Shown: positions 1 through 64,000, counted from the stretch's first letter. The stretch: 64,000 bases of DNA from Candidatus Giovannonibacteria bacterium (GCA_016176295.1 JACOXN010000009.1:3798-67797); one strand, 5' to 3'. Notes: a model not told the origin generated them from the letters alone. Numbers and translations are program-made.

Positions 1-1234
1 TATTTTCCACGACAGCGTCGGGAAGCTGCGAGGCCACAAAACGTTTCCAGATCATGTCGTATAGTTTTAATTCCCTTGCGTCCAGAGCGGTTTTCATGTC
101 CTCCGGTTTCTTGTACACGTCCGTGGGGCGGATCGCTTCGTGGGCCTCCTGGGCGGATTTCGACTTGGTCTTAAAAACTCTGGGGCTTGAAAGCACGTAT
201 TTTTCGCCGAGATTTTCATTTATCCAGACGGAGGCCGCGGAAAGAGCATCAGCCGAAATATTGAGCGAGTCCGTTCGCATGTAGGTAATGAGGCCCTGTT
301 CGTATAGATGTTGGGCCAAAACCATGGTTTGTTTTGCGGAGAATCTCAATCTTTGGAACCCGGCTTGCTGCAAAGTGCTCGTGGTAAAAGGGGAAGGGCC
401 TTTCTTTTTTTGTTCGCTTTTTTCTACGGCCGATATTTTCGCTTCGGCGTTCGAAATATCATCCGCTATTTTTTTTGCTTCCGCTTCATTCTTTATATCG
501 AATTTTTCAAGAGTTTTTTCGCCTATCTTCGCCAATTTCGCTTTAAAAGGTTCCTCCGACGCTTCGGTCGGAGCTCCGACATCTTTTTTTTCAGAAGAAC
601 GTCGGAGTTTTGAAAAATCTCCTTCGATGGTCCAGAACTCTTCTTTTTTGAAAGCTTTTATTTCTTTTTCACGTTCGGCGATGAGGCGCACCGCTACAGA
701 TTGCACGCGCCCGGCCGAAAGCCCCCCGGCCACTTTTTTCCAGAGGAACGGCGAAAGTTTGTAGCCCACGAGCCGGTCCAGAATTCTCCGCGCCTGCTGG
801 GCGTCCACAAGATGGCCGTCTATACTGCGCGGATTTTCCAAGGCTTTTTTTATGGCCTTTTCCGTTATTTCATGGAAGACTATGCGTTTTAATTGGTCTT
901 TCTTTTCCTCAAGTCCGAGAGCGTAAATAAGATGCCAGGCGATGGCTTCTCCTTCGCGGTCTTCATCAGTCGCCAGTATCACGTCGGCCGCGCTCTGGGC
1001 TTTTTTCTTAAGAGCGGTAACGTTCTTCCGCGCTTTCAAAGGTATGATATATTGCGGTTCGAAATTCTTTTCCACGTCCACGCCCAGCTTGGATTTCGGA
1101 AGGTCGCGGATATGCCCGAAACTGGATTCAATGACAAAATCGCCCCCCAAAAATTTCGATATTGTCCGCGCTTTGGTGGGGGACTCAACTATTACCAGTT
1201 TGGTCTTCGACAGTATTTTTTTACGCTCTGACAT
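1..1234 (-). CDS. topA: DNA topoisomerase I, N-terminal part (gene runs off the left edge)
   Basis: My own minus-strand translation from ATG 1234 gives MSERKKILSKTKLVIVESPTKARTISKFLGGDFVIESSFGHIRDLPKSKLGVDVE, a TopA Toprim N-terminus. There is no stop before position 1, so it is absent from the ORF track. The plus-strand ORFs here are low-complexity antisense artefacts. dprA-topA synteny supports the call. Confidence 0.85.
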   Translation of the reverse strand, partial: MSERKKILSKTKLVIVESPTKARTISKFLGGDFVIESSFGHIRDLPKSKLGVDVEKNFEPQYIIPLKARKNVTALKKKAQSAADVILATDEDREGEAIAWHLIYALGLEEKKDQLKRIVFHEITEKAIKKALENPRSIDGHLVDAQQARRILDRLVGYKLSPFLWKKVAGGLSAGRVQSVAVRLIAEREKEIKAFKKEEFWTIEGDFSKLRRSSEKKDVGAPTEASEEPFKAKLAKIGEKTLEKFDIKNEAEAKKIADDISNAEAKISAVEKSEQKKKGPSPFTTSTLQQAGFQRLRFSAKQTMVLAQHLYEQGLITYMRTDSLNISADALSAASVWINENLGEKYVLSSPRVFKTKSKSAQEAHEAIRPTDVYKKPEDMKTALDARELKLYDMIWKRFVASQLPDAVVEN

Positions 1235-2078
1235 ATTCAGAACCTATTTTTTTAATAATACCACGGATTTCCATAAGGCCCACCATGGCTTGGATGTCTG
1301 AGGGTTTCATTTTGCTTTTTCTGATGATGGAATCCATGTCCGTCGGTTCGGTCAAATATTCAAAAATTTGTTTTTCCGGCGCGGAAAGTTCCGGTTCAAT
1401 TCCGGGCTCCGACATTGTTTCTAGGCCGTAGGCTTTCAGAACGTCCTCGGCGCTTTCCACGAGCGCAGCGCCCGATTTTATGAGAAAATTGGTGCCTGCT
1501 GCATTTGGTGAGAACGGGGAACCGGGAACGGCCAGAACGTCTCTATTTTGGTCTAGGGCGAATCTTGCAGTTATGAGTGAACCGCTTTTTTTTGGGGCTT
1601 CGACTACCAGCGTGGCCGGGGAGAGTCCGGAGATTATGCGGTTCCTTTGGGGAAAACTCCAGAGCGTCGCCTGAAAATTATTTTCGTATTCGGAAATTAC
1701 TGCGCCTCCGCGGGAGGCTATTTCTTCCGCCAATTTTAAATTATTCTGCGGGTAAAGCACCTTCTCGCCGAGGCCGGAACCCAGCACCGCAACGGTCGGC
1801 ATTTTATTTTCCAAACTTGCTCTGTGCGCGACGGTGTCGATGCCGAGAGCCAGGCCGCTTACTATAGTAAAGTTGTAAGGAACCAAACCCGCGATTATTT
1901 TTCTTAAAATCTCTTCACCGTATGCGGAGTTTTTTCTTGTGCCGACCACGGAGAGATAATATTTCGTTTTGGGAAATTTTCCCCAAATCGAAATTTTTTT
2001 GGGTACGTGCGGTATTTCCCGCAGCAAAGCCGGGAAATCCTTGTCTTCGGGGATTAATTCCTTTATCTCGCGAACCAT
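1221..2078 (-). CDS. dprA: DNA processing protein DprA/Smf
   Basis: ORF 1221..2135 carries VVGTRKNSAYGEEI, IVSGLALGIDTVAHRASL and LAVPGSPFSPNAAGTN. I moved the start to ATG 2078 (MVREIK), which is preceded by TTGTCA-N18-TATATA-N6. It overlaps the topA start by 14 nt. Confidence 0.85.
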   Translation of the reverse strand: MVREIKELIPEDKDFPALLREIPHVPKKISIWGKFPKTKYYLSVVGTRKNSAYGEEILRKIIAGLVPYNFTIVSGLALGIDTVAHRASLENKMPTVAVLGSGLGEKVLYPQNNLKLAEEIASRGGAVISEYENNFQATLWSFPQRNRIISGLSPATLVVEAPKKSGSLITARFALDQNRDVLAVPGSPFSPNAAGTNFLIKSGAALVESAEDVLKAYGLETMSEPGIEPELSAPEKQIFEYLTEPTDMDSIIRKSKMKPSDIQAMVGLMEIRGIIKKIGSEYVRA

Positions 2079-2084
2079 GAGGCA

Positions 2085-2114
2085 TATATAAGCACATACG
2101 CGCTGACTTGACAA
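2085..2114 (-). promoter_or_regulatory. sigma70-type promoter of dprA (TTGTCA-N18-TATATA), with the -10 box 6 nt from the ATG
   Basis: The minus strand reads TTGTCA agtcagcgcgtatgtgct TATATA tgcctc ATG. Confidence 0.5.
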
Positions 2115-2179
2115 GTTTTTATAAAAAGGTATCATTTTACCGGGTTTAGTTTACATAAAAAGGAAGGAGAATTTGGTCT

Positions 2180-2392
2180 ATGGCGTATCAAGCTACAGTG
2201 GTTGCTTTCCCGTGCGGAGCGGAAGTGGAGGTGGTTATTCCGGAGGCTAACAGGAAATACAGTCCTCCGGAGATGGAGTTGGAGGGTAAGAAGGCAGTGG
2301 TGCTTTCAAAACCTTATTCTAACCGCACAGTGGACATTTCGATCGAGGGCAAGCAACATAACGTGCCCGCCGCATATTTGCGGCGGAAATGA
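2180..2392 (+). CDS. small hypothetical protein (70 aa)
   Basis: ORF with a GGAAGGAGA Shine-Dalgarno-like site about 8 nt upstream. I recognise no family. Confidence 0.45.
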   Translation: MAYQATVVAFPCGAEVEVVIPEANRKYSPPEMELEGKKAVVLSKPYSNRTVDISIEGKQHNVPAAYLRRK

Positions 2393-2581
2393 GGAGAACA
2401 GCAATGAGTTCCGCCAGCCCGAAAGCCCTCGTCAGGACGACGAGAATAAAAACGGCGGTCGCTCACGGCCGAGCAAGATGTTTCCGATTGGGGCAACTCA
2501 CGGAGGGTCACGCGCCGAGTACGAATACCGTAACCGACGTGCGTAGGTCTTTTCTTCTTTTTCATTTACCAGCGAACAAAA

Positions 2582-2604
2582 AGAGCGCAAAGCGCTCTTT
2601 TTTT
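2582..2604. terminator. intrinsic terminator hairpin with bidirectional geometry
   Basis: AGAGCGC-AAA-GCGCTCT stem-loop flanked by an A-run upstream and a T-run downstream. Confidence 0.6.
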
Positions 2605-2630
2605 CTTTTGTTTTATGTCTTAAACGAGTT

Positions 2631-2655
2631 AGAGGGTGGTCGATGACCACCCTCT
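2631..2655. terminator. strong hairpin downstream of the minus-strand CSD gene
   Basis: Perfect 11-bp stem AGAGGGTGGTC/GACCACCCTCT with a 3-nt loop, about 20 nt beyond the stop at 2674. Confidence 0.45.
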
Positions 2656-2673
2656 TAACTTTTGTTGCTAGGC

Positions 2674-3624
2674 TCATGAATTGCCGGGTAGCTTCAGCTT
2701 CGTGCCGAAGGCTGCGTCAACGAAACTTTTGGTGTTTCCGTGGGTCGGCGATGCTTTTTGCAGTACCTCTGATCGTCGCTTTTTCGGGGGACAAATCGCA
2801 CGGGCGATTGCTGGCCCGAATTTTCGGAATGACGCTTTGCGGTTCTCTGCGAAATCCGGGTATTCCTGGATAATCTGCTCTTCGAGCTGGCGAGCCAGGT
2901 CGCGGTCGTCCGCGTACTCGGACGGGATTTCCAGGGTTTGCTGGAACGGCGTTTCCACGACGACCCAGCACCCGAGGTCGCGCCTGTCGACCATTGAGGT
3001 CGAGTCTTGCAACCGGATGCTGACTTTCTTCGCAGATACGCTGACATAGTTTCCGTCTTCCGATTTTTTCATGACGAGGACGAATCCTCCCCGTGGAAAG
3101 TCGTAAACCCACTCGCCGTGAGTCAACGCGCCGCCGTTGAAGTCTGTCGGCAGGAGAGTTACTCCTTCCGACTGTTTCTCCGGAAGTTCAACCGCGATGC
3201 GGGTGGACTTGCGGATGGAGGCGGGATGGCCGAAGTAAAGTGCGCGGACTCCGGAATCTGACTTGTAATCACGCGGATCCGCTTCGTTCTCTCTTTCAGG
3301 GAGAAAGATGCGACCGTCGGTGTAGACGCGGATGTCCACAACCTCAAGTGGGAGATTCCTATTTGATGTCCTTTCTGCCGCCAATTCCGGTAACCGCATC
3401 CGTTCACGAACTGGCTTCACTTTCTTCGCTTCCGGAAGATTCAATCTTCCGGATTGCGTAATGGGTATCGGAATGAATTCTACCTCTTCGCCCTCGTCGA
3501 GCGTATGGAAACCGGAGCCATGCGTAGCTACTTGCGAGAAATGCACGTGATATTCCGTTTTATTTTCACCAACGATCCTGCCATAGGCTTTGCCATTGTT
3601 GAACCATCTGACTTTACCTTTCAT
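2674..3624 (-). CDS. cold-shock domain (CSD) protein fused to a ~250-aa C-terminal region of unknown family
   Basis: MKGKVRWFNNGKAYGRIVGENKTEYHVHFSQV...GFHTLDEGEEVEF matches a CspA-like OB fold. AGGAGG lies 5 nt before ATG 3624. I do not recognise the rest of the 316-aa protein. Confidence 0.75.
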   Translation of the reverse strand: MKGKVRWFNNGKAYGRIVGENKTEYHVHFSQVATHGSGFHTLDEGEEVEFIPIPITQSGRLNLPEAKKVKPVRERMRLPELAAERTSNRNLPLEVVDIRVYTDGRIFLPERENEADPRDYKSDSGVRALYFGHPASIRKSTRIAVELPEKQSEGVTLLPTDFNGGALTHGEWVYDFPRGGFVLVMKKSEDGNYVSVSAKKVSIRLQDSTSMVDRRDLGCWVVVETPFQQTLEIPSEYADDRDLARQLEEQIIQEYPDFAENRKASFRKFGPAIARAICPPKKRRSEVLQKASPTHGNTKSFVDAAFGTKLKLPGNS

Positions 3625-3712
3625 AGAACCTCCTGTGCCTTTGTTTGACCGCACCTTTCGGCTAAAAAGGGTGCGGTGAGCCTATATTTCGGAGAACAAT
3701 CTAACTGGACTG

Positions 3713-3741
3713 ATTATATACCCAAAAGCTAAATTTGTCAA
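3713..3741 (-). promoter_or_regulatory. consensus sigma70-type promoter for the CSD-fusion gene
   Basis: The minus strand reads TTGACA-N17-TATAAT (both hexamers perfect). The predicted 5' UTR is ~80 nt and contains a GC-rich hairpin at 3648-3677. Confidence 0.65.
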
Positions 3742-3769
3742 CTTTTTTGCCTTTAATTTTGCGATGCTG

Positions 3770-3797
3770 TTGACAAGAAGAAAAAAGTGAGTATAAT
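3770..3797 (+). promoter_or_regulatory. consensus sigma70-type promoter for the 3978..4877 gene, divergent from the previous one
   Basis: TTGACA (3770-3775)-N16-TATAAT (3792-3797). The two -35 boxes form an inverted repeat TTGTCAAC...GTTGACAA. Confidence 0.65.
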
Positions 3798-3977
3798 GTG
3801 AAACAGGAAAGTTTGAAATTTTAGGCTCGAATCCAGCTAAGCTGGATTACGAAAGGAGGTAAAAAGAGCCTAGTTATCTGTGGAGCAGGCAGAAGCGTCC
3901 CGCATGAATGCGCAGGCATACGCGGGATACCGGATTGTTTTCCGTAAAATTTGGCCGAGGGGCCAAGGAGGTTTCCC

Positions 3978-4877
3978 GTGAAGAACGAAACAAAGGTTGG
4001 AAGTTTTTCCGATTTGAATGGTAAAGTGTTCGTGGTGGACCCTAGGGATGGGGCAGAGAAAGCGGCCGAAAAAATCGTGAGTGCGGCGATGCCCGCGGAG
4101 ATGAGGAACCCAACCCTCTCGGAGGCGTTGGGGCTTGATGTTGAGACGTTAGTGGCGGAGAACGAGGCGGATGTGGAGCTTCTGGTGGCTGAGATTGATA
4201 TGCTGTCCGATGCGCCGGAAAAACTGCGACGGTACGAGTCTCTCCTTGCCGAGACTGTTTCGGCAAATAAGAAAAAAGGCATCACGATTGACACCGACGC
4301 GACCACACGGCTCAAAAATGCGATCAGCACCCTTAAGGGCGCCGACAAGCTGGTGAGCAAAGACGCGGTGTCACTGGCGGGTTTTCGAAAGACCCACGGT
4401 GAGGTAGAGGCCATGGCCCGGAGGAGTGCGGAGCTTCTCCGACACGCTAAAGCTGGGGAGGAAGTGAAAGAGTCGGAAGTGGACAGTTTGATTGATGATT
4501 ATCGGGATCACTTCCACGAGCTGTATAACAGGCATCTCATTGCCGAGGTGCCTTATAAGCAGTTGGAATTGTGGAGAAACTCCCGGAAATCATTTTCGGA
4601 CTTCGCGTTTTCTGCGAAGGACAAAAAGGGCAACCGCGTATGGTGCTGGGGCAAGTTGGGCGATGAACAGTCGATGACTATTGCAAAGTCCATGAAAGGA
4701 CTTTACATTGCCATGGACCGCTTGGTTCGGTTTCTGGACAACCAGAAGACGAACGCGCAGCATATCGCTCAGTCGCTGTCAAAAGCCCAGCCTACCGCTC
4801 CTTCGTCAAAGCCTGTGTCGCCCGAGACGCCGCCCTACGAAATACCACCTTTTGATTCTTCGAGCCTGCCAAGCTAA
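3978..4877 (+). CDS. hypothetical protein, predicted helical/coiled with a Pro-rich C-terminus
   Basis: ORF 3951..4877. I prefer GTG 3978 as the start because AGGAGG lies 6 nt upstream. I recognise no family. Confidence 0.55.
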   Translation: MKNETKVGSFSDLNGKVFVVDPRDGAEKAAEKIVSAAMPAEMRNPTLSEALGLDVETLVAENEADVELLVAEIDMLSDAPEKLRRYESLLAETVSANKKKGITIDTDATTRLKNAISTLKGADKLVSKDAVSLAGFRKTHGEVEAMARRSAELLRHAKAGEEVKESEVDSLIDDYRDHFHELYNRHLIAEVPYKQLELWRNSRKSFSDFAFSAKDKKGNRVWCWGKLGDEQSMTIAKSMKGLYIAMDRLVRFLDNQKTNAQHIAQSLSKAQPTAPSSKPVSPETPPYEIPPFDSSSLPS

Positions 4878-4903
4878 TACGAAAGCCCTTGCGCTTTCTT
4901 CAA

Positions 4904-4932
4904 CCCCATGCAATCCATGCATGGGGTTTGAC
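4904..4932 (+). terminator. intrinsic terminator
   Basis: CCCCATGCA-ATCCA-TGCATGGGG 9-bp stem followed by TTTGACTTTTT. Confidence 0.6.
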
Positions 4933-4993
4933 TTTTTATTTAAACATGTTATAATCATGAAAAGCCTTAAATTTAGGCATATTTTATACTTAC

Positions 4994-5971
4994 ATGGCAG
5001 ACATTAAAGCAATCATTTTACCTACGAGGCCGCAGCCGGATACTTTGGTTACTATTTTTATTTTGAAAAGATTCGGCAAGGAACATCTCCCGGGAGTGGA
5101 AAACGCGCCGCTGGAGATTTGGCAGACATTGCCCGCGGGGAAATCCGCGCAGGATTTGGAAGCGGAAGGCTACATTTTGATAGATTTGGGCGGAGGAAAA
5201 TTCGACCATCATGATCAACGCGGAAAGACCACGGCTTCGCAGCTCGTGTGCGATTTTTTGGGGATATCCGAAGACCCGAGCCTGGCGAAACTTTTGGAGT
5301 ACGCGAGACGCGACGATTTTTTCGGCAAGGGAACAGTATCGGAAGACGCGCTCGACCGTACCTTCGGACTTTCAGGGTTGGTGGCCGCATTGAATAAAAG
5401 TTTGCCGAAAAATCCGCAGCGCATCGCGGACCTCATCATGCCGATATTAGCCGCCCATCACAACGAGGAATTGCGCCGAACCGTGGAACTGCCGGAGGAA
5501 TTTCAGGACAAAACCGCAAAGGGCCTCGTAAATATTACTGAAGCGAAGCAGCGCGGGAAAAAATTGAAGGTTGTTTTTATAGATTCAGATAATCCGAGCA
5601 TGGCGGGATTTTTGCGTTCGCAAAACGGCGGAAAATTCGACGTGGTGGCCCAGCGGTCACAGACCGGGCACGTGAACGTGCTGACGCGTGCCGCGAAGCA
5701 CATAGACCTCCGGTCGCTTGCGATAGTCATTCGGCTTGAAGAAATTTCCGTCCGCGGACGCGATGTTGAAATAAACGCGTCGGAACTTTCGCGCACCGGA
5801 AGATTGCGCGAGGCGCCGGAATGGTACTACGACCGCGCCACGAATTCCATACAAAACGGCGGCGTGAACCCCAAAGAGATTGAGCCCACCGCCATTTCCT
5901 GGGAAAAAATGCCCCAGCTTTTCGAGGTCGGCCTTTCCGAGCAGATCTGGAACCCACTTGCCACGGAATAA
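4994..5971 (+). CDS. hypothetical protein; the GGGKFDHHD motif is reminiscent of MYG1/UPF0160 (DHH-like) metal-dependent hydrolases
   Basis: 325-aa ORF. LIDLGGGKFDHHDQ resembles the MYG1 DVGG..D...DHHQ signature, but the N-terminal His motif is not evident. Confidence 0.5.
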   Translation: MADIKAIILPTRPQPDTLVTIFILKRFGKEHLPGVENAPLEIWQTLPAGKSAQDLEAEGYILIDLGGGKFDHHDQRGKTTASQLVCDFLGISEDPSLAKLLEYARRDDFFGKGTVSEDALDRTFGLSGLVAALNKSLPKNPQRIADLIMPILAAHHNEELRRTVELPEEFQDKTAKGLVNITEAKQRGKKLKVVFIDSDNPSMAGFLRSQNGGKFDVVAQRSQTGHVNVLTRAAKHIDLRSLAIVIRLEEISVRGRDVEINASELSRTGRLREAPEWYYDRATNSIQNGGVNPKEIEPTAISWEKMPQLFEVGLSEQIWNPLATE

Positions 5972-5994
5972 AATTTGTTTTAGGATACACTATT

Positions 5995-6240
5995 ATGACC
6001 ATTCGAATGCGCCACACGCCATCTCACACCGGAAACAGAAGGTCCCACCATGCCCTTCTGATCAACGGAACCCAAAAATGCACCAAATGCGGAGTGGTTG
6101 TTTTGCCCCATACTACCTGTGAAAATTGCGGATTTTACAAAGGAAAAGAAGTAATAAATGTTCTGGCTAAACTGAGCAAAAAAGAAAAGAAGATCAAAGA
6201 AAAAGAATTAAAAGAACAGGAACAGGGAAAAACAACTTAA
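5995..6240 (+). CDS. rpmF: 50S ribosomal protein L32 with a Lys/Glu-rich tail
   Basis: HTPSHTGNRRSHHAL...CTKCG...CENCGFYKGKEV has the basic N-terminus and CxxC...CxxC zinc ribbon of bL32. Confidence 0.85.
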   Translation: MTIRMRHTPSHTGNRRSHHALLINGTQKCTKCGVVVLPHTTCENCGFYKGKEVINVLAKLSKKEKKIKEKELKEQEQGKTT

Positions 6241-6297
6241 ATTTAAAAACGTTCGCTGAAGTTTGAAAAAAGTAAATTGAAAATTATTTCTTAAACT

Positions 6298-7200
6298 ATG
6301 GCCAACCGGCACCTTTCAAGATCAATAGCGATGCAGTCCCTCTTTGAATGGGATTTCTATCATGTTAAAGGCGAGGAGAAAGACCTGCACGTTATTCTTG
6401 AACGCAACGTTGAAGAGTTTGCTCCCGGCCTTGAGGACGGCGCGTTCGCGGAAAAATTGGGCAGAGGTTATCTGGACCACAGTGAAGAAATAGACGACAT
6501 CATAACAAAAGCCGCTCCGGAGTGGCCTATTTTGCAGATAGCCCCGGTGGATAGGAATGTTCTCCGCATCGGACTTTTCGAGCTTCTTTTCGGCGAAAGG
6601 AAAGAAGTCCCTCCGAAAGTCGCCATCAACGAAGCCATCGAGCTTGCAAAATCGTTCGGCGGGGACTCATCCGGAAGATTCGTAAATGGCGTTCTGGGAA
6701 CCGTTTACCGCGAATTGGGCGAGCCGGGAAAGGATGACACGGGAAAGAAAAGATATGAGCTCGACCTCGATAAGCTTCCCAAGGAAGAGCTGGGAGGAGC
6801 CGTGGTTTTTAGGCGGGACGGGAAAAAAATAATGTTTGCTCTGGTGCACGACGTTTTCGGTCGCTGGACTTTTTCCAAGGGCCATCTTGAAATCGGCGAG
6901 GATATTGCAACCGGAACGATGAGGGAAATACGCGAAGAATTGGGAGTGGTGGACCTTGAATTGGTAAAACAAATAGGAGATAACGAATACATTGCATTGG
7001 ACCCGGAAACAGGCCCCACGAGGAGGCATGTCAGTTATTTTTTGGCAGAGACGAAAGACAGGGAGCTGAAACTGGAGAGCTCCGGCGGGCTCGACGACGC
7101 GCAATGGTTCACTTTGGATGATGTCCGCGAGCTTAAAATGTACGATGACATCAAGCCGATATTGGATAGGGCCGTTGAAGAATTAAAAATTAAAGGATAA
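6298..7200 (+). CDS. nusB: transcription antitermination factor NusB fused to a C-terminal Nudix hydrolase domain
   Basis: N-terminal: SRSIAMQSLFEWDF...VDRNVLRIGLFELLF...PPKVAINEAIELAKSFGGDSSGRFVNGVLG. C-terminal: a perfect Nudix box GHLEIGEDIATGTMREIREELGV at nt 6880-6948. Confidence 0.85.
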   Translation: MANRHLSRSIAMQSLFEWDFYHVKGEEKDLHVILERNVEEFAPGLEDGAFAEKLGRGYLDHSEEIDDIITKAAPEWPILQIAPVDRNVLRIGLFELLFGERKEVPPKVAINEAIELAKSFGGDSSGRFVNGVLGTVYRELGEPGKDDTGKKRYELDLDKLPKEELGGAVVFRRDGKKIMFALVHDVFGRWTFSKGHLEIGEDIATGTMREIREELGVVDLELVKQIGDNEYIALDPETGPTRRHVSYFLAETKDRELKLESSGGLDDAQWFTLDDVRELKMYDDIKPILDRAVEELKIKG

Positions 7201-7319
7201 TTTCAGCATCGCCACAAAAATTTTTTCAGCGCCGACGCCCGATTTTTAGGCCGTACCGGCCAAATTGATGGGCATTGGCTACAGGCCGAAAAAATTTTTA
7301 TGTCGAAGCTTCAAATAAT

Positions 7320-8012
7320 ATGTTCGACATCACAGGACTTGAAAAAAAGCTTAGCGTGTCTTTCAAAGATAAGCAGCTTTTGACGGCCGCTCTTACGCAC
7401 CGCTCCTACATCAATGAAAATCCGGCTACGAGCACCGGACACAACGAGCGGATGGAATTTTTGGGCGACGCCGTGCTGGAACTTGCCATAACGGAATATA
7501 TTTATGAAAAATTTCCCGAAAAACCCGAAGGCGAGCTGACCAGCCTCCGCGCTTCGCTGGTCAATGCCAACATGTTGGGTGACATCGCCAATGATCTCGG
7601 AGTGAACAGTTTTTTGCTACTGTCGCGCGGCGAGGCTAAAGATGTCGGCCGCGCGCGTCTTTATATTTTGGCGAACGCCATGGAAGCCATAATCGGCGCG
7701 ATGTATCTCGACCGCGGTTACGAAACGACCAAAGATTTCATCATTCGGATACTCGCCCCTAAAATCGGCCCGATACTTGAAAAAAAACTTTACCGCGACG
7801 CCAAAAGTCTCTTCCAGGAAGAAGCCCAGGATAAGGTCGGCATCACGCCTACATATGAAGTATCCAAAGAATGGGGGCCTGACCACGACAAACATTTTGT
7901 TATCGGTGTCTATTTGAACGGTGATCTGATAGCCGAGGGCGAAGGTCCTTCGAAACAGAGCGCGCAGCAGCAAGCCGCCGAAGCGGCTTTGAAAGCCAAA
8001 GGCTGGGGCTAA
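7320..8012 (+). CDS. rnc: ribonuclease III
   Basis: ALTHRSY...NERMEFLGDAVLELAITEYIY signature followed by a C-terminal dsRBD. I set the start at ATG 7320 (MFDITGLEKKL). Confidence 0.9.
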   Translation: MFDITGLEKKLSVSFKDKQLLTAALTHRSYINENPATSTGHNERMEFLGDAVLELAITEYIYEKFPEKPEGELTSLRASLVNANMLGDIANDLGVNSFLLLSRGEAKDVGRARLYILANAMEAIIGAMYLDRGYETTKDFIIRILAPKIGPILEKKLYRDAKSLFQEEAQDKVGITPTYEVSKEWGPDHDKHFVIGVYLNGDLIAEGEGPSKQSAQQQAAEAALKAKGWG

Positions 8013-8041
8013 TAAAAGATAAATTTTTTTCTTTTATAAAA

Positions 8042-8064
8042 AACCGCTGAAGTTTTCAGCGGTT
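8042..8064. terminator. hairpin terminator shared by the convergent rnc and 8056..9138 genes
   Basis: AACCGCTGAA-GTT-TTCAGCGGTT 10-bp stem. A T-run follows it on the minus strand and an A-run precedes it on the plus strand. Confidence 0.6.
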
Positions 8065-9138
8065 GAATTGTACAACGTTTTTTGTGGCCTTTGCCCATGC
8101 GTCCTCTTCCGGCACGTCCTCGAAAATTTCCCGGGCGGTGATTTTCGGCATCCTGACCGGCGGGAAAGTTCTCTGGAGATAATTCAGGGGTTCTTTGTAT
8201 TCGGGTTTTCCCGACTCGATTTTCATATGCAGCAGAACCGACAGTCCCATAAGGTGTTTGCGGTAAAACGGGACCGAATCCTTCGGACGATGGAACGGGT
8301 TGAACTCCGGGTTCAGTTTCATTATTGGAATTATTTCCGGCGCCCGAGTTTCGCCTTCCACTCCATGCGTGTTTAAGGGGCCATATGATTCTTCGACGTG
8401 AAAGTAGTAGTTTTCGTACGGGGTTCTGTTTTTTTCGTTCTTATCTCGGTTGGGAGAACTTTTGGCGCAAATGAGCGAGAATTTTGGAATGATATGGATA
8501 ACGCCGTTCACATTTTTCTCCGACCAGCAGGTCTGGCCGGTTTCTTCTGCATATTCGCGGGTGAGAGTTGCTGCCGCCATTCCGAAGGGTTCCCACAAGG
8601 ATTTTTCCCTGTTCCAGACCATATCCCAGACCTTGTTCTCTTTTCTGAGTTCCTCTTCGTCGAACGCGTCCCATTTTTCCATGTCGCCTGCGGGGAATCC
8701 GTATCCGTCCGGCTTTATGAATTTCCGGTTGCGGCACCAGGCCAAAAGTCCTTCCCAGCGGATGCCTTCGGGGGTTCCCGGCTGAACGTCTTTTTTGGCT
8801 TCGTTCACAATCGTTTTCCAGTCGAGAAGCGTGGGGCATTCAGCCGGGTAAGTGCTGAGAAAAATATAGACATCGTCCGGTGTCTCAACATTGAAATTCA
8901 AAAGTCGCTGGTCCATAACATATTTTACGGTCCGGTCCCATCTGAGCCAGGGGAGCTTTTCCGGGTGGCAGCCAGATTCGATGACTTCGAGCTCAAACCT
9001 TTTCCAATCGAGGAAAGACGGGCGTTCCGAGGGGTTTTCCATGAGCCATTTTTTGACCATGGTCTCGGTTTTTATGTTAAAAACAGCTAGTACTGAAGAT
9101 TCTCTTTCCAACTTTATGCCGAGAGCCATACCTTTCAT
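8056..9138 (-). CDS. hypothetical protein with two N-terminal sequence repeats and a degenerate Nudix-box-like motif
   Basis: 360-aa ORF with AAAGGAGAA upstream of the ATG. The repeats are ERPSFLDWKRFE...LPWLRWDR and ECPTLLDWKTIV...GIRWEGLLAW. The REYAEETG motif is present without a full Gx5Ex7 spacer. Confidence 0.6.
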   Translation of the reverse strand: MKGMALGIKLERESSVLAVFNIKTETMVKKWLMENPSERPSFLDWKRFELEVIESGCHPEKLPWLRWDRTVKYVMDQRLLNFNVETPDDVYIFLSTYPAECPTLLDWKTIVNEAKKDVQPGTPEGIRWEGLLAWCRNRKFIKPDGYGFPAGDMEKWDAFDEEELRKENKVWDMVWNREKSLWEPFGMAAATLTREYAEETGQTCWSEKNVNGVIHIIPKFSLICAKSSPNRDKNEKNRTPYENYYFHVEESYGPLNTHGVEGETRAPEIIPIMKLNPEFNPFHRPKDSVPFYRKHLMGLSVLLHMKIESGKPEYKEPLNYLQRTFPPVRMPKITAREIFEDVPEEDAWAKATKNVVQFNR

Positions 9139-9291
9139 TTGCGGTTCTCCTTTTTGAGTCCTTCATAAACTTCATAAATTTTTCATGTGTTCTTTTTTGA
9201 TACTACATTGAGAGCAACTTTTGTCAATACTATTTAATTTTCGGAAAATCTCGCTTTACGCAGTTTAATTTGGTATATTTTAAAATAAACC

Positions 9292-11448
9292 ATGCTATTT
9301 ACGAGACTGGAAATCAACGGATTCAAATCGTTCGCCAAAGCGGTGGAGCTTGAGTTCCCTTCGCACATCGCAGCTATCGTCGGGCCCAACGGTTCCGGCA
9401 AATCGAATGTTGCCGATTCCATTCGCTGGGTGCTGGGGGAGCAATCGATGAAAAGCCTCCGAGGTAAAAAGGGCGAGGACCTTATTTTCGGGGGTTCGCC
9501 GCACGTCCCGAGGCTGGGGAAAGCTTCGGTTTCTTTGGTGTTCAACAATAATGAAAAAGTGTTCCCGTTGGAATTCAAGGAAGTCATAATGTCGCGCACG
9601 GTTTATCGCGACGGGGTCAATGAATATAAATTGAACAACTCGCCGGTCCGCTTAAAGGACATAATTGAGCTTCTTTCCAAGGTGGGGCTCGGAGCCTCGC
9701 AGCACCATATAATTGCACAAGGTGATTCGGACAGGATACTTTATTCGTCGCCCACGGAACGAAAATCAATGATTGAGGAGGCTCTGGGACTTAAGATATT
9801 CGAACTGAAAAAAGCGGAAGCGGAGAGAAAATTGGCCTCGACCGAGGCAAACATAAAGAACGTCGAATCTTTGAGGCGCGAAATACAGCCGCATTTAAAA
9901 TACCTGAATTCACAGGCTGAAAAAATGAAGAACGCCGCGGAGCTCCGGCGATCTTTGGAAGAGCTTTCGCGGGAGTATGTGGCGCGCGAGCTTGTTTCCA
10001 TAAAGACCGAGGAGGAAGAAATAAAAAAAGCAAAAGAGCCGCTGCAGAAAAAAATGCGGGAGCTTGAGGAAGCCGTCTCGAGGAGCGAGAAGATCATGGC
10101 CGGTGACTCGGATACCAGGGCTTTTTTTGAAGAATTAAAAAAACTGGACCACGCCCGCGATGCTATTTTAAAAAGGCGCTCGGAGATCGAGCGCGAGATA
10201 GGCCGGATGGAAGGCGAGGCCGCAAGAAAAGAAAAACCCGAAGGTCCGGATACGGTTTCGAAGCAGCATTTCAGGGATGTGTTAAAAGATATTCTCTCGG
10301 ACCTCGAAACCGCGAGCAATTCGGGTTCAATGGACACTTTGCGCAATTATATATTTGAAACGGTCCAGAAAATATATTCAATACTGGAAACTTTAAGCGG
10401 AGGTGCCAAGGAGAAATCGGCGCCTTCGGCCGAGGAAACAGTACCACTCGGTAAATTTAAAGAAGAATTGAAAGCTCTTGAAGAAGAAGAAAATAATATT
10501 TTGCGTTCCAAGCGCTCATTGGAAGAGCGGCATGAGACGAGCACCGCCGCCATACAAAAGGAAGGAATTTCCTATCGGGAGTTGACCTCGGAGCTTGCGC
10601 GTGCGCGGGACGAACTGCGTTCATTGGAAGCCAGGGAGGAAAGATGGCACATCCAGAAAAATGAGCTGGAAGTCGATTTTCACGACCGGCTGGGGCGAGT
10701 GGATGCCGCGGGAGAAGTTTTTTCGCCGGCTGACAGGGCCCAGCTCCGAAGAAAAATAGAGCGCGCGCGCATTTTACTTGAAGAAGCCGGAGGAGTGGAC
10801 GAAGGAGTGATCAAGGAATACGACGAAACGGCGAAGCGCGACGAATTCCTGGCCAAAGAACTGGACGACCTGAAAAAAGCCGCATCGCAAATGGGGGAGA
10901 TGCTCCAGGAGCTGCAAAATAAGATAGAAAAAGATTTTACCGCCGGCGTTGGCGAGATTAACAAGCTTTTCTCGGAATTTTTCCATGAGATATTCGGCGG
11001 AGGAAAAGCCTCACTCAAGATAATGGAGCCGAAAAAACCTGTCAGCAAAAATGAGGATGGGGGCGAAGACTGGGAAGGCGAGGAAGAAGTTGAATCCGGA
11101 CTCGATATCATAGTCGATATCCCGCGCAAGCGCATCCGCTCTCTCAATATGCTTTCAGGGGGTGAGCGAGCGCTTACATCTATTGCCTTGCTTTTTGCTG
11201 TCTCCACCGTTAATCCGCCTCCGTTTCTGGTGCTTGATGAAACTGACGCCGCTTTGGACGAGGCGAATTCCAATCGTTACGGCTCGATGCTGAAGGAATT
11301 GTCCAAGCGCACGCAGCTAATCGTGGTGTCCCACAACCGCGAAACCATGAAGTGCGCGGACGTTCTTTACGGTGTCACAATGGGTCCTGACGGCATTTCC
11401 CGCCTGCTCTCCGTAAAATTGGAGGATGCCAGCGTCTACGCGAAATAA
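9292..11448 (+). CDS. smc: SMC-family chromosome condensation ATPase, unusually short (718 aa) with no recognisable hinge
   Basis: N-terminal head LEINGFKSFAKAVELEFPSHIAAIVGPNGSGKSNVADSIRWVLGEQSMKSLRG. C-terminal head LSGGERALTSIALLFAV...LVLDETDAALDEAN. The middle is Glu/Lys/Arg-rich coiled coil only. Confidence 0.8.
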   Translation: MLFTRLEINGFKSFAKAVELEFPSHIAAIVGPNGSGKSNVADSIRWVLGEQSMKSLRGKKGEDLIFGGSPHVPRLGKASVSLVFNNNEKVFPLEFKEVIMSRTVYRDGVNEYKLNNSPVRLKDIIELLSKVGLGASQHHIIAQGDSDRILYSSPTERKSMIEEALGLKIFELKKAEAERKLASTEANIKNVESLRREIQPHLKYLNSQAEKMKNAAELRRSLEELSREYVARELVSIKTEEEEIKKAKEPLQKKMRELEEAVSRSEKIMAGDSDTRAFFEELKKLDHARDAILKRRSEIEREIGRMEGEAARKEKPEGPDTVSKQHFRDVLKDILSDLETASNSGSMDTLRNYIFETVQKIYSILETLSGGAKEKSAPSAEETVPLGKFKEELKALEEEENNILRSKRSLEERHETSTAAIQKEGISYRELTSELARARDELRSLEAREERWHIQKNELEVDFHDRLGRVDAAGEVFSPADRAQLRRKIERARILLEEAGGVDEGVIKEYDETAKRDEFLAKELDDLKKAASQMGEMLQELQNKIEKDFTAGVGEINKLFSEFFHEIFGGGKASLKIMEPKKPVSKNEDGGEDWEGEEEVESGLDIIVDIPRKRIRSLNMLSGGERALTSIALLFAVSTVNPPPFLVLDETDAALDEANSNRYGSMLKELSKRTQLIVVSHNRETMKCADVLYGVTMGPDGISRLLSVKLEDASVYAK

Positions 11449-11451
11449 CTC

Positions 11452-11473
11452 ACTTAGCAATCCGATTGCCAAG
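11452..11473 (+). repeat. 22-nt REP-like imperfect palindrome, 5' copy flanking RAYT-1
   Basis: ACTTAGCAATCCGATTGCCAAG, with stem CTTAGCAATC/GATTGCCAAG (one A-C mismatch). It starts 4 nt after the smc stop. Confidence 0.8.
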
Positions 11474-11503
11474 TACGGGTTTCAGCCATATAATACTGAC
11501 ATT

Positions 11504-12151
11504 ATGAGAAAATTCAGATTTGTGAACGGAGAGTATTATCATATTTACAATCGGGGTGTTGAAAAGAGGATAATTTTTTCTGATCAATATGATTTTGATA
11601 GATTTTTGCAGTGTTTGAACGAGTTCAATTCGGTGAAACCTATTGGTAGTATTTTTGAGAATTCCTTTAAAAAAGGCCAACTTAGTAATAAGATTACCAA
11701 GTTGGTGGATGTTGTATGCTATTGTCTCAATCCTAATCACTATCATATAATTCTGCGCCAACGCGTTGATAATGGTATTAGTGAATTTATGCGAAGGATT
11801 GGAACCGGATTTACGCAACATTTTAATATTAAATATCGAAGAACTGGAGTACTTTTTCAAGGCAAGTTCAAAGCAAAGCACGTAGACTCAAACGAGTATT
11901 TAACGCATCTCAGTGCGTATGTGAATTTGAATAACAAAGTACATAAAATAAAGGGTGATATGGAATTCAGATCGAGTTGGAAAGAATATCTTTCGCCGTC
12001 CGATAAAACTCACAAATTATGTAGTTCCAGCCTTATTCATGATCAATTTGATACTCTAGACGAGTATAAAAACTTTTCTTTAAATTCTTTGGGCAATATT
12101 TTAAAACGAAAACAGCTATTCAAAGAAATGGAAGAACTGCTATTTGATTAA
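11504..12151 (+). CDS. REP-associated tyrosine transposase (RAYT; IS200/IS605 Y1 HUH family), copy 1
   Basis: YHIYNRGVEKR, HUH motif NPNHYHIIL, GFTQHFNIKYRRTGVLFQGKFKAKHV and catalytic Tyr in LSAYVNLN. I set the start at ATG 11504 (MRKFRF). Confidence 0.8.
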   Translation: MRKFRFVNGEYYHIYNRGVEKRIIFSDQYDFDRFLQCLNEFNSVKPIGSIFENSFKKGQLSNKITKLVDVVCYCLNPNHYHIILRQRVDNGISEFMRRIGTGFTQHFNIKYRRTGVLFQGKFKAKHVDSNEYLTHLSAYVNLNNKVHKIKGDMEFRSSWKEYLSPSDKTHKLCSSSLIHDQFDTLDEYKNFSLNSLGNILKRKQLFKEMEELLFD

Positions 12152-12172
12152 CTTAGCAATCCGATTGCCAAG
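12151..12172 (+). repeat. 22-nt REP-like imperfect palindrome, 3' copy flanking RAYT-1
   Basis: Identical 22-mer ACTTAGCAATCCGATTGCCAAG in the same orientation. It overlaps the RAYT-1 stop codon. Confidence 0.8.
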
Positions 12173-12189
12173 CGGATGAAATAAAAAAC

Positions 12190-12576
12190 CTACCGGGATT
12201 TTCCCGATAGGAATTTGATTATTTCTGCGTCGGCGGCATATACGCTGATGCCTATGCTGTTTTGCGTTACATAGAATTTGCTTCTGGCGATAAGAGGAAT
12301 GTCTTGAAATTGCGCCTGAAGAACGGCTGATTTTAATTCCGGATTTTTAAGTATTTTTTCCAGAAACATTCCGCATTCCGACATGTCTTTGCATATAACT
12401 CCGAAATCCTCGGCTGCCCGCGCGATTTCGGTCTCCCGTTTATACGCATTCGCGGCTTTATCTCTGTCCTCCATGACCCTCTCTATGGCTGAGCCCTGAA
12501 AGTTGGGGGCGTATTTTTCCGGCGCGGATAGCCACCAGATGAGCGTGAGAAAGAAAATACCACAAGAAACAACCAC
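12190..12576 (-). CDS. hypothetical membrane-anchored protein (128 aa)
   Basis: ORF with an N-terminal hydrophobic helix (VVSCGIFFLTLIWWL). I recognise no family. Confidence 0.45.
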   Translation of the reverse strand: MVVSCGIFFLTLIWWLSAPEKYAPNFQGSAIERVMEDRDKAANAYKRETEIARAAEDFGVICKDMSECGMFLEKILKNPELKSAVLQAQFQDIPLIARSKFYVTQNSIGISVYAADAEIIKFLSGKSR

Positions 12577-12627
12577 TAATGCTATTTTAAGTCAAGATTA
12601 ACGGCCAAAAGTAAAATAAAAGTTTTT

Positions 12628-13767
12628 GTGGCAATGTCGGGCGGGGTCGATTCCTCGGTCGCGGCATTGCTTATGAAAGAAGAGGGATACGACGTGACGG
12701 GAGCTCATATGCTCTGCTGGGACGGGTGTGAAGATAACGCGGATAAGCGGGATGCGATGCGGGTATGCGCAAAGATTGGCATACCTTTTAAAGTTTTCGA
12801 TTTCAAAAAAGAATACCGCGAGAAAGTTTTTGACTATATGGTGCGGGAATATAAATCCGGGCGCACACCCAATCCGGACGTCATGTGCAATTCGGAAATA
12901 AAATTCGGCATTTTTTTAAAGAACGCTTTGGAAGCGGGAGCAGATTACATTGCGACTGGACATTATGTTCGGCGCCGGCCTCATTTACTTTCTCAAACCG
13001 ATAATTCGTCAGCTCCTGTGGCTGCCGATTATCTGCATTCTCGCCCCGAAAACTTTCGCTTTGCGAAAGACCAAGCTTTTCGGGGCTGCGAAAGCTTTTC
13101 GAAAGCAAATGAGACCGTTGCCTTGATTTCTGCAATGGACACGGCTAAAGACCAGAGTTATTTTTTGTGGACTCTCACCCAGAACCAGCTCAAGCGCGCG
13201 CTTTTTCCAATCGGGGAATATTTGAAGAGCGAAGTGCGTTTGATGGCAAAAAAAGCGGGGCTCTCCACGGCCGGGAAAAAAGATTCTCAAGGGCTTTGCT
13301 TCGTGGGCAAGGTTGATTTCGGCGAGTTTCTGCGACAATCATTGCCGCAGTTAAAAGGCGATATCATGGATTCCTCCGGGAAAAAATTGGGGGAGCACGA
13401 CGGCGCGCATTTTTTTACTTTGGGTCAGCGTCACGGCCTGAATATCGGCGGCAGCGCGCAACCGCTCTACATTGCCGAAAGAAATGTTGCGGCCAATACA
13501 TTAGTCGTGGCGCGCGGCGATGCCGATCCTATTTTGTACAGGAAGGAACTTGTTGCGGAAAATATTAATTGGATTTCCGGAGTGCCGGAGTTTCCGTTAA
13601 CTTGTAGGGCCAGAATAAGATATCGCCAGCTTCTGCAAAAATGCGAACTTGCGCAAAATGGAGAAGTTATATTCGAAATTCCTCAGCGCGCTGTTGCTCC
13701 TGGGCAGTCAATAGTCTTCTATTCTGATTTTGCCGAAATGCTGGGCGGCGGTATAATAAAAGAATGA
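12628..13767 (+). CDS. mnmA: tRNA 2-thiouridine(34) synthase MnmA, with a ~46-codon insertion
   Basis: PP-loop AMSGGVDSSVAA, TGHYVRR, KDQSYFLW and GKKDSQGLCF. Extra segment at nt 12979-13116. Confidence 0.85.
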   Translation: MAMSGGVDSSVAALLMKEEGYDVTGAHMLCWDGCEDNADKRDAMRVCAKIGIPFKVFDFKKEYREKVFDYMVREYKSGRTPNPDVMCNSEIKFGIFLKNALEAGADYIATGHYVRRRPHLLSQTDNSSAPVAADYLHSRPENFRFAKDQAFRGCESFSKANETVALISAMDTAKDQSYFLWTLTQNQLKRALFPIGEYLKSEVRLMAKKAGLSTAGKKDSQGLCFVGKVDFGEFLRQSLPQLKGDIMDSSGKKLGEHDGAHFFTLGQRHGLNIGGSAQPLYIAERNVAANTLVVARGDADPILYRKELVAENINWISGVPEFPLTCRARIRYRQLLQKCELAQNGEVIFEIPQRAVAPGQSIVFYSDFAEMLGGGIIKE

Positions 13768-14477
13768 TCGCGCCGTATACATTGGCTTTGCATGGGGTGA
13801 TGGCAGGACTTTGTCTGGGCAGTTTAATTTATCTTTTTTATAAAAAAAAAGATTCCAACAGCAAAATATATAAAAATTATTTCAATTGGTTCTTACTTTT
13901 CTTTTTGTACAATGCGGCCCTGATAACACCTCTTCTGGTTTTTAAAGAGGTTTTTGCGGCATCGGCGTATTTTTATCTTTTGGCGCTGCTTTTTCTTGGT
14001 ATAGCATGTTGGAATGCATTCAAAGTAGGTGTATCTCTTTTACTGCATGACAAACGGTTGGAAAAATTTTGGAGCGGAGCATATATTATAGGTATTATCG
14101 GCAGCGTATTTTTGCAGTTCTTATTTTTTGAAATTCCATTGATCGCTCCCGGCGGGAAGTGGATTTTTTGGTATTCAAATAACATCGCCTATTTTTATAT
14201 TTTTTTCATGTTTGTTGCCGGGTGGACTTTTGCGGCGGCTTTTATTGTCGGATTTAAAAATTTAGGATCTCTGCAGCTTAAAATAAAGGCGCTCGCGCTT
14301 TTCGGCGCAGGGGCGGTGCTGCCTTTTGCCGCGTTCTATTATTTCAGGGCGGTGAGAATTGAACACGTATATCTGGCGTTTTTCTTCTCGATATTAGGAT
14401 TGGTATTTTTTCTGGCGGGGAATCTGGTCGGGCTTTTCAAGCGGAGGGTAGTTAGCGAACTGACAATAAAATCATGA
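13764..14477 (+). CDS. polytopic membrane protein, paralogue A
   Basis: 237 aa with multiple hydrophobic helices. It begins MIAPYT, and its start overlaps the mnmA stop (ATGA). Confidence 0.6.
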   Translation: MIAPYTLALHGVMAGLCLGSLIYLFYKKKDSNSKIYKNYFNWFLLFFLYNAALITPLLVFKEVFAASAYFYLLALLFLGIACWNAFKVGVSLLLHDKRLEKFWSGAYIIGIIGSVFLQFLFFEIPLIAPGGKWIFWYSNNIAYFYIFFMFVAGWTFAAAFIVGFKNLGSLQLKIKALALFGAGAVLPFAAFYYFRAVRIEHVYLAFFFSILGLVFFLAGNLVGLFKRRVVSELTIKS

Positions 14478-15163
14478 TCGCGCCTTACACGATTTTCTTT
14501 CACGGCATTCTCGGCGTCTTGAGCCTTGTAGTGTTCTTTTATTCTGAAATATTTTTCAGAGAGCGCACGCATAAATCCCAGCTGTCGCATGACTTGGGCT
14601 TTTTCTTTTTATTATATGCTTTATATAATCTTTCGGTTCTGTTGCCGCTCCTCTTTGGCGCGGACAAATACTTTTGGAACATCGGGCTTGCCATAGGATT
14701 CTTTTTCATTTTCTGGGGGTTTGCGTATCTCATCAAGATACCGCTGGGGTTGCTTTTTCCCGGCAAACCGGGCATTTCAGGATTCGTTTCGGCATTTTAT
14801 TTTATTTTTGGAGCTGCCGTATCGGCACTGTATCTGTATTTTCCCAACAGCAACTTTATTGCGGAAGGGTTCGTCGTCTGGAAAGGGAGCCAGCCCGCCG
14901 TGCTTCTCAACCAGATCGGTCAAATTTCCTTGGCCTGGATTTTCGCCTTGGCATTCCTGTCGGGAGCAATAAAAGTGAAGGATAATCCGTTCATAAAATG
15001 GCGGAGCTTTCTTTTTGCGCTTGCCGCGATTGTTTTTTCGGGTTCGTCTTATTTTTATTTTGCCGGGACGGTGCAGGCGGTAGAATGGGCTTTCATCTGC
15101 GCGATCAGCGGCGGCGTAATATCGGTTTTTGCTGTCGTGGTTTTGGGCCTGTTTAAATCCTGA
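14474..15163 (+). CDS. polytopic membrane protein, paralogue B (tandem duplicate)
   Basis: 229 aa. It begins MIAPYT and shares the 11-nt start ATGATCGCGCC with paralogue A. ATGA overlap. Confidence 0.6.
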   Translation: MIAPYTIFFHGILGVLSLVVFFYSEIFFRERTHKSQLSHDLGFFFLLYALYNLSVLLPLLFGADKYFWNIGLAIGFFFIFWGFAYLIKIPLGLLFPGKPGISGFVSAFYFIFGAAVSALYLYFPNSNFIAEGFVVWKGSQPAVLLNQIGQISLAWIFALAFLSGAIKVKDNPFIKWRSFLFALAAIVFSGSSYFYFAGTVQAVEWAFICAISGGVISVFAVVVLGLFKS

Positions 15164-15265
15164 CAGTGGTTTGATTTTGTGAAAAAAGTTGCCTCCGAAA
15201 TCTGCATAATATTGCATTTTTTTCTGTTTTGTGTTATTAATTTTTCAGATGAAAAGGAGGTATAT

Positions 15266-15616
15266 ATGTCCTATGAAATAGATTCCAGGGGGCTTGAGAA
15301 CCTTTTTGGCGAAATGTTTTCCTCCGAGCCCACAGTGAAGGAACAATTTGAGCGAGTTAATTTTCGGATTGGCAGTGTGATTGAGCCGGAGCGTAAATTG
15401 ATGCTTGCGTTGCTTGGAGACGCATTTGGAGTTTTGGAAAGATTTTGCCGAAGCGGCGGCAAAAAGAATAAAAAACTTTTTGCTGAAGAATTGCAATGGA
15501 TAAAAGACGAAACGGAAGAGGACTACATTTATACGTTCACCAATATCTGCGAGACGCTTGGGTTTGCTCCATCTTGCGTAAGAAAAGGTATTTTAGCGTT
15601 TCTAGAAAAATCATGA
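15266..15616 (+). CDS. hypothetical cytoplasmic protein (116 aa)
   Basis: AAAAGGAGG lies 5 nt before ATG 15266, and a terminator follows the gene. I rejected the longer ORF from 15179. Confidence 0.55.
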   Translation: MSYEIDSRGLENLFGEMFSSEPTVKEQFERVNFRIGSVIEPERKLMLALLGDAFGVLERFCRSGGKKNKKLFAEELQWIKDETEEDYIYTFTNICETLGFAPSCVRKGILAFLEKS

Positions 15617-15645
15617 GTCCCACTATAGCGGGCTCTTTTTATTTT
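15615..15645 (+). terminator. intrinsic terminator
   Basis: GAG(T)CCC...GGGCTC stem followed by TTTTTATTTT. Confidence 0.5.
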
Positions 15646-15671
15646 AGGATTTTTAAGGTAAAATCTCACTG

Positions 15672-17486
15672 ATGAATTCAAAAGAACTGCGCCGTAAATT
15701 CCTGGTTTTTTTTGAGAGTAGGGGACACAAAATCGTGCCGTCGTCTTCGCTTATTCCTGATGATCCCTCGGTGCTTTTGACCACGGCCGGGATGCAGCAG
15801 TTCAAGCCGTACTTAACCGGCAAGGCGGATCCGTTTAAAGATTTTGGCAGTAGAAATGTTTTTTCAATCCAAAAAAGTTTCCGTACCACAGACATCGATG
15901 AAGTGGGAGATTTTTCGCATTTGACTTTTTTTGAAATGGTCGGGAATTTTTCTTTCGGTGGCTATTTTAAGGAAACCGCGATTCCGTTGAGTTTTGAATT
16001 TTTAACCTCAGTAATGAGTATTGACCCCAAGAAAATTTTTGTTACCGCATTCAAGGGAGATGAGGAAGTGCCCCGCGACGAAGAAGCCATAACTCTGTGG
16101 CAGGAGCAATTCAAAAAAGTAGGTATGGAGGCAAAGATAGGGGAAAGGATTTATCTGTATGGCCGTGAAAAAAATTGGTGGGAAGCTGGACCTGGACCTG
16201 CCGGACCCGATGCCGAGATGTTTTATGACTTCGACATACCGCATGATACGGCTTTCGGCAAGGAGTGCCATCCAAATTGCGACTGCGGGCGTTTCGTGGA
16301 GATTGGGAACGATGTTTTCGTGCAGTACAACAAAACCAAAGAAAGTAAATATGAACCGCTGGCGCAAAAAGCCATAGACAACGGACGCGGCTTTGAACGG
16401 CTTGTTATGGTTGCGCAGGGAAAGAAAAATATTTTTGAAACAGATCTTTTTGCTCCGTATTTTGAACTTCTGCCCGCAGAACTCGAACTAAGGATCAAAA
16501 GAATAATTGTGGACCATTTGCGGGGGAGCGCTTTTCTTATCTCTGCCGGAGTGCGGACATCCAACAAAGAAGCCGGATATGTGTTGAGACGACTTTTGCG
16601 CAGGGTGTTTGTTTATGAAAAACAGGCAAAATTACCGGACCATCTTTTGAATTCCATTGTCCACGACCTCGTGCATGACTACGGCGAATTTTACGATGAA
16701 CTTTTGAAGAACGCGGATATTATCCGCGAGGAAATAGAGAAAGAGAAAGAAAAATTTTCAAAAACGCTGGAACTGGGTGTGAAAGAATTAAATAAAGCCG
16801 CTGAGTTGGATGCCGCGTCCGCATTTAAATTGTACGAAACTTACGGTGTTCCTTATGAAATTATTAAAGAAATGGGCGGAGAAAGGGCCGTATCTTTGAA
16901 ACGCGAGGATTTTGAAAAAGAATTTGAAAAGCATCAGGAAATTTCCCGCGCCGGAATTGAAAAAAAATTCGGCGGCCACGGACTTATTTTAGACACGGGA
17001 GAATTGAAAGCGGCCAATGAAGAAGAACTGCAAAAGGTAACCCGGCTACACACGGCCACGCACCTGATGCAGGCCGCCTTAAGAAAAGTCTTGGGTGAAG
17101 GAGTTAAACAGGCCGGCTCAGACATAACAGTAGAGCGGACGCGTTTCGATTTTTCTTTTGTAAGGAAACTGACTGACGAAGAATTAAAAAGAGTTGAGGA
17201 ACTCGTCAATTTTGCCGTCAAGCAAAAGTACAGCGTGGATAAAAAAGAGATGCCTTTTGAGGATGCGGTGAAGTCGGGGGCTCTGCATTTTTTCAAGGAA
17301 AAATACCCGCCGGTCGTCAGCGTCTATTCCGTGGGGCATTTCAAGGCTGACCCGCCCGAGGTGTTCTCGCGCGAGCTTTGCGGAGGACCGCACGTGAAAA
17401 ATACCGCCGAAATAGGCAGCTTCAAAATATTGAAACAGGAAGCGGTGGGCTCCGGCCTCCGCCGCATCCGCGCGACGGTTGAATAA
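15672..17486 (+). CDS. alaS: alanyl-tRNA synthetase, short form (604 aa) ending after the editing domain, with no C-Ala domain
   Basis: FFESRGHKIVPSSSLIPDDPSVLLTTAGMQQFKPY. Editing-domain motifs HTATHLMQAAL and CGGPHV. It ends GSGLRRIRATVE. Confidence 0.9.
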   Translation: MNSKELRRKFLVFFESRGHKIVPSSSLIPDDPSVLLTTAGMQQFKPYLTGKADPFKDFGSRNVFSIQKSFRTTDIDEVGDFSHLTFFEMVGNFSFGGYFKETAIPLSFEFLTSVMSIDPKKIFVTAFKGDEEVPRDEEAITLWQEQFKKVGMEAKIGERIYLYGREKNWWEAGPGPAGPDAEMFYDFDIPHDTAFGKECHPNCDCGRFVEIGNDVFVQYNKTKESKYEPLAQKAIDNGRGFERLVMVAQGKKNIFETDLFAPYFELLPAELELRIKRIIVDHLRGSAFLISAGVRTSNKEAGYVLRRLLRRVFVYEKQAKLPDHLLNSIVHDLVHDYGEFYDELLKNADIIREEIEKEKEKFSKTLELGVKELNKAAELDAASAFKLYETYGVPYEIIKEMGGERAVSLKREDFEKEFEKHQEISRAGIEKKFGGHGLILDTGELKAANEEELQKVTRLHTATHLMQAALRKVLGEGVKQAGSDITVERTRFDFSFVRKLTDEELKRVEELVNFAVKQKYSVDKKEMPFEDAVKSGALHFFKEKYPPVVSVYSVGHFKADPPEVFSRELCGGPHVKNTAEIGSFKILKQEAVGSGLRRIRATVE

Positions 17487-17512
17487 ATATGAAAGGCGCC
17501 CGGGGGCTTAGA

Positions 17513-17537
17513 CAAAAAAGACGGCATAATGGCCGTC
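17513..17537 (-). terminator. intrinsic terminator of the 17536..17724 gene
   Basis: GACGGC-loop-GCCGTC stem overlapping the stop codon, followed on the minus strand by TTTTTTG. Confidence 0.55.
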
Positions 17538-17724
17538 AGGGATGCTTTTGTTGAAGATAAACGATATAAGGATTATCGGACGGGGTAATGATTAGTTGAT
17601 CAAACGATAGAGAAGGAAATTCTTTTGCGGCAACCGATAGAATGTCTTGTAGCGAAAGATTCTTTGACGCAATCGAGACAATCGAGATTACCTTCGGGTT
17701 AGCGTTAACGACAGAATAGTGCAT
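17536..17724 (-). CDS. small hypothetical protein (62 aa)
   Basis: ORF with GAGGA upstream of the ATG and its own terminator. I recognise no family. Confidence 0.4.
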   Translation of the reverse strand: MHYSVVNANPKVISIVSIASKNLSLQDILSVAAKEFPSLSFDQLIITPSDNPYIVYLQQKHP

Positions 17725-17831
17725 AAAAACTATCCTCTAGATAAATTCCATAATCTAGTCTAAGTATAGGGTTGTAAAAAAATAACGCAAATCCGCAATA
17801 TTGACCTTGCTTTTGGGCGTCTCCTGTTGCT

Positions 17832-17855
17832 AACCTGAAAGCAGGTTGTTTTTTT
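17832..17855 (+). terminator. terminator-like hairpin immediately upstream of the aminotransferase RBS (possible attenuator)
   Basis: AACCTG-AAAG-CAGGTT followed by a T7 run. It ends ~12 nt before the GGAGG site. Confidence 0.4.
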
Positions 17856-17875
17856 CTATTTTCAACGGAGGCTTT

Positions 17876-19234
17876 ATGGACGAAAAAACTCTGCATTACG
17901 GCCCCAAAACGGACGCATATTACGAAAGATTGCGAAAGGTTTTTTTATGGCCAACAGGGGATGAATCGCGGCCGGTGCTTTCTTTCGGAAAGGGCGCAAG
18001 AGTAACCGACATCGATGGAAACCTTTTTTCTGATTACTCTTCGCAAGTCGGAGTTATAAACACAGGACAATGTCCGGAAAAAGTTATTTCGGCGGTCATT
18101 GAACAGATGAAATATTTGACCGGCGTTTTGACCAATGATTGGCAGTGGCGCTGCCAACACGAAAACGGTTACCTGGCTGGCCAGGAAGTTTCGCCCCTGC
18201 GTCTGGCGGAAGAGTTGGTGCGAATGGCACCGATACCGTGTCCGCAGATGGTTTTTCCGGAAGTTTCCGGAGCCACGTCTGTTGACGCGAGTGGTTACAT
18301 TGCTCTCGCTTCGTTCCTCAAGGAATTGGCACGTGACCCCGAGCGAAAAAAATTCGCCGCATTTCATGGAGCTTTCCATGGCAGGCATGGGCTTGCAAAG
18401 GATATTTCCAGTTCCAAGTCGATACACAAGCTTTTGCATGTGCAGGGCTACGATGTCGCGAGATTGCCGTTTCCGGTACGGGGAACGCCTGGATTGGGAA
18501 TCTATCACGGCTACATGGACCAGGTACGCGCCATCTTGGACAGCGAAGATTACAAAGACCGGATTGCTGCGCTTTTCGTGGAGGTAGTCCAAGGCGAGGG
18601 TGGGGTTAACATTGCCGACTTTAAGGCCATGAGCATGATATACCGTGAAGCGGAATTGCGCGGCATCCGTTTCATTGTGGATGAGATCCAGACTGGCTTC
18701 GGGCGCACGGGGAAAATGTTTGCGAGCGACTATTTGAGTTTTAACCCGGATGCGATTATTTTATCCAAAGCGCTCGGTGCCGGCTTTCCGATAGGCGCCG
18801 TTGTTACGCGAACAGACATCTTGCCGAACGGATTCCCTCATGGCGCTCATTCCGGCACTCTGGGCTGGGCTCCAGTATCAGTGGCCGCAGCATTGGCCAA
18901 CATCCAGATGATCATGGAAGAAAAGTTAGTTGAAAATGCCAGATTGATGGGTGGGTATCTTCTGGAAAGGCTGAAAAAAGTTTTTTGGAAAAACAAGTTT
19001 GGCCGGGAAACCGTCGAGAGGATCGATGGCCTAGGGCTTATGATCGGTGTGCACTTTTATTTTGGAAAATTCGCCGAGCAAGTTGTAAGAGCTGCAGCGG
19101 CCCAAAAACCGGGGTTAATCCTTATAGGCGCGGGTATAAACACTATTCGCTTCATGCCGCCTCTCACGGTAACCCAGGCCGAAATCGATGCGGATATGGA
19201 AGTACTCAAAAGAGCCTTAGATACCCTGAGTTAA
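17876..19234 (+). CDS. class-III (omega) PLP-dependent aminotransferase (ornithine/acetylornithine/GABA-AT-like)
   Basis: DEIQTGFGRTGKMFA and LSKALGAGFPIGAV (PLP Lys). GGAGG lies 5 nt before ATG 17876. Confidence 0.8.
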   Translation: MDEKTLHYGPKTDAYYERLRKVFLWPTGDESRPVLSFGKGARVTDIDGNLFSDYSSQVGVINTGQCPEKVISAVIEQMKYLTGVLTNDWQWRCQHENGYLAGQEVSPLRLAEELVRMAPIPCPQMVFPEVSGATSVDASGYIALASFLKELARDPERKKFAAFHGAFHGRHGLAKDISSSKSIHKLLHVQGYDVARLPFPVRGTPGLGIYHGYMDQVRAILDSEDYKDRIAALFVEVVQGEGGVNIADFKAMSMIYREAELRGIRFIVDEIQTGFGRTGKMFASDYLSFNPDAIILSKALGAGFPIGAVVTRTDILPNGFPHGAHSGTLGWAPVSVAAALANIQMIMEEKLVENARLMGGYLLERLKKVFWKNKFGRETVERIDGLGLMIGVHFYFGKFAEQVVRAAAAQKPGLILIGAGINTIRFMPPLTVTQAEIDADMEVLKRALDTLS

Positions 19235-19299
19235 CACTTGGGGTTTTTTTATCCCCGTATTTTCTTTTGGCGGGGGAGTTTTTGACTTATAATATAATC

Positions 19300-20439
19300 A
19301 TGTTGAATTTTTTGACTTCGCGAACAAGCTTTGCAGGAACAAAATTACTTGCCATAGACGTAGGCACCGCCTCACTCTCGGCGGTCTTGGCTGCCGAAGA
19401 ACACGGTGGGAAGCTCAAGATATCGAAAGTTTTCCGCTTTCCTTTCAACCTGCTTATCGAAGGCCCGAAAAAACAAAGCGCCAATGCAGTTCTTTCGAAC
19501 CTAAAAAAAGTTTTTGCGGAGGCGGCGAGAGCCGAGCCGGAAGTTAAAAAGATACTCATAAGTTTTTCAGACCCTTTAGTTTCCGAGCGCGCTTTGCGGC
19601 ATATTGTCGAGCGTAAACCGCCGTTCACTCCGATATCTGAATCTGAAATAAAATTTGCTATCGACGAAGCGGCCGGAAAGCTTTCGTCTGAGAACCCGTC
19701 CCTGGTTGCCGCCAAAAAAGAAATACTCGGCGCATCTGTCAATGGTTACGCGGTCACGAGCCCGGTTAATTACCGCGGCAAATTTTTTGGGATAAACGTT
19801 CTTTTTACTTTTATCTCGGAGCTTTTAAAGAAACAGGCGGACGAAGCGCGCGAACACTTTTATCCGGCTGCCGGATTATGTTTTTTTTCCGATGCCAGAG
19901 TGGTCTTCAACACGTTGAAAGGCACCCAAAACCTATCCGAGCCGCTGGTTCTCGCGGACATCGGGGGAGAGGTCACTTCCGTTTTCCATGTGAGCGGCGA
20001 CGAACTCCGTCAGGCGGAGCCCGTCGCTTTCGGTGTAAGGACTCTGGAGCGCAGAGCCTCGGTCTTCTTTAAGACCGATTTTTCTGAAGCCGAGTCTATT
20101 TTAAAAAAACATTTGGCCGGCACTTTGGACACTGCTCTTGAGGAAAAAGCGGCCCGCTTCCTGGATTCCGCTCTGGAAGATTGGAGAGTCGAATTAAAAA
20201 AACACATCGATTTCTTTGGGGAAAAAACAAAGAAAATAATGCTGACGGGCGGAGGAGGCGACCTTTTGGTTTTTACAGATGCCGTAAAAAAAGAATTCGG
20301 AGCGGTCATGCCGGAAACCGGGATTCAATCGCTTAAAGCCGAGGCTTTAAAAGATCATTTCGTTTCTCTGGAGAATTTAAGCGGCGGGAAAGACGTTATT
20401 TTAGCGTCACTTTTATCATATTGCCGCGATATATGCTAA
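19300..20439 (+). CDS. pilM: actin-like ATPase, type IV pilus assembly protein PilM-like
   Basis: LLAIDVGTASLSAVL phosphate-1 motif. It is the first gene of the pilus cluster. I discarded the upstream part of ORF 18985..20439, which overlaps the aminotransferase. Confidence 0.6.
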   Translation: MLNFLTSRTSFAGTKLLAIDVGTASLSAVLAAEEHGGKLKISKVFRFPFNLLIEGPKKQSANAVLSNLKKVFAEAARAEPEVKKILISFSDPLVSERALRHIVERKPPFTPISESEIKFAIDEAAGKLSSENPSLVAAKKEILGASVNGYAVTSPVNYRGKFFGINVLFTFISELLKKQADEAREHFYPAAGLCFFSDARVVFNTLKGTQNLSEPLVLADIGGEVTSVFHVSGDELRQAEPVAFGVRTLERRASVFFKTDFSEAESILKKHLAGTLDTALEEKAARFLDSALEDWRVELKKHIDFFGEKTKKIMLTGGGGDLLVFTDAVKKEFGAVMPETGIQSLKAEALKDHFVSLENLSGGKDVILASLLSYCRDIC

Positions 20440-20448
20440 AATAATAAT

Positions 20449-22158
20449 ATGGCAAAAGGAATTTTAGATGTTTTGGTAACCAACGGAGTCCTTCAGTTAA
20501 AAGATGCGTCCGATATAAAACGAGAAGCCAAACGAAAAAACCTTTCGTTCGAAGACGAGCTTATTTCGCGCGGAATTGACGAACTTGTGATTATGAAAGC
20601 GAAAAGTGAAGCTCTGGGCATTCCACTTTTTATTTTAGGGAGCCGCAAAGTCCCTTTCGACCTGCTTAAACTTGTTCCCGAAGAATCGGCCCGGCACTAT
20701 CAATTCGTTCCCGTGGGCATAGAAAACGGAACGGTATCCATCGGCATCGTGGATCCCGACAACATAGAATCTAAAGAAGCGATGAAATTTATTATCTCGA
20801 GGCTGAACCGTCCGTTTAAATTGGTTTTACTTTCTCCTCATGATTTTGGCTCCGTGCTTGAAGAATATAAGGGGGTTTCCGGCGAAGTTAACAAAGTTTT
20901 GGGCGAACTCGAATCGGCTTTGGCGGATGAGGCGAGCGCGGTGCCGGAGATACAGGCGCAGGCCGCGCCGGAAGTCGAGGATGCGCCAATAACAAAAATG
21001 GTGGCGGTTATGCTCAGGCACGCCACGGAAGGAAAAGCTTCGGATATTCATATCGAGCCCACGAGGGACAGTCTTCGCGTCAGATTCAGGGTTGACGGAG
21101 TTTTGCATACGAGCCTTATTTTACCGCTTAAAGTCCACGATTCAATAATTTCCAGGGTGAAAATATTGACCAACATGCAGTTGGATGAAAAACGTAAGCC
21201 GCAGGACGGCCGCTTTTCCGCTCGAATAGATGAAAAAGAAGTTGACTTTCGTGTTTCCACTTTTCCGACGTATTTCGGCGAAAAAGTGGCCATTCGTATT
21301 TTGGACTCGGAGTCCGGCGTAAAAGATTTGAAAGATCTCGATCTAGAAGAGTACAATTCTGGGCAGTTAAAGCAGGCGTTGGACAAACCTTACGGGCTTA
21401 TTTTGATAACCGGCCCCACAGGTTCCGGGAAATCAACTTCGCTTTATGCGATGTTGAAGGAAGTGAACGAAGAAGGAAGCAATATCGTAAGTTTGGAAGA
21501 TCCGGTCGAGTATGCCATTGAAGGTATCAACCAGTCACAAGTGCGTCCTGAGATCGGCTATGACTTCGCGCAGGGGATCAGGCATATTTTGCGGCAGGAC
21601 CCGGATATCATGATGGTGGGAGAGATACGCGACCGGGAAACCGCAAAACTTGCCATTCACGCGGCGCTCACCGGTCACTTGGTTTTTTCCACTTTGCACA
21701 CCAACAATGCCGCAGGCGTAATACCGCGATTAATAGACATGGGGGTGGATCCGTATCTTATCGCCCCCACGCTTGTCATGGCGATGGGGCAGAGGCTTGT
21801 TAGAAATCTTTGCGAAGAGTCGCGCGAAGCGGTCCCCGTGGAGGGGCAATTGAAAGAAAGGCTGCTCGAAGAGATAGCGGCAATGCCCGAATCCGTTGCC
21901 AAGAATATTCAGCTTCCGGACCACATTTATAAAGCCAAGTCTACTGTGGAGTGCCCCAAAGGGACCCGCGGACGTTCGGCAGTGGTGGAGATGATGACGA
22001 TGAACCCGGAACTTTCCCAGCTCGTTCTTACGCGTCCCACGGAAAAAATAATCATGGATGAAATGAGGAAGCGCGGCATGATATCTATGCACCAGGACGG
22101 CATCATGAAAGTTTTGAAAGGGAAGATCGGCCTCGAAGAACTTCTGGAGGTAATATAA
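20449..22158 (+). CDS. pilB: type IV pilus assembly ATPase PilB (GspE family)
   Basis: Walker A GPTGSGKSTSLYAML, Asp box, His box LTGHLVFSTLHTNNA and N-terminal GSPII-type domains. Confidence 0.9.
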   Translation: MAKGILDVLVTNGVLQLKDASDIKREAKRKNLSFEDELISRGIDELVIMKAKSEALGIPLFILGSRKVPFDLLKLVPEESARHYQFVPVGIENGTVSIGIVDPDNIESKEAMKFIISRLNRPFKLVLLSPHDFGSVLEEYKGVSGEVNKVLGELESALADEASAVPEIQAQAAPEVEDAPITKMVAVMLRHATEGKASDIHIEPTRDSLRVRFRVDGVLHTSLILPLKVHDSIISRVKILTNMQLDEKRKPQDGRFSARIDEKEVDFRVSTFPTYFGEKVAIRILDSESGVKDLKDLDLEEYNSGQLKQALDKPYGLILITGPTGSGKSTSLYAMLKEVNEEGSNIVSLEDPVEYAIEGINQSQVRPEIGYDFAQGIRHILRQDPDIMMVGEIRDRETAKLAIHAALTGHLVFSTLHTNNAAGVIPRLIDMGVDPYLIAPTLVMAMGQRLVRNLCEESREAVPVEGQLKERLLEEIAAMPESVAKNIQLPDHIYKAKSTVECPKGTRGRSAVVEMMTMNPELSQLVLTRPTEKIIMDEMRKRGMISMHQDGIMKVLKGKIGLEELLEVI

Positions 22159-22162
22159 AAAA

Positions 22163-22603
22163 ATGAATGGAACAAAAAAAGGATTTACTTTGATCGAACT
22201 TATGGTGGTGGTTGCCATTATCGCTTTTATAGCGGCCGCGGCTTTAGCTTTTATGTCCACCCCGCGCGCGCGGTCCAGGGATGCAAGGCGCGAAGAAGAT
22301 TTAAAGCAGATACAGAACGCTCTTAGTCTTTATATCAGTAATGTGGGGACTTATCCCGTTTGTGCCACGGAAACCGTTGTGAACGGGACGAGTGACTGTT
22401 TATCGGCGGCGCTTCGAGCGGAAAAAACCATCCCTGTAACTCCCACGGATCCCAAGAATATCATCGGTTCCTGTGGCGACGCGAATATTTACATATATTG
22501 CTACCAATCATTGCTTAATGGACAATCCTTCCAGCTTCGATATGATCTGGAAACCGACGCAGTACCCAATAAATCACCGGGCTGGCAGACCTTTACGCCA
22601 TAG
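22163..22603 (+). CDS. type IV pilin / pseudopilin
   Basis: Class III signal KKGFTLIELMVVVAII (G-1, F+1, E+5). Confidence 0.85.
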   Translation: MNGTKKGFTLIELMVVVAIIAFIAAAALAFMSTPRARSRDARREEDLKQIQNALSLYISNVGTYPVCATETVVNGTSDCLSAALRAEKTIPVTPTDPKNIIGSCGDANIYIYCYQSLLNGQSFQLRYDLETDAVPNKSPGWQTFTP

Positions 22604-22605
22604 TG

Positions 22606-22614
22606 TGCTAATAT
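22606..22614 (+). promoter_or_regulatory. extended -10 box (TGcTAATAT) 6 nt upstream of the REC start codon
   Basis: TGCTAATAT attctt ATG. Confidence 0.45.
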
Positions 22615-22620
22615 ATTCTT

Positions 22621-23001
22621 ATGAAAGGGAAAAAAGTTTTGATCGTCGATGATGATGAGTTTTTGCTGGATATGTACGTCTTGAAGTTCAGGGAAGCGGG
22701 TTTTGAAGTGGAGATCGCCAGGAACGGAGAGGAGGCGGTTGAAAAAGCGGAATCATTAAATCCAGACATAATTTTATTGGACGTTGTCATGCCGAAAACG
22801 GACGGTTTCGACGTTTTGCGGGCGCTCAAGAAAAAAAATGTGGCCCAAAAAGCGCTTCTGTTTCTGCTTACGAATTTAGGACAGAAAGAAGATATTGAAA
22901 GAGGCATGAAATTAGGCGCCAATGATTACATCGTGAAAGCCCATTTTACTCCGTCGGAGGTAGTGGCTAAAGTTAACAGTTACATAGAGAAAACAAAATA
23001 A
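22621..23001 (+). CDS. stand-alone response-regulator receiver (CheY/PilH-like)
   Basis: VLIVDDDEF...DIILLDVVMPKTDGFDVL...KLGANDYIVK. Confidence 0.85.
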   Translation: MKGKKVLIVDDDEFLLDMYVLKFREAGFEVEIARNGEEAVEKAESLNPDIILLDVVMPKTDGFDVLRALKKKNVAQKALLFLLTNLGQKEDIERGMKLGANDYIVKAHFTPSEVVAKVNSYIEKTK

Positions 23002-23002
23002 C

Positions 23003-24070
23003 ATGGACTACGGAAAAATGCTTGATGAATTAATAACCAACGTGGCGGAATCCAACGCATCTGACCTGCATATTTCCGTCGGCCGCCATCCGATGCTCAG
23101 AGTTTCGGGCCAGCTTATTTCATTGAACAAAAAATCCATTCTGACCCCGGAAGACACGGCCGGGCTCGTGGCCTCGATGATAACCAAAGAGGAGTACGAG
23201 AAATTTTTGAATGAAAAAGAGCTCGACTTTTCTTATTCGTATAAAGACAAGGTCCGCTTTAGGGTCAATGCTTACTATCAAAAGGGGTACATTGGCGTGG
23301 CGATGAGGCTGATTCCGGTTAACATTAAAAAATTTGAGGAATTGGCCCTGCCGCCGGTTTTGCAGGAATTCGCGATGAAAGAACAGGGTTTCTTCCTAGT
23401 CGTAGGGCCGACCGGGCACGGAAAATCCACGACTTTGGCCTCGCTTGTGGACGTCATAAATCATACGCGCACCGAGCGGATAATTACCATTGAAGACCCG
23501 ATGGAATATATTTTCACGCCTGACCGTTCCATGGTGGACCAGCGCGAGATAGGCGGGGACACCAAAGATTTCACTACGGCTTTAAGGTCGGTCTTCCGGC
23601 AGGACGTGAACGTCATCATGATCGGGGAAATGCGCGACCACGAAACAATGGCCGCTGCCGTTACCGCCGCAGAAACCGGCCACATGGTTTTTTCGTCGCT
23701 TCACACAAATAACGCAGCTCAGACCATCGATCGCATAATCGACTCTTTCCCGGCGGCGCAGCAGGGACAGATAAGAGCGCAGCTTTCCAACACTTTGGTA
23801 GGTATTTTTTCACAGCGGCTTCTTCCGCGCATTTCTGGAGGCCTTGTTCCGGCTTATGAACTTTTGATATCAAATTCCGCGGTGCGTAATCTCATCCGCG
23901 AAAATAAAGTGCATGAGCTTGACTTGGTTATCGAGACTGGTTCTGATTCGGGAATGGTGAGCTTCAACCGTTCTTTGGTGGACCTCGTCAGGAGAGGAGA
24001 AATTACGATGGAAAACGCCCTCGCATTCTCCTTGAATCCCAAAGAACTGCGCTCAATGGCAGGTTATTGA
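23003..24070 (+). CDS. pilT: type IV pilus retraction ATPase PilT
   Basis: ASDLHISVG, Walker A GPTGHGKSTTL, ETGHMVFSSLHTNNA and the AIRNLIRE-like motif SAVRNLIRENK. Confidence 0.9.
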   Translation: MDYGKMLDELITNVAESNASDLHISVGRHPMLRVSGQLISLNKKSILTPEDTAGLVASMITKEEYEKFLNEKELDFSYSYKDKVRFRVNAYYQKGYIGVAMRLIPVNIKKFEELALPPVLQEFAMKEQGFFLVVGPTGHGKSTTLASLVDVINHTRTERIITIEDPMEYIFTPDRSMVDQREIGGDTKDFTTALRSVFRQDVNVIMIGEMRDHETMAAAVTAAETGHMVFSSLHTNNAAQTIDRIIDSFPAAQQGQIRAQLSNTLVGIFSQRLLPRISGGLVPAYELLISNSAVRNLIRENKVHELDLVIETGSDSGMVSFNRSLVDLVRRGEITMENALAFSLNPKELRSMAGY

Positions 24071-24125
24071 TCGGCCTAAATTCGAACTGTGAACAACTTT
24101 GCGGCAATTTTACCGTATTTTGTCG

Positions 24126-24131
24126 TATAAT
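24126..24131 (+). promoter_or_regulatory. -10 box TATAAT 6 nt upstream of the pilC ATG
   Basis: TATAAT ttagtc ATG. Confidence 0.45.
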
Positions 24132-24137
24132 TTAGTC

Positions 24138-25355
24138 ATGCCGCAATTTAGCTATAAAGCTCGTACATCGGAAGGAGAAGAGACCCACGGAGTTGTGGAC
24201 GCAGCAACCGTCGACCTTGCCGTTTCGTCCCTCCAGAGGAAAAACTTTCTTGTGACCGAGATTGAGCCGATGGATGAGCCGGTGGGTTTGGGGAAGGCCG
24301 TAAAGGCTCTGAACCCTTTCGAGCGCGTCAAGCAGGAAGATGTAGTCATTATTTCGCGGCAGCTCTCAACTCTTTTTGAGGCTAAAGTGCCGGTCGTGGA
24401 GTCAATGAAAATAATAGTCAATGAAACGCAAAAAGGCGTTTTGCGAAAGCATTTCATCGGTCTTTTGGACGATATCCAGGGAGGCCTTTCGATGTCGCAG
24501 GCGATGGACCGGCATCCGGAAGTTTTCTCAAAATTTTACGTTGCGATGGTGAGGTCCGGGGAAGAATCGGGACGCCTTGAAGAAGTTTTCAAATATTTGG
24601 CTGATTATCTGGAACATTCCTATGAGTTGACAAGCAAAGCTAAGAACGCGCTGATCTATCCCGTTTTCGTGCTTTTGGCTTTCGTCGGGGTCATTGTGCT
24701 TATGATGACAACAGTCATTCCGCGGCTTTCCACGATATTGACGGAGGCCGGGCAGGAATTGCCTTTTTACACCAAAGTTGTCATTGGGATGTCTAATTTT
24801 CTGAGGAACTTCGGTGTTATCCTTTTGATTTTGCTTGCGGTGGGGGTCGTGATGGCTGTCCAATATTCCAGAACCAAAGCCGGAAAGGAGTATTTTTCGC
24901 GCCTGCTATTGGCCATTCCGGTCATTGGAGGGCTTTTCCGCAAGATATATCTTGCGCGGATATCGGACAATCTGCACACACTTTTGTCGGGGGGGATAAC
25001 GGTCGTGAGATCTCTAGAGATCTCGGCTGACGTTGTGGGTAACGAGGTTTACCGCAAAATTCTTCTTGAAGCCATGGAAGGCGTGAGAGGCGGAAGCACG
25101 ATATCGGACGCATTCGCACGTTACGAGGATATTCCTCCTTTGTTTACCCAAATGGTCAAAGTAGGCGAGGAAGCCGGAAGACTGGAGAATATTTTGAACA
25201 GTTTGTCGGGTTTTTACATGCGGGATGTGGATAATCTGATAAGCAACCTTGTGAGCCTTATTGAACCTATGCTTATCGTGGGCTTAGGCTTGGGAGTGGG
25301 ATTTTTGGTTGCATCGGTGCTTTTGCCGATTTACAACCTGGCAAGCGCATTTTAG
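24138..25355 (+). CDS. pilC: type IV pilus platform protein PilC (GspF family)
   Basis: Two GspF repeats (SRQLSTLFEAKVPV... and ISDNLHTLLSGGITV...) and three TM segments. I set the start at ATG 24138 (MPQFSYKA). Confidence 0.88.
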   Translation: MPQFSYKARTSEGEETHGVVDAATVDLAVSSLQRKNFLVTEIEPMDEPVGLGKAVKALNPFERVKQEDVVIISRQLSTLFEAKVPVVESMKIIVNETQKGVLRKHFIGLLDDIQGGLSMSQAMDRHPEVFSKFYVAMVRSGEESGRLEEVFKYLADYLEHSYELTSKAKNALIYPVFVLLAFVGVIVLMMTTVIPRLSTILTEAGQELPFYTKVVIGMSNFLRNFGVILLILLAVGVVMAVQYSRTKAGKEYFSRLLLAIPVIGGLFRKIYLARISDNLHTLLSGGITVVRSLEISADVVGNEVYRKILLEAMEGVRGGSTISDAFARYEDIPPLFTQMVKVGEEAGRLENILNSLSGFYMRDVDNLISNLVSLIEPMLIVGLGLGVGFLVASVLLPIYNLASAF

Positions 25356-25395
25356 CTGCTTTGCCGCGCCGAAGTCTTGGCGAAGGCGGGTGTGG

Positions 25396-25422
25396 ATAAA
25401 GCCATTTAGCTTTATTTTTTTT
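25396..25422 (+). terminator. intrinsic terminator after pilC
   Basis: ATAAAGC-CATTTA-GCTTTAT followed by a T8 run. Confidence 0.65.
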
Positions 25423-25526
25423 AGGACTATAATGAAATGAACAACGTTATGCCATTTAAAGCATAAGTAAATCAAGGTCGAATCTGTTTTATTAAATTTT
25501 TATCAGCTTAAAAATTTAACACACAA

Positions 25527-26036
25527 ATGAAAAAAATTGGAAAAAAAGGTTTTACTTTGATAGAACTCTTGGTGGTTATCGCCATTATCGGTATTTTGGC
25601 TTCGGTTGTCTTGGCTTCATTGAACAGCGCGCGGATGAAATCGCGCGATGCCAGAAGAATTGCGGACCTCAACCAGATAAGATTGGCCTTGGAATTAAGG
25701 GCCGACGCCAACTCTGCCGAATATCCAGATGACATTTACGCCGCTTCACCGAACGGCCTTGCCCCGACCTACATTGCCGTGGTTCCGAAAGACCCGAATG
25801 GCGCCAACTATAAGTACGACAACTTGGATGCCGCAGCAGGAGGCGCATGCGCAGTGGCAGATGTAGTAGGTTCATGTTTGTATTACCACATGGGCGCGGT
25901 GCTTGAAGAAGCAACGAACAAGGCTTTGACCACAGATGTGGACTTGGCTGTAGCAAACTTCGGTTTTGCCGGGCTCAGCACTGATTGCGGCACAACAGAT
26001 GGCGCTACTGACAATTGTTATGACCTCGCCCCGTAA
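25527..26036 (+). CDS. type IV pilin (likely major pilin)
   Basis: KKGFTLIELLVVIAIIGILASVVL. It has its own promoter region and a terminator on each side. Confidence 0.85.
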   Translation: MKKIGKKGFTLIELLVVIAIIGILASVVLASLNSARMKSRDARRIADLNQIRLALELRADANSAEYPDDIYAASPNGLAPTYIAVVPKDPNGANYKYDNLDAAAGGACAVADVVGSCLYYHMGAVLEEATNKALTTDVDLAVANFGFAGLSTDCGTTDGATDNCYDLAP

Positions 26037-26068
26037 TTCCTCGTAAGCTAATTCAGAACTCAAAACAT

Positions 26069-26116
26069 CCGGCATCGCCTCCGCCGTTTGGCGGATGGCG
26101 GAGCCGGGTGTTTTTG
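26069..26116 (+). terminator. GC-rich hairpin terminator after the pilin gene
   Basis: CCGGC...TCCGCC-GTTT-GGCGGA...GCCGG followed by GTGTTTTTGTG. Confidence 0.55.
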
Positions 26117-26137
26117 TGTAGATTTTTTACCCCACAT

Positions 26138-26158
26138 GATAGAAGTCCGACTTCTCTC
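26138..26158. repeat. REP family 2 palindrome, copy a (3' flank of RAYT-2)
   Basis: GATAGAAGTCCGACTTCTCTC, 8 nt from the RAYT-2 stop. Confidence 0.8.
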
Positions 26159-26165
26159 ACTTCTC

Positions 26166-26858
26166 TTATTCTGCTTTTTTCTCCAATGCAATATCATCTA
26201 AATCTTCAATATTTCCGTCTTTAAGCCACTGAATAATGTTGTTTTTATATTGTTGTGGAGTTTCAAAGACCTCTTTGAGTAATTTATTATCAATAATCTC
26301 AAAAAAATTATTTTTTCCAATATAATATGGATAACTAGACCAGCGATAGGATTCTAAAAAACTTACGGTCTGATTTAAATTCTTGACATTAGCTTGTCTC
26401 ATTTTAGGTAAGTTTATTCCAATTGGGTTTAGATGAATGTAATGTGGTAAATACATAAAATATTTATCATCCTTGATTAACGCGCATTTATATTTTCCTT
26501 GAAATAATGGGCCGACTCTTTTGTATCTGAGATTAAAATAATTTGTGTAACCGGTTCCTAATTTGCGGATAAACTCTGTTATTCCATTTTCGGCTATCTG
26601 TTTTACCATCAGGTGGTAATGATTTGGCATGAGAACAAAGGCAAGAATTTCCACCAACTTCTCCCTATCTTTTGATAGAAGTCCGACTTCTCTCACGTTA
26701 CTTTTACGGTTGCCGTTTATAAAAGGGTATGTATCATTAAAGACATATAAACCGCGCATAAATCTTTCCCGATCTAAATCATCAAGAAAAATTTCTCTCT
26801 TTTCTACTCCTCGGTTAAATATATGATAAATTTCGTCAATTGCCGGTTTTACTCGCAT
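26166..26858 (-). CDS. REP-associated tyrosine transposase (RAYT), copy 2
   Basis: YHIFNRGVEKR, HUH motif MPNHYHLMV, GTGYTNYFNLRYKRVGPLFQGKYK and Tyr in LPHYIHLNP. I set the start at ATG 26858 (MRVKPAIDE), because the upstream ORF extension is just the translated REP. Confidence 0.8.
   Translation of the reverse strand: MRVKPAIDEIYHIFNRGVEKREIFLDDLDRERFMRGLYVFNDTYPFINGNRKSNVREVGLLSKDREKLVEILAFVLMPNHYHLMVKQIAENGITEFIRKLGTGYTNYFNLRYKRVGPLFQGKYKCALIKDDKYFMYLPHYIHLNPIGINLPKMRQANVKNLNQTVSFLESYRWSSYPYYIGKNNFFEIIDNKLLKEVFETPQQYKNNIIQWLKDGNIEDLDDIALEKKAE
26674..26694. repeat. REP family 2 palindrome, copy b, inside the RAYT-2 coding sequence
   Basis: GATAGAAGTCCGACTTCTCTC, identical to copy a. It is translated on the minus strand as ..VREVGLLSK.. 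Confidence 0.8.
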
Positions 26859-26871
26859 GGTAGGAGTATAT

Positions 26872-26892
26872 GATAGAAGTCGGACTTCTATC
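26872..26892. repeat. REP family 2 palindrome, copy c (5' flank of RAYT-2, between RAYT-2 and pilD)
   Basis: GATAGAAGTCGGACTTCTATC, part of the perfect 23-nt palindrome TGATAGAAGTC-G-GACTTCTATCA. Confidence 0.8.
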
Positions 26893-26935
26893 AAGAGCTT
26901 TAATTCATGCTAGAGTAATGAGGTATAATATATTT

Positions 26936-27715
26936 ATGCAAATACTTTTTGGATTTATTGTTTTTATATTCGGCACCATTATCGGGAGTTTTTTGAACGT
27001 TGTGCTTTTGAGAAAAAATACCGGCAAATCGCTGGTTTTTGGCGGTTCGAAATGCTTTTCCTGCGGAAAGAACTTAAGTGCCAGAGAGTTGATTCCCATT
27101 TTGAGTTTTCTCCGGCAAAGGGGGAAGTGTTTTCATTGCGGCTCTAAAATATCATGGCAGTACCCGCTGGTTGAGTTTTTGACGGGCTTAATCGCAATCT
27201 CTGTTTATTCCCAGGTCGGTCTCGGTTTTTCCATGGCTTTTTACTTCGTCGCATTTGCCGCGCTCTTTTTGGTGTCGGCTTATGATTTCAAGCACAAGAT
27301 AATCGATTCGCAGCTTTTATATATTTTTGGAGCTTTTGCAGTTGTCGTTTTTTTTCTCCGCGGAAATTATTTAAGCGACATTATTTCCTCCGCCTCCATC
27401 GCCTTGTTTTTCTATCTTCTCTGGTTTTTTTCCGGTGGGAAATGGATGGGGAGGGGAGATACCGATGTTTCTTTTTTTATTTCGCTTTTTCTTGGTTTTC
27501 CCTTGAATTTGTCATCAATAATTCTCAGTTTTTGGATAGGAGGCATTTGGGCGATAATTCTTCTTTTACTTAGCCAGATTGAAAGGCGTTTTATTTCGCG
27601 CCGATTCCATTTAAAAAGCGAAATTCCGCTGGCGCCATTTATGGCGCTTGCCGCGTTCTTCTCCTGGTTTTTTTCATCACCGCTCTTGTTTTTATTGGAC
27701 AAATTATTTTTTTAG
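26936..27715 (+). CDS. pilD: prepilin peptidase PilD (A24 family)
   Basis: GSFLNVVLLR, Cys pairs CFSCGKNL...CFHCGSKI, and the aspartyl-protease region GRGDTDV. ATG 26936 is preceded by TATAAT-N7. Confidence 0.85.
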   Translation: MQILFGFIVFIFGTIIGSFLNVVLLRKNTGKSLVFGGSKCFSCGKNLSARELIPILSFLRQRGKCFHCGSKISWQYPLVEFLTGLIAISVYSQVGLGFSMAFYFVAFAALFLVSAYDFKHKIIDSQLLYIFGAFAVVVFFLRGNYLSDIISSASIALFFYLLWFFSGGKWMGRGDTDVSFFISLFLGFPLNLSSIILSFWIGGIWAIILLLLSQIERRFISRRFHLKSEIPLAPFMALAAFFSWFFSSPLLFLLDKLFF

Positions 27716-27745
27716 ACCGGCAGGCTTTCCGAAAGAGCCTATTTT

Positions 27746-27754
27746 TGCTATAGT
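27746..27754 (+). promoter_or_regulatory. extended -10 box (TGcTATAGT) 6 nt upstream of the ileS ATG
   Basis: TGCTATAGT tttgct ATG. Confidence 0.45.
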
Positions 27755-27760
27755 TTTGCT

Positions 27761-30700
27761 ATGGCAGAGGAGAAAAAAGAGCCGGAAGGGTTTTCATTTC
27801 CGCGGATGGAAGAGGAAGTTATTTCGTTTTGGAATAATAACAATATTTTTGAAAAAAGCGTGCAAAAAAGGAAATCCCGCGGGAAAAAGAGCCGAAAAGA
27901 ATTCATCTTTTTCGAGGGTCCTCCTACGGCGAATGGAAAACCCGGAGTGCACCACGTGGAGGCGCGATCTTTCAAAGACATAATTTTGCGTTATAAAACT
28001 ATGCGCGGCTATCATGTTCCGCGCCGCGCCGGTTGGGATACTCACGGCCTTCCGGTGGAAGTGGAAGTTGAAAAAGACCTTGGTTTGAGAAGCAAAAAAG
28101 ATATCGAAGAATACGGGGTCGCGGCATTCAACAAAAAATGCCGGGAATCGGTCTGGCAGTATAAGGAGCTTTGGGAAAAAATGACGGACCGCATGGGTTT
28201 CTGGATAGACATGAAAAAAGCCTATGTAACATACGAAAATTCTTATATCGAATCCCTTTGGTGGATAATAAAAGAATTCGCCAAAAATAAATTTTTATAC
28301 GAGGACTTCAAAGTGCTTCCCTGGTGCGCGCGATGCGGTACGGCGCTCTCTTCTCACGAGCTGGCGCAGGGATATGAAAAAATAAAAGAGGAATCAGTTT
28401 ATGTGAAATTTCCCGTGAAAGGCGGAGGAGGCAAATTGAGTTTTCTCGCCTGGACCACGACTCCTTGGGCCCTGCCGGGAAACACCGCTCTTGCTGTAAA
28501 CCCGGATATAAATTATGTTTTCGCGAAAATAGGTGACGAAACCCTTATTTTGGCCGAATCGCGCATTCAGCTATTGGATGAGTTTCATCCTGAAATTTTG
28601 AAAAAAGTGAAAGGCAGTGAACTCAAAACTATTGAATATGAAGCTTTGTATCCCTTGCCAGAAGTAAAATACAGAGTAGTGACGGGCGATTTTGTTTCCG
28701 TCGCGGACGGCTCCGGCATCGTACACATTGCTCCCGCGTTCGGAGACGATGACTTTCAGCTTTCCAGAAAAGTTACGCTCAGTATCTTGTTTACGACCGG
28801 CGAAGATGGCCGCATGATAACTCCGGGCAAACCCTGGGACGGAAAAAAATTTAAGGAAGCAAATCCGGTCATCATTGAAAATCTGAAAGAAAGAGGACTT
28901 TTGTTTAAAATCGAAACCTACGAGCACGATTATCCTTTTTGCTGGCGGTGCAAATCGCCGCTCATGTATTTTGCGCGGAAAGCCTGGTGGGTGGACGTGA
29001 ACAAGGTACGGCCTAAATTAATCGCGAACAATGATGTTATTAGTTGGCATCCGGAACATATAAAGCATGGCCGGTTCGGGGAATGGCTGAAAGAAGAAAA
29101 GAATTGGGCTTTTTCAAGAGAAAGATATTGGGGAACTCCTCTTCCGGTCTGGAGATGCGCCGCTTGCGGAGAATGGGAAGCTTTAGGCTCGATAGCAGAG
29201 CTGAAAAAAAGAAGCGTTGTTTCCGGGAACCGCTACATTATAATGCGGCACGGGCAAGCGGAAAACAATGTTCTTAAATTGATAAACAGCGACCTTTCAA
29301 AGAACCATTATAAATTAACGCCGAAAGGGAAAAAAGAGATTGAGACATCCATAAAGAAACTTAAAAAACAAAAAATAAAGCCGGATGTAATATTTGCTTC
29401 TCCTTTTTTAAGAACGAAACAGACCGCGGAAATGGTGGCGGAAGCTTTAGGTGTCTCTGCGCAAAACATCAAGTTTGATGCCAGGCTCGGAGAAGTTAAC
29501 ACCGGTATTTTTGCCAACGGATTTCCCGGAAAGTATCACGAATATTTTGCTAACCGCGTGGAAAAATTCACAAAGACCCCGCCGGATGGAGAGAATCTAA
29601 CCGACATAAAAAAAAGGTTTTGGGCGGCGATTTCGGAAGCGGAGGCGGAATATAAAAATAAAACCATTTTAGTCGTGAGCCATGAGTACACGCTTTGGAT
29701 GGCGTGGACCGCTTTTTTGGGGTATTCCGATGAAGAATCATCGGCGGAAAAGGAAAAAAGAGGCAAGGATTTTCTTAAGACTGCCGAATTTATGGAAGTT
29801 GAGTTGAGTCCGATTCCGCGCGATGAAAATTTAATTTTGGATCTCCACAAACCTTACATAGACGGAGTGAAGCTTACATGCAGGTGCGGAGGGGAAATGG
29901 CGAGAGTTAAAGAGGTGGTGGATGTATGGTTCGATTCAGGCTCAATGCCTTTCGCCCAGGATCATTACCCTTTCGATACCAATAAACCGGCATATCCCGC
30001 TGATTATATAACCGAAGCCGTGGATCAGACACGCGGCTGGTTCTATAATTTGCTCGCGGTAGGGACGCTTTTGGGTAAAGACGCTCCTTATAAAAATGTT
30101 ATTTCCCTGGGCCATGTGCTGGATACCAAAGGAAAAAAGATGTCCAAATCACTCGGGAACATAGTGGAACCTTTGCCGCTTATCGAAAAATACGGCGCGG
30201 ATCCCGTGCGCTGGTATTTTTTTACCATTAATCAGCCGGGAGACCCGAAGCTTTTTAAGGAAGATGACATAAAAGACACCCAGCGCAGATTTTTCATGAT
30301 ATTCTGGAACATTTTCCAATTTTGGAAACTGTATTCTTCCGGGCGGCCGGACCGCCATGGGGCGGTGCGGCCGCCAAAAACTAACTTGCTCATCAACCAA
30401 TGGGTTTTAACGAGGCTTTCTGCCGTGCAATCGGATGTAACCGGCAAACTGGAAGCTTACGACATTGTGGGAGCGGCGCGCGCGCTTGAGAGTTTTGTAA
30501 CGGAAGACGTTTCGCGCTGGTACGTAAGGAGAATAAGAGGCGCAATTAAAGACCCGAAAAAATCCAAAGAAATCGAAGCGGTTTTGCGGCATTTACTTTC
30601 CGAAATTTCTAAACTTTTGGCTCCTTTCGCCCCGTTCATTTCGGAGAAGGTCTGGTTGGAACTCGGGAACAAGCAGAGCGTCCATTTGGAGGACTGGCCG

Positions 30701-31201
30701 TCGATAAATCGAAAAATAGATGCCGAGCTCATTGGTACAATGGGACTTGTCAAGACGTATGCGGCAATTGCATTAAAAATGCGTTCAGAAAAAAATATTA
30801 GGGTACGCCAACCGCTGAAAAGATTTTCTATAAAACATAGCGGCGAGGCGCCCAAATATTGGAACGAGCTTAAAGATATTCTTAAAGACGAAATTAACGT
30901 TAAAGAAGTTATTTTAGAAAAAAATAAAAGTCAGGACGAGTCTCCATGTGAACTTGATATCAATATTACTCCAGAACTTCGTGATGAAGGAATGCTTCGC
31001 GACTTCATCCGTGAGATTCAGGCCGAAAGAAAGAAGGCCGGGCTTACGCCCAAAGACAAGGTCAATATCACGTTGGAGGCGGACGAAGAAATATCCCGCA
31101 TCGTGAGAAAAAATATGGCGGCTATTCTGAAGGAAGTGAGCGCGAAAGATATTTCCGTAAAAATTTCACCGGAAAAGAAGATCACTTTCGGAAAGCATTA
31201 A
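27761..31201 (+). CDS. ileS: isoleucyl-tRNA synthetase carrying an internal histidine-phosphatase (PGAM-like) domain
   Basis: HIGH-type PPTANGKPGVHHV, KMSKSLGN and WFDSGSMPF. The insert is at about aa 483-690 and has RHGQAENN, SPFLRTKQTAE and VVSHEYT. Confidence 0.9.
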   Translation: MAEEKKEPEGFSFPRMEEEVISFWNNNNIFEKSVQKRKSRGKKSRKEFIFFEGPPTANGKPGVHHVEARSFKDIILRYKTMRGYHVPRRAGWDTHGLPVEVEVEKDLGLRSKKDIEEYGVAAFNKKCRESVWQYKELWEKMTDRMGFWIDMKKAYVTYENSYIESLWWIIKEFAKNKFLYEDFKVLPWCARCGTALSSHELAQGYEKIKEESVYVKFPVKGGGGKLSFLAWTTTPWALPGNTALAVNPDINYVFAKIGDETLILAESRIQLLDEFHPEILKKVKGSELKTIEYEALYPLPEVKYRVVTGDFVSVADGSGIVHIAPAFGDDDFQLSRKVTLSILFTTGEDGRMITPGKPWDGKKFKEANPVIIENLKERGLLFKIETYEHDYPFCWRCKSPLMYFARKAWWVDVNKVRPKLIANNDVISWHPEHIKHGRFGEWLKEEKNWAFSRERYWGTPLPVWRCAACGEWEALGSIAELKKRSVVSGNRYIIMRHGQAENNVLKLINSDLSKNHYKLTPKGKKEIETSIKKLKKQKIKPDVIFASPFLRTKQTAEMVAEALGVSAQNIKFDARLGEVNTGIFANGFPGKYHEYFANRVEKFTKTPPDGENLTDIKKRFWAAISEAEAEYKNKTILVVSHEYTLWMAWTAFLGYSDEESSAEKEKRGKDFLKTAEFMEVELSPIPRDENLILDLHKPYIDGVKLTCRCGGEMARVKEVVDVWFDSGSMPFAQDHYPFDTNKPAYPADYITEAVDQTRGWFYNLLAVGTLLGKDAPYKNVISLGHVLDTKGKKMSKSLGNIVEPLPLIEKYGADPVRWYFFTINQPGDPKLFKEDDIKDTQRRFFMIFWNIFQFWKLYSSGRPDRHGAVRPPKTNLLINQWVLTRLSAVQSDVTGKLEAYDIVGAARALESFVTEDVSRWYVRRIRGAIKDPKKSKEIEAVLRHLLSEISKLLAPFAPFISEKVWLELGNKQSVHLEDWPSINRKIDAELIGTMGLVKTYAAIALKMRSEKNIRVRQPLKRFSIKHSGEAPKYWNELKDILKDEINVKEVILEKNKSQDESPCELDINITPELRDEGMLRDFIREIQAERKKAGLTPKDKVNITLEADEEISRIVRKNMAAILKEVSAKDISVKISPEKKITFGKH

Positions 31202-31738
31202 ATGGCCTCGGAATATTTTAAAACAGAAGGTCTGGTAATGAAAAAGTTCCTTTGGGGCGAGGCGGATTTTCTCGTGCGTGTTTTGACGCGCGACTTCGGA
31301 AAGATCGATATTCTGGCTAAAGGGGCGCGGAAGACCAACTCAAAACTTAATTCGCACTTGGATGTTTTGAACCATATCCGTCTTTCTTTTATCAGGAATG
31401 GCGACAACATACCCACATTTACCGACGCGGATATTTTATCGGCGAATGGCCGCTGGTTCGCGGATGCAGTTTCCTTCAAAGTATCGGGAAAAATTACCCG
31501 TGTTTTGGACATGGTGGTGCCGATTGGAGTGGCGGATGAAGTCCTGTTCTTTCTGGCTCTCGGTTTTTTTGGAAGGGAATATCCCGATATGGAAAAAGCT
31601 TCGCTGAATTTTCTCAGCAGTTTTCTGGCACACGAAGGTTACAGCGAGGCCGTCGGCATATCGCAGTCGTCTTTGGAGTCATTGCCCCATAACGTTTCAG
31701 AGGCTATAATCAAATTATGGCCGGTCTTGATGATTTAA
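31202..31738 (+). CDS. recO: DNA repair protein RecO, short form (178 aa)
   Basis: TEGLVMKKFLWGEADFLVRVLTRDFGKIDILAKGARKTNSKL is a RecO N-terminal OB-fold signature. No C-terminal zinc-finger region is present. Confidence 0.65.
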   Translation: MASEYFKTEGLVMKKFLWGEADFLVRVLTRDFGKIDILAKGARKTNSKLNSHLDVLNHIRLSFIRNGDNIPTFTDADILSANGRWFADAVSFKVSGKITRVLDMVVPIGVADEVLFFLALGFFGREYPDMEKASLNFLSSFLAHEGYSEAVGISQSSLESLPHNVSEAIIKLWPVLMI

Positions 31739-33645
31739 GGAAAAGGCTTTATAAGAAGGAGGAAAATTTTGGGGAACGGATGGTTTCGCCGGATCTTAAC
31801 CGTCCCACGCAGGGGCGGAGAATTGCCTGGGAAAGCGAAACAAATTCCGCGCAGGCGCCGAAAAAAAATTCTAAAATATTCTGGGGTTCGGTAACCGGGC
31901 TAGTATTTCTCATTACTGCTCTGCTTTTTGTATACTTTTCCGGTTTTTCCTCGATATTCAAACTGCAATCGCTCGATGTTTTTTTGACGGGTGAAAAAGA
32001 GATAAAAAGCGGGGGACTTACCGTTTGGGAAGTGAAAGTAACCAACAACAACACCGTCCCCGTGCAGGATGTTGTCATAATTTTCAATTATCCGCCGGAT
32101 GCCACCCCAGGTTCTTCCAAAGCAAAAGTGGTGACAGGACTCTCTTCCAATGAAAAAGTTTTTCGCGAGAGAAGACCGATAGGGGTTTTGGCTCCGAACG
32201 AAACCATATCGGAGAGTTTCGACGCTTTCGTTTTCGGCAAGGCTGGCATGACCGCAGAAGTTTCGGCCGTAGTCGAGTACCGCCCGGAGGGCGCGAGCTC
32301 CGTTTTTGCCAAAGACGGTTCTTTTTCTTTCCATGTGGGGCGTTCTCCTATATCGGTTTCTTTCGATATGCCGGAGGAGATACGCATCGGGCAGAATGTC
32401 GAGTTCAAAGTTAGTTATATTTCTCAGGCGTCTCAGTCGATAGACGACCTTTTTTTGAAATTGACTCTTCCCACTGATTTTGAGCTCGGCTCCGCTTCGC
32501 CTCTTCCCTTAACAAAAAATTACCCGGTGGAGCCCGGTCCGCGGGACAGGATTTGGAAACTGGAAAAGTTGGAACCCGCTAAAGGAGGCTCGATTGCGCT
32601 TTCCGGGGTTATTTCCGGCTCTGAACTGGAACCTAAGAATTTCAACGCAGTTATCGGAGTTCTGGACAAGCGGTCCGGAGAATTCCTGACATACGACGAA
32701 TCGTCGGAGGTCGTTATACTGCGTCCTCTTTTTTTGGAAGTCAGCATGCTTGTAAACGGTGCCAAGGAACATATTTCAAGCCCCGGTGGGAGCGTTATAG
32801 TCAGAATAAATTGGCGCAACAATCTTCCGACCACGGTCAATGATGCCATTTTAGAGGCGCGCCTGGAAGGCTCCGCCATCGATCTTAAAACTGTAAGAGC
32901 GGACAACGGTTCATACCGCCAGTCGAGCGGCAGTATCATCTGGAATGCGGCCAGTTACGAGCCTTTCAGAAATATGGAGCCGGATGACAACGGATCTGTG
33001 GAGTTCACTTTTAAGACCGCAAGCGAACTTTCTTTAAGCTCCACCGATAAGCGGCCGGTTATTAAAATAACGGTAATTCTCAAAAATGGTCTCGATGTCG
33101 CGGGGTTTGAAGGCGTGGACGTCACCGGCACGAGAGTTGTTGAGATACCCGTTTCTTCGAAACTACAGGTTTCCTCACGCGGACTTTACTCAAATTCTTC
33201 AATACCGAACACTGGGCCGCTTCCTCCGAAAGTCGGCGTTGAGACGACCTATTCGGTGGTCTGGTCGCTTACCAACATGACGAACGATCTTGAAAAAGTA
33301 AAAGTTGGAGCCGCGCTCCCGCCTTACATCACATTCAAAAATGTGATTAGCCCCCCCAACGCTGACGTTAAATACGATAAAAATACCGGCGAGGTGACAT
33401 GGAATGTCGGCAGAATTTCGGCCGGCACGGGATTCGTAAAGCCGGCGGTGCAGATAACTTTTCAGATTGGGCTTATCCCGTCATTGGACCAGGTTGGGTT
33501 TACGCCAACTCTTGTAAACGAGGCCATAACGACGGGGAAGGATACTTTCACCAAGGCCGACCTCTCATCGAAAGACCAGAAAATAAGTACATCGCTCACA
33601 GGCGACCCGAGTGTTGGTTTTAATCAAAGGAACGTAACTCAATAA
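31717..33645 (+). CDS. membrane-anchored extracellular protein with beta-sandwich (CARDB/DUF11-like) repeats
   Basis: 642 aa with an N-terminal TM helix (VTGLVFLITALLFVYF). It has repeated segments of the type VWEVKVTNNNTVPVQDVVIIFNYPPDA. The family call is tentative. Confidence 0.5.
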   Translation: MAGLDDLRKRLYKKEENFGERMVSPDLNRPTQGRRIAWESETNSAQAPKKNSKIFWGSVTGLVFLITALLFVYFSGFSSIFKLQSLDVFLTGEKEIKSGGLTVWEVKVTNNNTVPVQDVVIIFNYPPDATPGSSKAKVVTGLSSNEKVFRERRPIGVLAPNETISESFDAFVFGKAGMTAEVSAVVEYRPEGASSVFAKDGSFSFHVGRSPISVSFDMPEEIRIGQNVEFKVSYISQASQSIDDLFLKLTLPTDFELGSASPLPLTKNYPVEPGPRDRIWKLEKLEPAKGGSIALSGVISGSELEPKNFNAVIGVLDKRSGEFLTYDESSEVVILRPLFLEVSMLVNGAKEHISSPGGSVIVRINWRNNLPTTVNDAILEARLEGSAIDLKTVRADNGSYRQSSGSIIWNAASYEPFRNMEPDDNGSVEFTFKTASELSLSSTDKRPVIKITVILKNGLDVAGFEGVDVTGTRVVEIPVSSKLQVSSRGLYSNSSIPNTGPLPPKVGVETTYSVVWSLTNMTNDLEKVKVGAALPPYITFKNVISPPNADVKYDKNTGEVTWNVGRISAGTGFVKPAVQITFQIGLIPSLDQVGFTPTLVNEAITTGKDTFTKADLSSKDQKISTSLTGDPSVGFNQRNVTQ

Positions 33646-33652
33646 ATATTGT

Positions 33653-34978
33653 ATGGATAATAAACTGGAAAAAGTAGCGAGCCTTTGTAAACGAAGAGGT
33701 TTTATATTTCAAGGCTCCGAGATATACGGGGGGCTTTCTGGTATATACGATTATGGCCCCTTAGGCACGGAATTGCGGCATAATATCAAACAATATTTTT
33801 GGGATAAATTTATCGGTGAGCGAGATGATGTTTATGGGATGAGCGCCGCTATACTCATGCCGGAACGCGTGTGGGAAGCGTCCGGACATACGGAACTTTT
33901 CACCGATCCTTTGGTGGAGTGTAAAATCTGCCATGAAAGGGTCCGGGCCGACCAGCCCGAAGCGATTTCGGACCACGAAGCAAAGCACAAAAAAGATAAG
34001 GTGGAATGGTCCGAGGCGAAAGTTTTTAATCTGCTTGTGGGTAGCAAATTAGGAGCATCGGAAGCGACTGCTTCCCAAGTTTATTTAAGAGGGGAGATAA
34101 CCCAGGGAGTGCACGTAAATTTTAAGAATATTGTGGATTCCATGCACCCTAAACTGCCATTCGGCATCGGACAGATCGGCAAAGCCTTCCGGAACGAAAT
34201 AACTCCGCGCGATTTTCTTTTCCGCCAGCGCGAGTTCGAGCAAATGGAACTTCAATACTATATAAAGCCTGATGAGGAAAAAGGAAAAGCAGCTTTCGAA
34301 TATTGGAAAAATTTTGCTCTGGATTGGTATTACGGCCTTGGTTTTAAAAAAGAAAATTTGCGTTTGAGGCAGCACGCGCCCGATGAGCGGGCGCACTACG
34401 CCAAAGACGCGTGGGATATCGAATACAATTCTTCTTTTGCCGGATGGAAGGAGGCGTGGGGGATCCATCACCGCGGAGATTGGGATTTGAAAAGGCACAG
34501 CGAATACTCCAAAGTCGATCTTTCGTACTACGACGAAGAATCAAAAGAAAAATATATACCATGGGATATCGAATGTTCCGGAGGCGTTGACCGGGCGGTG
34601 CTTTTTGTGCTTCTGGAAGCGTACTCGGAAGATGAATTGGGCGGGGAAACAAGAACATTTCTCAAGTTAAACCCAAAAATAGCGCCGGTAAAGACGGCGG
34701 TTTTTCCGCTTCTCAAAAATAAACCGGAGCTTGTGGCGAAAGCTAAAGATGTTTACACTTTGCTGAAAAAAGAGATACCGCAGACTATGTTCGACGACAA
34801 TGGAAACATCGGAAAGCGATACCGCAGGCAGGATGAAATCGGAACTCCATCCTGCGTTACCGTGGATTTCCAGACTTTGGAAGACAACACCGTAACCGTC
34901 CGCGACCGCGATACCGGAAAACAGGAAAGACACAAAATTGAGGAGCTTGATGAACACTTCAGGAAGATGCTAAAGTAA
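33653..34978 (+). CDS. glyQS: glycyl-tRNA synthetase (dimeric class II type)
   Basis: RRGFIFQGSEIYGGLSGIYDYGPLGTELRHNIKQYFW and FRNEITPRDFLFRQREFEQMELQYY. Confidence 0.9.
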   Translation: MDNKLEKVASLCKRRGFIFQGSEIYGGLSGIYDYGPLGTELRHNIKQYFWDKFIGERDDVYGMSAAILMPERVWEASGHTELFTDPLVECKICHERVRADQPEAISDHEAKHKKDKVEWSEAKVFNLLVGSKLGASEATASQVYLRGEITQGVHVNFKNIVDSMHPKLPFGIGQIGKAFRNEITPRDFLFRQREFEQMELQYYIKPDEEKGKAAFEYWKNFALDWYYGLGFKKENLRLRQHAPDERAHYAKDAWDIEYNSSFAGWKEAWGIHHRGDWDLKRHSEYSKVDLSYYDEESKEKYIPWDIECSGGVDRAVLFVLLEAYSEDELGGETRTFLKLNPKIAPVKTAVFPLLKNKPELVAKAKDVYTLLKKEIPQTMFDDNGNIGKRYRRQDEIGTPSCVTVDFQTLEDNTVTVRDRDTGKQERHKIEELDEHFRKMLK

Positions 34979-35003
34979 CTGCAGAAATGTTAAAATTTAT
35001 TCA

Positions 35004-36275
35004 ATGAATTACGAAAAAAGAACTCTCAAAAACGGCCTCCGCGCGATTGTGGCGCCCATGAAAGATTCGCCTTCAGCGACTCTGCTCGTCCTTTTCGGCA
35101 CGGGCTCCAAATATGAAACCAAACGGCTGAACGGCATTTCACATTTTCTCGAACATTTGTTTTTTAAAGGTACCAAACATCGCCCGAAGCCCGGGCAGGT
35201 CCACAAAGATCTTGACCGTTTGGGTGCCCAGCATAACGCCTTTACTTCTAAAGAAATAACGGGCTATTACGTGAAAGCGGCTTCCAAACATTTTGATGTG
35301 TCGCTGGACATCGTTTCCGATATACTTTTGGAACCGCTCTTCATTAAAGAAGAGATAGAAAAGGAGAGGGGGGTGATCCTTCAGGAAATATCCATGTATG
35401 AAGACGACCCTAGAAGGCAGGCATTCGAAGTCTTTGAAGAGCTTCTTTACGGCGACCAGCCCGCAGGCTGGGACACCGCCGGATATCCGCATACCGTAAA
35501 AAATATTGAGCGCAATGATATTTTAAAATATCGCGCTTCACACTATCTTACATCCAACGCCGTTGTCATCGTTGCGGGAAATGTGGACCCGGAAGAAACT
35601 TTTCAAAAAATAGAAAAATCTTTTTCCAAAATGAAAGACGGCAAAAAAGTTGAAAAGATAAAGACAAAAGAAACCCAAAAAACTCCTAAAATACTTCTAA
35701 AGAAAAAAGAAGTGGATCAGGCGCACATACGCCTGGGGGTCCGGTCATATGATATGTTCGACAAGCGAAGATATGCCGCAGCGGTGCTGCAGACTATACT
35801 GGGAGGCAACGCTTCAAGCCGCCTTTTCATGGAATTAAGGGAAAAGCTGGGGCTCACTTATTATGTGATGGCTTCGCTTGAGGAATATTCGGATAGCGGT
35901 TATCTCGTGGCGGCGGCCGGCGTGCCACACGACTCATCCCAAAAAACCGTCGAGAAGATGGTAAGCATTTTTACGGACCTGAGGAAAAAAGGAGTGACCG
36001 CGGAGGAGCTCAAATTTGCCAAAGAATTCATCCGGGGCTCGATGGCTCTTCAATTTGAGTCCACGGATGAAGTCGCGATGTTTCTGGCATCGCAGGAGAT
36101 ATTTAGGAAAAAAATAATGACGCCAGAAGAGTTGCTAGCCAAAATCGAGGAAGTTGAAAAAGACGACATTGCGCGCATTACCAGAGACATTTTCCAGCCA
36201 CAAAAACTCAACTTGTCCGCCATCACGGCTAACACGGAGGAAAAGCCATATGCTAAAATATTAAGATCTATTTAA
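35004..36275 (+). CDS. M16-family zinc peptidase (pitrilysin-like)
   Basis: Inverted zinc motif GISHFLEHLFFKGT (HxxEH). Confidence 0.85.
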   Translation: MNYEKRTLKNGLRAIVAPMKDSPSATLLVLFGTGSKYETKRLNGISHFLEHLFFKGTKHRPKPGQVHKDLDRLGAQHNAFTSKEITGYYVKAASKHFDVSLDIVSDILLEPLFIKEEIEKERGVILQEISMYEDDPRRQAFEVFEELLYGDQPAGWDTAGYPHTVKNIERNDILKYRASHYLTSNAVVIVAGNVDPEETFQKIEKSFSKMKDGKKVEKIKTKETQKTPKILLKKKEVDQAHIRLGVRSYDMFDKRRYAAAVLQTILGGNASSRLFMELREKLGLTYYVMASLEEYSDSGYLVAAAGVPHDSSQKTVEKMVSIFTDLRKKGVTAEELKFAKEFIRGSMALQFESTDEVAMFLASQEIFRKKIMTPEELLAKIEEVEKDDIARITRDIFQPQKLNLSAITANTEEKPYAKILRSI

Positions 36276-36293
36276 TAACTTCAGTTTAACGGA

Positions 36294-37343
36294 ATGAATC
36301 CCCAAAAGCCAAATTTAATAGAGATCTCCTTTTTCACGATTTTTAAGGCGGCTTTGTTGCTCCTTTCGCTTTGGGTCTTGTGGTTCTTGAGGGATTTTGT
36401 AGGAGTGATGCTGCTCGCGATAGTCATCGCTTCGGCTTTGGAGCCTGCCGGGCGATGGTTCGTTAAACACAGGATTCCGCGCGTTATAGGCATCGTTTTT
36501 GTGTATCTTTGCACCTTCTTCCTTTTTTTGACGGTTTTTTATCTTTTGATACCGCCGCTTTTCGGAGATGTTTTGGCATTCGTTTCCGATCTTCCAAAAT
36601 ACATTGACGACATCCTTAAGCCGGACGGGCCGCTATTTTTGCTGTTTCCGACGCTTCCCGCCGTTTTCAGCAATCTGATGCAGGGCGTTTCGACTTCGCT
36701 GGAAATTCTTGTGGTTAATTACGCCGACAATATTTTTAAGGCCGGCTCGGCGCTTGCCGGCGGCGCTTTGTCTTTCATTCTGCTCATCGTGATATCTTTT
36801 TATTTGTCGGTACAAGAGAGGGGCATTGAGAACTTTTTAAAAATTGTGACGCCTCTCGAGCACGAGCCATACATTTTGGATCTTTGGCAAAGATCACAAA
36901 GGAAGATCGGTCTCTGGATACAAGGCCAGATGCTTCTGGGCGCAATCGTCGGGATGATTGTATTTATTTGCCTTACGCTTCTGGGAATTAAGTATGCCTT
37001 TTTATTGTCCATTCTTACCGCGCTTTTTGAAATAATACCGGTGTTTGGGCCGGTAATGGCGGCAATTCCGGCCATCGCAATTGGGGCTCTGCAGAGCCCC
37101 ACTTTCGGTCTCTTGGTATTGGGATTATATATATTGGTGCAGCAAATAGAGAATCACTTGATCTATCCGTATGTGATGAAAAAGACCGTCGGTGTGCCGC
37201 CGCTTCTTGTTGTCGTGTCGCTTGTCGTTGGGGGGAAGCTCGGCGGCTTCATGGGAATAGTTTTGGCCGTGCCCATAGCGGCTGTCCTTGTTGAATTTAT
37301 GAAAGACCTAGAATCAAAAAAAAGGCCAAAGTCCAATGACTGA
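36294..37343 (+). CDS. AI-2E family transporter (PerM/UPF0118)
   Basis: Polytopic protein with QIENHLIYPYVMKKTVGVPPLLVVVSLVVGGKLGGFMGIVLAVPIAAV. Confidence 0.8.
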   Translation: MNPQKPNLIEISFFTIFKAALLLLSLWVLWFLRDFVGVMLLAIVIASALEPAGRWFVKHRIPRVIGIVFVYLCTFFLFLTVFYLLIPPLFGDVLAFVSDLPKYIDDILKPDGPLFLLFPTLPAVFSNLMQGVSTSLEILVVNYADNIFKAGSALAGGALSFILLIVISFYLSVQERGIENFLKIVTPLEHEPYILDLWQRSQRKIGLWIQGQMLLGAIVGMIVFICLTLLGIKYAFLLSILTALFEIIPVFGPVMAAIPAIAIGALQSPTFGLLVLGLYILVQQIENHLIYPYVMKKTVGVPPLLVVVSLVVGGKLGGFMGIVLAVPIAAVLVEFMKDLESKKRPKSND

Positions 37344-38895
37344 CAAAGAAAAATTTTATATCACCACTTCCATACCGTATCTAAACGGCTCTCCGCACCT
37401 GGGTTTCGCGCTTGAGGCCGTGCAGGCTGATGCCATTGCGCGCTATGAGCGTTCTTCGGGTAAGGATGTTTTTTTTCTTTCCGGCACCGATGAACACGGA
37501 GTGAAAGTCGCGCGCGCGGCGGAAGCCGAGAGCAAGGATCCCAGAGAATTTGTCGACGAAAAATCCGCTTTATTTTCGGAGTTGCTTAAAAAACTTTCCA
37601 TTACCAATGATCTTTTCATACGCACAACGGATAAGGAGCTCCATTGGCCTGGCGTTGAAGCTTTGTGGAAAAAAATGGCGGAGAGCGGAGATATCTACAA
37701 AGGCTTCTACTCCGGCTTTTATTGCGTGGGTCACGAAGCTTTCATAACCTCGAAAGACATTGCGGACGGCGTTTGCGCGCTCCACAAAAAGGCTCCGGAG
37801 AAAATCGAAGAAGAAAATTATTTCTTCAAACTGGCAAAATACGCTCCGGAAATAAAAAAGCTCATTCAAAGCGGCGGAGTAAAAATTCTGCCGGAGTGGC
37901 GCATCCCGGAGATAATAAATATGCTCGAAGACATTCCTGATATTAGTTTTTCACGCCCGTCAAAGGATCTCGCCTGGGGCATTCCGGTGCCCGGCGACAA
38001 TTCTCAGACAATTTATGTGTGGGCGGACGCTTTGCCCAATTACATAACCGGTTTGGGATATGGGCGAGGCGGGGTAAATTATCAAAAATATTGGCCGGCC
38101 GATATGCACGTTATCGGCAAGGATATAGTAAAATTTCATGCGGTGTTCTGGCTGGGAATGCTTCTTTCCGTCGGACTCCCGCTTCCTAAAAATATTTTCA
38201 TCCATGGGTTCATCAACGTTAAAGGGGAGAAAATGTCTAAATCCATCGGAAATGTCATCGACCCTTTTCCTTTGATTGAAAAGTTTGGAGCCGACGCCGT
38301 GAGGTTTTATCTCTTAAACGAGATATCCACTTTTTCAGACGGAGATTATAACGATGGGCATTTTAATGATGTTTACAACGGCAATCTTGTGCACGGCGTG
38401 GGTAACCTTCTTTCCCGCGTGCTTAAGATGATGAGCAGCTATACCGAGATACCGAAGCCGAAAGAGGAAGACCTCACCCGGTTCCCGTTCAGGAAAGATC
38501 TTGATTTTTTGAGCGTGAGCAGGAAGGCAGTTTCCATTGAGGAGGTTTCGCCGTCATTCCTTGCGGACAATATTTTATGGCCTTATTACAGGAGTGAAAT
38601 GGATAAATTCGAGCTTGCTTCGGCTTCGCAGGCCGTGTGGGCGTTCTTGAGAAAGCTGGATGAATACATCGAGGACTACAAACCTTATAAACTGCTGAAA
38701 ACCGAGGAAGAAAGCGCCAAAATCATACTCTGGCATCTTGCGTATTCATTGGTTTCGGCAGCCTGGATGATAAAACCTTTTCTTCCGGAAACTTCGGATA
38801 AAATTCTCCATGCTTTGGGGGTGAGCGCGGAGAGCCAGGAGCCGTGGGCCAAATTTACCGCCAAAGAAACCATGCATCTTTTCCCAAAGATTTAA
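37336..38895 (+). CDS. metG: methionyl-tRNA synthetase (short form)
   Basis: FYITTSIPYLNGSPHLGF and KMSKSIGNVIDP. Confidence 0.9.
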   Translation: MTDKEKFYITTSIPYLNGSPHLGFALEAVQADAIARYERSSGKDVFFLSGTDEHGVKVARAAEAESKDPREFVDEKSALFSELLKKLSITNDLFIRTTDKELHWPGVEALWKKMAESGDIYKGFYSGFYCVGHEAFITSKDIADGVCALHKKAPEKIEEENYFFKLAKYAPEIKKLIQSGGVKILPEWRIPEIINMLEDIPDISFSRPSKDLAWGIPVPGDNSQTIYVWADALPNYITGLGYGRGGVNYQKYWPADMHVIGKDIVKFHAVFWLGMLLSVGLPLPKNIFIHGFINVKGEKMSKSIGNVIDPFPLIEKFGADAVRFYLLNEISTFSDGDYNDGHFNDVYNGNLVHGVGNLLSRVLKMMSSYTEIPKPKEEDLTRFPFRKDLDFLSVSRKAVSIEEVSPSFLADNILWPYYRSEMDKFELASASQAVWAFLRKLDEYIEDYKPYKLLKTEEESAKIILWHLAYSLVSAAWMIKPFLPETSDKILHALGVSAESQEPWAKFTAKETMHLFPKI

Positions 38896-39062
38896 TTCAA
38901 ATCATTCCCAAATTGCTCCACGTGCTGCAGTTTATGAAAATCATAGACACCTCGCTTAACGAAAAATATTAAACTCGCCTGCAGGCTCGAACAGCAATAT
39001 TTTTCTGCTCGGTTTCTTGATTTTCAATAAACTTACGCAAAATCGCAATTTTGAAATGTATT

Positions 39063-39071
39063 TGATAATAT
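39063..39071 (+). promoter_or_regulatory. extended -10 box (TGaTAATAT) 6 nt upstream of the tatD ATG
   Basis: TGATAATAT aaatct ATG. Confidence 0.45.
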
Positions 39072-39077
39072 AAATCT

Positions 39078-39923
39078 ATGCCAAAATTAATTGACGTTCA
39101 CACGCATGTTCATTTCGCCGCATATGACACCGATCGCGACATGGTCATTAAACGCGCCCTCGAAAAAGGGATCTGGCTCATAAATGTCGGCACGCAAAAG
39201 AACACTTCTCAAAATGCGGTGGAACTCGCACATAAATATGAAGGAGTTTGGGCTTCTATCGGGCTTCACCCAATACATACGGAAAAAAGTTATCATGACT
39301 CCAAGGAATTAGGAAGTTCTTCAGCCGGAAATGAGGCGAATGGTTTTATTTCCCGTGAAGAAAGCTTCGACTACGATTTTTATAAAAAATTAGCCACAGA
39401 CCCAAAGGTTGTAGCCATCGGCGAGTGCGGTCTTGATTACTACCGTTTGACCGAAGAAACTAAGCACCGCCAGGCGGAAGTTTTCGTAAAGCAGATAGAA
39501 CTTTCCAGCGATATTAAAAAACCTCTGATGATACATTGTAGGGAAGCATTTCACGACCTGGTGGATATTTTAAACGCCAACCGTTCACGCCTGAACACAG
39601 GTAACCCCGGCGTTATTCATTTCTTTTCCGGGACTTTGGACGATGCCGCGCACCTGATGGATATGGGTTTTTCTTTTTCTTTCGGCGGGGTGGTAACGTT
39701 CGCGCGCGCATATGAGAAGCTGGTGAAGGGCCTTCCACTGGAAAGGATAGTTCTTGAGACCGACGCGCCTTACGTAACGCCGCAGTCCCACAGGGGGGAG
39801 AGGAACGAGTCGTTATTTGTTGAAGAAGTGGCGCAGAAAATTTCGAGAATAATGGATAAAGATTTTGAGGAAGTCGCGGCACAAACTACCGAAAACGCCG
39901 TCAAAATTTTCGGACTAAAATAA
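39078..39923 (+). CDS. tatD: TatD-family metal-dependent DNase/hydrolase
   Basis: LIDVHTHVHF, AIGECGLDYYR, PLMIHCREA and LETDAPYVTP. Confidence 0.88.
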   Translation: MPKLIDVHTHVHFAAYDTDRDMVIKRALEKGIWLINVGTQKNTSQNAVELAHKYEGVWASIGLHPIHTEKSYHDSKELGSSSAGNEANGFISREESFDYDFYKKLATDPKVVAIGECGLDYYRLTEETKHRQAEVFVKQIELSSDIKKPLMIHCREAFHDLVDILNANRSRLNTGNPGVIHFFSGTLDDAAHLMDMGFSFSFGGVVTFARAYEKLVKGLPLERIVLETDAPYVTPQSHRGERNESLFVEEVAQKISRIMDKDFEEVAAQTTENAVKIFGLK

Positions 39924-39944
39924 AAAAGGCTTAGCGCCTTTTTT
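39922..39944. terminator. bidirectional hairpin terminator between tatD and the convergent small gene
   Basis: AAAAAAGGC-TTAGC-GCCTTTTTT. Confidence 0.6.
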
Positions 39945-40203
39945 CGTATGCCTGGCCGACTCTGTCCGCCACTTGCGGACGATAGAAAGTTTGATAGTAC
40001 ATTTTTCCGTCTTTAGTCTTGAATGATAGGCGCACGCAGTCGGGGAGGAGGTAGTCGATACTATTGAGCAATTCATTATTTGCCTTGCTGTTCTGGACCA
40101 GTTTAACTGTCAGTACAGGATTATCCGTGAAACCGAGGAATTCATCAACTCTCGTTTCAACTGGGCTTATTTTAACTTCGGCTGTCATGATTTGCTGTTC
40201 CAT
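39931..40203 (-). CDS. small hypothetical protein (90 aa)
   Basis: Part of ORF 39931..40266. I prefer ATG 40203 (MEQQIMTAEV) because GAGAGG lies upstream. I recognise no family. Confidence 0.45.
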   Translation of the reverse strand: MEQQIMTAEVKISPVETRVDEFLGFTDNPVLTVKLVQNSKANNELLNSIDYLLPDCVRLSFKTKDGKMYYQTFYRPQVADRVGQAYEKRR

Positions 40204-40317
40204 TGTTTTCCTCTCATACAAATTTGTTTTCTGTATCAAAGTTAACAAAGTGTCTTCCTTTGTCAATCTATTTTATAAAAACCCCGCCGGTTTGTCGGAG
40301 GGTTTGGGTTTTTGAAG

Positions 40318-42015
40318 TTATTCTCTATCTAAATAAGGAGGGGCGAAGTCGGTGGGTTTTACCAATGTTTGGCCGATTGTTCGCGGCTCGGTCCATTGGT
40401 AGAGGTTTAGCCGCCAACCGACCTTACTATTGGTTCCTGATTTTCGTCCGCCGGAGAAAGGCTGTGCCGCGACCATGGCTCCGGTTGTCTTCCAGTTGTA
40501 AATATTTCCCGCCGCGTACTTAAGTTCGTCGAGTGCCTCACAGAATTGGTAGATATCATCCGTATGTACCGCCCCCGTGAGAGCATAGGGCGAGGTTTCG
40601 TCGCATAGTTTGAGGACCGTTTTTTCGAACTTACTACGAGGCAGTATACAGATGGTTACGATGGGCCCGAAGATCTCTTCTTCCATTGTTTTGGCATGCG
40701 GATCTTTCGTAACCACCACGATCGGTTGAATGAACCAGCCTAAAGCTCTGCGATTTATGTTGCCGCCAACGTAGATCGCAGTCCAGTGTTTACCATTTGC
40801 TGCCAGCTCATAGTAACCAAGTATCTTTTTGTGCTCTCTTTCATTGATGGATGCGCCCATGTAATTCCGGAAATCAGCAACGTCGCCAACCCTAATCTTG
40901 TCCATAAAGTTCAACAACGGTTTGCGGACTTTTTCCCACATGTCGCAAGACATGTAGACCCGTGAGGTAGCGGAGCATTTTCTTCCTTGTGCTCCGAATC
41001 CACCCACAACGATTGCTGCTGCCGTGGCTATCGGATCGTGTTTGTCGTAAACCACTATCGGGTCTTTGCCGCCGGTTTCGCCCACAATTCGCGGGTAACC
41101 GCGATACTTTTCTATATTTTGACCGATTCGCTTGTGGAACTCGTTGAATACATCGGTTCCGCCGGTGAAATGCACTCCGGAAAGCATTGGGCTTTCCAGG
41201 ATAACGTCGCTGATCATCTTCGAATCGCCGTGGAGCACCGCGAGAACGTCTTTTGGAAGCCCCGCTTCATGCAGAATTTTTAGCACCAAATGGAAGGAAT
41301 AAACCACGTCGGATGAAGGCTTAACAATTACGACGTTTCCCATGATCAGGGGAGCCGTCGGCAGGTTTCCTTCGATGGCGATGAAATTATTCGGCGGAAC
41401 AGCGTAGACGAAACCCTCAAGCGGCCGGTAGTCCAGCATGTTGACTGTATCGACGTTGCTAGCCGGCTGTTCGGCGTAAATTGTGGAGGCGAAGTAGCAG
41501 TTGAAATTCCAGAAATCGATGAGCTCCTGGACATCAATGAACGCCTCATACGGATTTTTGCTGTAGTCTTCCATGACCGCGGCCACCAGTTTAAAGAGAT
41601 ATTTGGTTTCCAGAAGCCGCGCGGCCGTTTGGAAAATGCTTAACCTGAACTGCCAGGGAAGACTTTGCCATTTCTTGCGGGCGTTGAGGACCGTCTTTAT
41701 GGCATGCGCCACATGAGATTCTTTCGCGCACGAATAGTAGGCAAGCACCCGTTTAAAGTCATGCGGCGCGGTGCATTGCTTTTGGTCGTTGCCATTAATG
41801 ACCGGCTCTCCTATCCACAGTGGAAGCGTCTCTATGTCGTTGGTGGTTTTTGGCCTTCTGATGTTATCAATTTCCCGCAGAAGCTCGCTTCGTTCTTTTG
41901 TTCCGCTTGCGAAACTTACAAAAGGGGAGTTCTCAGGTTTTCTGATATGTGGCACATTGTTTAGCATTAAAGACATAAGTTTCTCCTGTTTTTGTCTTGT
42001 TAAACTTTTCAGCAC
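40318..42015 (-). CDS. aldehyde dehydrogenase, ALDH4-type 1-pyrroline-5-carboxylate (glutamate-semialdehyde) dehydrogenase
   Basis: Catalytic Glu in VGETGGKDP and Cys in GAQGRKCSATSR. The long N-terminal region resembles ALDH4A1-type P5CDH. Confidence 0.75.
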   Translation of the reverse strand: MLKSLTRQKQEKLMSLMLNNVPHIRKPENSPFVSFASGTKERSELLREIDNIRRPKTTNDIETLPLWIGEPVINGNDQKQCTAPHDFKRVLAYYSCAKESHVAHAIKTVLNARKKWQSLPWQFRLSIFQTAARLLETKYLFKLVAAVMEDYSKNPYEAFIDVQELIDFWNFNCYFASTIYAEQPASNVDTVNMLDYRPLEGFVYAVPPNNFIAIEGNLPTAPLIMGNVVIVKPSSDVVYSFHLVLKILHEAGLPKDVLAVLHGDSKMISDVILESPMLSGVHFTGGTDVFNEFHKRIGQNIEKYRGYPRIVGETGGKDPIVVYDKHDPIATAAAIVVGGFGAQGRKCSATSRVYMSCDMWEKVRKPLLNFMDKIRVGDVADFRNYMGASINEREHKKILGYYELAANGKHWTAIYVGGNINRRALGWFIQPIVVVTKDPHAKTMEEEIFGPIVTICILPRSKFEKTVLKLCDETSPYALTGAVHTDDIYQFCEALDELKYAAGNIYNWKTTGAMVAAQPFSGGRKSGTNSKVGWRLNLYQWTEPRTIGQTLVKPTDFAPPYLDRE

Positions 42016-42248
42016 TCTCCGTCCCAGCCGTTTGGTTCAGCGGATACCGGAGGGCATTCCGGCGGCACGCTTTTGGGCTGCCTGTCCTCTAAGACATCGA
42101 AAACGTGCTGGAAACTGCTCCGTCCGTAACTCCAAATATCGGGTATCTTATTGTGGTCGATTCCAATATTCATCTGCGCATGCATAATAAACCTGCGCAG
42201 CACTTTTTCCATGTCGCTCTCGTTTATTGTTGGCTTGGCCATTTTCAT
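42009..42248 (-). CDS. small hypothetical protein (79 aa), apparently translationally coupled to the ALDH gene
   Basis: AAGGAGAATG RBS. Its stop overlaps the ALDH start by 7 nt. The C-terminus is Cys/Pro-rich. Confidence 0.5.
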   Translation of the reverse strand: MKMAKPTINESDMEKVLRRFIMHAQMNIGIDHNKIPDIWSYGRSSFQHVFDVLEDRQPKSVPPECPPVSAEPNGWDGEC

Positions 42249-42352
42249 TCTCCTTATGTTTTCAAGTTGCCTTCGGTAATCAGGCCTGGATTTAATATAC
42301 CGCCCTTAACTTCATTGTCAATTAGGAAAAAAATTGGTATTTTAAGATTAAT

Positions 42353-45274
42353 ATGGCTTTCTATGATCATCAAAAAATCGAGAAGAAATGGCGCAAAGAG
42401 TGGGCCAAAAAGAAACTCTACGGCGCTCCTGACCGGCCCAAGGCCGGCCAGCCTCGGGCTGAAAACTTTTATGCTCTTGTCGAATTCCCTTATCCTTCGG
42501 GCAATCTTCACACTGGCCATTGGTACGCTTTTTCGGTGCCGGATATTTTTGTGCGGTTAAAAAGGATGAAAGGAATGAATGTCATGTTCCCGATGGGGTT
42601 CGATGCTTTCGGACTTCCGGCGGAGAACGCCGCTATCAAAAGAGGGCTTAACCCGAAAAAATGGACTTATGAAAATATCGCCTACATGAAAAAACAGCTG
42701 GATTCCATGGGCGCTTCTTTCGACTGGTCGCGGGAAGTAATAACCGCCGACCCGGAATACTATAAATGGACCCAGTGGATTTTTTTGCAATTTTTAAAGA
42801 ATGGGCTCGCGTATCAGGCGGAAACTGCGGTTAATTGGTGTCCTAAGGACAAAACCGTCCTCGCAAACGAGCAGGTCGTTAATGGCCGCTGCGACAGGTG
42901 CGGGGCGGAAGTGGAGCAGAGAAAAATGAAACAGTGGATGCTTAAGATAACCGACTATGCGGAGAAACTACTTTCCGGTCTGGAAAAACTCGATTGGAAA
43001 GAAGAAATAAAAGAAGCGCAGAGGAATTGGATAGGGAAGAGCGAGGGGGCACTTCTTAAATTTCCAATTTCCAATTCTCAATTTTCAATTGATGTATTTA
43101 CAACCAGACCCGATACGCTTTTTGGAGCTACATATCTTGTGCTCGCGCCGGAGCATGAATTTATAGAAGAGCATAAATTACAGATAACAAATTACAAAGA
43201 AGTAAAAGAATATATAGAAAAAGCTAAAAGAAAAACTCAGCTGGAACGGCAAAAAGGCGAAAAGGAAAAAACCGGCGTGGAATTGAAAGGCATCAAAGCG
43301 ATAAACCCCGCGAATGGCGAGGAAATCCCGATTTGGATTGCGGATTATGTTCTCTCCGGTTACGGCACCGGGGCGATTATGGCCGTTCCGGCGCATGATG
43401 AGCGAGATTTTGAGTTTGCTGAAAAATTTCGCCTGCCGGTAGTAAATGTAATTGAGCCAATCTTTGGCGCACCGCAGGGCGATGAAGTTAAAAAAAAAGC
43501 TGTTATCTCGGCCGTCCGTGACCCAAAAACCGATAAAATTATTGTGCTCAATTGGGGACCGCGCCAATCTAGACACGGAGGGAATATGCTTATTGGAGGG
43601 ACGATGAATGAAGGAGAAGAAATAGAAACGACTGCCCGGCGTGAAATTGCCGAAGAAACCGGATATACGGATCTCAAACTGATAAAAAAGTCGGATGTTA
43701 CCGGTCACGGTTACTTTTATTCCAATACAAAAAATCATAATGTACATGTGGATGCTTATGGATTGTATTTTGAACTCCAGAGCGAAAAAAAACAGAAAAC
43801 TAATCTTGACCACGGAGAAAAAGAAAAATTTTCAGTTGAGTGGCATCCGGTTAGTAATGTTGCCGACATGCTTCACGATGGCATACATGAATATTTTTTC
43901 CGTACTATGGTGTTGGGCGAGATTTGTAAAAAAAATGGTGTTTTGACAAACTCGGGGAAGTTCGACGGAATGGATTCCGGAAGCGCCGGAAAAGCTATAA
44001 TAGAATTCGTCGGAGGCAAAAAAGTTACACAATACAAACTTAGGGACTGGGTGGTCTCCCGCCAGCGCTATTGGGGAGTTCCGATTCCCGTCATACATTG
44101 TTCAAAGTGCGGCGCAGAACCTGTGCCGGACAAGGATCTGCCGATAAAGCTCCCGGATATAAAAGACTATCTTCCGACAGGCGAGGGTAAATCGCCTCTC
44201 GCAAAAGCCGAAAAATGGGTAAAAACAAAATGCCCCTCATGCAAAGGTTCGGCCGAAAGGGAAACCGATACTTTGGATACGTTCGTGGATTCTTCATGGT
44301 ATTTTTTGCGCTACATCGATCCGAAGAACAAAAAGAAATTCGCTGCAGGTGAAAAGATGAAGCTATGGATGCCGGTCGACCTGTATTCCGGGGGCGCAGA
44401 ACACACGACCATGCATCTTCTTTATTCCAGATTCTGGTACAAGGCGATGTTCGATTTAGGCTTACTTGGCGGCGAAGCCGCCAAGTTGGGGGATGAACCT
44501 TTTAAAATGAGAAAAAACCGCGGATTGGTTCTGGGACCCGATGGACAAAAAATGTCTAAATCAAAAGGGAATGTTATCGACCCCGACGAATACGTAAAAA
44601 AACTTGGTTCGGATACCGTGAGGATGTATCTTGCTTTTCTGGGCCCGTATGACCAGGTGGGTTCCTATCCCTGGGACCCGCAGGGTATATTGGGCATCCG
44701 CAGGTTTTTGGACCGGGTTTGGAAAATGGGCGCGTCCTCTTCTAAATTTTCAGTTCTCGCGCCTTCCGTTTCGCTCGAGGACGCGATTATACTGATCAAA
44801 CATTTCCACAAAACCATAAAAAAAGTAGGCGAGGATATCGAGAACTTTCGTTTCAATACGGCAATTTCCGCGCTGATGATATTGTTGAATGAGATGGAAA
44901 AAAGTCAGGTCTCACGGGAAAATTTTGAGACCTTTATAAAACTCTTGGCGCCTTTTGCGCCGCATATGACCGAAGAACTTTGGCATAAGCTGGGGGACAA
45001 GTCGGCCCAAGGCCGACCAGCCTTGGGCTGGAAATCTATTCACTTGGAATCGTGGCCCGAATTCGACCCAAAGCAGCTTGAAGAGGATTTTTTCGAGCTG
45101 ATCGTTCAGATAAACGGCAAATTGCGCGATACTTTCAGGATTAGCCGTGGAATTTCACAAGCGGAAGCGGAGAAATTGACACTCGCTCGTGAAAAAGTTA
45201 AACTGGCACTAGAAAATAAAAAACCGCGGAAAATTATTTATGTGCCGGGAAGGCTCATAAATTTTGTGGTATAG
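42353..45274 (+). CDS. leuS: leucyl-tRNA synthetase carrying an internal Nudix hydrolase domain
   Basis: FPYPSGNLHTGH, AVPAHDERDFEFA, RDWVVSRQRYWGVPIP and KMSKSKGN. The insert is at about aa 370-528 and has a perfect Nudix box GGTMNEGEEIETTARREIAEETGY. Confidence 0.9.
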   Translation: MAFYDHQKIEKKWRKEWAKKKLYGAPDRPKAGQPRAENFYALVEFPYPSGNLHTGHWYAFSVPDIFVRLKRMKGMNVMFPMGFDAFGLPAENAAIKRGLNPKKWTYENIAYMKKQLDSMGASFDWSREVITADPEYYKWTQWIFLQFLKNGLAYQAETAVNWCPKDKTVLANEQVVNGRCDRCGAEVEQRKMKQWMLKITDYAEKLLSGLEKLDWKEEIKEAQRNWIGKSEGALLKFPISNSQFSIDVFTTRPDTLFGATYLVLAPEHEFIEEHKLQITNYKEVKEYIEKAKRKTQLERQKGEKEKTGVELKGIKAINPANGEEIPIWIADYVLSGYGTGAIMAVPAHDERDFEFAEKFRLPVVNVIEPIFGAPQGDEVKKKAVISAVRDPKTDKIIVLNWGPRQSRHGGNMLIGGTMNEGEEIETTARREIAEETGYTDLKLIKKSDVTGHGYFYSNTKNHNVHVDAYGLYFELQSEKKQKTNLDHGEKEKFSVEWHPVSNVADMLHDGIHEYFFRTMVLGEICKKNGVLTNSGKFDGMDSGSAGKAIIEFVGGKKVTQYKLRDWVVSRQRYWGVPIPVIHCSKCGAEPVPDKDLPIKLPDIKDYLPTGEGKSPLAKAEKWVKTKCPSCKGSAERETDTLDTFVDSSWYFLRYIDPKNKKKFAAGEKMKLWMPVDLYSGGAEHTTMHLLYSRFWYKAMFDLGLLGGEAAKLGDEPFKMRKNRGLVLGPDGQKMSKSKGNVIDPDEYVKKLGSDTVRMYLAFLGPYDQVGSYPWDPQGILGIRRFLDRVWKMGASSSKFSVLAPSVSLEDAIILIKHFHKTIKKVGEDIENFRFNTAISALMILLNEMEKSQVSRENFETFIKLLAPFAPHMTEELWHKLGDKSAQGRPALGWKSIHLESWPEFDPKQLEEDFFELIVQINGKLRDTFRISRGISQAEAEKLTLAREKVKLALENKKPRKIIYVPGRLINFVV
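42434..42461 (+). repeat. GC-rich palindromic 28-mer, copy 1, in-frame in the leuS 5' region
   Basis: CGGCCCAAGGCCGGCCAGCCTCGGGCTG, translated as ..RPKAGQPRAE.. Confidence 0.7.
45003..45030 (+). repeat. GC-rich palindromic 28-mer, copy 2, in-frame in the leuS 3' region
   Basis: CGGCCCAAGGCCGACCAGCCTTGGGCTG (26/28 identical to copy 1). It is read in a different frame as ..SAQGRPALGW.., with stem CCCAAGGC/GCCTTGGG. Confidence 0.7.
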
Positions 45275-45283
45275 GAGATTGAA

Positions 45284-45544
45284 ATGAGCGTATGTTGGCT
45301 TCCCTGGGCTTTGATCGTTTTATCCGTTGTTGGCTTGATGTATTTCTTCTTGGATTTGAGGCAAAAAGAAGGATCGGCCAGACGATCTATCACCGAAAAA
45401 GATTTTGCAGAATTGTTGGAAAAGATTCTCCGATGCCCCAGCATGTTTTCCGGCCTGGTAATGTCGGAGAGGAAATACATTGAACCTCAATTACGAGAGG
45501 AAATGATATATATTTTGCTTGAGTATTTCGTTGTAACAAAGTGA
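45284..45544 (+). CDS. small membrane-anchored hypothetical protein (86 aa)
   Basis: AGGAGA RBS and an N-terminal TM helix (WLPWALIVLSVVGLMYFF). Confidence 0.5.
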   Translation: MSVCWLPWALIVLSVVGLMYFFLDLRQKEGSARRSITEKDFAELLEKILRCPSMFSGLVMSERKYIEPQLREEMIYILLEYFVVTK

Positions 45545-45607
45545 GGTTAACCCCTCGCTTTTTTTGTTTTGACGTGCTAGGGTAATGGGAAGTTTTTTGA
45601 AAGGTGA

Positions 45608-46174
45608 ATGATGTTAAAAGTGCCCGAATTGCTGAAGAGCCCGAATTTTTGGTCGGGACTGCGGATATGGGGAACGTTCATTCTCCTGTTCGTCTTGAAA
45701 TACGACCCGGCCGTCGAAGCTTTTGGTTGGAGTGTAATAGGTTTATGGTTTTTCCTTTTTCTGGTTTTCACCGACGGCCTGGACGGCTGGCTCGCGCGTA
45801 AACTGGATAGAGAAAGCCGAATCGGTATCTGGCTTGATCCTCTGGCTGACAAAGTGCTCGTTTTGGCTGTGTTATTCTTTTTTTGGTCCGAAGGTACTGT
45901 GCGCGGGTGGATATTATATCCGCTCGCGCTGCGGGAGATTTTCGTTACCGTAAAAAGATGGGCCTTTTTAAGGCGCGGCTTCAACATGCCTGCGAATAGA
46001 ATGGGGAAATTAAAAGCCAGTGCGGAATATACCGCTGCGGCGCTTTTTATCTTGGGGCGCGTGGAATTCATTATTTTAGGAAATTTAGCGCTCGCCATAT
46101 CTTTATTTCTCGCATTTGCCTCTTTGTTCAAGTTTAGGCCATCAATGAAAGTTAAGGAGAAAAATATCACATGA
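45608..46174 (+). CDS. pgsA: CDP-alcohol phosphatidyltransferase (PgsA-like)
   Basis: DGLDGWLARKLDRESRIGIWLDPLADKV matches D-x2-DG-x2-AR-x8-G-x3-D-x3-D. Confidence 0.85.
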   Translation: MMLKVPELLKSPNFWSGLRIWGTFILLFVLKYDPAVEAFGWSVIGLWFFLFLVFTDGLDGWLARKLDRESRIGIWLDPLADKVLVLAVLFFFWSEGTVRGWILYPLALREIFVTVKRWAFLRRGFNMPANRMGKLKASAEYTAAALFILGRVEFIILGNLALAISLFLAFASLFKFRPSMKVKEKNIT

Positions 46175-47316
46175 TATACAAAGATCCGCTTTACGGCCCG
46201 TGGGTGCTGCCTACCTATCTGAAAGAGCTGCTCCATACCAAAGAAACGTTGAGGACAAGAGGCATCGCCCAGGCGTCTTCTCCTGCGCATCTTTTGACGT
46301 TCGTCGCCCGGAACCGCGTCCAGCATGGGCTTGGAGTTGCGCGGCTTATGGCCGAAGTCGTAAAACACAACCGCTGCGATCTGGACGAAGAGCTGATGGT
46401 TTCGTCGGCGTTTCTCCACGATTTCGGAAATACCCCGTTCTCGCATTTGTGCGAAGATTTCCTGCAGGAAATGATCGGGAAGAACGGCGAGACTTTTCTT
46501 GAAAATATCCTCGACTGTTCGGAGACCGAAAAGGTTTTGGCCGGATTCGGAGTTGCTTCGCGTGATGTCGTTAAGATTGTCGCCGGCCAGGCCAAACCAA
46601 TGTCGGACGTTTTGAACGGCGATATCGACGTCGACAACTTGGATAACATTCTGGGATTCAATAAATTTGCCGCAGTTGAAGCTCCCGCGTATGACGCGCT
46701 CGGAATAGCCGGTTCATTTCGGTTTATGGACGGACATTGGCTGCTTTTGGGAGACTGCTACGCAGATGTCCAAAAGTGGCAGATAGCCCGCAGAGCGGCT
46801 TACATGGATGTCGTTTACAGTTCTCCGCATTATAACGGCATTTCCATGCTCTACAGGGCTGTGGAGCTTGCGCTTTACGAAGGCGAGATATCTCCGGAAT
46901 TTTTCCGCTTCAGCGATATTGAAGCCATTTCTTATCTCATGACTTGCAATCCGCGGACGATTGAACTGGTGGACAAAATGTCCAGATGGAAATGGTATCC
47001 GGAAGTCGCAAGCTGGGAAATAAAAGAGCCGTCCAGGTTCGTTGCGAAGATCGCGGCGTGCACCCATCGGCGGCGCAAGCTCTTGGATGAGATATGCGGA
47101 ACGCTTGGAATTGCACCGGAAAAGATCTGCCTGGCCATGCAAAGAGGCGTCGAGACAAAGCGCATCAAGACACCGTTTTTGGTAGAATGCGGACGAAAGC
47201 TTCAAGGTACTAAATTTGAACGTCCGCCTTTGCGGGTCAGGGTCTTCGTTTCTCCGGAATGGCAATTTAAAAAGCCGGAGATAGAGGCGATTATAAGCAA
47301 TAACTTTCACATCTGA
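46171..47316 (+). CDS. HD-domain phosphohydrolase (COG1078 / SAMHD1-like dNTPase family)
   Basis: YKDPLYGPWVL...RNRVQHGLGVARL...SAFLHDFGNTPFSH. ATGA overlap with pgsA. Confidence 0.7.
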   Translation: MIYKDPLYGPWVLPTYLKELLHTKETLRTRGIAQASSPAHLLTFVARNRVQHGLGVARLMAEVVKHNRCDLDEELMVSSAFLHDFGNTPFSHLCEDFLQEMIGKNGETFLENILDCSETEKVLAGFGVASRDVVKIVAGQAKPMSDVLNGDIDVDNLDNILGFNKFAAVEAPAYDALGIAGSFRFMDGHWLLLGDCYADVQKWQIARRAAYMDVVYSSPHYNGISMLYRAVELALYEGEISPEFFRFSDIEAISYLMTCNPRTIELVDKMSRWKWYPEVASWEIKEPSRFVAKIAACTHRRRKLLDEICGTLGIAPEKICLAMQRGVETKRIKTPFLVECGRKLQGTKFERPPLRVRVFVSPEWQFKKPEIEAIISNNFHI

Positions 47317-47324
47317 ACCGCCCG

Positions 47325-47351
47325 ACCGCGTTACACAAACGCGGTTTTTTT
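47325..47351 (+). terminator. intrinsic terminator
   Basis: ACCGCG-TTACACAAA-CGCGGT followed by a T7 run. Confidence 0.65.
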
Positions 47352-47355
47352 GTTC

Positions 47356-47361
47356 TATAAT
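47356..47361 (+). promoter_or_regulatory. -10 box TATAAT 6 nt upstream of the glmS ATG
   Basis: TATAAT attggt ATG. This leaves no room for a glmS ribozyme. Confidence 0.45.
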
Positions 47362-47367
47362 ATTGGT

Positions 47368-49221
47368 ATGTGCGGAATAGTCGGTTACATAGGAAAACGG
47401 CAGGCCCTTCCCATCGTCATTGAAGGGTTAAAGCGCCTTGAATACAGAGGTTATGACTCTGCGGGAGTGGCTTTGTGGGACGGTAAAAAGCTCCAGGATG
47501 AAAGGGCGGCCGGGAGGATCTCCGTTCTTGAAGGAAATCTCCAAAGGAAATCGTGGGCGGGGAACCTGGCCATTGCGCATACCCGCTGGGCCACTCATGG
47601 TAAACCGTCCGAAGCCAACGCGCATCCGCAGTCCGATTGCACGAAAGGAATAGAAGTCGTGCACAACGGCATAATCGAAAATCACGCTGAGCTCCGGGAG
47701 GCGCTCATCCGCGAAGGGCATAAATTCGTTTCGGATACTGATACTGAGGTCATCTCACATCTCATCGAGCGCGCTTTTTTGGTCAACGCCAAAGAAAAAA
47801 TTTTACTTGAACACGCAGTTTTGGACGGGCTTCGGCACGTTACCGGTACTTTCGGAATTGCCGTTATTTCCAAGCATGACCCGCGCAAACTTGTAGCTGC
47901 GAGGCGAGGTTCTCCCCTGATTCTAGGGATTGGCAAGGACGAATTTATGGTTTCTTCCGACGTTTCGGCGATCGTGGAGCACACTAGAAAGGTGGTCTAT
48001 CTCCACGATGACGAGCTCGCCGTGCTAACACCTCAAGGGTACGAAATTTTAGGTTTTAACAAAAAAACAATTTCCAAGCCTTTAAATACGATTGACTGGG
48101 ACGTGGTTTCGGCACAAAAGGGCGGCTATCCTCACTTTATGAAAAAGGAGATATTTGAGGGGCCGGAAACATTGGAAAACGCTTTCCGGGGGAGATTGCT
48201 TGAAGCCGGAAAAGGGGGCCTTGTGAAATTGGGCGGAATCGAGGAAATAAAAAATAAGCTTTTGACCGTTCGCAGAATACTTGTTGTCGCCTGCGGTACG
48301 TCTTATTACGCGGGGCTCGTGGGAAAATATTTTTTTGAGAATTTTTCCCGAATACCGTGTTCCGTGGAGCATGCATCGGAATTCCGGTATTCAAATCCCG
48401 TCCTTGAGAAAAATACTCTTGTCATCGCAATTTCACAGTCCGGCGAAACCGCCGACACGCTGGAAGCATTACGCGACGCAAAAAAACGCGGTGCGCTCGC
48501 TATCGGTATTGTGAACGTGGTTGGCTCCACCATAGCGCGGGAATCGGATGCCGGAGTTTATAACCATGCGGGGCCGGAGATAGGAGTTGCTTCTACTAAA
48601 GCTTTCCTATCGCAGCTTGGTGTATTGGCGCTTTTGGCCATGCTTTTGGGGAAAGAAAAAGAGGCTGTATCCGAAGTTATGCTGCAGAAGTTTTCGGCGG
48701 AGCTGAAATCCCTGCCGGTCAAAATAAAAAAAATACTAGCCATGGATGAAAAAATAAGAAAACTAGCGGAAAAATATCTTAAATACGATAATTTCCTTTT
48801 TCTCGGGCGCAAATACCAGTACCCCGTGGCGTTGGAAGGAGCCTTAAAATTGAAAGAGATTTCATACAAATACGCCGAAGGGCTGGCTGCGGGGGAGATG
48901 AAGCACGGCCCTATTGCTTTGGTAGACGAAGACATGCCCTGCATAGTGCTCGCTCCAAAGGATAGCGTCTATGAAAAAATGCTTTCCAACATCGAGGAAA
49001 TAAAAGCGCGCGGCGGAAAAATTTTGGCGGTGGCAACGGAAGGCGACGAACGGATAGCGAAGCTGGCCGATGACGTTATCTATATTCCGCACACGATGGA
49101 GGAGGCCGCACCCTTTCTCTCCGTGGTGCCGCTCCAGCTTTTCGCGTATCACACATCCGACCTTCTTGGGCTCGACGTTGATAAGCCCAGGAATCTGGCG
49201 AAGTCGGTAACTGTCGAATAA
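47368..49221 (+). CDS. glmS: glutamine--fructose-6-phosphate aminotransferase
   Basis: MCGIVGYIG N-terminal nucleophile, two SIS domains and the C-terminal KSVTVE. Confidence 0.92.
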   Translation: MCGIVGYIGKRQALPIVIEGLKRLEYRGYDSAGVALWDGKKLQDERAAGRISVLEGNLQRKSWAGNLAIAHTRWATHGKPSEANAHPQSDCTKGIEVVHNGIIENHAELREALIREGHKFVSDTDTEVISHLIERAFLVNAKEKILLEHAVLDGLRHVTGTFGIAVISKHDPRKLVAARRGSPLILGIGKDEFMVSSDVSAIVEHTRKVVYLHDDELAVLTPQGYEILGFNKKTISKPLNTIDWDVVSAQKGGYPHFMKKEIFEGPETLENAFRGRLLEAGKGGLVKLGGIEEIKNKLLTVRRILVVACGTSYYAGLVGKYFFENFSRIPCSVEHASEFRYSNPVLEKNTLVIAISQSGETADTLEALRDAKKRGALAIGIVNVVGSTIARESDAGVYNHAGPEIGVASTKAFLSQLGVLALLAMLLGKEKEAVSEVMLQKFSAELKSLPVKIKKILAMDEKIRKLAEKYLKYDNFLFLGRKYQYPVALEGALKLKEISYKYAEGLAAGEMKHGPIALVDEDMPCIVLAPKDSVYEKMLSNIEEIKARGGKILAVATEGDERIAKLADDVIYIPHTMEEAAPFLSVVPLQLFAYHTSDLLGLDVDKPRNLAKSVTVE

Positions 49222-49222
49222 G

Positions 49223-49750
49223 ATGGATATTTTTGCTCACGCGCTCTGGACGGGCGCGGCATATAAAACTGTTCCTAAAGAAAAATGGAGCGCCAAGAAA
49301 GTCTGGCTTTCGGTTTTTTTTGGCGTGGCTCCGGACCTTTTTTCTTTCGGTATATTATTTGTCAGTTATTTTTTGCAAAAGGGATTGAAGCGTCCGGAAT
49401 TTCTGACTCAGGGGCCGCCGCCGATGAGTCTGATACCGGATTACGTTTCGGTCGCGTATAATTACACTCACAGTTTGATTATTTTCTCGCTGGTTTTTTT
49501 GATAGCATTGATGATTTATAAAAAACCTTTCTGGCCTTTGGCTGCCTGGGGACTCCATATTTTGATAGATATTCCCACTCACACGTCGGCATTTTTCCCG
49601 ACGCCCTTTTTGTGGCCGTTCTCCAGTTTTAAAGTGAGCGGAATCTCCTGGGGGAATCCCTGGTTTATGCTGGTCAATTACTCGGCAATAATTTTGGCCT
49701 ATCTTTTAATTTTCTTGAGAAAAAATAAAAAAAGCGCTACTATGGAATAA
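49223..49750 (+). CDS. polytopic membrane protein, possibly a YdjM/DUF457-like metal-dependent hydrolase
   Basis: 175 aa beginning MDIFAHALW, with HILIDIPTH and 4-5 TM helices. The family call is tentative. Confidence 0.5.
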   Translation: MDIFAHALWTGAAYKTVPKEKWSAKKVWLSVFFGVAPDLFSFGILFVSYFLQKGLKRPEFLTQGPPPMSLIPDYVSVAYNYTHSLIIFSLVFLIALMIYKKPFWPLAAWGLHILIDIPTHTSAFFPTPFLWPFSSFKVSGISWGNPWFMLVNYSAIILAYLLIFLRKNKKSATME

Positions 49751-49753
49751 ATC

Positions 49754-51421
49754 ATGGCAAAACGAACTCAAAAAAAATCGAACCGCAAATATGTTTTTGT
49801 GGTCGGCGGAGTTATGTCCGGAGTAGGAAAAGGCGTGGCCTCTTCCTCTATCGCCAAAATTCTTCAGTCCAGAGGATATGAAGTGACCTCCGTGAAAATC
49901 GACCCTTATGTGAATGTTGACGCGGGGACTATGAATCCCACCGAACATGGGGAGGTTTTTGTGCTTGATGACGGCATGGAGTGCGACCAGGATATGGGAA
50001 ACTACGAAAGATTTTTGAACCGTGATCTTTCGTCCACCAACTATATGACCACTGGGAGTATTTATCAGTCGGTCATAACGAAAGAGCGAAACCTTGAATT
50101 TGAAGGCAAGCAGGTTGAGGTGGTACCGCGTATTCCATTGGAGGTCATCGCCCGGCTCGATAAAGCTGCCTTAAAGAATAAAGCCGAAATAGTGATAACG
50201 GAGATCGGAGGGACAGTCGGCGAATATGAGAACATTTTGTTTCTCGAAGCCGTGAGGATGCTCAAATTAAGAAAGCACGACGATGTTGTTTTGGTGCTGG
50301 TGAGTTTCGTGCCGGCTTTGGGAGCGGGAGGAACAGAACTTAAAACAAAACCCACTCAGCACGCCGTAAGAAGCCTCAATGCCGTCGGCCTCCACCCCGA
50401 CTTTATTCTGGGGAGAGCCCACATTCCGCTCGACAAGAAAAGAAAGGAAAAGCTCGAATTCATGTGCAGTCTGGAAAAAGGAAATGTCATTTCCGCTCCC
50501 AATGTCGATAATATTTACGATGTGCCTATCAATTTTGAAAAAGATGAATTGGGCAACAAAATTTTGTTGAAGTTCGGTTTGAAACCTAAAAAAATAAATA
50601 TGGCTGATTGGCGGGAACTTAGTCTGGCTGTAAAAAGCGCGAGAAAAGAAATAAAAATCGGCATTGTCGGGAAATATTTCGGGTCCGGCGACTTCATGCT
50701 TGCTGATTCGTACATTTCCGTGATTGAGGCCGTAAAGCACGCCGCGTACTCCGAGAAAGTAAAGCCGGTCATAGAATGGCTGGATTCCATTGAATACGAA
50801 AGGCGCCCCGCCAGCGTAAGGGAACTTTCAAAATATAACGGAATAATCGTGCCCGGCGGATTCGGAGAAAGGGGAGTGGAAGGAAAAATTGCCGCTATAA
50901 AATATTGCCGGGAAAACAAGATACCGTACTTCGGCCTTTGCTACGGCATGCAGCTGGCGGTCGTAGAATTCGCGCGCCACGCGGCAAAATTGAAGAACGC
51001 CAACACTGCCGAAATAGATCCGAAATCGCCGCATCCGGTGATAGACATCATGCCTGATCAGAAAAAAAATCTGGAGGCCAAAAATTTCGGAGCAACGATG
51101 CGTTTGGGCGCGTATCCCGCTCTTTTGAAAAAAAACACTATTGCGTTCTCGGCTTACGGATCGGGAAAAATTTCCGAACGGCACCGGCATCGCTATGAAG
51201 TGAATCCGCAATATATTGAAAGGCTGGAGAAAAGCGGGATTATTTTTTCCGGTGCCTCACCCGACGGCAAGCTCATGGAAATAATGGAATTGGATCGCAA
51301 GACCCATCCGTTTTTCGTAGGCACCCAGTTCCATCCCGAATTCAAATCCCGCCCCCTCCATCCGCATCCGCTGTTTAAGGAATTTATTAAAGCTTCAATT
51401 CATCAAAAGCCCGCCAGATAG
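49754..51421 (+). CDS. pyrG: CTP synthase
   Basis: KYVFVVGGVMSGVGKGVASSSIAKIL, GATase Cys in GLCYGMQ and HRHRYEVN. Confidence 0.92.
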   Translation: MAKRTQKKSNRKYVFVVGGVMSGVGKGVASSSIAKILQSRGYEVTSVKIDPYVNVDAGTMNPTEHGEVFVLDDGMECDQDMGNYERFLNRDLSSTNYMTTGSIYQSVITKERNLEFEGKQVEVVPRIPLEVIARLDKAALKNKAEIVITEIGGTVGEYENILFLEAVRMLKLRKHDDVVLVLVSFVPALGAGGTELKTKPTQHAVRSLNAVGLHPDFILGRAHIPLDKKRKEKLEFMCSLEKGNVISAPNVDNIYDVPINFEKDELGNKILLKFGLKPKKINMADWRELSLAVKSARKEIKIGIVGKYFGSGDFMLADSYISVIEAVKHAAYSEKVKPVIEWLDSIEYERRPASVRELSKYNGIIVPGGFGERGVEGKIAAIKYCRENKIPYFGLCYGMQLAVVEFARHAAKLKNANTAEIDPKSPHPVIDIMPDQKKNLEAKNFGATMRLGAYPALLKKNTIAFSAYGSGKISERHRHRYEVNPQYIERLEKSGIIFSGASPDGKLMEIMELDRKTHPFFVGTQFHPEFKSRPLHPHPLFKEFIKASIHQKPAR

Positions 51422-51443
51422 GCGGGCTTTTGAATTATTTTTT

Positions 51444-52571
51444 TTACGATCTTATGTTCTTTAGGCGTTCCAGATTTTCTTTTTCGCGCTGGCGTTTTTC
51501 GTAAATTCTGCGCATGTGCCATCCAGTGAGGAAAGCGGCAAGAAGCAGAAATATCAGCACAAGCCATCCGCCCAGCGAATGCGGGAGAAGATCCCCCGAA
51601 AAAGCGACGGCCGCAGTGGTGCTTGTGGCTCTGATTTTGGAAGCGTCTGACGCGGTCCCGCTGTTGCCGGTTATTTTGGCGCCAGCACCGGTCGGCGAGG
51701 GTAAAGCCGAAGAAAAAGGCGGAGAAGTCGCAGGAACGGGTTCCGTGGAAGCCACGGCATCGGGGCCGGTTTTAAAACTGAAAGTTGAGCCGTAAGCGAT
51801 GCCATACTGGTTCCGGATAGCAGCTCTAAAATAATAACTTGTGTTGGGGAGAAGCCGGGTTAATTTTTGGTCGAAATCTATGGTGGTTTTTGAGCCGATA
51901 TTTTCGCTGTCCGTTTTATTTTGAAGGTCTGTGGAAGGGCCCCATTCAAACCATCCTTCGGTCGGAGTGCTTATTCCCGGAAGAGCTACGCCAGTCAAAA
52001 TCGCGCTTTCTTTTAAAACCGATTTTGCCGGATTTGTTACCGCAATCGGTTTTATTGTTTGCGTTGTAGCTCCCGGGCTTGTTACCGGAATCAGTCCGCT
52101 GTTTCCGGTCGGTTGGTTGGAAGTTCCGGTGGAGCCGGACGAACCGGTCGAGCCGGAACCCGTTCCCGTGGAACCCGATGTAGGATTTGGTCCGGTTTTA
52201 AAGTTTAATGTGCTTCCGTAAGCTGCGCCAGCCGATCCGGAGTCGGAGTTCTGGGCCACAATGCGGAAATAATAAACAGTGTTTCTGTTTAAATTTCTTG
52301 CAATGGCAACATTAGGCCCCGAACCTGTAGGCATATACGGATTTCTAAAAGTCGAATTTGTCATACTGCCGGATGATTCTCCATATTCAAACCATGTAAC
52401 CATGTTCGTGCCTCCGTTGGCATCAGCGTACCCATTTAAAGTAGCGTCGTTTTCCGAGATAAAGGAAGCCGGGTTGGTCGTAACTATTGGAGCGCCGGCA
52501 AAAACAGGGTAGGCTAAAATAGTCCAGAAAACCGAACTGGTTATGAACATTTTCCACGTGTATTGAGTCAT
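51444..52571 (-). CDS. cell-surface protein: signal peptide, two FN3-like repeats, Ser/Gly/Thr linkers and a C-terminal TM anchor
   Basis: Repeat 1 is ATLNGY..WFEYG..YYFRIVA..YGSTLNFKTGP. Repeat 2 is AILTGV..WFEWG..YYFRAAI..YGSTFSFKTGP. The C-terminus is WLVLIFLLLAAFLTGW followed by a basic tail. Confidence 0.7.
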   Translation of the reverse strand: MTQYTWKMFITSSVFWTILAYPVFAGAPIVTTNPASFISENDATLNGYADANGGTNMVTWFEYGESSGSMTNSTFRNPYMPTGSGPNVAIARNLNRNTVYYFRIVAQNSDSGSAGAAYGSTLNFKTGPNPTSGSTGTGSGSTGSSGSTGTSNQPTGNSGLIPVTSPGATTQTIKPIAVTNPAKSVLKESAILTGVALPGISTPTEGWFEWGPSTDLQNKTDSENIGSKTTIDFDQKLTRLLPNTSYYFRAAIRNQYGIAYGSTFSFKTGPDAVASTEPVPATSPPFSSALPSPTGAGAKITGNSGTASDASKIRATSTTAAVAFSGDLLPHSLGGWLVLIFLLLAAFLTGWHMRRIYEKRQREKENLERLKNIRS

Positions 52572-52627
52572 ACTTTAAGTTTATTAATATTATATTTAAT
52601 AAGGCATATTAACATTTTCTTCATCAA

Positions 52628-53197
52628 ATGTCAAGTGTTAAAAAACCCTCATATTTCAACGTTTCAACACCCATTTTGGCGGAAGAACTTCTGGGAAAAT
52701 TTCTCGTCCGCAGCTTGGAAAATAAAACTATAGCGCTAATGATAACCGAAGTCGAGGCATATGAAGGCTTCGCGGATAAAGCATCGCACGCGTCGCGCGG
52801 GCGCACATTGAGGAATGAGCCTATGTTTGGCGAGGCGGGGCGTTGGTATGTATATTTTACCTATGGCATGCATTGGATGCTGAATATCGTGGCCGGGCCG
52901 AAAGACTATCCCGCGGCGGTTTTGATTCGTGGCGTCAGAAGTCCGACTTCTCTCAAACTTGAGAGAAGTCGGACTTCTGACGTTATAAATGGTCCGGCCA
53001 AACTCACTAAATTTTTAAAAATAGACGGAAAACTGAACGGAAAGCTTGCAGCCATTGAGTCTGGTTTATGGATAGAAGACAGAGGAGTGAAAATAAAACC
53101 AATCGAAATAAAAAAAAGCCCGCGGGTAGGAGTTTCCTACGCGGGTCCGTATTGGGCTCGGCGAAATTGGAGGTTTTATCTTAAAGACAGCGTGTAA
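52628..53197 (+). CDS. mpg: DNA-3-methyladenine glycosylase (Mpg/AAG family)
   Basis: LLGKFLVR, ITEVEAYEGFADKASHASRGRTLRNEPMFGEAGRWYVYFTYGMHWMLNIV, AAVLIRG and NGPAKLTKFL. Confidence 0.85.
   Translation: MSSVKKPSYFNVSTPILAEELLGKFLVRSLENKTIALMITEVEAYEGFADKASHASRGRTLRNEPMFGEAGRWYVYFTYGMHWMLNIVAGPKDYPAAVLIRGVRSPTSLKLERSRTSDVINGPAKLTKFLKIDGKLNGKLAAIESGLWIEDRGVKIKPIEIKKSPRVGVSYAGPYWARRNWRFYLKDSV
52934..52981. repeat. REP family 2 inverted doublet (perfect 23-bp arms, 2-nt spacer) inside the mpg CDS, in frame
   Basis: GTCAGAAGTCCGACTTCTCTCAA-AC-TTGAGAGAAGTCGGACTTCTGAC. It is 48 nt (16 codons) and is translated VRSPTSLKLERSRTSD. Confidence 0.85.
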
Positions 53198-54309
53198 TTT
53201 TCATATCGCGGATCTTTGGTGACTTCTTTCGTTCTGCCGAGCCATTTGGAAATTGAGACCTTGCTGTTCTCTTCGGTGACCTCTATCTCCAGAATCTGCA
53301 GACCATGCAGCCTTTTGGGCTCCAGGAACGTATCCAGCTCGAAGTACTGGTTGTCCGACAAAAAACAGGTTCGGATTTTTTTGAGGGTGTCGTGGATCGG
53401 GCTTCGCGTTTTCAACAAACTGTAAAATTTTGACGAACTTATCCGTTCCTCCCGTTCTTCGCGTGCGCCTTCCGTGATATGCGTTTTGAAAGTCTGGTAG
53501 TAAACCGAATCGTTTCCTTGAGTTCTTTTCCTTGCCCTGCTTTCCCAGCCGTCATGCTGCGCCATGTAAGCTTGCTCTATCACAAAATGTTCACAGTGTA
53601 CGGGGAGAGAGGTATGGTCGACTTGGGACCGCAAAAGGAATTTCTTTTCTATCTCGAGTACAACCGGCACGCCTATTATCCGCTGTATCTCCGCGAGCAT
53701 TCTTCGCATCTTACCCCTGAACAAAGTGGAGTTGTCTATCACTCTTAAGTGCGGGTGCCCAACCCAGATTTTTTTCGAACGGTCATCTGCCGCCCTGGCT
53801 TCGTCGAGTGTCTTTTCAAAACGCGCTTCGTTATTCTCCAGGGTGTAGAATTTTTCTTTGCCGTAAGCGGCGGTTACCAGGAAGATACCGCCGCCGTAAC
53901 GCTTTTCTCTCAGGTCGGATTTTTTGAGTCCTCTTAATTTCAGGTACCGCGCCTGTTCTTCCTCCGTCATGTAAGCGAATGCGCTGATGCAGGCGCGGTC
54001 CGGGATCAGGATTTTCTTCCGCCCTTTCTTTATGTTTAGGAGCGGCTTGAATACCCGGTCTTCGAGATAAAATTGCATGTCGATCATTGCGCATTCGAAG
54101 TTAAAGAAGGCTTCACGTCCGTATTTCTCGATGATCTCCGGGGGTTTCATGCCGAAATGATTTATCAGCAAAGTGGCGGCTTCCGGGGTCGTAGCTACCG
54201 CGATACCGGAGTTGGTCAGTTTTTCAAAAGCATAATTCAAACCGGTCGTTTTGCCGCTGCAGGGCCCCCCGTCCAATGGCACGACGATTATGTCATCCTT
54301 TTCTTTCAT
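53176..54309 (-). CDS. P-loop NTPase (AAA_28/nucleoside-kinase-like) fused to a C-terminal CYTH (triphosphate tunnel) domain
   Basis: Walker A LDGGPCSGKTTG. CYTH motifs in order: EIEKKFLL, SRARKR, EEREERI, KIRTCF, FELDTF and ILEIEV. The 3' end overlaps the mpg 3' end by 22 nt (convergent). Confidence 0.75.
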   Translation of the reverse strand: MKEKDDIIVVPLDGGPCSGKTTGLNYAFEKLTNSGIAVATTPEAATLLINHFGMKPPEIIEKYGREAFFNFECAMIDMQFYLEDRVFKPLLNIKKGRKKILIPDRACISAFAYMTEEEQARYLKLRGLKKSDLREKRYGGGIFLVTAAYGKEKFYTLENNEARFEKTLDEARAADDRSKKIWVGHPHLRVIDNSTLFRGKMRRMLAEIQRIIGVPVVLEIEKKFLLRSQVDHTSLPVHCEHFVIEQAYMAQHDGWESRARKRTQGNDSVYYQTFKTHITEGAREEREERISSSKFYSLLKTRSPIHDTLKKIRTCFLSDNQYFELDTFLEPKRLHGLQILEIEVTEENSKVSISKWLGRTKEVTKDPRYENYTLSLR

Positions 54310-54444
54310 TTTATTCCTTTTTAAAGATGCACCTGCCCACAGATTATCATAAAAGACGAAAGTTCAGCAGAATTGACAAAAGAAAGGTCGGTTGTTACTT
54401 TGAAAAAAGTAGCGTTCAACGCACATTGAAAGGTAAACGGCGTT

Positions 54445-55158
54445 ATGAAGTATTTGATTGCCGTTTTTTTATTTTTTGGATGGGTGTCTAATTCATCCGC
54501 TTTATCCTTTAACATGGGTCCCGAGTCTTTCTATTACACCGCTGACGAGATACGCGCCGCATTCGGCTACCACTACAACCACGGTAAGCGTCTGGAGTGC
54601 CCCATTTCGTGGGCGGGCGCGGGATACCATACGGTTTCCGGCGGTGAGGACATAGCCATATCTGATGCATTCGTAAAAAAAGTGGAAGAACACGTAAAGC
54701 AGATGTTCGAAGCGGGTGCCGCCAGATATTTATTCATGCCGGATGCGGGCCATGCGCATCTCATTTTGCCCCGGGAGAAAGCTCAAAAATATTTGGCGTT
54801 GCCCACCATGCTGCAGAAGCTGAAAGCCGTCCTTGAGGATGCCGAGCTCGGCGCGCTTTACCACACGGCGGAGTATCTCTCCGTGCATCCGGGTGATGCT
54901 TCCGACGTTTATGAGTGGAAGGCAAAAAGGAATGTTATAGGGTGGTTTGACGGGAGACCCATAAATATCCTGCCTCCGCACGAATTCGGCCATGGCCTCG
55001 GTGCACCGGACGGTTTTACGACTGTCAGCAATTTCGATATTTCCGCCCATAGAGAAGGCATATTCTACCTTGTTCCGAGTCCGGACAGCTCCGGAGTTAT
55101 CCAGGGCATGTCATTCGATATCTCATTTTTCAATACGGGAGCGGGGGATTGCAAATAA
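54445..55158 (+). CDS. secreted hypothetical protein (237 aa)
   Basis: Signal peptide MKYLIAVFLFFGWVSNSSA. I recognise no family. Confidence 0.5.
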   Translation: MKYLIAVFLFFGWVSNSSALSFNMGPESFYYTADEIRAAFGYHYNHGKRLECPISWAGAGYHTVSGGEDIAISDAFVKKVEEHVKQMFEAGAARYLFMPDAGHAHLILPREKAQKYLALPTMLQKLKAVLEDAELGALYHTAEYLSVHPGDASDVYEWKAKRNVIGWFDGRPINILPPHEFGHGLGAPDGFTTVSNFDISAHREGIFYLVPSPDSSGVIQGMSFDISFFNTGAGDCK

Positions 55159-55203
55159 GTTCCGGTTTACATAGCCGGGCTTTTTCTTTTATAATTGGGT
55201 ACA

Positions 55204-55764
55204 ATGCGGACAATTTTTTTTACCGGGAAAGGAGACGAAGGCGAAAGCTATGTGGGAGACCATAAAACCCCCAAGGACGATATTTTGTTCTATGTATTGG
55301 GTTCTTTAGACGAGCTTAATTCTTGGCTGGGCTTCTGCCGGGCGGAAGCCGAGCGCTCGAAAGTGCTGGATACCCATTTGGCGCTGAAAAATATACAAGA
55401 GACGCTTTTCATCGCGCAAGCTGAGATATATGCCGGATTTGACGAAGACGCGGCCATAAAAGTAAAAAGGATAACGCCGGAGAAAGTGGCGTTTTTGGAA
55501 GAAATAATAAAGAAGGTGGACGGAACGCTTCCCAAAATAAATAAATTCATAATTCCGGGAGGCTCGGAACTTGCCGCCCGGCTGGATGTGGCGCGCGCCC
55601 TCGCCCGCCGCGCCGAGCGCCTGGCTGTAAGCCTGGGGCGTGAAAGGGGAGTTTCTCCGGATCTTCTGAGGTATTTGAACCGCCTTTCCTCGGCCCTCTT
55701 CGCCCTCGCGCGTTTCGTGAATTTCAAAACTAATTTTAAGGAGGACAATCCGACGTATTTGTGA
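55204..55764 (+). CDS. PduO-type ATP:cob(I)alamin adenosyltransferase family protein
   Basis: TGKGDEGES, LGSLDELNSWLG, FIIPGGSELAARLDVARALARRAER and YLNRLSSALFALAR. Confidence 0.8.
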   Translation: MRTIFFTGKGDEGESYVGDHKTPKDDILFYVLGSLDELNSWLGFCRAEAERSKVLDTHLALKNIQETLFIAQAEIYAGFDEDAAIKVKRITPEKVAFLEEIIKKVDGTLPKINKFIIPGGSELAARLDVARALARRAERLAVSLGRERGVSPDLLRYLNRLSSALFALARFVNFKTNFKEDNPTYL

Positions 55765-55765
55765 T

Positions 55766-56428
55766 ATGCTTTCTATTATGGAAAATATAAATCAAGAAGA
55801 AAATTTATCAAAAAAGGAAAGAAAGGAATTCCGCCGCGAAGAAAAAAAACTCAGTGAATTGGATGCGGTGCGGCGCAAGAAAATGAAAAAAATTTTTATC
55901 TGGTTAAGCGCAGCAGTTGCTCTATTGCTGATTTCCTTTCTTGTATGGCTGGTATCTTCGCAAAAAGCGGCACCTTTGGGAGAGGATCTTTCAAAAGCCG
56001 TTCCGGAGGTTAGCCGTGAACATATTAAAGAAGGCGACCATCAGACATCTCTTTACAATTCCAATCCGCCAACCTCCGGGCCGCATTGGGGTGAACCATT
56101 GAGCGACGGCATCTATGACGTCGAAAAGCCGGACGAAGCGATTTTGCACGGGCTGGAGCACGGAAGGATTTGGATATCATATAAGCCTGATATTCCGGGA
56201 TCCGCCATCGCTGCTCTGAAAGCGCTTGCGAAAAGCGAAAGCCGCGTGATATTGGAGCCGCGCTCGGCCAATGATGCCGATATCGCGTTGGCCGCGTGGG
56301 CCAGACTGGATAAATTTGACTTGGTTCCGGACGGTACTTTCGACGCAAAGCGTATTACGGATTTCATAAAGCGATATCGCGACAAAGGGCCGGAATTCGT
56401 CCCGCAGGATATGGGAAAAGAGTACTAA
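55766..56428 (+). CDS. membrane-anchored DUF3105-like protein
   Basis: TM helix followed by NPPTSGPHW...AILHGLEHGRIWISY. Confidence 0.6.
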   Translation: MLSIMENINQEENLSKKERKEFRREEKKLSELDAVRRKKMKKIFIWLSAAVALLLISFLVWLVSSQKAAPLGEDLSKAVPEVSREHIKEGDHQTSLYNSNPPTSGPHWGEPLSDGIYDVEKPDEAILHGLEHGRIWISYKPDIPGSAIAALKALAKSESRVILEPRSANDADIALAAWARLDKFDLVPDGTFDAKRITDFIKRYRDKGPEFVPQDMGKEY

Positions 56429-56446
56429 AAGTAATATAATCAACTC

Positions 56447-56632
56447 ATGTGGAAAAATTGGGCAATTGCCATTTTGGGAATTTTGGTGCTCTTTGCGCCG
56501 TATGCCGGGCTTTCTTACACTTGGGAACGCCTTTTTATTGTTGTCTTGGGTATTATCATTTCGATTCTGGGTTTCTGGAACGCCTCGGAAATGAGGGTCC
56601 GCTCTAATACGGAAGAACATGGAGAGGTTTGA
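56447..56632 (+). CDS. small two-TM membrane protein (SPW-repeat-like?)
   Basis: 61 aa with two hydrophobic helices. Confidence 0.4.
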   Translation: MWKNWAIAILGILVLFAPYAGLSYTWERLFIVVLGIIISILGFWNASEMRVRSNTEEHGEV

Positions 56633-57818
56633 TTACCTGGTGGTCGGCGGCGGAATTGCCGGCACGACCGCCGCCGAAACCATACGGGAGAAAAATTTCC
56701 ATGCTTCTATCGCTATTCTGGAAGCCGAGCCGCATACTCTTTATTCCAAGCTTTCATTTCCGAAATATTTGAATAACCAGATATCGAGGAAGCAGCTTTT
56801 TTTGCGCGAGGTTTCCGATTACGAAAGGAAACGCATAGATTTTTTCCCGCGTACCTACGCTAACAAGATAGATCCAGAGCGGCATGAGGTTTTTTGCGAG
56901 GACGGGAGAATATTCTCATATAAAAAACTTTTGATAGCGTCAGGCTCAAGGCCGGATGATCCTCCGGAGTATCTGCGCACCGAAGCGGGAGTCCCCGGCG
57001 AAGGGAGCCGGGTGCTTCGGCTGCATAGCTTGGATGACGCAGACTCCATCAAGGAAACTTTTTCCGCGCCGCCTCCGAGAAGCATTATCGTGGCGGGGGA
57101 AACTTTTGCCGCGCTTGAACTTTTCGAAATATTTTATGAGCACGATTTCGAGGTGCACGCCGTGGCCAAGGGTAATTTTTTCGGCGAGCGTATGCTCGGC
57201 TCCAAAGGAGGAGAAATATTGGAGAGGCATCTTCAGAGAAAAAGGATAGTCATCCATAAGAACGCGGAGATAGCTTACGCGAAAGGAACCGAGTTCCGGC
57301 TTTCCAATGGAGACAAATTTTCAGCCGATTTTGCCGGCATAGCGACCGGCGTCCAAAGGAATGTCGAGGCATTCCGAAACCTAAAAAACGGCAAAGGCAT
57401 CTGGACGGATGAATTTTTTATGACTTCGGTCCCGGATATTTATGCCGCGGGTGACGCGGCGGAATTTTTTGATGTGATATCAGGCAGGCGGCGGCTTATG
57501 AGCGATTGGACTATGGCCTTTCTCTCCGGCCGGACCGCGGCTTTGAACATGCTTGATGAGCGTGTTCCTTTTAAATCCGTTACATCGTACAATATAGTAA
57601 TATTTGGGGTCAGCATTACTTCAATGGGTGACACGGAAGATTGGGAAGACACTTTGGAATATCCGGAAGAGAACGGTGTTCCGTCATTTTTGCGTTTGTT
57701 TTTGAAGGAAGGCAGGCTCAAAGGCGCCATTTTTATCAATCGTTTTGCCGATGCGAGCAAAATATCATCGTTTATCGAACATGGTTCATCACAAGAAGAG
57801 GTCAAAAAGGCATTTTGA
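56619..57818 (+). CDS. FAD-dependent pyridine nucleotide-disulfide oxidoreductase family protein
   Basis: FDYLVVGGGIAGTTAAE (FAD GxGxxG), a second Rossmann IIVAGETFAALE, and YAAGDAAEF. Confidence 0.75.
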   Translation: MERFDYLVVGGGIAGTTAAETIREKNFHASIAILEAEPHTLYSKLSFPKYLNNQISRKQLFLREVSDYERKRIDFFPRTYANKIDPERHEVFCEDGRIFSYKKLLIASGSRPDDPPEYLRTEAGVPGEGSRVLRLHSLDDADSIKETFSAPPPRSIIVAGETFAALELFEIFYEHDFEVHAVAKGNFFGERMLGSKGGEILERHLQRKRIVIHKNAEIAYAKGTEFRLSNGDKFSADFAGIATGVQRNVEAFRNLKNGKGIWTDEFFMTSVPDIYAAGDAAEFFDVISGRRRLMSDWTMAFLSGRTAALNMLDERVPFKSVTSYNIVIFGVSITSMGDTEDWEDTLEYPEENGVPSFLRLFLKEGRLKGAIFINRFADASKISSFIEHGSSQEEVKKAF

Positions 57819-58968
57819 TATTATTCTTCTGGCTACAGGGCTCGCTTTCAGCGCGTTGGCTTTTCATATTGCCGCGTCATCCCTCCCCGAATCGCTCGAC
57901 CGCGCGGGAATTTTTTCTTCACCGCCTGAGGAAACATCAGAGGCCATACCGCCGAAGCCAAAACATGTCTCGACACCCGAAGCCGTGAAGGCAATTTACA
58001 TGACAAGCTGGGTGGCCTCCACAAAAGACTGGCGCGAGTCCCTTGCGCAATTCATCCGGGATACGGAATTAAACAGTATTATCATTGACGTTAAAGATTA
58101 CAGCGGACACGTTTTTTTTGACACCGAAGACCCTTTGGTAAAAAGCATCGGGTCGGAGGAAATCAGAGTTCCCGACATGAAAGATTTCGTAGAATATCTG
58201 CACGACTCCAATATTTACGTGATAGCGAGGATAACGGTTTTTCAGGACCCTGTTTATGCCAAAAAATTCCCGGATGAAGCGGTACAGCAAAAGAACGGCA
58301 AGATCTGGAAAGACAGGAAAGGGCTCTCTTTCATTGACCCTGGCTCGCAGGATTTCTGGAAATATATCGTAGCCGTCGCGAGGTCATCGGAAAAAGTCGG
58401 TTTTGATGAGCTTAATTTCGATTATGTGCGTTTCCCTTCAGACGGGGACATGCGGAACATCGCTTTTCCGATATCCGGCGAAAAGAAAAAGCCCGAAGCC
58501 CTGGAAAGTTTTTTCATTTATCTCCAAAGCGAGCTTAGAAGTTCCGGGGTTCCGATCTCGGCCGATGTTTTCGGCATGACGACAACGAATACGGACGATT
58601 TGAATATCGGCCAGGTTTTGGAAAAAATCGTGCCATACTTCGACTACGTGGCGCCGATGGTTTATCCGTCGCATTATCCGGCAGGTTTCCACGGATACAA
58701 AAGCCCGGCCAGCCATCCTTACGAAGTTGTGAACTTTGCGATGGCGAAAGGTGTTGAAAGGATGGTCGCTGCGTCCACAACTCCGCAAAAGCTCCGCCCG
58801 TGGCTTCAGGACTTCGACCTGGGAGCGGATTATACTTCGGATATGATAAGAGCAGAGAAGAAAGCGGTGTACGACGCCGGGCTCACCAGCTGGATGATCT
58901 GGGACCCGTCCAACAAATATACGAAGGGCGCATACGATTTGACACCAATCGGAGCTAACATACAATAA
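57781..58968 (+). CDS. putative glycoside-hydrolase-like TIM-barrel protein (DUF4015/COG1306 type), membrane-anchored
   Basis: AIYMTSW, LNSIIIDVKDYSGHVFFDT, IARITVFQD, FDELNFDYVRFPSDG, SADVFGM and APMVYPSHY. I chose ATG 57781. Confidence 0.65.
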   Translation: MVHHKKRSKRHFDIILLATGLAFSALAFHIAASSLPESLDRAGIFSSPPEETSEAIPPKPKHVSTPEAVKAIYMTSWVASTKDWRESLAQFIRDTELNSIIIDVKDYSGHVFFDTEDPLVKSIGSEEIRVPDMKDFVEYLHDSNIYVIARITVFQDPVYAKKFPDEAVQQKNGKIWKDRKGLSFIDPGSQDFWKYIVAVARSSEKVGFDELNFDYVRFPSDGDMRNIAFPISGEKKKPEALESFFIYLQSELRSSGVPISADVFGMTTTNTDDLNIGQVLEKIVPYFDYVAPMVYPSHYPAGFHGYKSPASHPYEVVNFAMAKGVERMVAASTTPQKLRPWLQDFDLGADYTSDMIRAEKKAVYDAGLTSWMIWDPSNKYTKGAYDLTPIGANIQ

Positions 58969-58972
58969 TCTT

Positions 58973-59656
58973 ATGGATGAAAATAATTCGGAAAGTCAAA
59001 AGAATGACGGTAGCAAGTTTTTGATGCCGTCAGCTGTTATTGTAGCGGGGCTGGTCATAGCCGCAGCTCTCATATATGTTTTTCTTCCGGCGAAACAGGC
59101 CGTCGCTCCCGAGTCCGCATCCGGTGATATTTTAGAGATAAGGCCGACCGACCATGTGTTGGGGAACCCGGCGGCAAAAATTACGCTTTTTGAGTACGGC
59201 GATTTTCAATGTCCTTACTGCGGCAAACTTTTTAACGATACGCTCCCGCAGATACGGGAAGATTATATCAGGACGGGCAAGGTAAATATGGTCTATCGGC
59301 ATTTTCCTTTAAACAACATCCACTCCGAAGCTCAAAAAGCGGCGGAGTCCGCAGAATGCGCCGGCGAACAGGGAAAGTTTTGGGAATATCACGACAATCT
59401 TTACCAAAAACAAACGGAGCTCGGCATCGACAACTTTAAAATGTGGGCTGTGAGCCTGGGTTTAGATGCCGCGAAGTTCAATTCGTGCCTGGACTCGGGG
59501 AAATACGCGGGTCTCGTGAATAAAGATCTCGCCGAAGGAATATCTTTGGGTATTGACGGCACGCCGGCGTCGTTCGTGAATTCCCGTCCGGTTCCAGGAG
59601 GCGCGGTTCCTTTTTCTTCATTTAAAAAAATAATCGATGAAGAATTAAACAAATGA
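58973..59656 (+). CDS. membrane-anchored DsbA-family thiol:disulfide oxidoreductase
   Basis: TM helix followed by the thioredoxin-fold motif FEYGDFQCPYCGKLF. Confidence 0.8.
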   Translation: MDENNSESQKNDGSKFLMPSAVIVAGLVIAAALIYVFLPAKQAVAPESASGDILEIRPTDHVLGNPAAKITLFEYGDFQCPYCGKLFNDTLPQIREDYIRTGKVNMVYRHFPLNNIHSEAQKAAESAECAGEQGKFWEYHDNLYQKQTELGIDNFKMWAVSLGLDAAKFNSCLDSGKYAGLVNKDLAEGISLGIDGTPASFVNSRPVPGGAVPFSSFKKIIDEELNK

Positions 59657-60606
59657 CCTACGATGTAATGATAATCGGCGGTGGACCGGCAGGCTCGGCT
59701 GCCGCCGTATATGCCGCGAGAAAAAAATTAAAAACACTTTTGCTCACCGAATCGTTCGGGGGTCAATCGATAGTTTCCGACGATATTCAAAATTGGATAG
59801 GCGAGCAGCACATCTCCGGCTTTGATCTTGCAAAAAAACTCGAGGAACATGTGCGGGCGTTTCCTGACATGGTTGAAATAAAAATGCCGGAAAAAGCAAA
59901 AAGAATATCAAAAATAAACTGCAGCGCCGGAGGAACCTGTGATTTTGAAATTGAAACCGAAAGCGGTGATAAATTTATTGGGAAGACCGTTATCCTCGCG
60001 GCAGGGGCGCGGCGGAGGCGCCTAGGCATCCCGGGGGAAGCGCAAATGGAAGGGAAGGGTGTGGCATTCTGCTCCACCTGCGATGCGCCGCTCTTTTCCG
60101 AAAAGAAAGTGGCTGTGGTAGGCGGCGGCAATGCCGGTCTGGAAGCCGTAGTGGATCTTTTTCCGTACGCTTCGGAAGTTACCATTTTGGAATACGGCGA
60201 CGCGCTGAAAGCCGATCCGGTAACGCAGGAAGAAGTGAAAAAGAACTCAAAACTTAAGGAAATAATTTTTAACGCAGAGACGCTGGAAGTTATCGGAGAT
60301 AAATTTGTTTCAGGCATAAAGTATAAAAATACGAAGACCGGAGAAGAAAAGACGCTTCTTGTGGACGGTATATTCGTTGAGATAGGTTCAGTGCCTAATT
60401 CAGAAATGATAAAGGATCTGGTGAGTTTGGATAAATATGGACAGGTGGTGATAGATTCAAAGCATGCCTCGACATCGCAGCCTGGCATTTTTGCCGCCGG
60501 CGACATAACTGACGACCCCTACAAACAAAACAATATTTCGGTCGGGGATGCCGTCAAAGCCACTTTGGCAGCTTACGCTTATCTTTTGAAGAGACAAAAA
60601 GAATGA
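59653..60606 (+). CDS. trxB: thioredoxin-disulfide reductase family flavoprotein
   Basis: YDVMIIGGGPAGSAAAVYAAR, redox CSTCDAPLF, VVGGGNAGLEA and FAAGDITD. Confidence 0.75.
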   Translation: MTYDVMIIGGGPAGSAAAVYAARKKLKTLLLTESFGGQSIVSDDIQNWIGEQHISGFDLAKKLEEHVRAFPDMVEIKMPEKAKRISKINCSAGGTCDFEIETESGDKFIGKTVILAAGARRRRLGIPGEAQMEGKGVAFCSTCDAPLFSEKKVAVVGGGNAGLEAVVDLFPYASEVTILEYGDALKADPVTQEEVKKNSKLKEIIFNAETLEVIGDKFVSGIKYKNTKTGEEKTLLVDGIFVEIGSVPNSEMIKDLVSLDKYGQVVIDSKHASTSQPGIFAAGDITDDPYKQNNISVGDAVKATLAAYAYLLKRQKE

Positions 60607-62429
60607 AGAAACAAATAGGTTTCGCGGTCCCGGTTTTGACGCTTTGCCTTGTGTTTTCTTTTGTTTTGGCCGAACGGGCTACTGCTTTGGGCCTTCTTAA
60701 AGTTGATGCTAGGAACCCGCGTTATTTTTCGGATGGCACCGGAAAAATAATTTTTTTGAACGCCCACACCGGATGCCCCTTCGTTTACCAGGACGGGTGG
60801 GGTATGGTTTCCGCTCCTTCCGCGAGCCAGCTTGTCGCCGACAAAGTTAATTTTTGCAGGAGCTGGACCTGGGACAATTCGCGCTGGAGCGACTCCGCCG
60901 TTAACGGGGTACAATCGAATGGCCTTATCAGACCTCTGGTATTCAGACGGACTGGCCCCGGCAACGCGCTGGACGGAGGACTCAAGTTTGATCTCACCCA
61001 ATTTGATCAGAATTATTTTGATACTTTGAGGAACGGTCTTGTTTATGCCGACAATAACGGAATTTATGTTTCAATAATGCTTTTTCAGGGATACAGCGGC
61101 AACATGTCCGGTCCTTGGATAGGGCACTATTTGAACGCGGCTAATAATATCAACGGAATTAACGGCGACACGAATAACGACGGCGACGGAGCCGAAATAT
61201 TCTCGCAGAACAGCGCGGCAGTTACCGGTATCCAGGAATCCGTAGCTAAAAAAATGGTAGATTCGTTCAACGACTTGGATAACATCATCTGGGAAGTGGC
61301 GAATGAAGGGCCGGCCTCTTCCGGACCCTGGCAGAACCACATGGCGGATGTGATAAAAAAATACGAATCAAACAAGCCAAAACAGCATCCGGTTTTAATC
61401 AGCGCTTACAGCCCCGATGCGTCTGCATTGTTTTCCGGCCCTGCGGATGCGATTGCTCCCGGCGCGTCAAGCTGGGAGAGCTCCGCGGACCCTTATGCCG
61501 CCGATCCTCCGCCGACCGACGGAAGTAAAGTCGTCATACTCGATACAGACCACATCGGTTTTACAATTTGGAGAGATCTTGAGCTAAGCATGCAGTGGAT
61601 ATGGAAATCTTTCACCCGCGGATACAATTTAAATTATCAGGAAATGTCGGGTAATGCCGCGGCCAAGGCCGGCGGGTATACAGCCCTGTACGCGAATAAG
61701 ATGAACCTTGCTGAAATGACTCCGCGTGGAGATCTTAGTTCCACCGGCTATGCTCTCGCCAACCCAGGCGTGGAATATCTGGTTTTTCTTCCGGGCGGAG
61801 GCGGAGCGGCGGTGGATCTTATCGGAGCCTCGGGAAGTTTTAGCGTCGAGTGGATGAACCCCTGGACAGGTTCAACTGTCTCCGGAAGCTCGGTTGCCGG
61901 GGGAGGCGCTGTATCTTTCTCCCCTCCGTTTATAGGAGACGCCGTGCTTTACCTGAAAAGTTCATCTAAATCTCAATCGTCAAATGTCTGCTATCTGCTG
62001 GATTCTTCCGCTAATATCCCGGCCGGTTTTGGAGCAAGCTATAATGTTTTTTCTTCGGCCAGAGAATTATTGCTTAAAGCCTTTTGCGATTCCTCTGCCG
62101 TGGCCGGCAATCAAGGGAACAGCTTGCCATATTTCGATGTAAGTTTCCCAGTCGGGAACAACTCTTCCAACCAATATATTTACAATCAGGGATATTTCTG
62201 GACGGGGGTGTCTTGGTCTCCTTTTACTTTCTCTTGCTCCAACCCGGTTTCCAATTCCTGGTGCGTCGGCAGTGCTTCCTATATCAAACAAATGAATTCT
62301 ACGGAACTCTCCGGTGTGAATTTTTACGTGGCTTATATTTGCAACTGGGACGGAAGCTCGTGGAAGTGCGGGTGCAGAGACTCAACCTGCTCCATAAACT
62401 ACTGGCAGCTTCAAGCTTTCAAGAAGTAA
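60603..62429 (+). CDS. secreted protein: putative TIM-barrel glycoside hydrolase-like N-terminal region plus a Cys-rich C-terminal domain
   Basis: Signal peptide, then DARNPRYFSDGTGKIIFL and IWEVANEG (GH5/DUF4038-like NE motif). The C-terminal ~150 aa has 8 Cys. The family call is tentative. Confidence 0.55.
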   Translation: MKKQIGFAVPVLTLCLVFSFVLAERATALGLLKVDARNPRYFSDGTGKIIFLNAHTGCPFVYQDGWGMVSAPSASQLVADKVNFCRSWTWDNSRWSDSAVNGVQSNGLIRPLVFRRTGPGNALDGGLKFDLTQFDQNYFDTLRNGLVYADNNGIYVSIMLFQGYSGNMSGPWIGHYLNAANNINGINGDTNNDGDGAEIFSQNSAAVTGIQESVAKKMVDSFNDLDNIIWEVANEGPASSGPWQNHMADVIKKYESNKPKQHPVLISAYSPDASALFSGPADAIAPGASSWESSADPYAADPPPTDGSKVVILDTDHIGFTIWRDLELSMQWIWKSFTRGYNLNYQEMSGNAAAKAGGYTALYANKMNLAEMTPRGDLSSTGYALANPGVEYLVFLPGGGGAAVDLIGASGSFSVEWMNPWTGSTVSGSSVAGGGAVSFSPPFIGDAVLYLKSSSKSQSSNVCYLLDSSANIPAGFGASYNVFSSARELLLKAFCDSSAVAGNQGNSLPYFDVSFPVGNNSSNQYIYNQGYFWTGVSWSPFTFSCSNPVSNSWCVGSASYIKQMNSTELSGVNFYVAYICNWDGSSWKCGCRDSTCSINYWQLQAFKK

Positions 62430-62544
62430 TACGCAGGTTTACCCGCCTTGGGCGGGCGTTTAAGAAGTAAGGTCCTTCATCCCGGCCAGTACACAGAACC
62501 AGCTAGCCTGCGTTATTCACACCTCCTTCTTTTCCGATTCCGTC

Positions 62545-62554
62545 GGGGGGGGGG
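62545..62554 (+). repeat. homopolymeric G10 tract abutting a TATTAT -10-like hexamer
   Basis: GGGGGGGGGG followed directly by TATTAT (62555-62560). This is unusual in this otherwise AT-leaning sequence. Confidence 0.7.
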
Positions 62555-62597
62555 TATTATATGCTTATATGTTAACTAAAGGCTAACTTACAATCAC

Positions 62598-64000
62598 TTG
62601 CCCCGCACCAAAATATTTTTAATATCTTTCATCACCTGTCTCGTTTTAGCAGCCACTTTGTTTTTTCTCTACCAAACCTAATCCAGAGCCCAGACTGGCA
62701 CTATTTTTTTCGCCGCTCCCACAGACAATTTAGCTTCTAAAATTTCTCTCCTTAATCCCGGAGACACGCTCGTGCTGAAGAACGGCACGTACACACAACC
62801 TCTCAATATTCAATGTGGCGTCAATGCCAAGAGCGGCTTACCGGGACAACCGATCACGGTCAAAGCTGAGAATGAAAGGCAGGCACTGCTTACTAATGAC
62901 ATTGCTACAGTCCTTGAAATTAAGGATTGCTCCTATTGGACGATAGAAGGATTGCGCGCCGAACAGCCAAAGGTTGCTCAGCTATATCCTGGAGGGGTTT
63001 TTCAGCCGAAGGCGATGACCATATTATCTTCAGGCGAAATTTAATAAATAATACCGCTCCATATGTCGGACCGGATGCAAGAGATCAAGCCGGCATTTAT
63101 CTGGAAGTCACAAATTCGTTAATTGAAGAGAATGAGATTTATTCTTTTTCTCGATGGGGCATGATATTAAGAAATGGATCGTATTCCTCAAATCCTGTAG
63201 GTAACAATACTATCCGAAGAAACTATATTAATTGGAGAAACTATCCGAACAGCAGCAATGGTTCAACTTGCTTAGGCACTTACCCGAGCCAAGGCAATGT
63301 TTTCGAAAACAATATCACAGAAGGTGCAAATGGCTGTGACACTTCTTTTACGCCCTTACTTGTCGGAGGTGCCAATTCATCCGGAAATTCTTTCTACGGC
63401 AACATAAGCATTGGTCACAACATCTCTTTCCAGACGGGCGTGGGGTCATCGGGTGGGCCAACAACCTCGGACGATGTTACTTTTGAAAATAACATAGCCA
63501 TCTCTTCAGAGGCTACACATAGCCCGGCGGGCGGTTACGGCCGGCGCATCACTCATCGCAATTATTCCGCATTTGCGGATAGCGCGATTAGGACGGATGC
63601 ATTCGTGGAAGGCTTTGAGGTCGGCTATGATTCCAGGATGCTACGTATCGCAGACCCAAGCGCTGAGTGCACTAATTGTTTATTGTACGGGGCTTGGCCG
63701 GCAGGTTTTTACATTGATACCAACGAAGTGCCCAATTTCAAATTGGATTTTCCAGCTGTTTACAATGTTGGAACTCCATTTTCTCCAGATGCATCGGACC
63801 CCCGTATTACCAATGAGATAGCCTTAACTTCTGCAGAACTCGGCTCCTGCAAAGCGTACATTCCCGATTCCGCTACGTCCCTCAAAGGTAAAGGCAAAAA
63901 CGGAGCCGATATCGGAGCGAATATCCTCTATGTTTACGAAAACGGAGTGCTTACAAACAAACCCCTCTGGAACCCCCAAACCGGAGAATTCCCCCACGGA
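62598..64000 (+). pseudogene. disrupted gene for a secreted right-handed beta-helix (pectate-lyase-fold) protein; it runs off the right edge
   Basis: A signal-anchor (M)PRTKIFLISFITCLVLAATLFFLYQT is followed by an in-frame TAA at 62679-62681. The frame continues ...NPGDTLVLKNGTY...QPITVKAENERQALL...CSYWTIEGL. A -1 frame change at the G4T5 run (62994-63002) then leads into ...GDDHIIFRRNLINN...NNTIRRNYI...FENNITEG...FENNIAIS..., which stays open to position 64000. Confidence 0.55.

Follow-up and report, generated by a model that had tools for sequence, protein, structure and literature searches.

The presence of a long, perfect palindrome inside the coding sequence of a DNA repair enzyme raises the question of where the repeat came from, whether it was added to the protein or took the place of part of it, and how the gene has stayed open. 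The gene, mpg (52628-53197, plus strand), encodes a DNA-3-methyladenine glycosylase of the AAG family with 189 residues, and lies in a 64-kb stretch of DNA from a Candidatus Giovannonibacteria bacterium, an ultra-small member of the CPR; the stretch was analysed over its whole length and is referred to below as the window. Positions 52933-52982 form a perfect palindrome of 24+2+24 nucleotides, in which the arms (52933-52956 and 52959-52982) are 100% complementary and are separated by the spacer AC; the repeat finder returned no second long perfect palindrome in the window. An earlier note on this DNA had described a perfect 48-nt inverted repeat at 52934-52981, GTCAGAAGTCCGACTTCTCTCAA-AC-TTGAGAGAAGTCGGACTTCTGAC. 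This description is exact, and the repeat continues for one further base on each side, which gives the 24-nt arms. Folded as RNA, the 86-nt palindrome region forms a single helix of 27 pairs at -56.4 kcal/mol (z = -9.7), a stability reached by 0 of 200 shuffled sequences.

The predicted translation across the palindrome reads AAVLIRG-VRSPTSLKLERSRTSD-VI-NGPAKL. The earlier note had counted all 16 codons of the 48-nt repeat as part of the element; the frame is open across all of them, but the outer codons GTC and GAC (2 of the 16) are probably native to the gene. Two other roles for the hairpin were considered and rejected. An intragenic terminator was discarded as the hairpin is not followed by a T-run and was not flagged by the terminator scan, and programmed frameshifting was discarded as no slippery heptamer was found upstream when the sequence was read by eye.

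The arms of the palindrome have relatives elsewhere in the window. At up to three mismatches an arm has four matches, compared with none in 100 shuffled sequences, and a 15-nt core, AGAAGTCSGACTTCT, occurs five times (at 26141, 26677, 26875, 52937 and 52964) where 0.11 occurrences are expected. The three copies outside mpg belong to REP units, all listed on the plus strand, that are arranged around a RAYT-like transposase gene on the minus strand (RAYT-2, 26166-26858). One unit, GATAGAAGTCCGACTTCTCTCAC with a central C (26138-26160), was recognised by its core match just 3' of the RAYT-2 stop codon, and another, likewise recognised by its core, lies in the opposite orientation with a central G, 11-35 nt upstream of the start codon (26872-26894). 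These two units flank the gene in inverted orientation, a layout that is repeated in eight homologous loci. The remaining unit (26674-26696) matches the others, is conserved and covarying, and on the minus strand encodes REVGLLS (residues 55-62). The three REP units that the earlier note had placed around this gene, 26 kb from mpg, are therefore all present, but one of them lies inside the transposase ORF. With five units in 64 kb, the family is low-copy in the DNA examined.

Each mpg arm has 19 of 19 bases in common with the units at 26138 and 26674, covering the core and its inner flank, AGAAGTCCGACTTCTCTCA, which assigns the mpg doublet to this genome's own RAYT-2-linked REP family. The doublet has the layout of a REPIN, with two inverted units that form one long hairpin. 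A search for tags at the foot of the hairpins showed TGAT or TGAG before the stem of the REPs flanking RAYT-2, without GTAG. The mpg doublet does have CGTC...GACG at its ends, but these bases may well be native codons for Gly-Val and Asp-Val. Membership of the CGTC-REP superfamily was not adopted, as the stem and loop geometry does not fit and the RAYT-flanking copies lack CGTC.

RAYT-2, a Y1 (HUH) transposase of 230 aa, is the presumed cognate enzyme of this family. The protein is identical to an annotated 230-aa NCBI protein and matches PF01797 with an E value of 1.8e-7. Against NF047646 (REP_Tyr_transpos) it scores 38.2 bits, under the cutoff of 80, and for this reason we did not adopt the label of a bona fide RAYT and call it RAYT-like. 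The motifs NHYHL and YIHLNP are invariant in the alignment of its homologues, in which the HUH motif and the catalytic Tyr were assigned by inspection, and the protein is, as judged by sequence comparison, a distant, CPR-specific branch. The gene lies between a prepilin peptidase gene and pilin/PilC genes, and the same order is found in L100, L101, L102 and L107; this fixed position indicates vertical inheritance, as described for RAYTs (PMC5581495). The longest ORF of the neighbouring prepilin peptidase begins inside a REP (MIEVGLLS..., 26870-26935), with the real start probably at an ATG near 26936 (MQILFGF...), and the called prepilin peptidase gene of L100 likewise starts within a REP. In both cases the start codon seems to have been placed too far upstream because the REPs are stop-free.

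Could the palindrome nevertheless be an assembly artefact, or a chance structure unrelated to the REP family? Assemblers can create palindromes at inverted repeats, and the data consist of short-read MAG data only. Logan assemblies of three separate runs (SRR12113430, SRR12113424 and SRR12113420) are exact substrings of the window, however, and together with the NCBI MAG they give one identical sequence, which argues that the palindrome is not the product of a single assembly; an artefact, against which the earlier note had warned, is contradicted by four independent assemblies. Chance is opposed by the 19 of 19 match to the REPs at the RAYT gene and by the absence of any match in the 100 shuffles. 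We regard both possibilities as extremely improbable.

Whether the doublet was inserted into mpg or replaced part of it can be judged from its homologues, an alignment that the earlier note had proposed. Exactly four residues (VEGI, TDKV and similar) separate PAAVLIRG from NGPARLT in 42 of 70 metagenomic Mpg loci, and four residues lie between the same two motifs in 52 of the 117 closest protein clusters that have the motif. With the insert masked, neighbour joining places the window's protein nearest to P0005, P0019, P0012 and P0017, whose loops read VKGI, VEGI or VGNI. Four-residue loops in the family and in the nearest neighbours imply that the window's sequence was derived by insertion. 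Mpg proteins from outside the CPR carry at this position a canonical segment of 23-24 residues, 'LEPLEGLE.M...R', the DNA of which is not unusually structured (z ~0). The earlier note had described the region as a variable surface linker; it is more exactly a segment of 23-24 aa in canonical Mpg/AAG that has been cut to 4 aa in the CPR clade and re-expanded by palindromes repeatedly. On this comparison of homologues, the mpg doublet is an insertion into a four-residue loop and not a replacement.

The extent of the insertion is less sharply defined. Deleting AGAAGT...ACTTCT (52937-52978, plus strand) leaves GGC GTC GAC GTT ATA AAT, that is G-VDVI-N, with a normal four-residue loop; the junction without the 42-nt insert would read GGCGTC|GACGTTATA. 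The net gain is therefore probably 42 nt, or 14 codons (RSPTSLKLERSRTS), between the native GTC (Val103) and GAC (Asp), with the boundaries placed by parsimony from the four-residue base state. The nearest homologue that is not identical shares just 66% of its residues, too few for it to serve as a true empty-site allele, and for the 42-nt boundary parsimony is the sole argument. The flanking CGTC and GACG lengthen the palindrome, a match expected by chance at only ~0.4% if they are native, and by this extension the element could instead measure 48-50 nt and have displaced two codons. The 42-nt element is, as read from the sequence, free of stop codons in two of its three frames, and both open frames are in use (RSPTS/RSRTS and EVGL/EVRL). 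A sequence that is stop-free in two frames and has a length that is a multiple of three leaves mpg open.

The host gene is full-length and intact. Mpg matches PF02245 over profile positions 3-180 of 181 (E 1.5e-53; 181 bits against a cutoff of 27) and TIGR00567 with 158.6 bits against a cutoff of 116.35, and an annotated NCBI protein from a Candidatus Giovannonibacteria MAG has the identical sequence. In an alignment of 35 homologues it keeps all 36 of 36 invariant columns. Residues E43, Y45, H54, Y79, N86 and R101 are invariant and align with E125, Y127, H136, Y162, N169 and R182 of human AAG, which are, according to the AAG literature, the catalytic Glu (E125), the base-pocket residues (Y127/H136), the intercalating Y162, and N169 and R182. 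The AlphaFold2 model has a mean pLDDT of 92 and a pTM of 0.89, and only residues 109-116, within the insert, fall below 50; in Foldseek comparisons it matches the human AAG-DNA structures 3qi5, 1bnk and 1ewn (E ~1e-16, TM-score 0.80-0.85). The modelled fold is confidently AAG-like apart from the insert, which forms a loop of low confidence. Its product carries a net positive charge and a Ser/Thr-rich stretch of 14 residues, and it starts two residues past R101, the equivalent of R182. The 3' end of mpg overlaps that of a convergent gene of the AAA_28 family (53176-54309, minus strand) by 22 nt (53176-53197).

These observations bear on the possibility that the insertion has inactivated mpg or soon will, leaving a decaying pseudogene. 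CPR genomes undergo reduction, which would suit such a fate, as would a hairpin of -56 kcal/mol within the coding sequence and an insert only two residues from a DNA-contacting arginine. Against decay, the ORF is full-length with all invariant residues present, and the frame is unbroken, as the earlier note had said; the hairpin lacks the T-run of a terminator, and dozens of intact orthologues carry inserts at the same site. We thus consider inactivation quite unlikely.

The event is an in-frame insertion of a REPIN into a permissive loop of an intact mpg, where the element is most likely carried as a tolerated passenger. On this reading a REP doublet from the genome's own RAYT-associated family was inserted into the tight loop predicted to join the strand ending in L99-I100-R101-G102-V103 to the NGPAKL segment, and the simplest such event would be one that added 14 codons (42 nt) after GTC and before GAC. 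The product would be an Mpg with an extra basic, Ser/Thr-rich, probably disordered surface loop of 14 residues, and the insert may persist because the position tolerates extra residues, the canonical segment having 23-24 residues there and the CPR proteins four. We infer mobilisation by the RAYT-like enzyme, read-through translation and the near-neutrality of the insert. As such, the mpg insertion offers a clear and well-controlled case in which a selfish palindrome has come to form part of a housekeeping enzyme.

The same loop has been expanded many times over. In 65 of the 117 closest Mpg protein clusters, 3-39 extra residues follow LIRG at the position of the window's insertion, and in the 70-locus alignment this post-LIRG loop is by far the main site of indels, with at least three inserted residues in 28 sequences and a maximum of 47. 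DNA was available for 23 distinct CPR-type inserts, and for 10 of these no other window of equal size in the same gene is as stable, where ~0.4 would be expected by chance; among canonical segments this holds for 0 of 5. Several Mpg inserts have shuffle z-scores of -4 to -12. Mpg has three further loops with smaller palindromes, which follow residues 30, 151 and 153-157 in the window's numbering. In both L044 and L054 the Mpg gene has small palindromic inserts at three separate places (the main site, after ~30 and after ~151/157).

The inserts fall into several sequence families. The GAAGTCGGACTTC-type is found in L056 (peptide EVGL) and in L044 and L099 (AGAAGTTCRACTTTT), the GACGTCCGACGTC-type in L054 and, by peptide, in P0095 and P0076, and the TTCCAATGTTCTGCAGAACATTGGAA-type in L019, with 'SN[IV]L[QKE]N' peptides in seven further clusters. 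The TTCCAATGTTCTGCAGAACATTGGAA REP family encodes 'SN[IV]L[QKE]N[IVFM][GR]' and recurs in at least seven Mpg clusters that are just 63-66% identical to one another. L045 carries CCTGCGCAGG, L046 a MITE-like insert of 150 nt, and L025 a family of the form ATTCCCGCG...CGCGGGAAT with a second palindrome nested in its loop; at 3307-3384 of L025 the REP reads GTCATTCCCGCG...GCGGGAATCCAGA, with a further copy at ~325. The nested palindrome suggests that REP loops may themselves be targets of insertion. Additional copies of the insert families were found in the same locus (near 1200 in L045 and near 325 in L025) and as an intergenic, terminator-like copy in another organism (near 260 in L058). The 12-mer search for such copies over all loci returned mostly chance matches, and only those for L045, L025, L019/L058, L044/L103 and L054/L003 are informative. 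One enzyme loop filled independently by palindromes of several families, in more than half of the close homologues, is a natural experiment on the way in which mobile hairpins generate protein-length variation in very gene-dense genomes, and it implies that indel 'hypervariable loops' of CPR proteins may be repeat insertions.

What has made this loop a hot spot? Our preferred explanation is a tolerance filter, in which the canonical segment, when lost, left behind a surface turn that tolerates extra residues. A live alternative is that the transposition machinery chooses the site, either by recognising a short palindromic target such as CGTC|GACG, similar to the REP's own centre (GTC-S-GAC), or by overwriting a resident REP; this would be compatible with the insertion itself. 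The CGTC/GACG flanks that extend the palindrome are in keeping with target choice, as are the GTC-GAR codons common in base-state loops, the related REP cores found at this one site in orthologues only 62-64% identical (the window, L099, L044 and L056) and the concerted evolution of REP copies at the RAYT locus, described below. Beyond these frequent codons, no convincing common target motif was found at insert junctions or in base-state loops. The different inserts share no flanking motif, unrelated REP families occupy the same loop, and the smaller palindromes at three other loop positions are what a tolerance filter predicts. We regard target choice as possible, though the less probable cause.

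The high frequency of expansion might also mean that the insert is kept because it is useful. The basic peptide could stand in for the lost Arg/Lys-rich segment by R101 and contribute to DNA binding, or the hairpin, as mRNA or DNA, could tune mpg expression through ribosome pausing or RNase III. Such exaptation would fit the re-expansion of the loop in over half of the close CPR Mpg homologues, the positive charge of the insert two residues past the R182 equivalent, the very stable RNA hairpin with a palindrome still perfect at 24 of 24 positions, and the persistence of singlet and doublet versions across orthologues that are 77-78% identical (L044 vs P0024, L054 vs P0095). A recent insertion explains the perfect palindrome equally well, however, and the inserts have neither sequence nor length (3-47 aa) nor charge in common. 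Many lineages, the window's nearest neighbours included, do well with four residues, and the insert has no confident AF2 structure. Exaptation seems unlikely to us on this evidence, and we retain the reading of a tolerated passenger in a permissive loop.

The REP unit inside the RAYT-2 ORF is of interest in its own right. In nine genomes (the window and L100-L107) the pattern GAAGTY-S-RACTTC lies at nt ~160-200 of the RAYT-like ORF; most of these loci also have a REP 11-40 nt before the start (the distance is ~90-120 nt in L104), and another REP lies just past the stop. Across 20 RAYT-2 homologues (50-69% identical) the residues E-V-x-L (E-V-[G/R/Q]-L) are invariant, and the codon of the next residue always begins with C. 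The outer stem of the internal REP varies among genomes yet matches the flanking copies of its own genome: the internal unit equals the downstream copy at 23 of 23 positions in the window and the upstream copy at 23 of 23 in L107. Identity or near-identity to the genome's own flanking copies indicates concerted evolution. In the alignment of nine sequences, 89.9% of cells of the internal hairpin pair, compared with 29-46% when the partner is slid, and 6 of 11 pairs show double compensatory changes, with a covariation score reached by none of 500 shuffles. In the AF2 model of RAYT-2 the REP-encoded segment falls after helix 1 and before the HUH strand, where confidence is lower. We found no description of a RAYT-like gene with a REP in its own ORF in the literature examined. 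A covarying REP hairpin in a RAYT-like ORF offers a concrete handle on self-recognition and regulation in domesticated transposases.

The window holds a second RAYT-like gene (11486-12151, plus strand), 36% identical to RAYT-2, with its own REP family, CTTAGCAATCCGATTGCCAAG, at both flanks (11453-11473 and 12152-12172). A related 29-nt hairpin, CCAACTTAGTAATAAGATTACCAAGTTGG, is found at the equivalent internal position (11677-11705, residues 64-74).

A bolder reading, which we consider improbable, is that in Paceibacteria-type CPR the REPs are coding-compatible and tied to a vertically inherited RAYT-like enzyme, that the ORF-internal hairpin is functional and serves as an autoregulatory site or as a master copy kept identical to the flanks by the enzyme, and that the same machinery repeatedly writes or overwrites REPs at a handful of 'landing pads', among them the Mpg loop. 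If this were true, the hot spot would reflect enzyme-driven, site-directed remodelling of a protein loop and not just a tolerance filter.

REPs of this family also enter other genes. A pattern scan of public genome contigs with AGAAGTCSGACTTCTMTCA returned two loci of a related Giovannonibacteria MAG and 13 matches at about the estimated chance level, and the same REP core was found in eight further CPR loci. Giovannonibacteria RIFCSPHIGHO2_02_FULL_44_11 is the sole public genome in which we found the same REP. Its TsaE gene contains an in-frame REP, 'IMIEVGLLSLKK', just before the P-loop (L013, 3848-3870), and its C39-like peptidase gene contains two in-frame REPs of different types, 'AIERSPTSLNEG' and 'SSLRRPTSKW' (L003, 3357-3379 and 3519-3540). 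In L100 a REP lies in the gene for a DZR_2 protein (19759). When loci fetched for mpg are excluded, the copies away from transposase loci lie within ORFs at the window's mpg, L003, L013 and position 19759 of L100, and one is intergenic (L103, 12604).

In-frame palindromes of this general kind have been known for some time. Rickettsia palindromic elements (RPEs) are similarly found in frame in ORFs of probably functional proteins in a reduced genome, a likeness that concerns behaviour alone. RPE-1 elements are longer than the mpg doublet, at about 100-150 bp. RPEs carry a CGTC tag, and no dedicated transposase is known for them (PMC3733652). The in-frame RPEs (Ogata et al. 2000) were cited as an earlier case by Di Nocera, De Gregorio & Rocco (2013; BMC Genomics 14:522, PMC3733652), who reported REPs lying in frame within genes of known proteins, both of the RAYT-associated GTAG type and of the CGTC type. 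Dimers encoding 20-30 residues make up over half of these intragenic REPs, many of their hosts are genes of DNA synthesis or repair, and the authors argued that the inserts sit in loops or linkers and thought them neutral. The earlier note had named the Rickettsia elements as the precedent and set the mpg doublet apart by its association with a RAYT; the novelty implied was overstated, as RAYT-associated GTAG REPs in frame had already been described in that study.

Compared with these REP-decorated proteins, the mpg doublet is alike in being an in-frame REP hairpin, a dimer, in a DNA-repair gene and at a loop position, and the existence of in-frame REP dimers makes it ordinary in kind. It differs in coming from the CPR/Patescibacteria and not from Proteobacteria, Opitutus or Rickettsia, in having a different REP core without a clear GTAG or CGTC tag, and in encoding 14-16 aa where the earlier dimers encode 20-30 aa. 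No glycosylase is among the hosts in the main text of PMC3733652, and that study does not describe many REP families in the same loop of one orthologue family, as seen here.

The REPIN/RAYT systems (Bertels & Rainey 2011; Bertels et al. 2017, PMC5581495) consist of two inverted REPs that form one long hairpin and a single-copy, vertically inherited Y1 transposase flanked by cognate REPs, and the window has corresponding parts in its REP doublet, flanking REPs and syntenic Y1 transposase, single-copy in its type. Classical REPINs are described as extragenic and often present in tens to hundreds of copies, while here the copies are few and, away from the transposase locus, mostly in genes; moreover, RAYT-2 is only distantly related to curated RAYTs and carries a REP hairpin in its own ORF. 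In the open-access literature subset we found no report of REP/RAYT systems in CPR/Patescibacteria, which is not proof of absence, and intragenic or in-gene REPs gave no matches when the text of one survey of Y1 transposases was searched. Set beside these known systems, what is new here is the lineage (CPR), the gene that hosts the insert and the repeated use of a single loop within a family of orthologues, and the mpg event sits within a wider, apparently undescribed pattern in CPR genomes.
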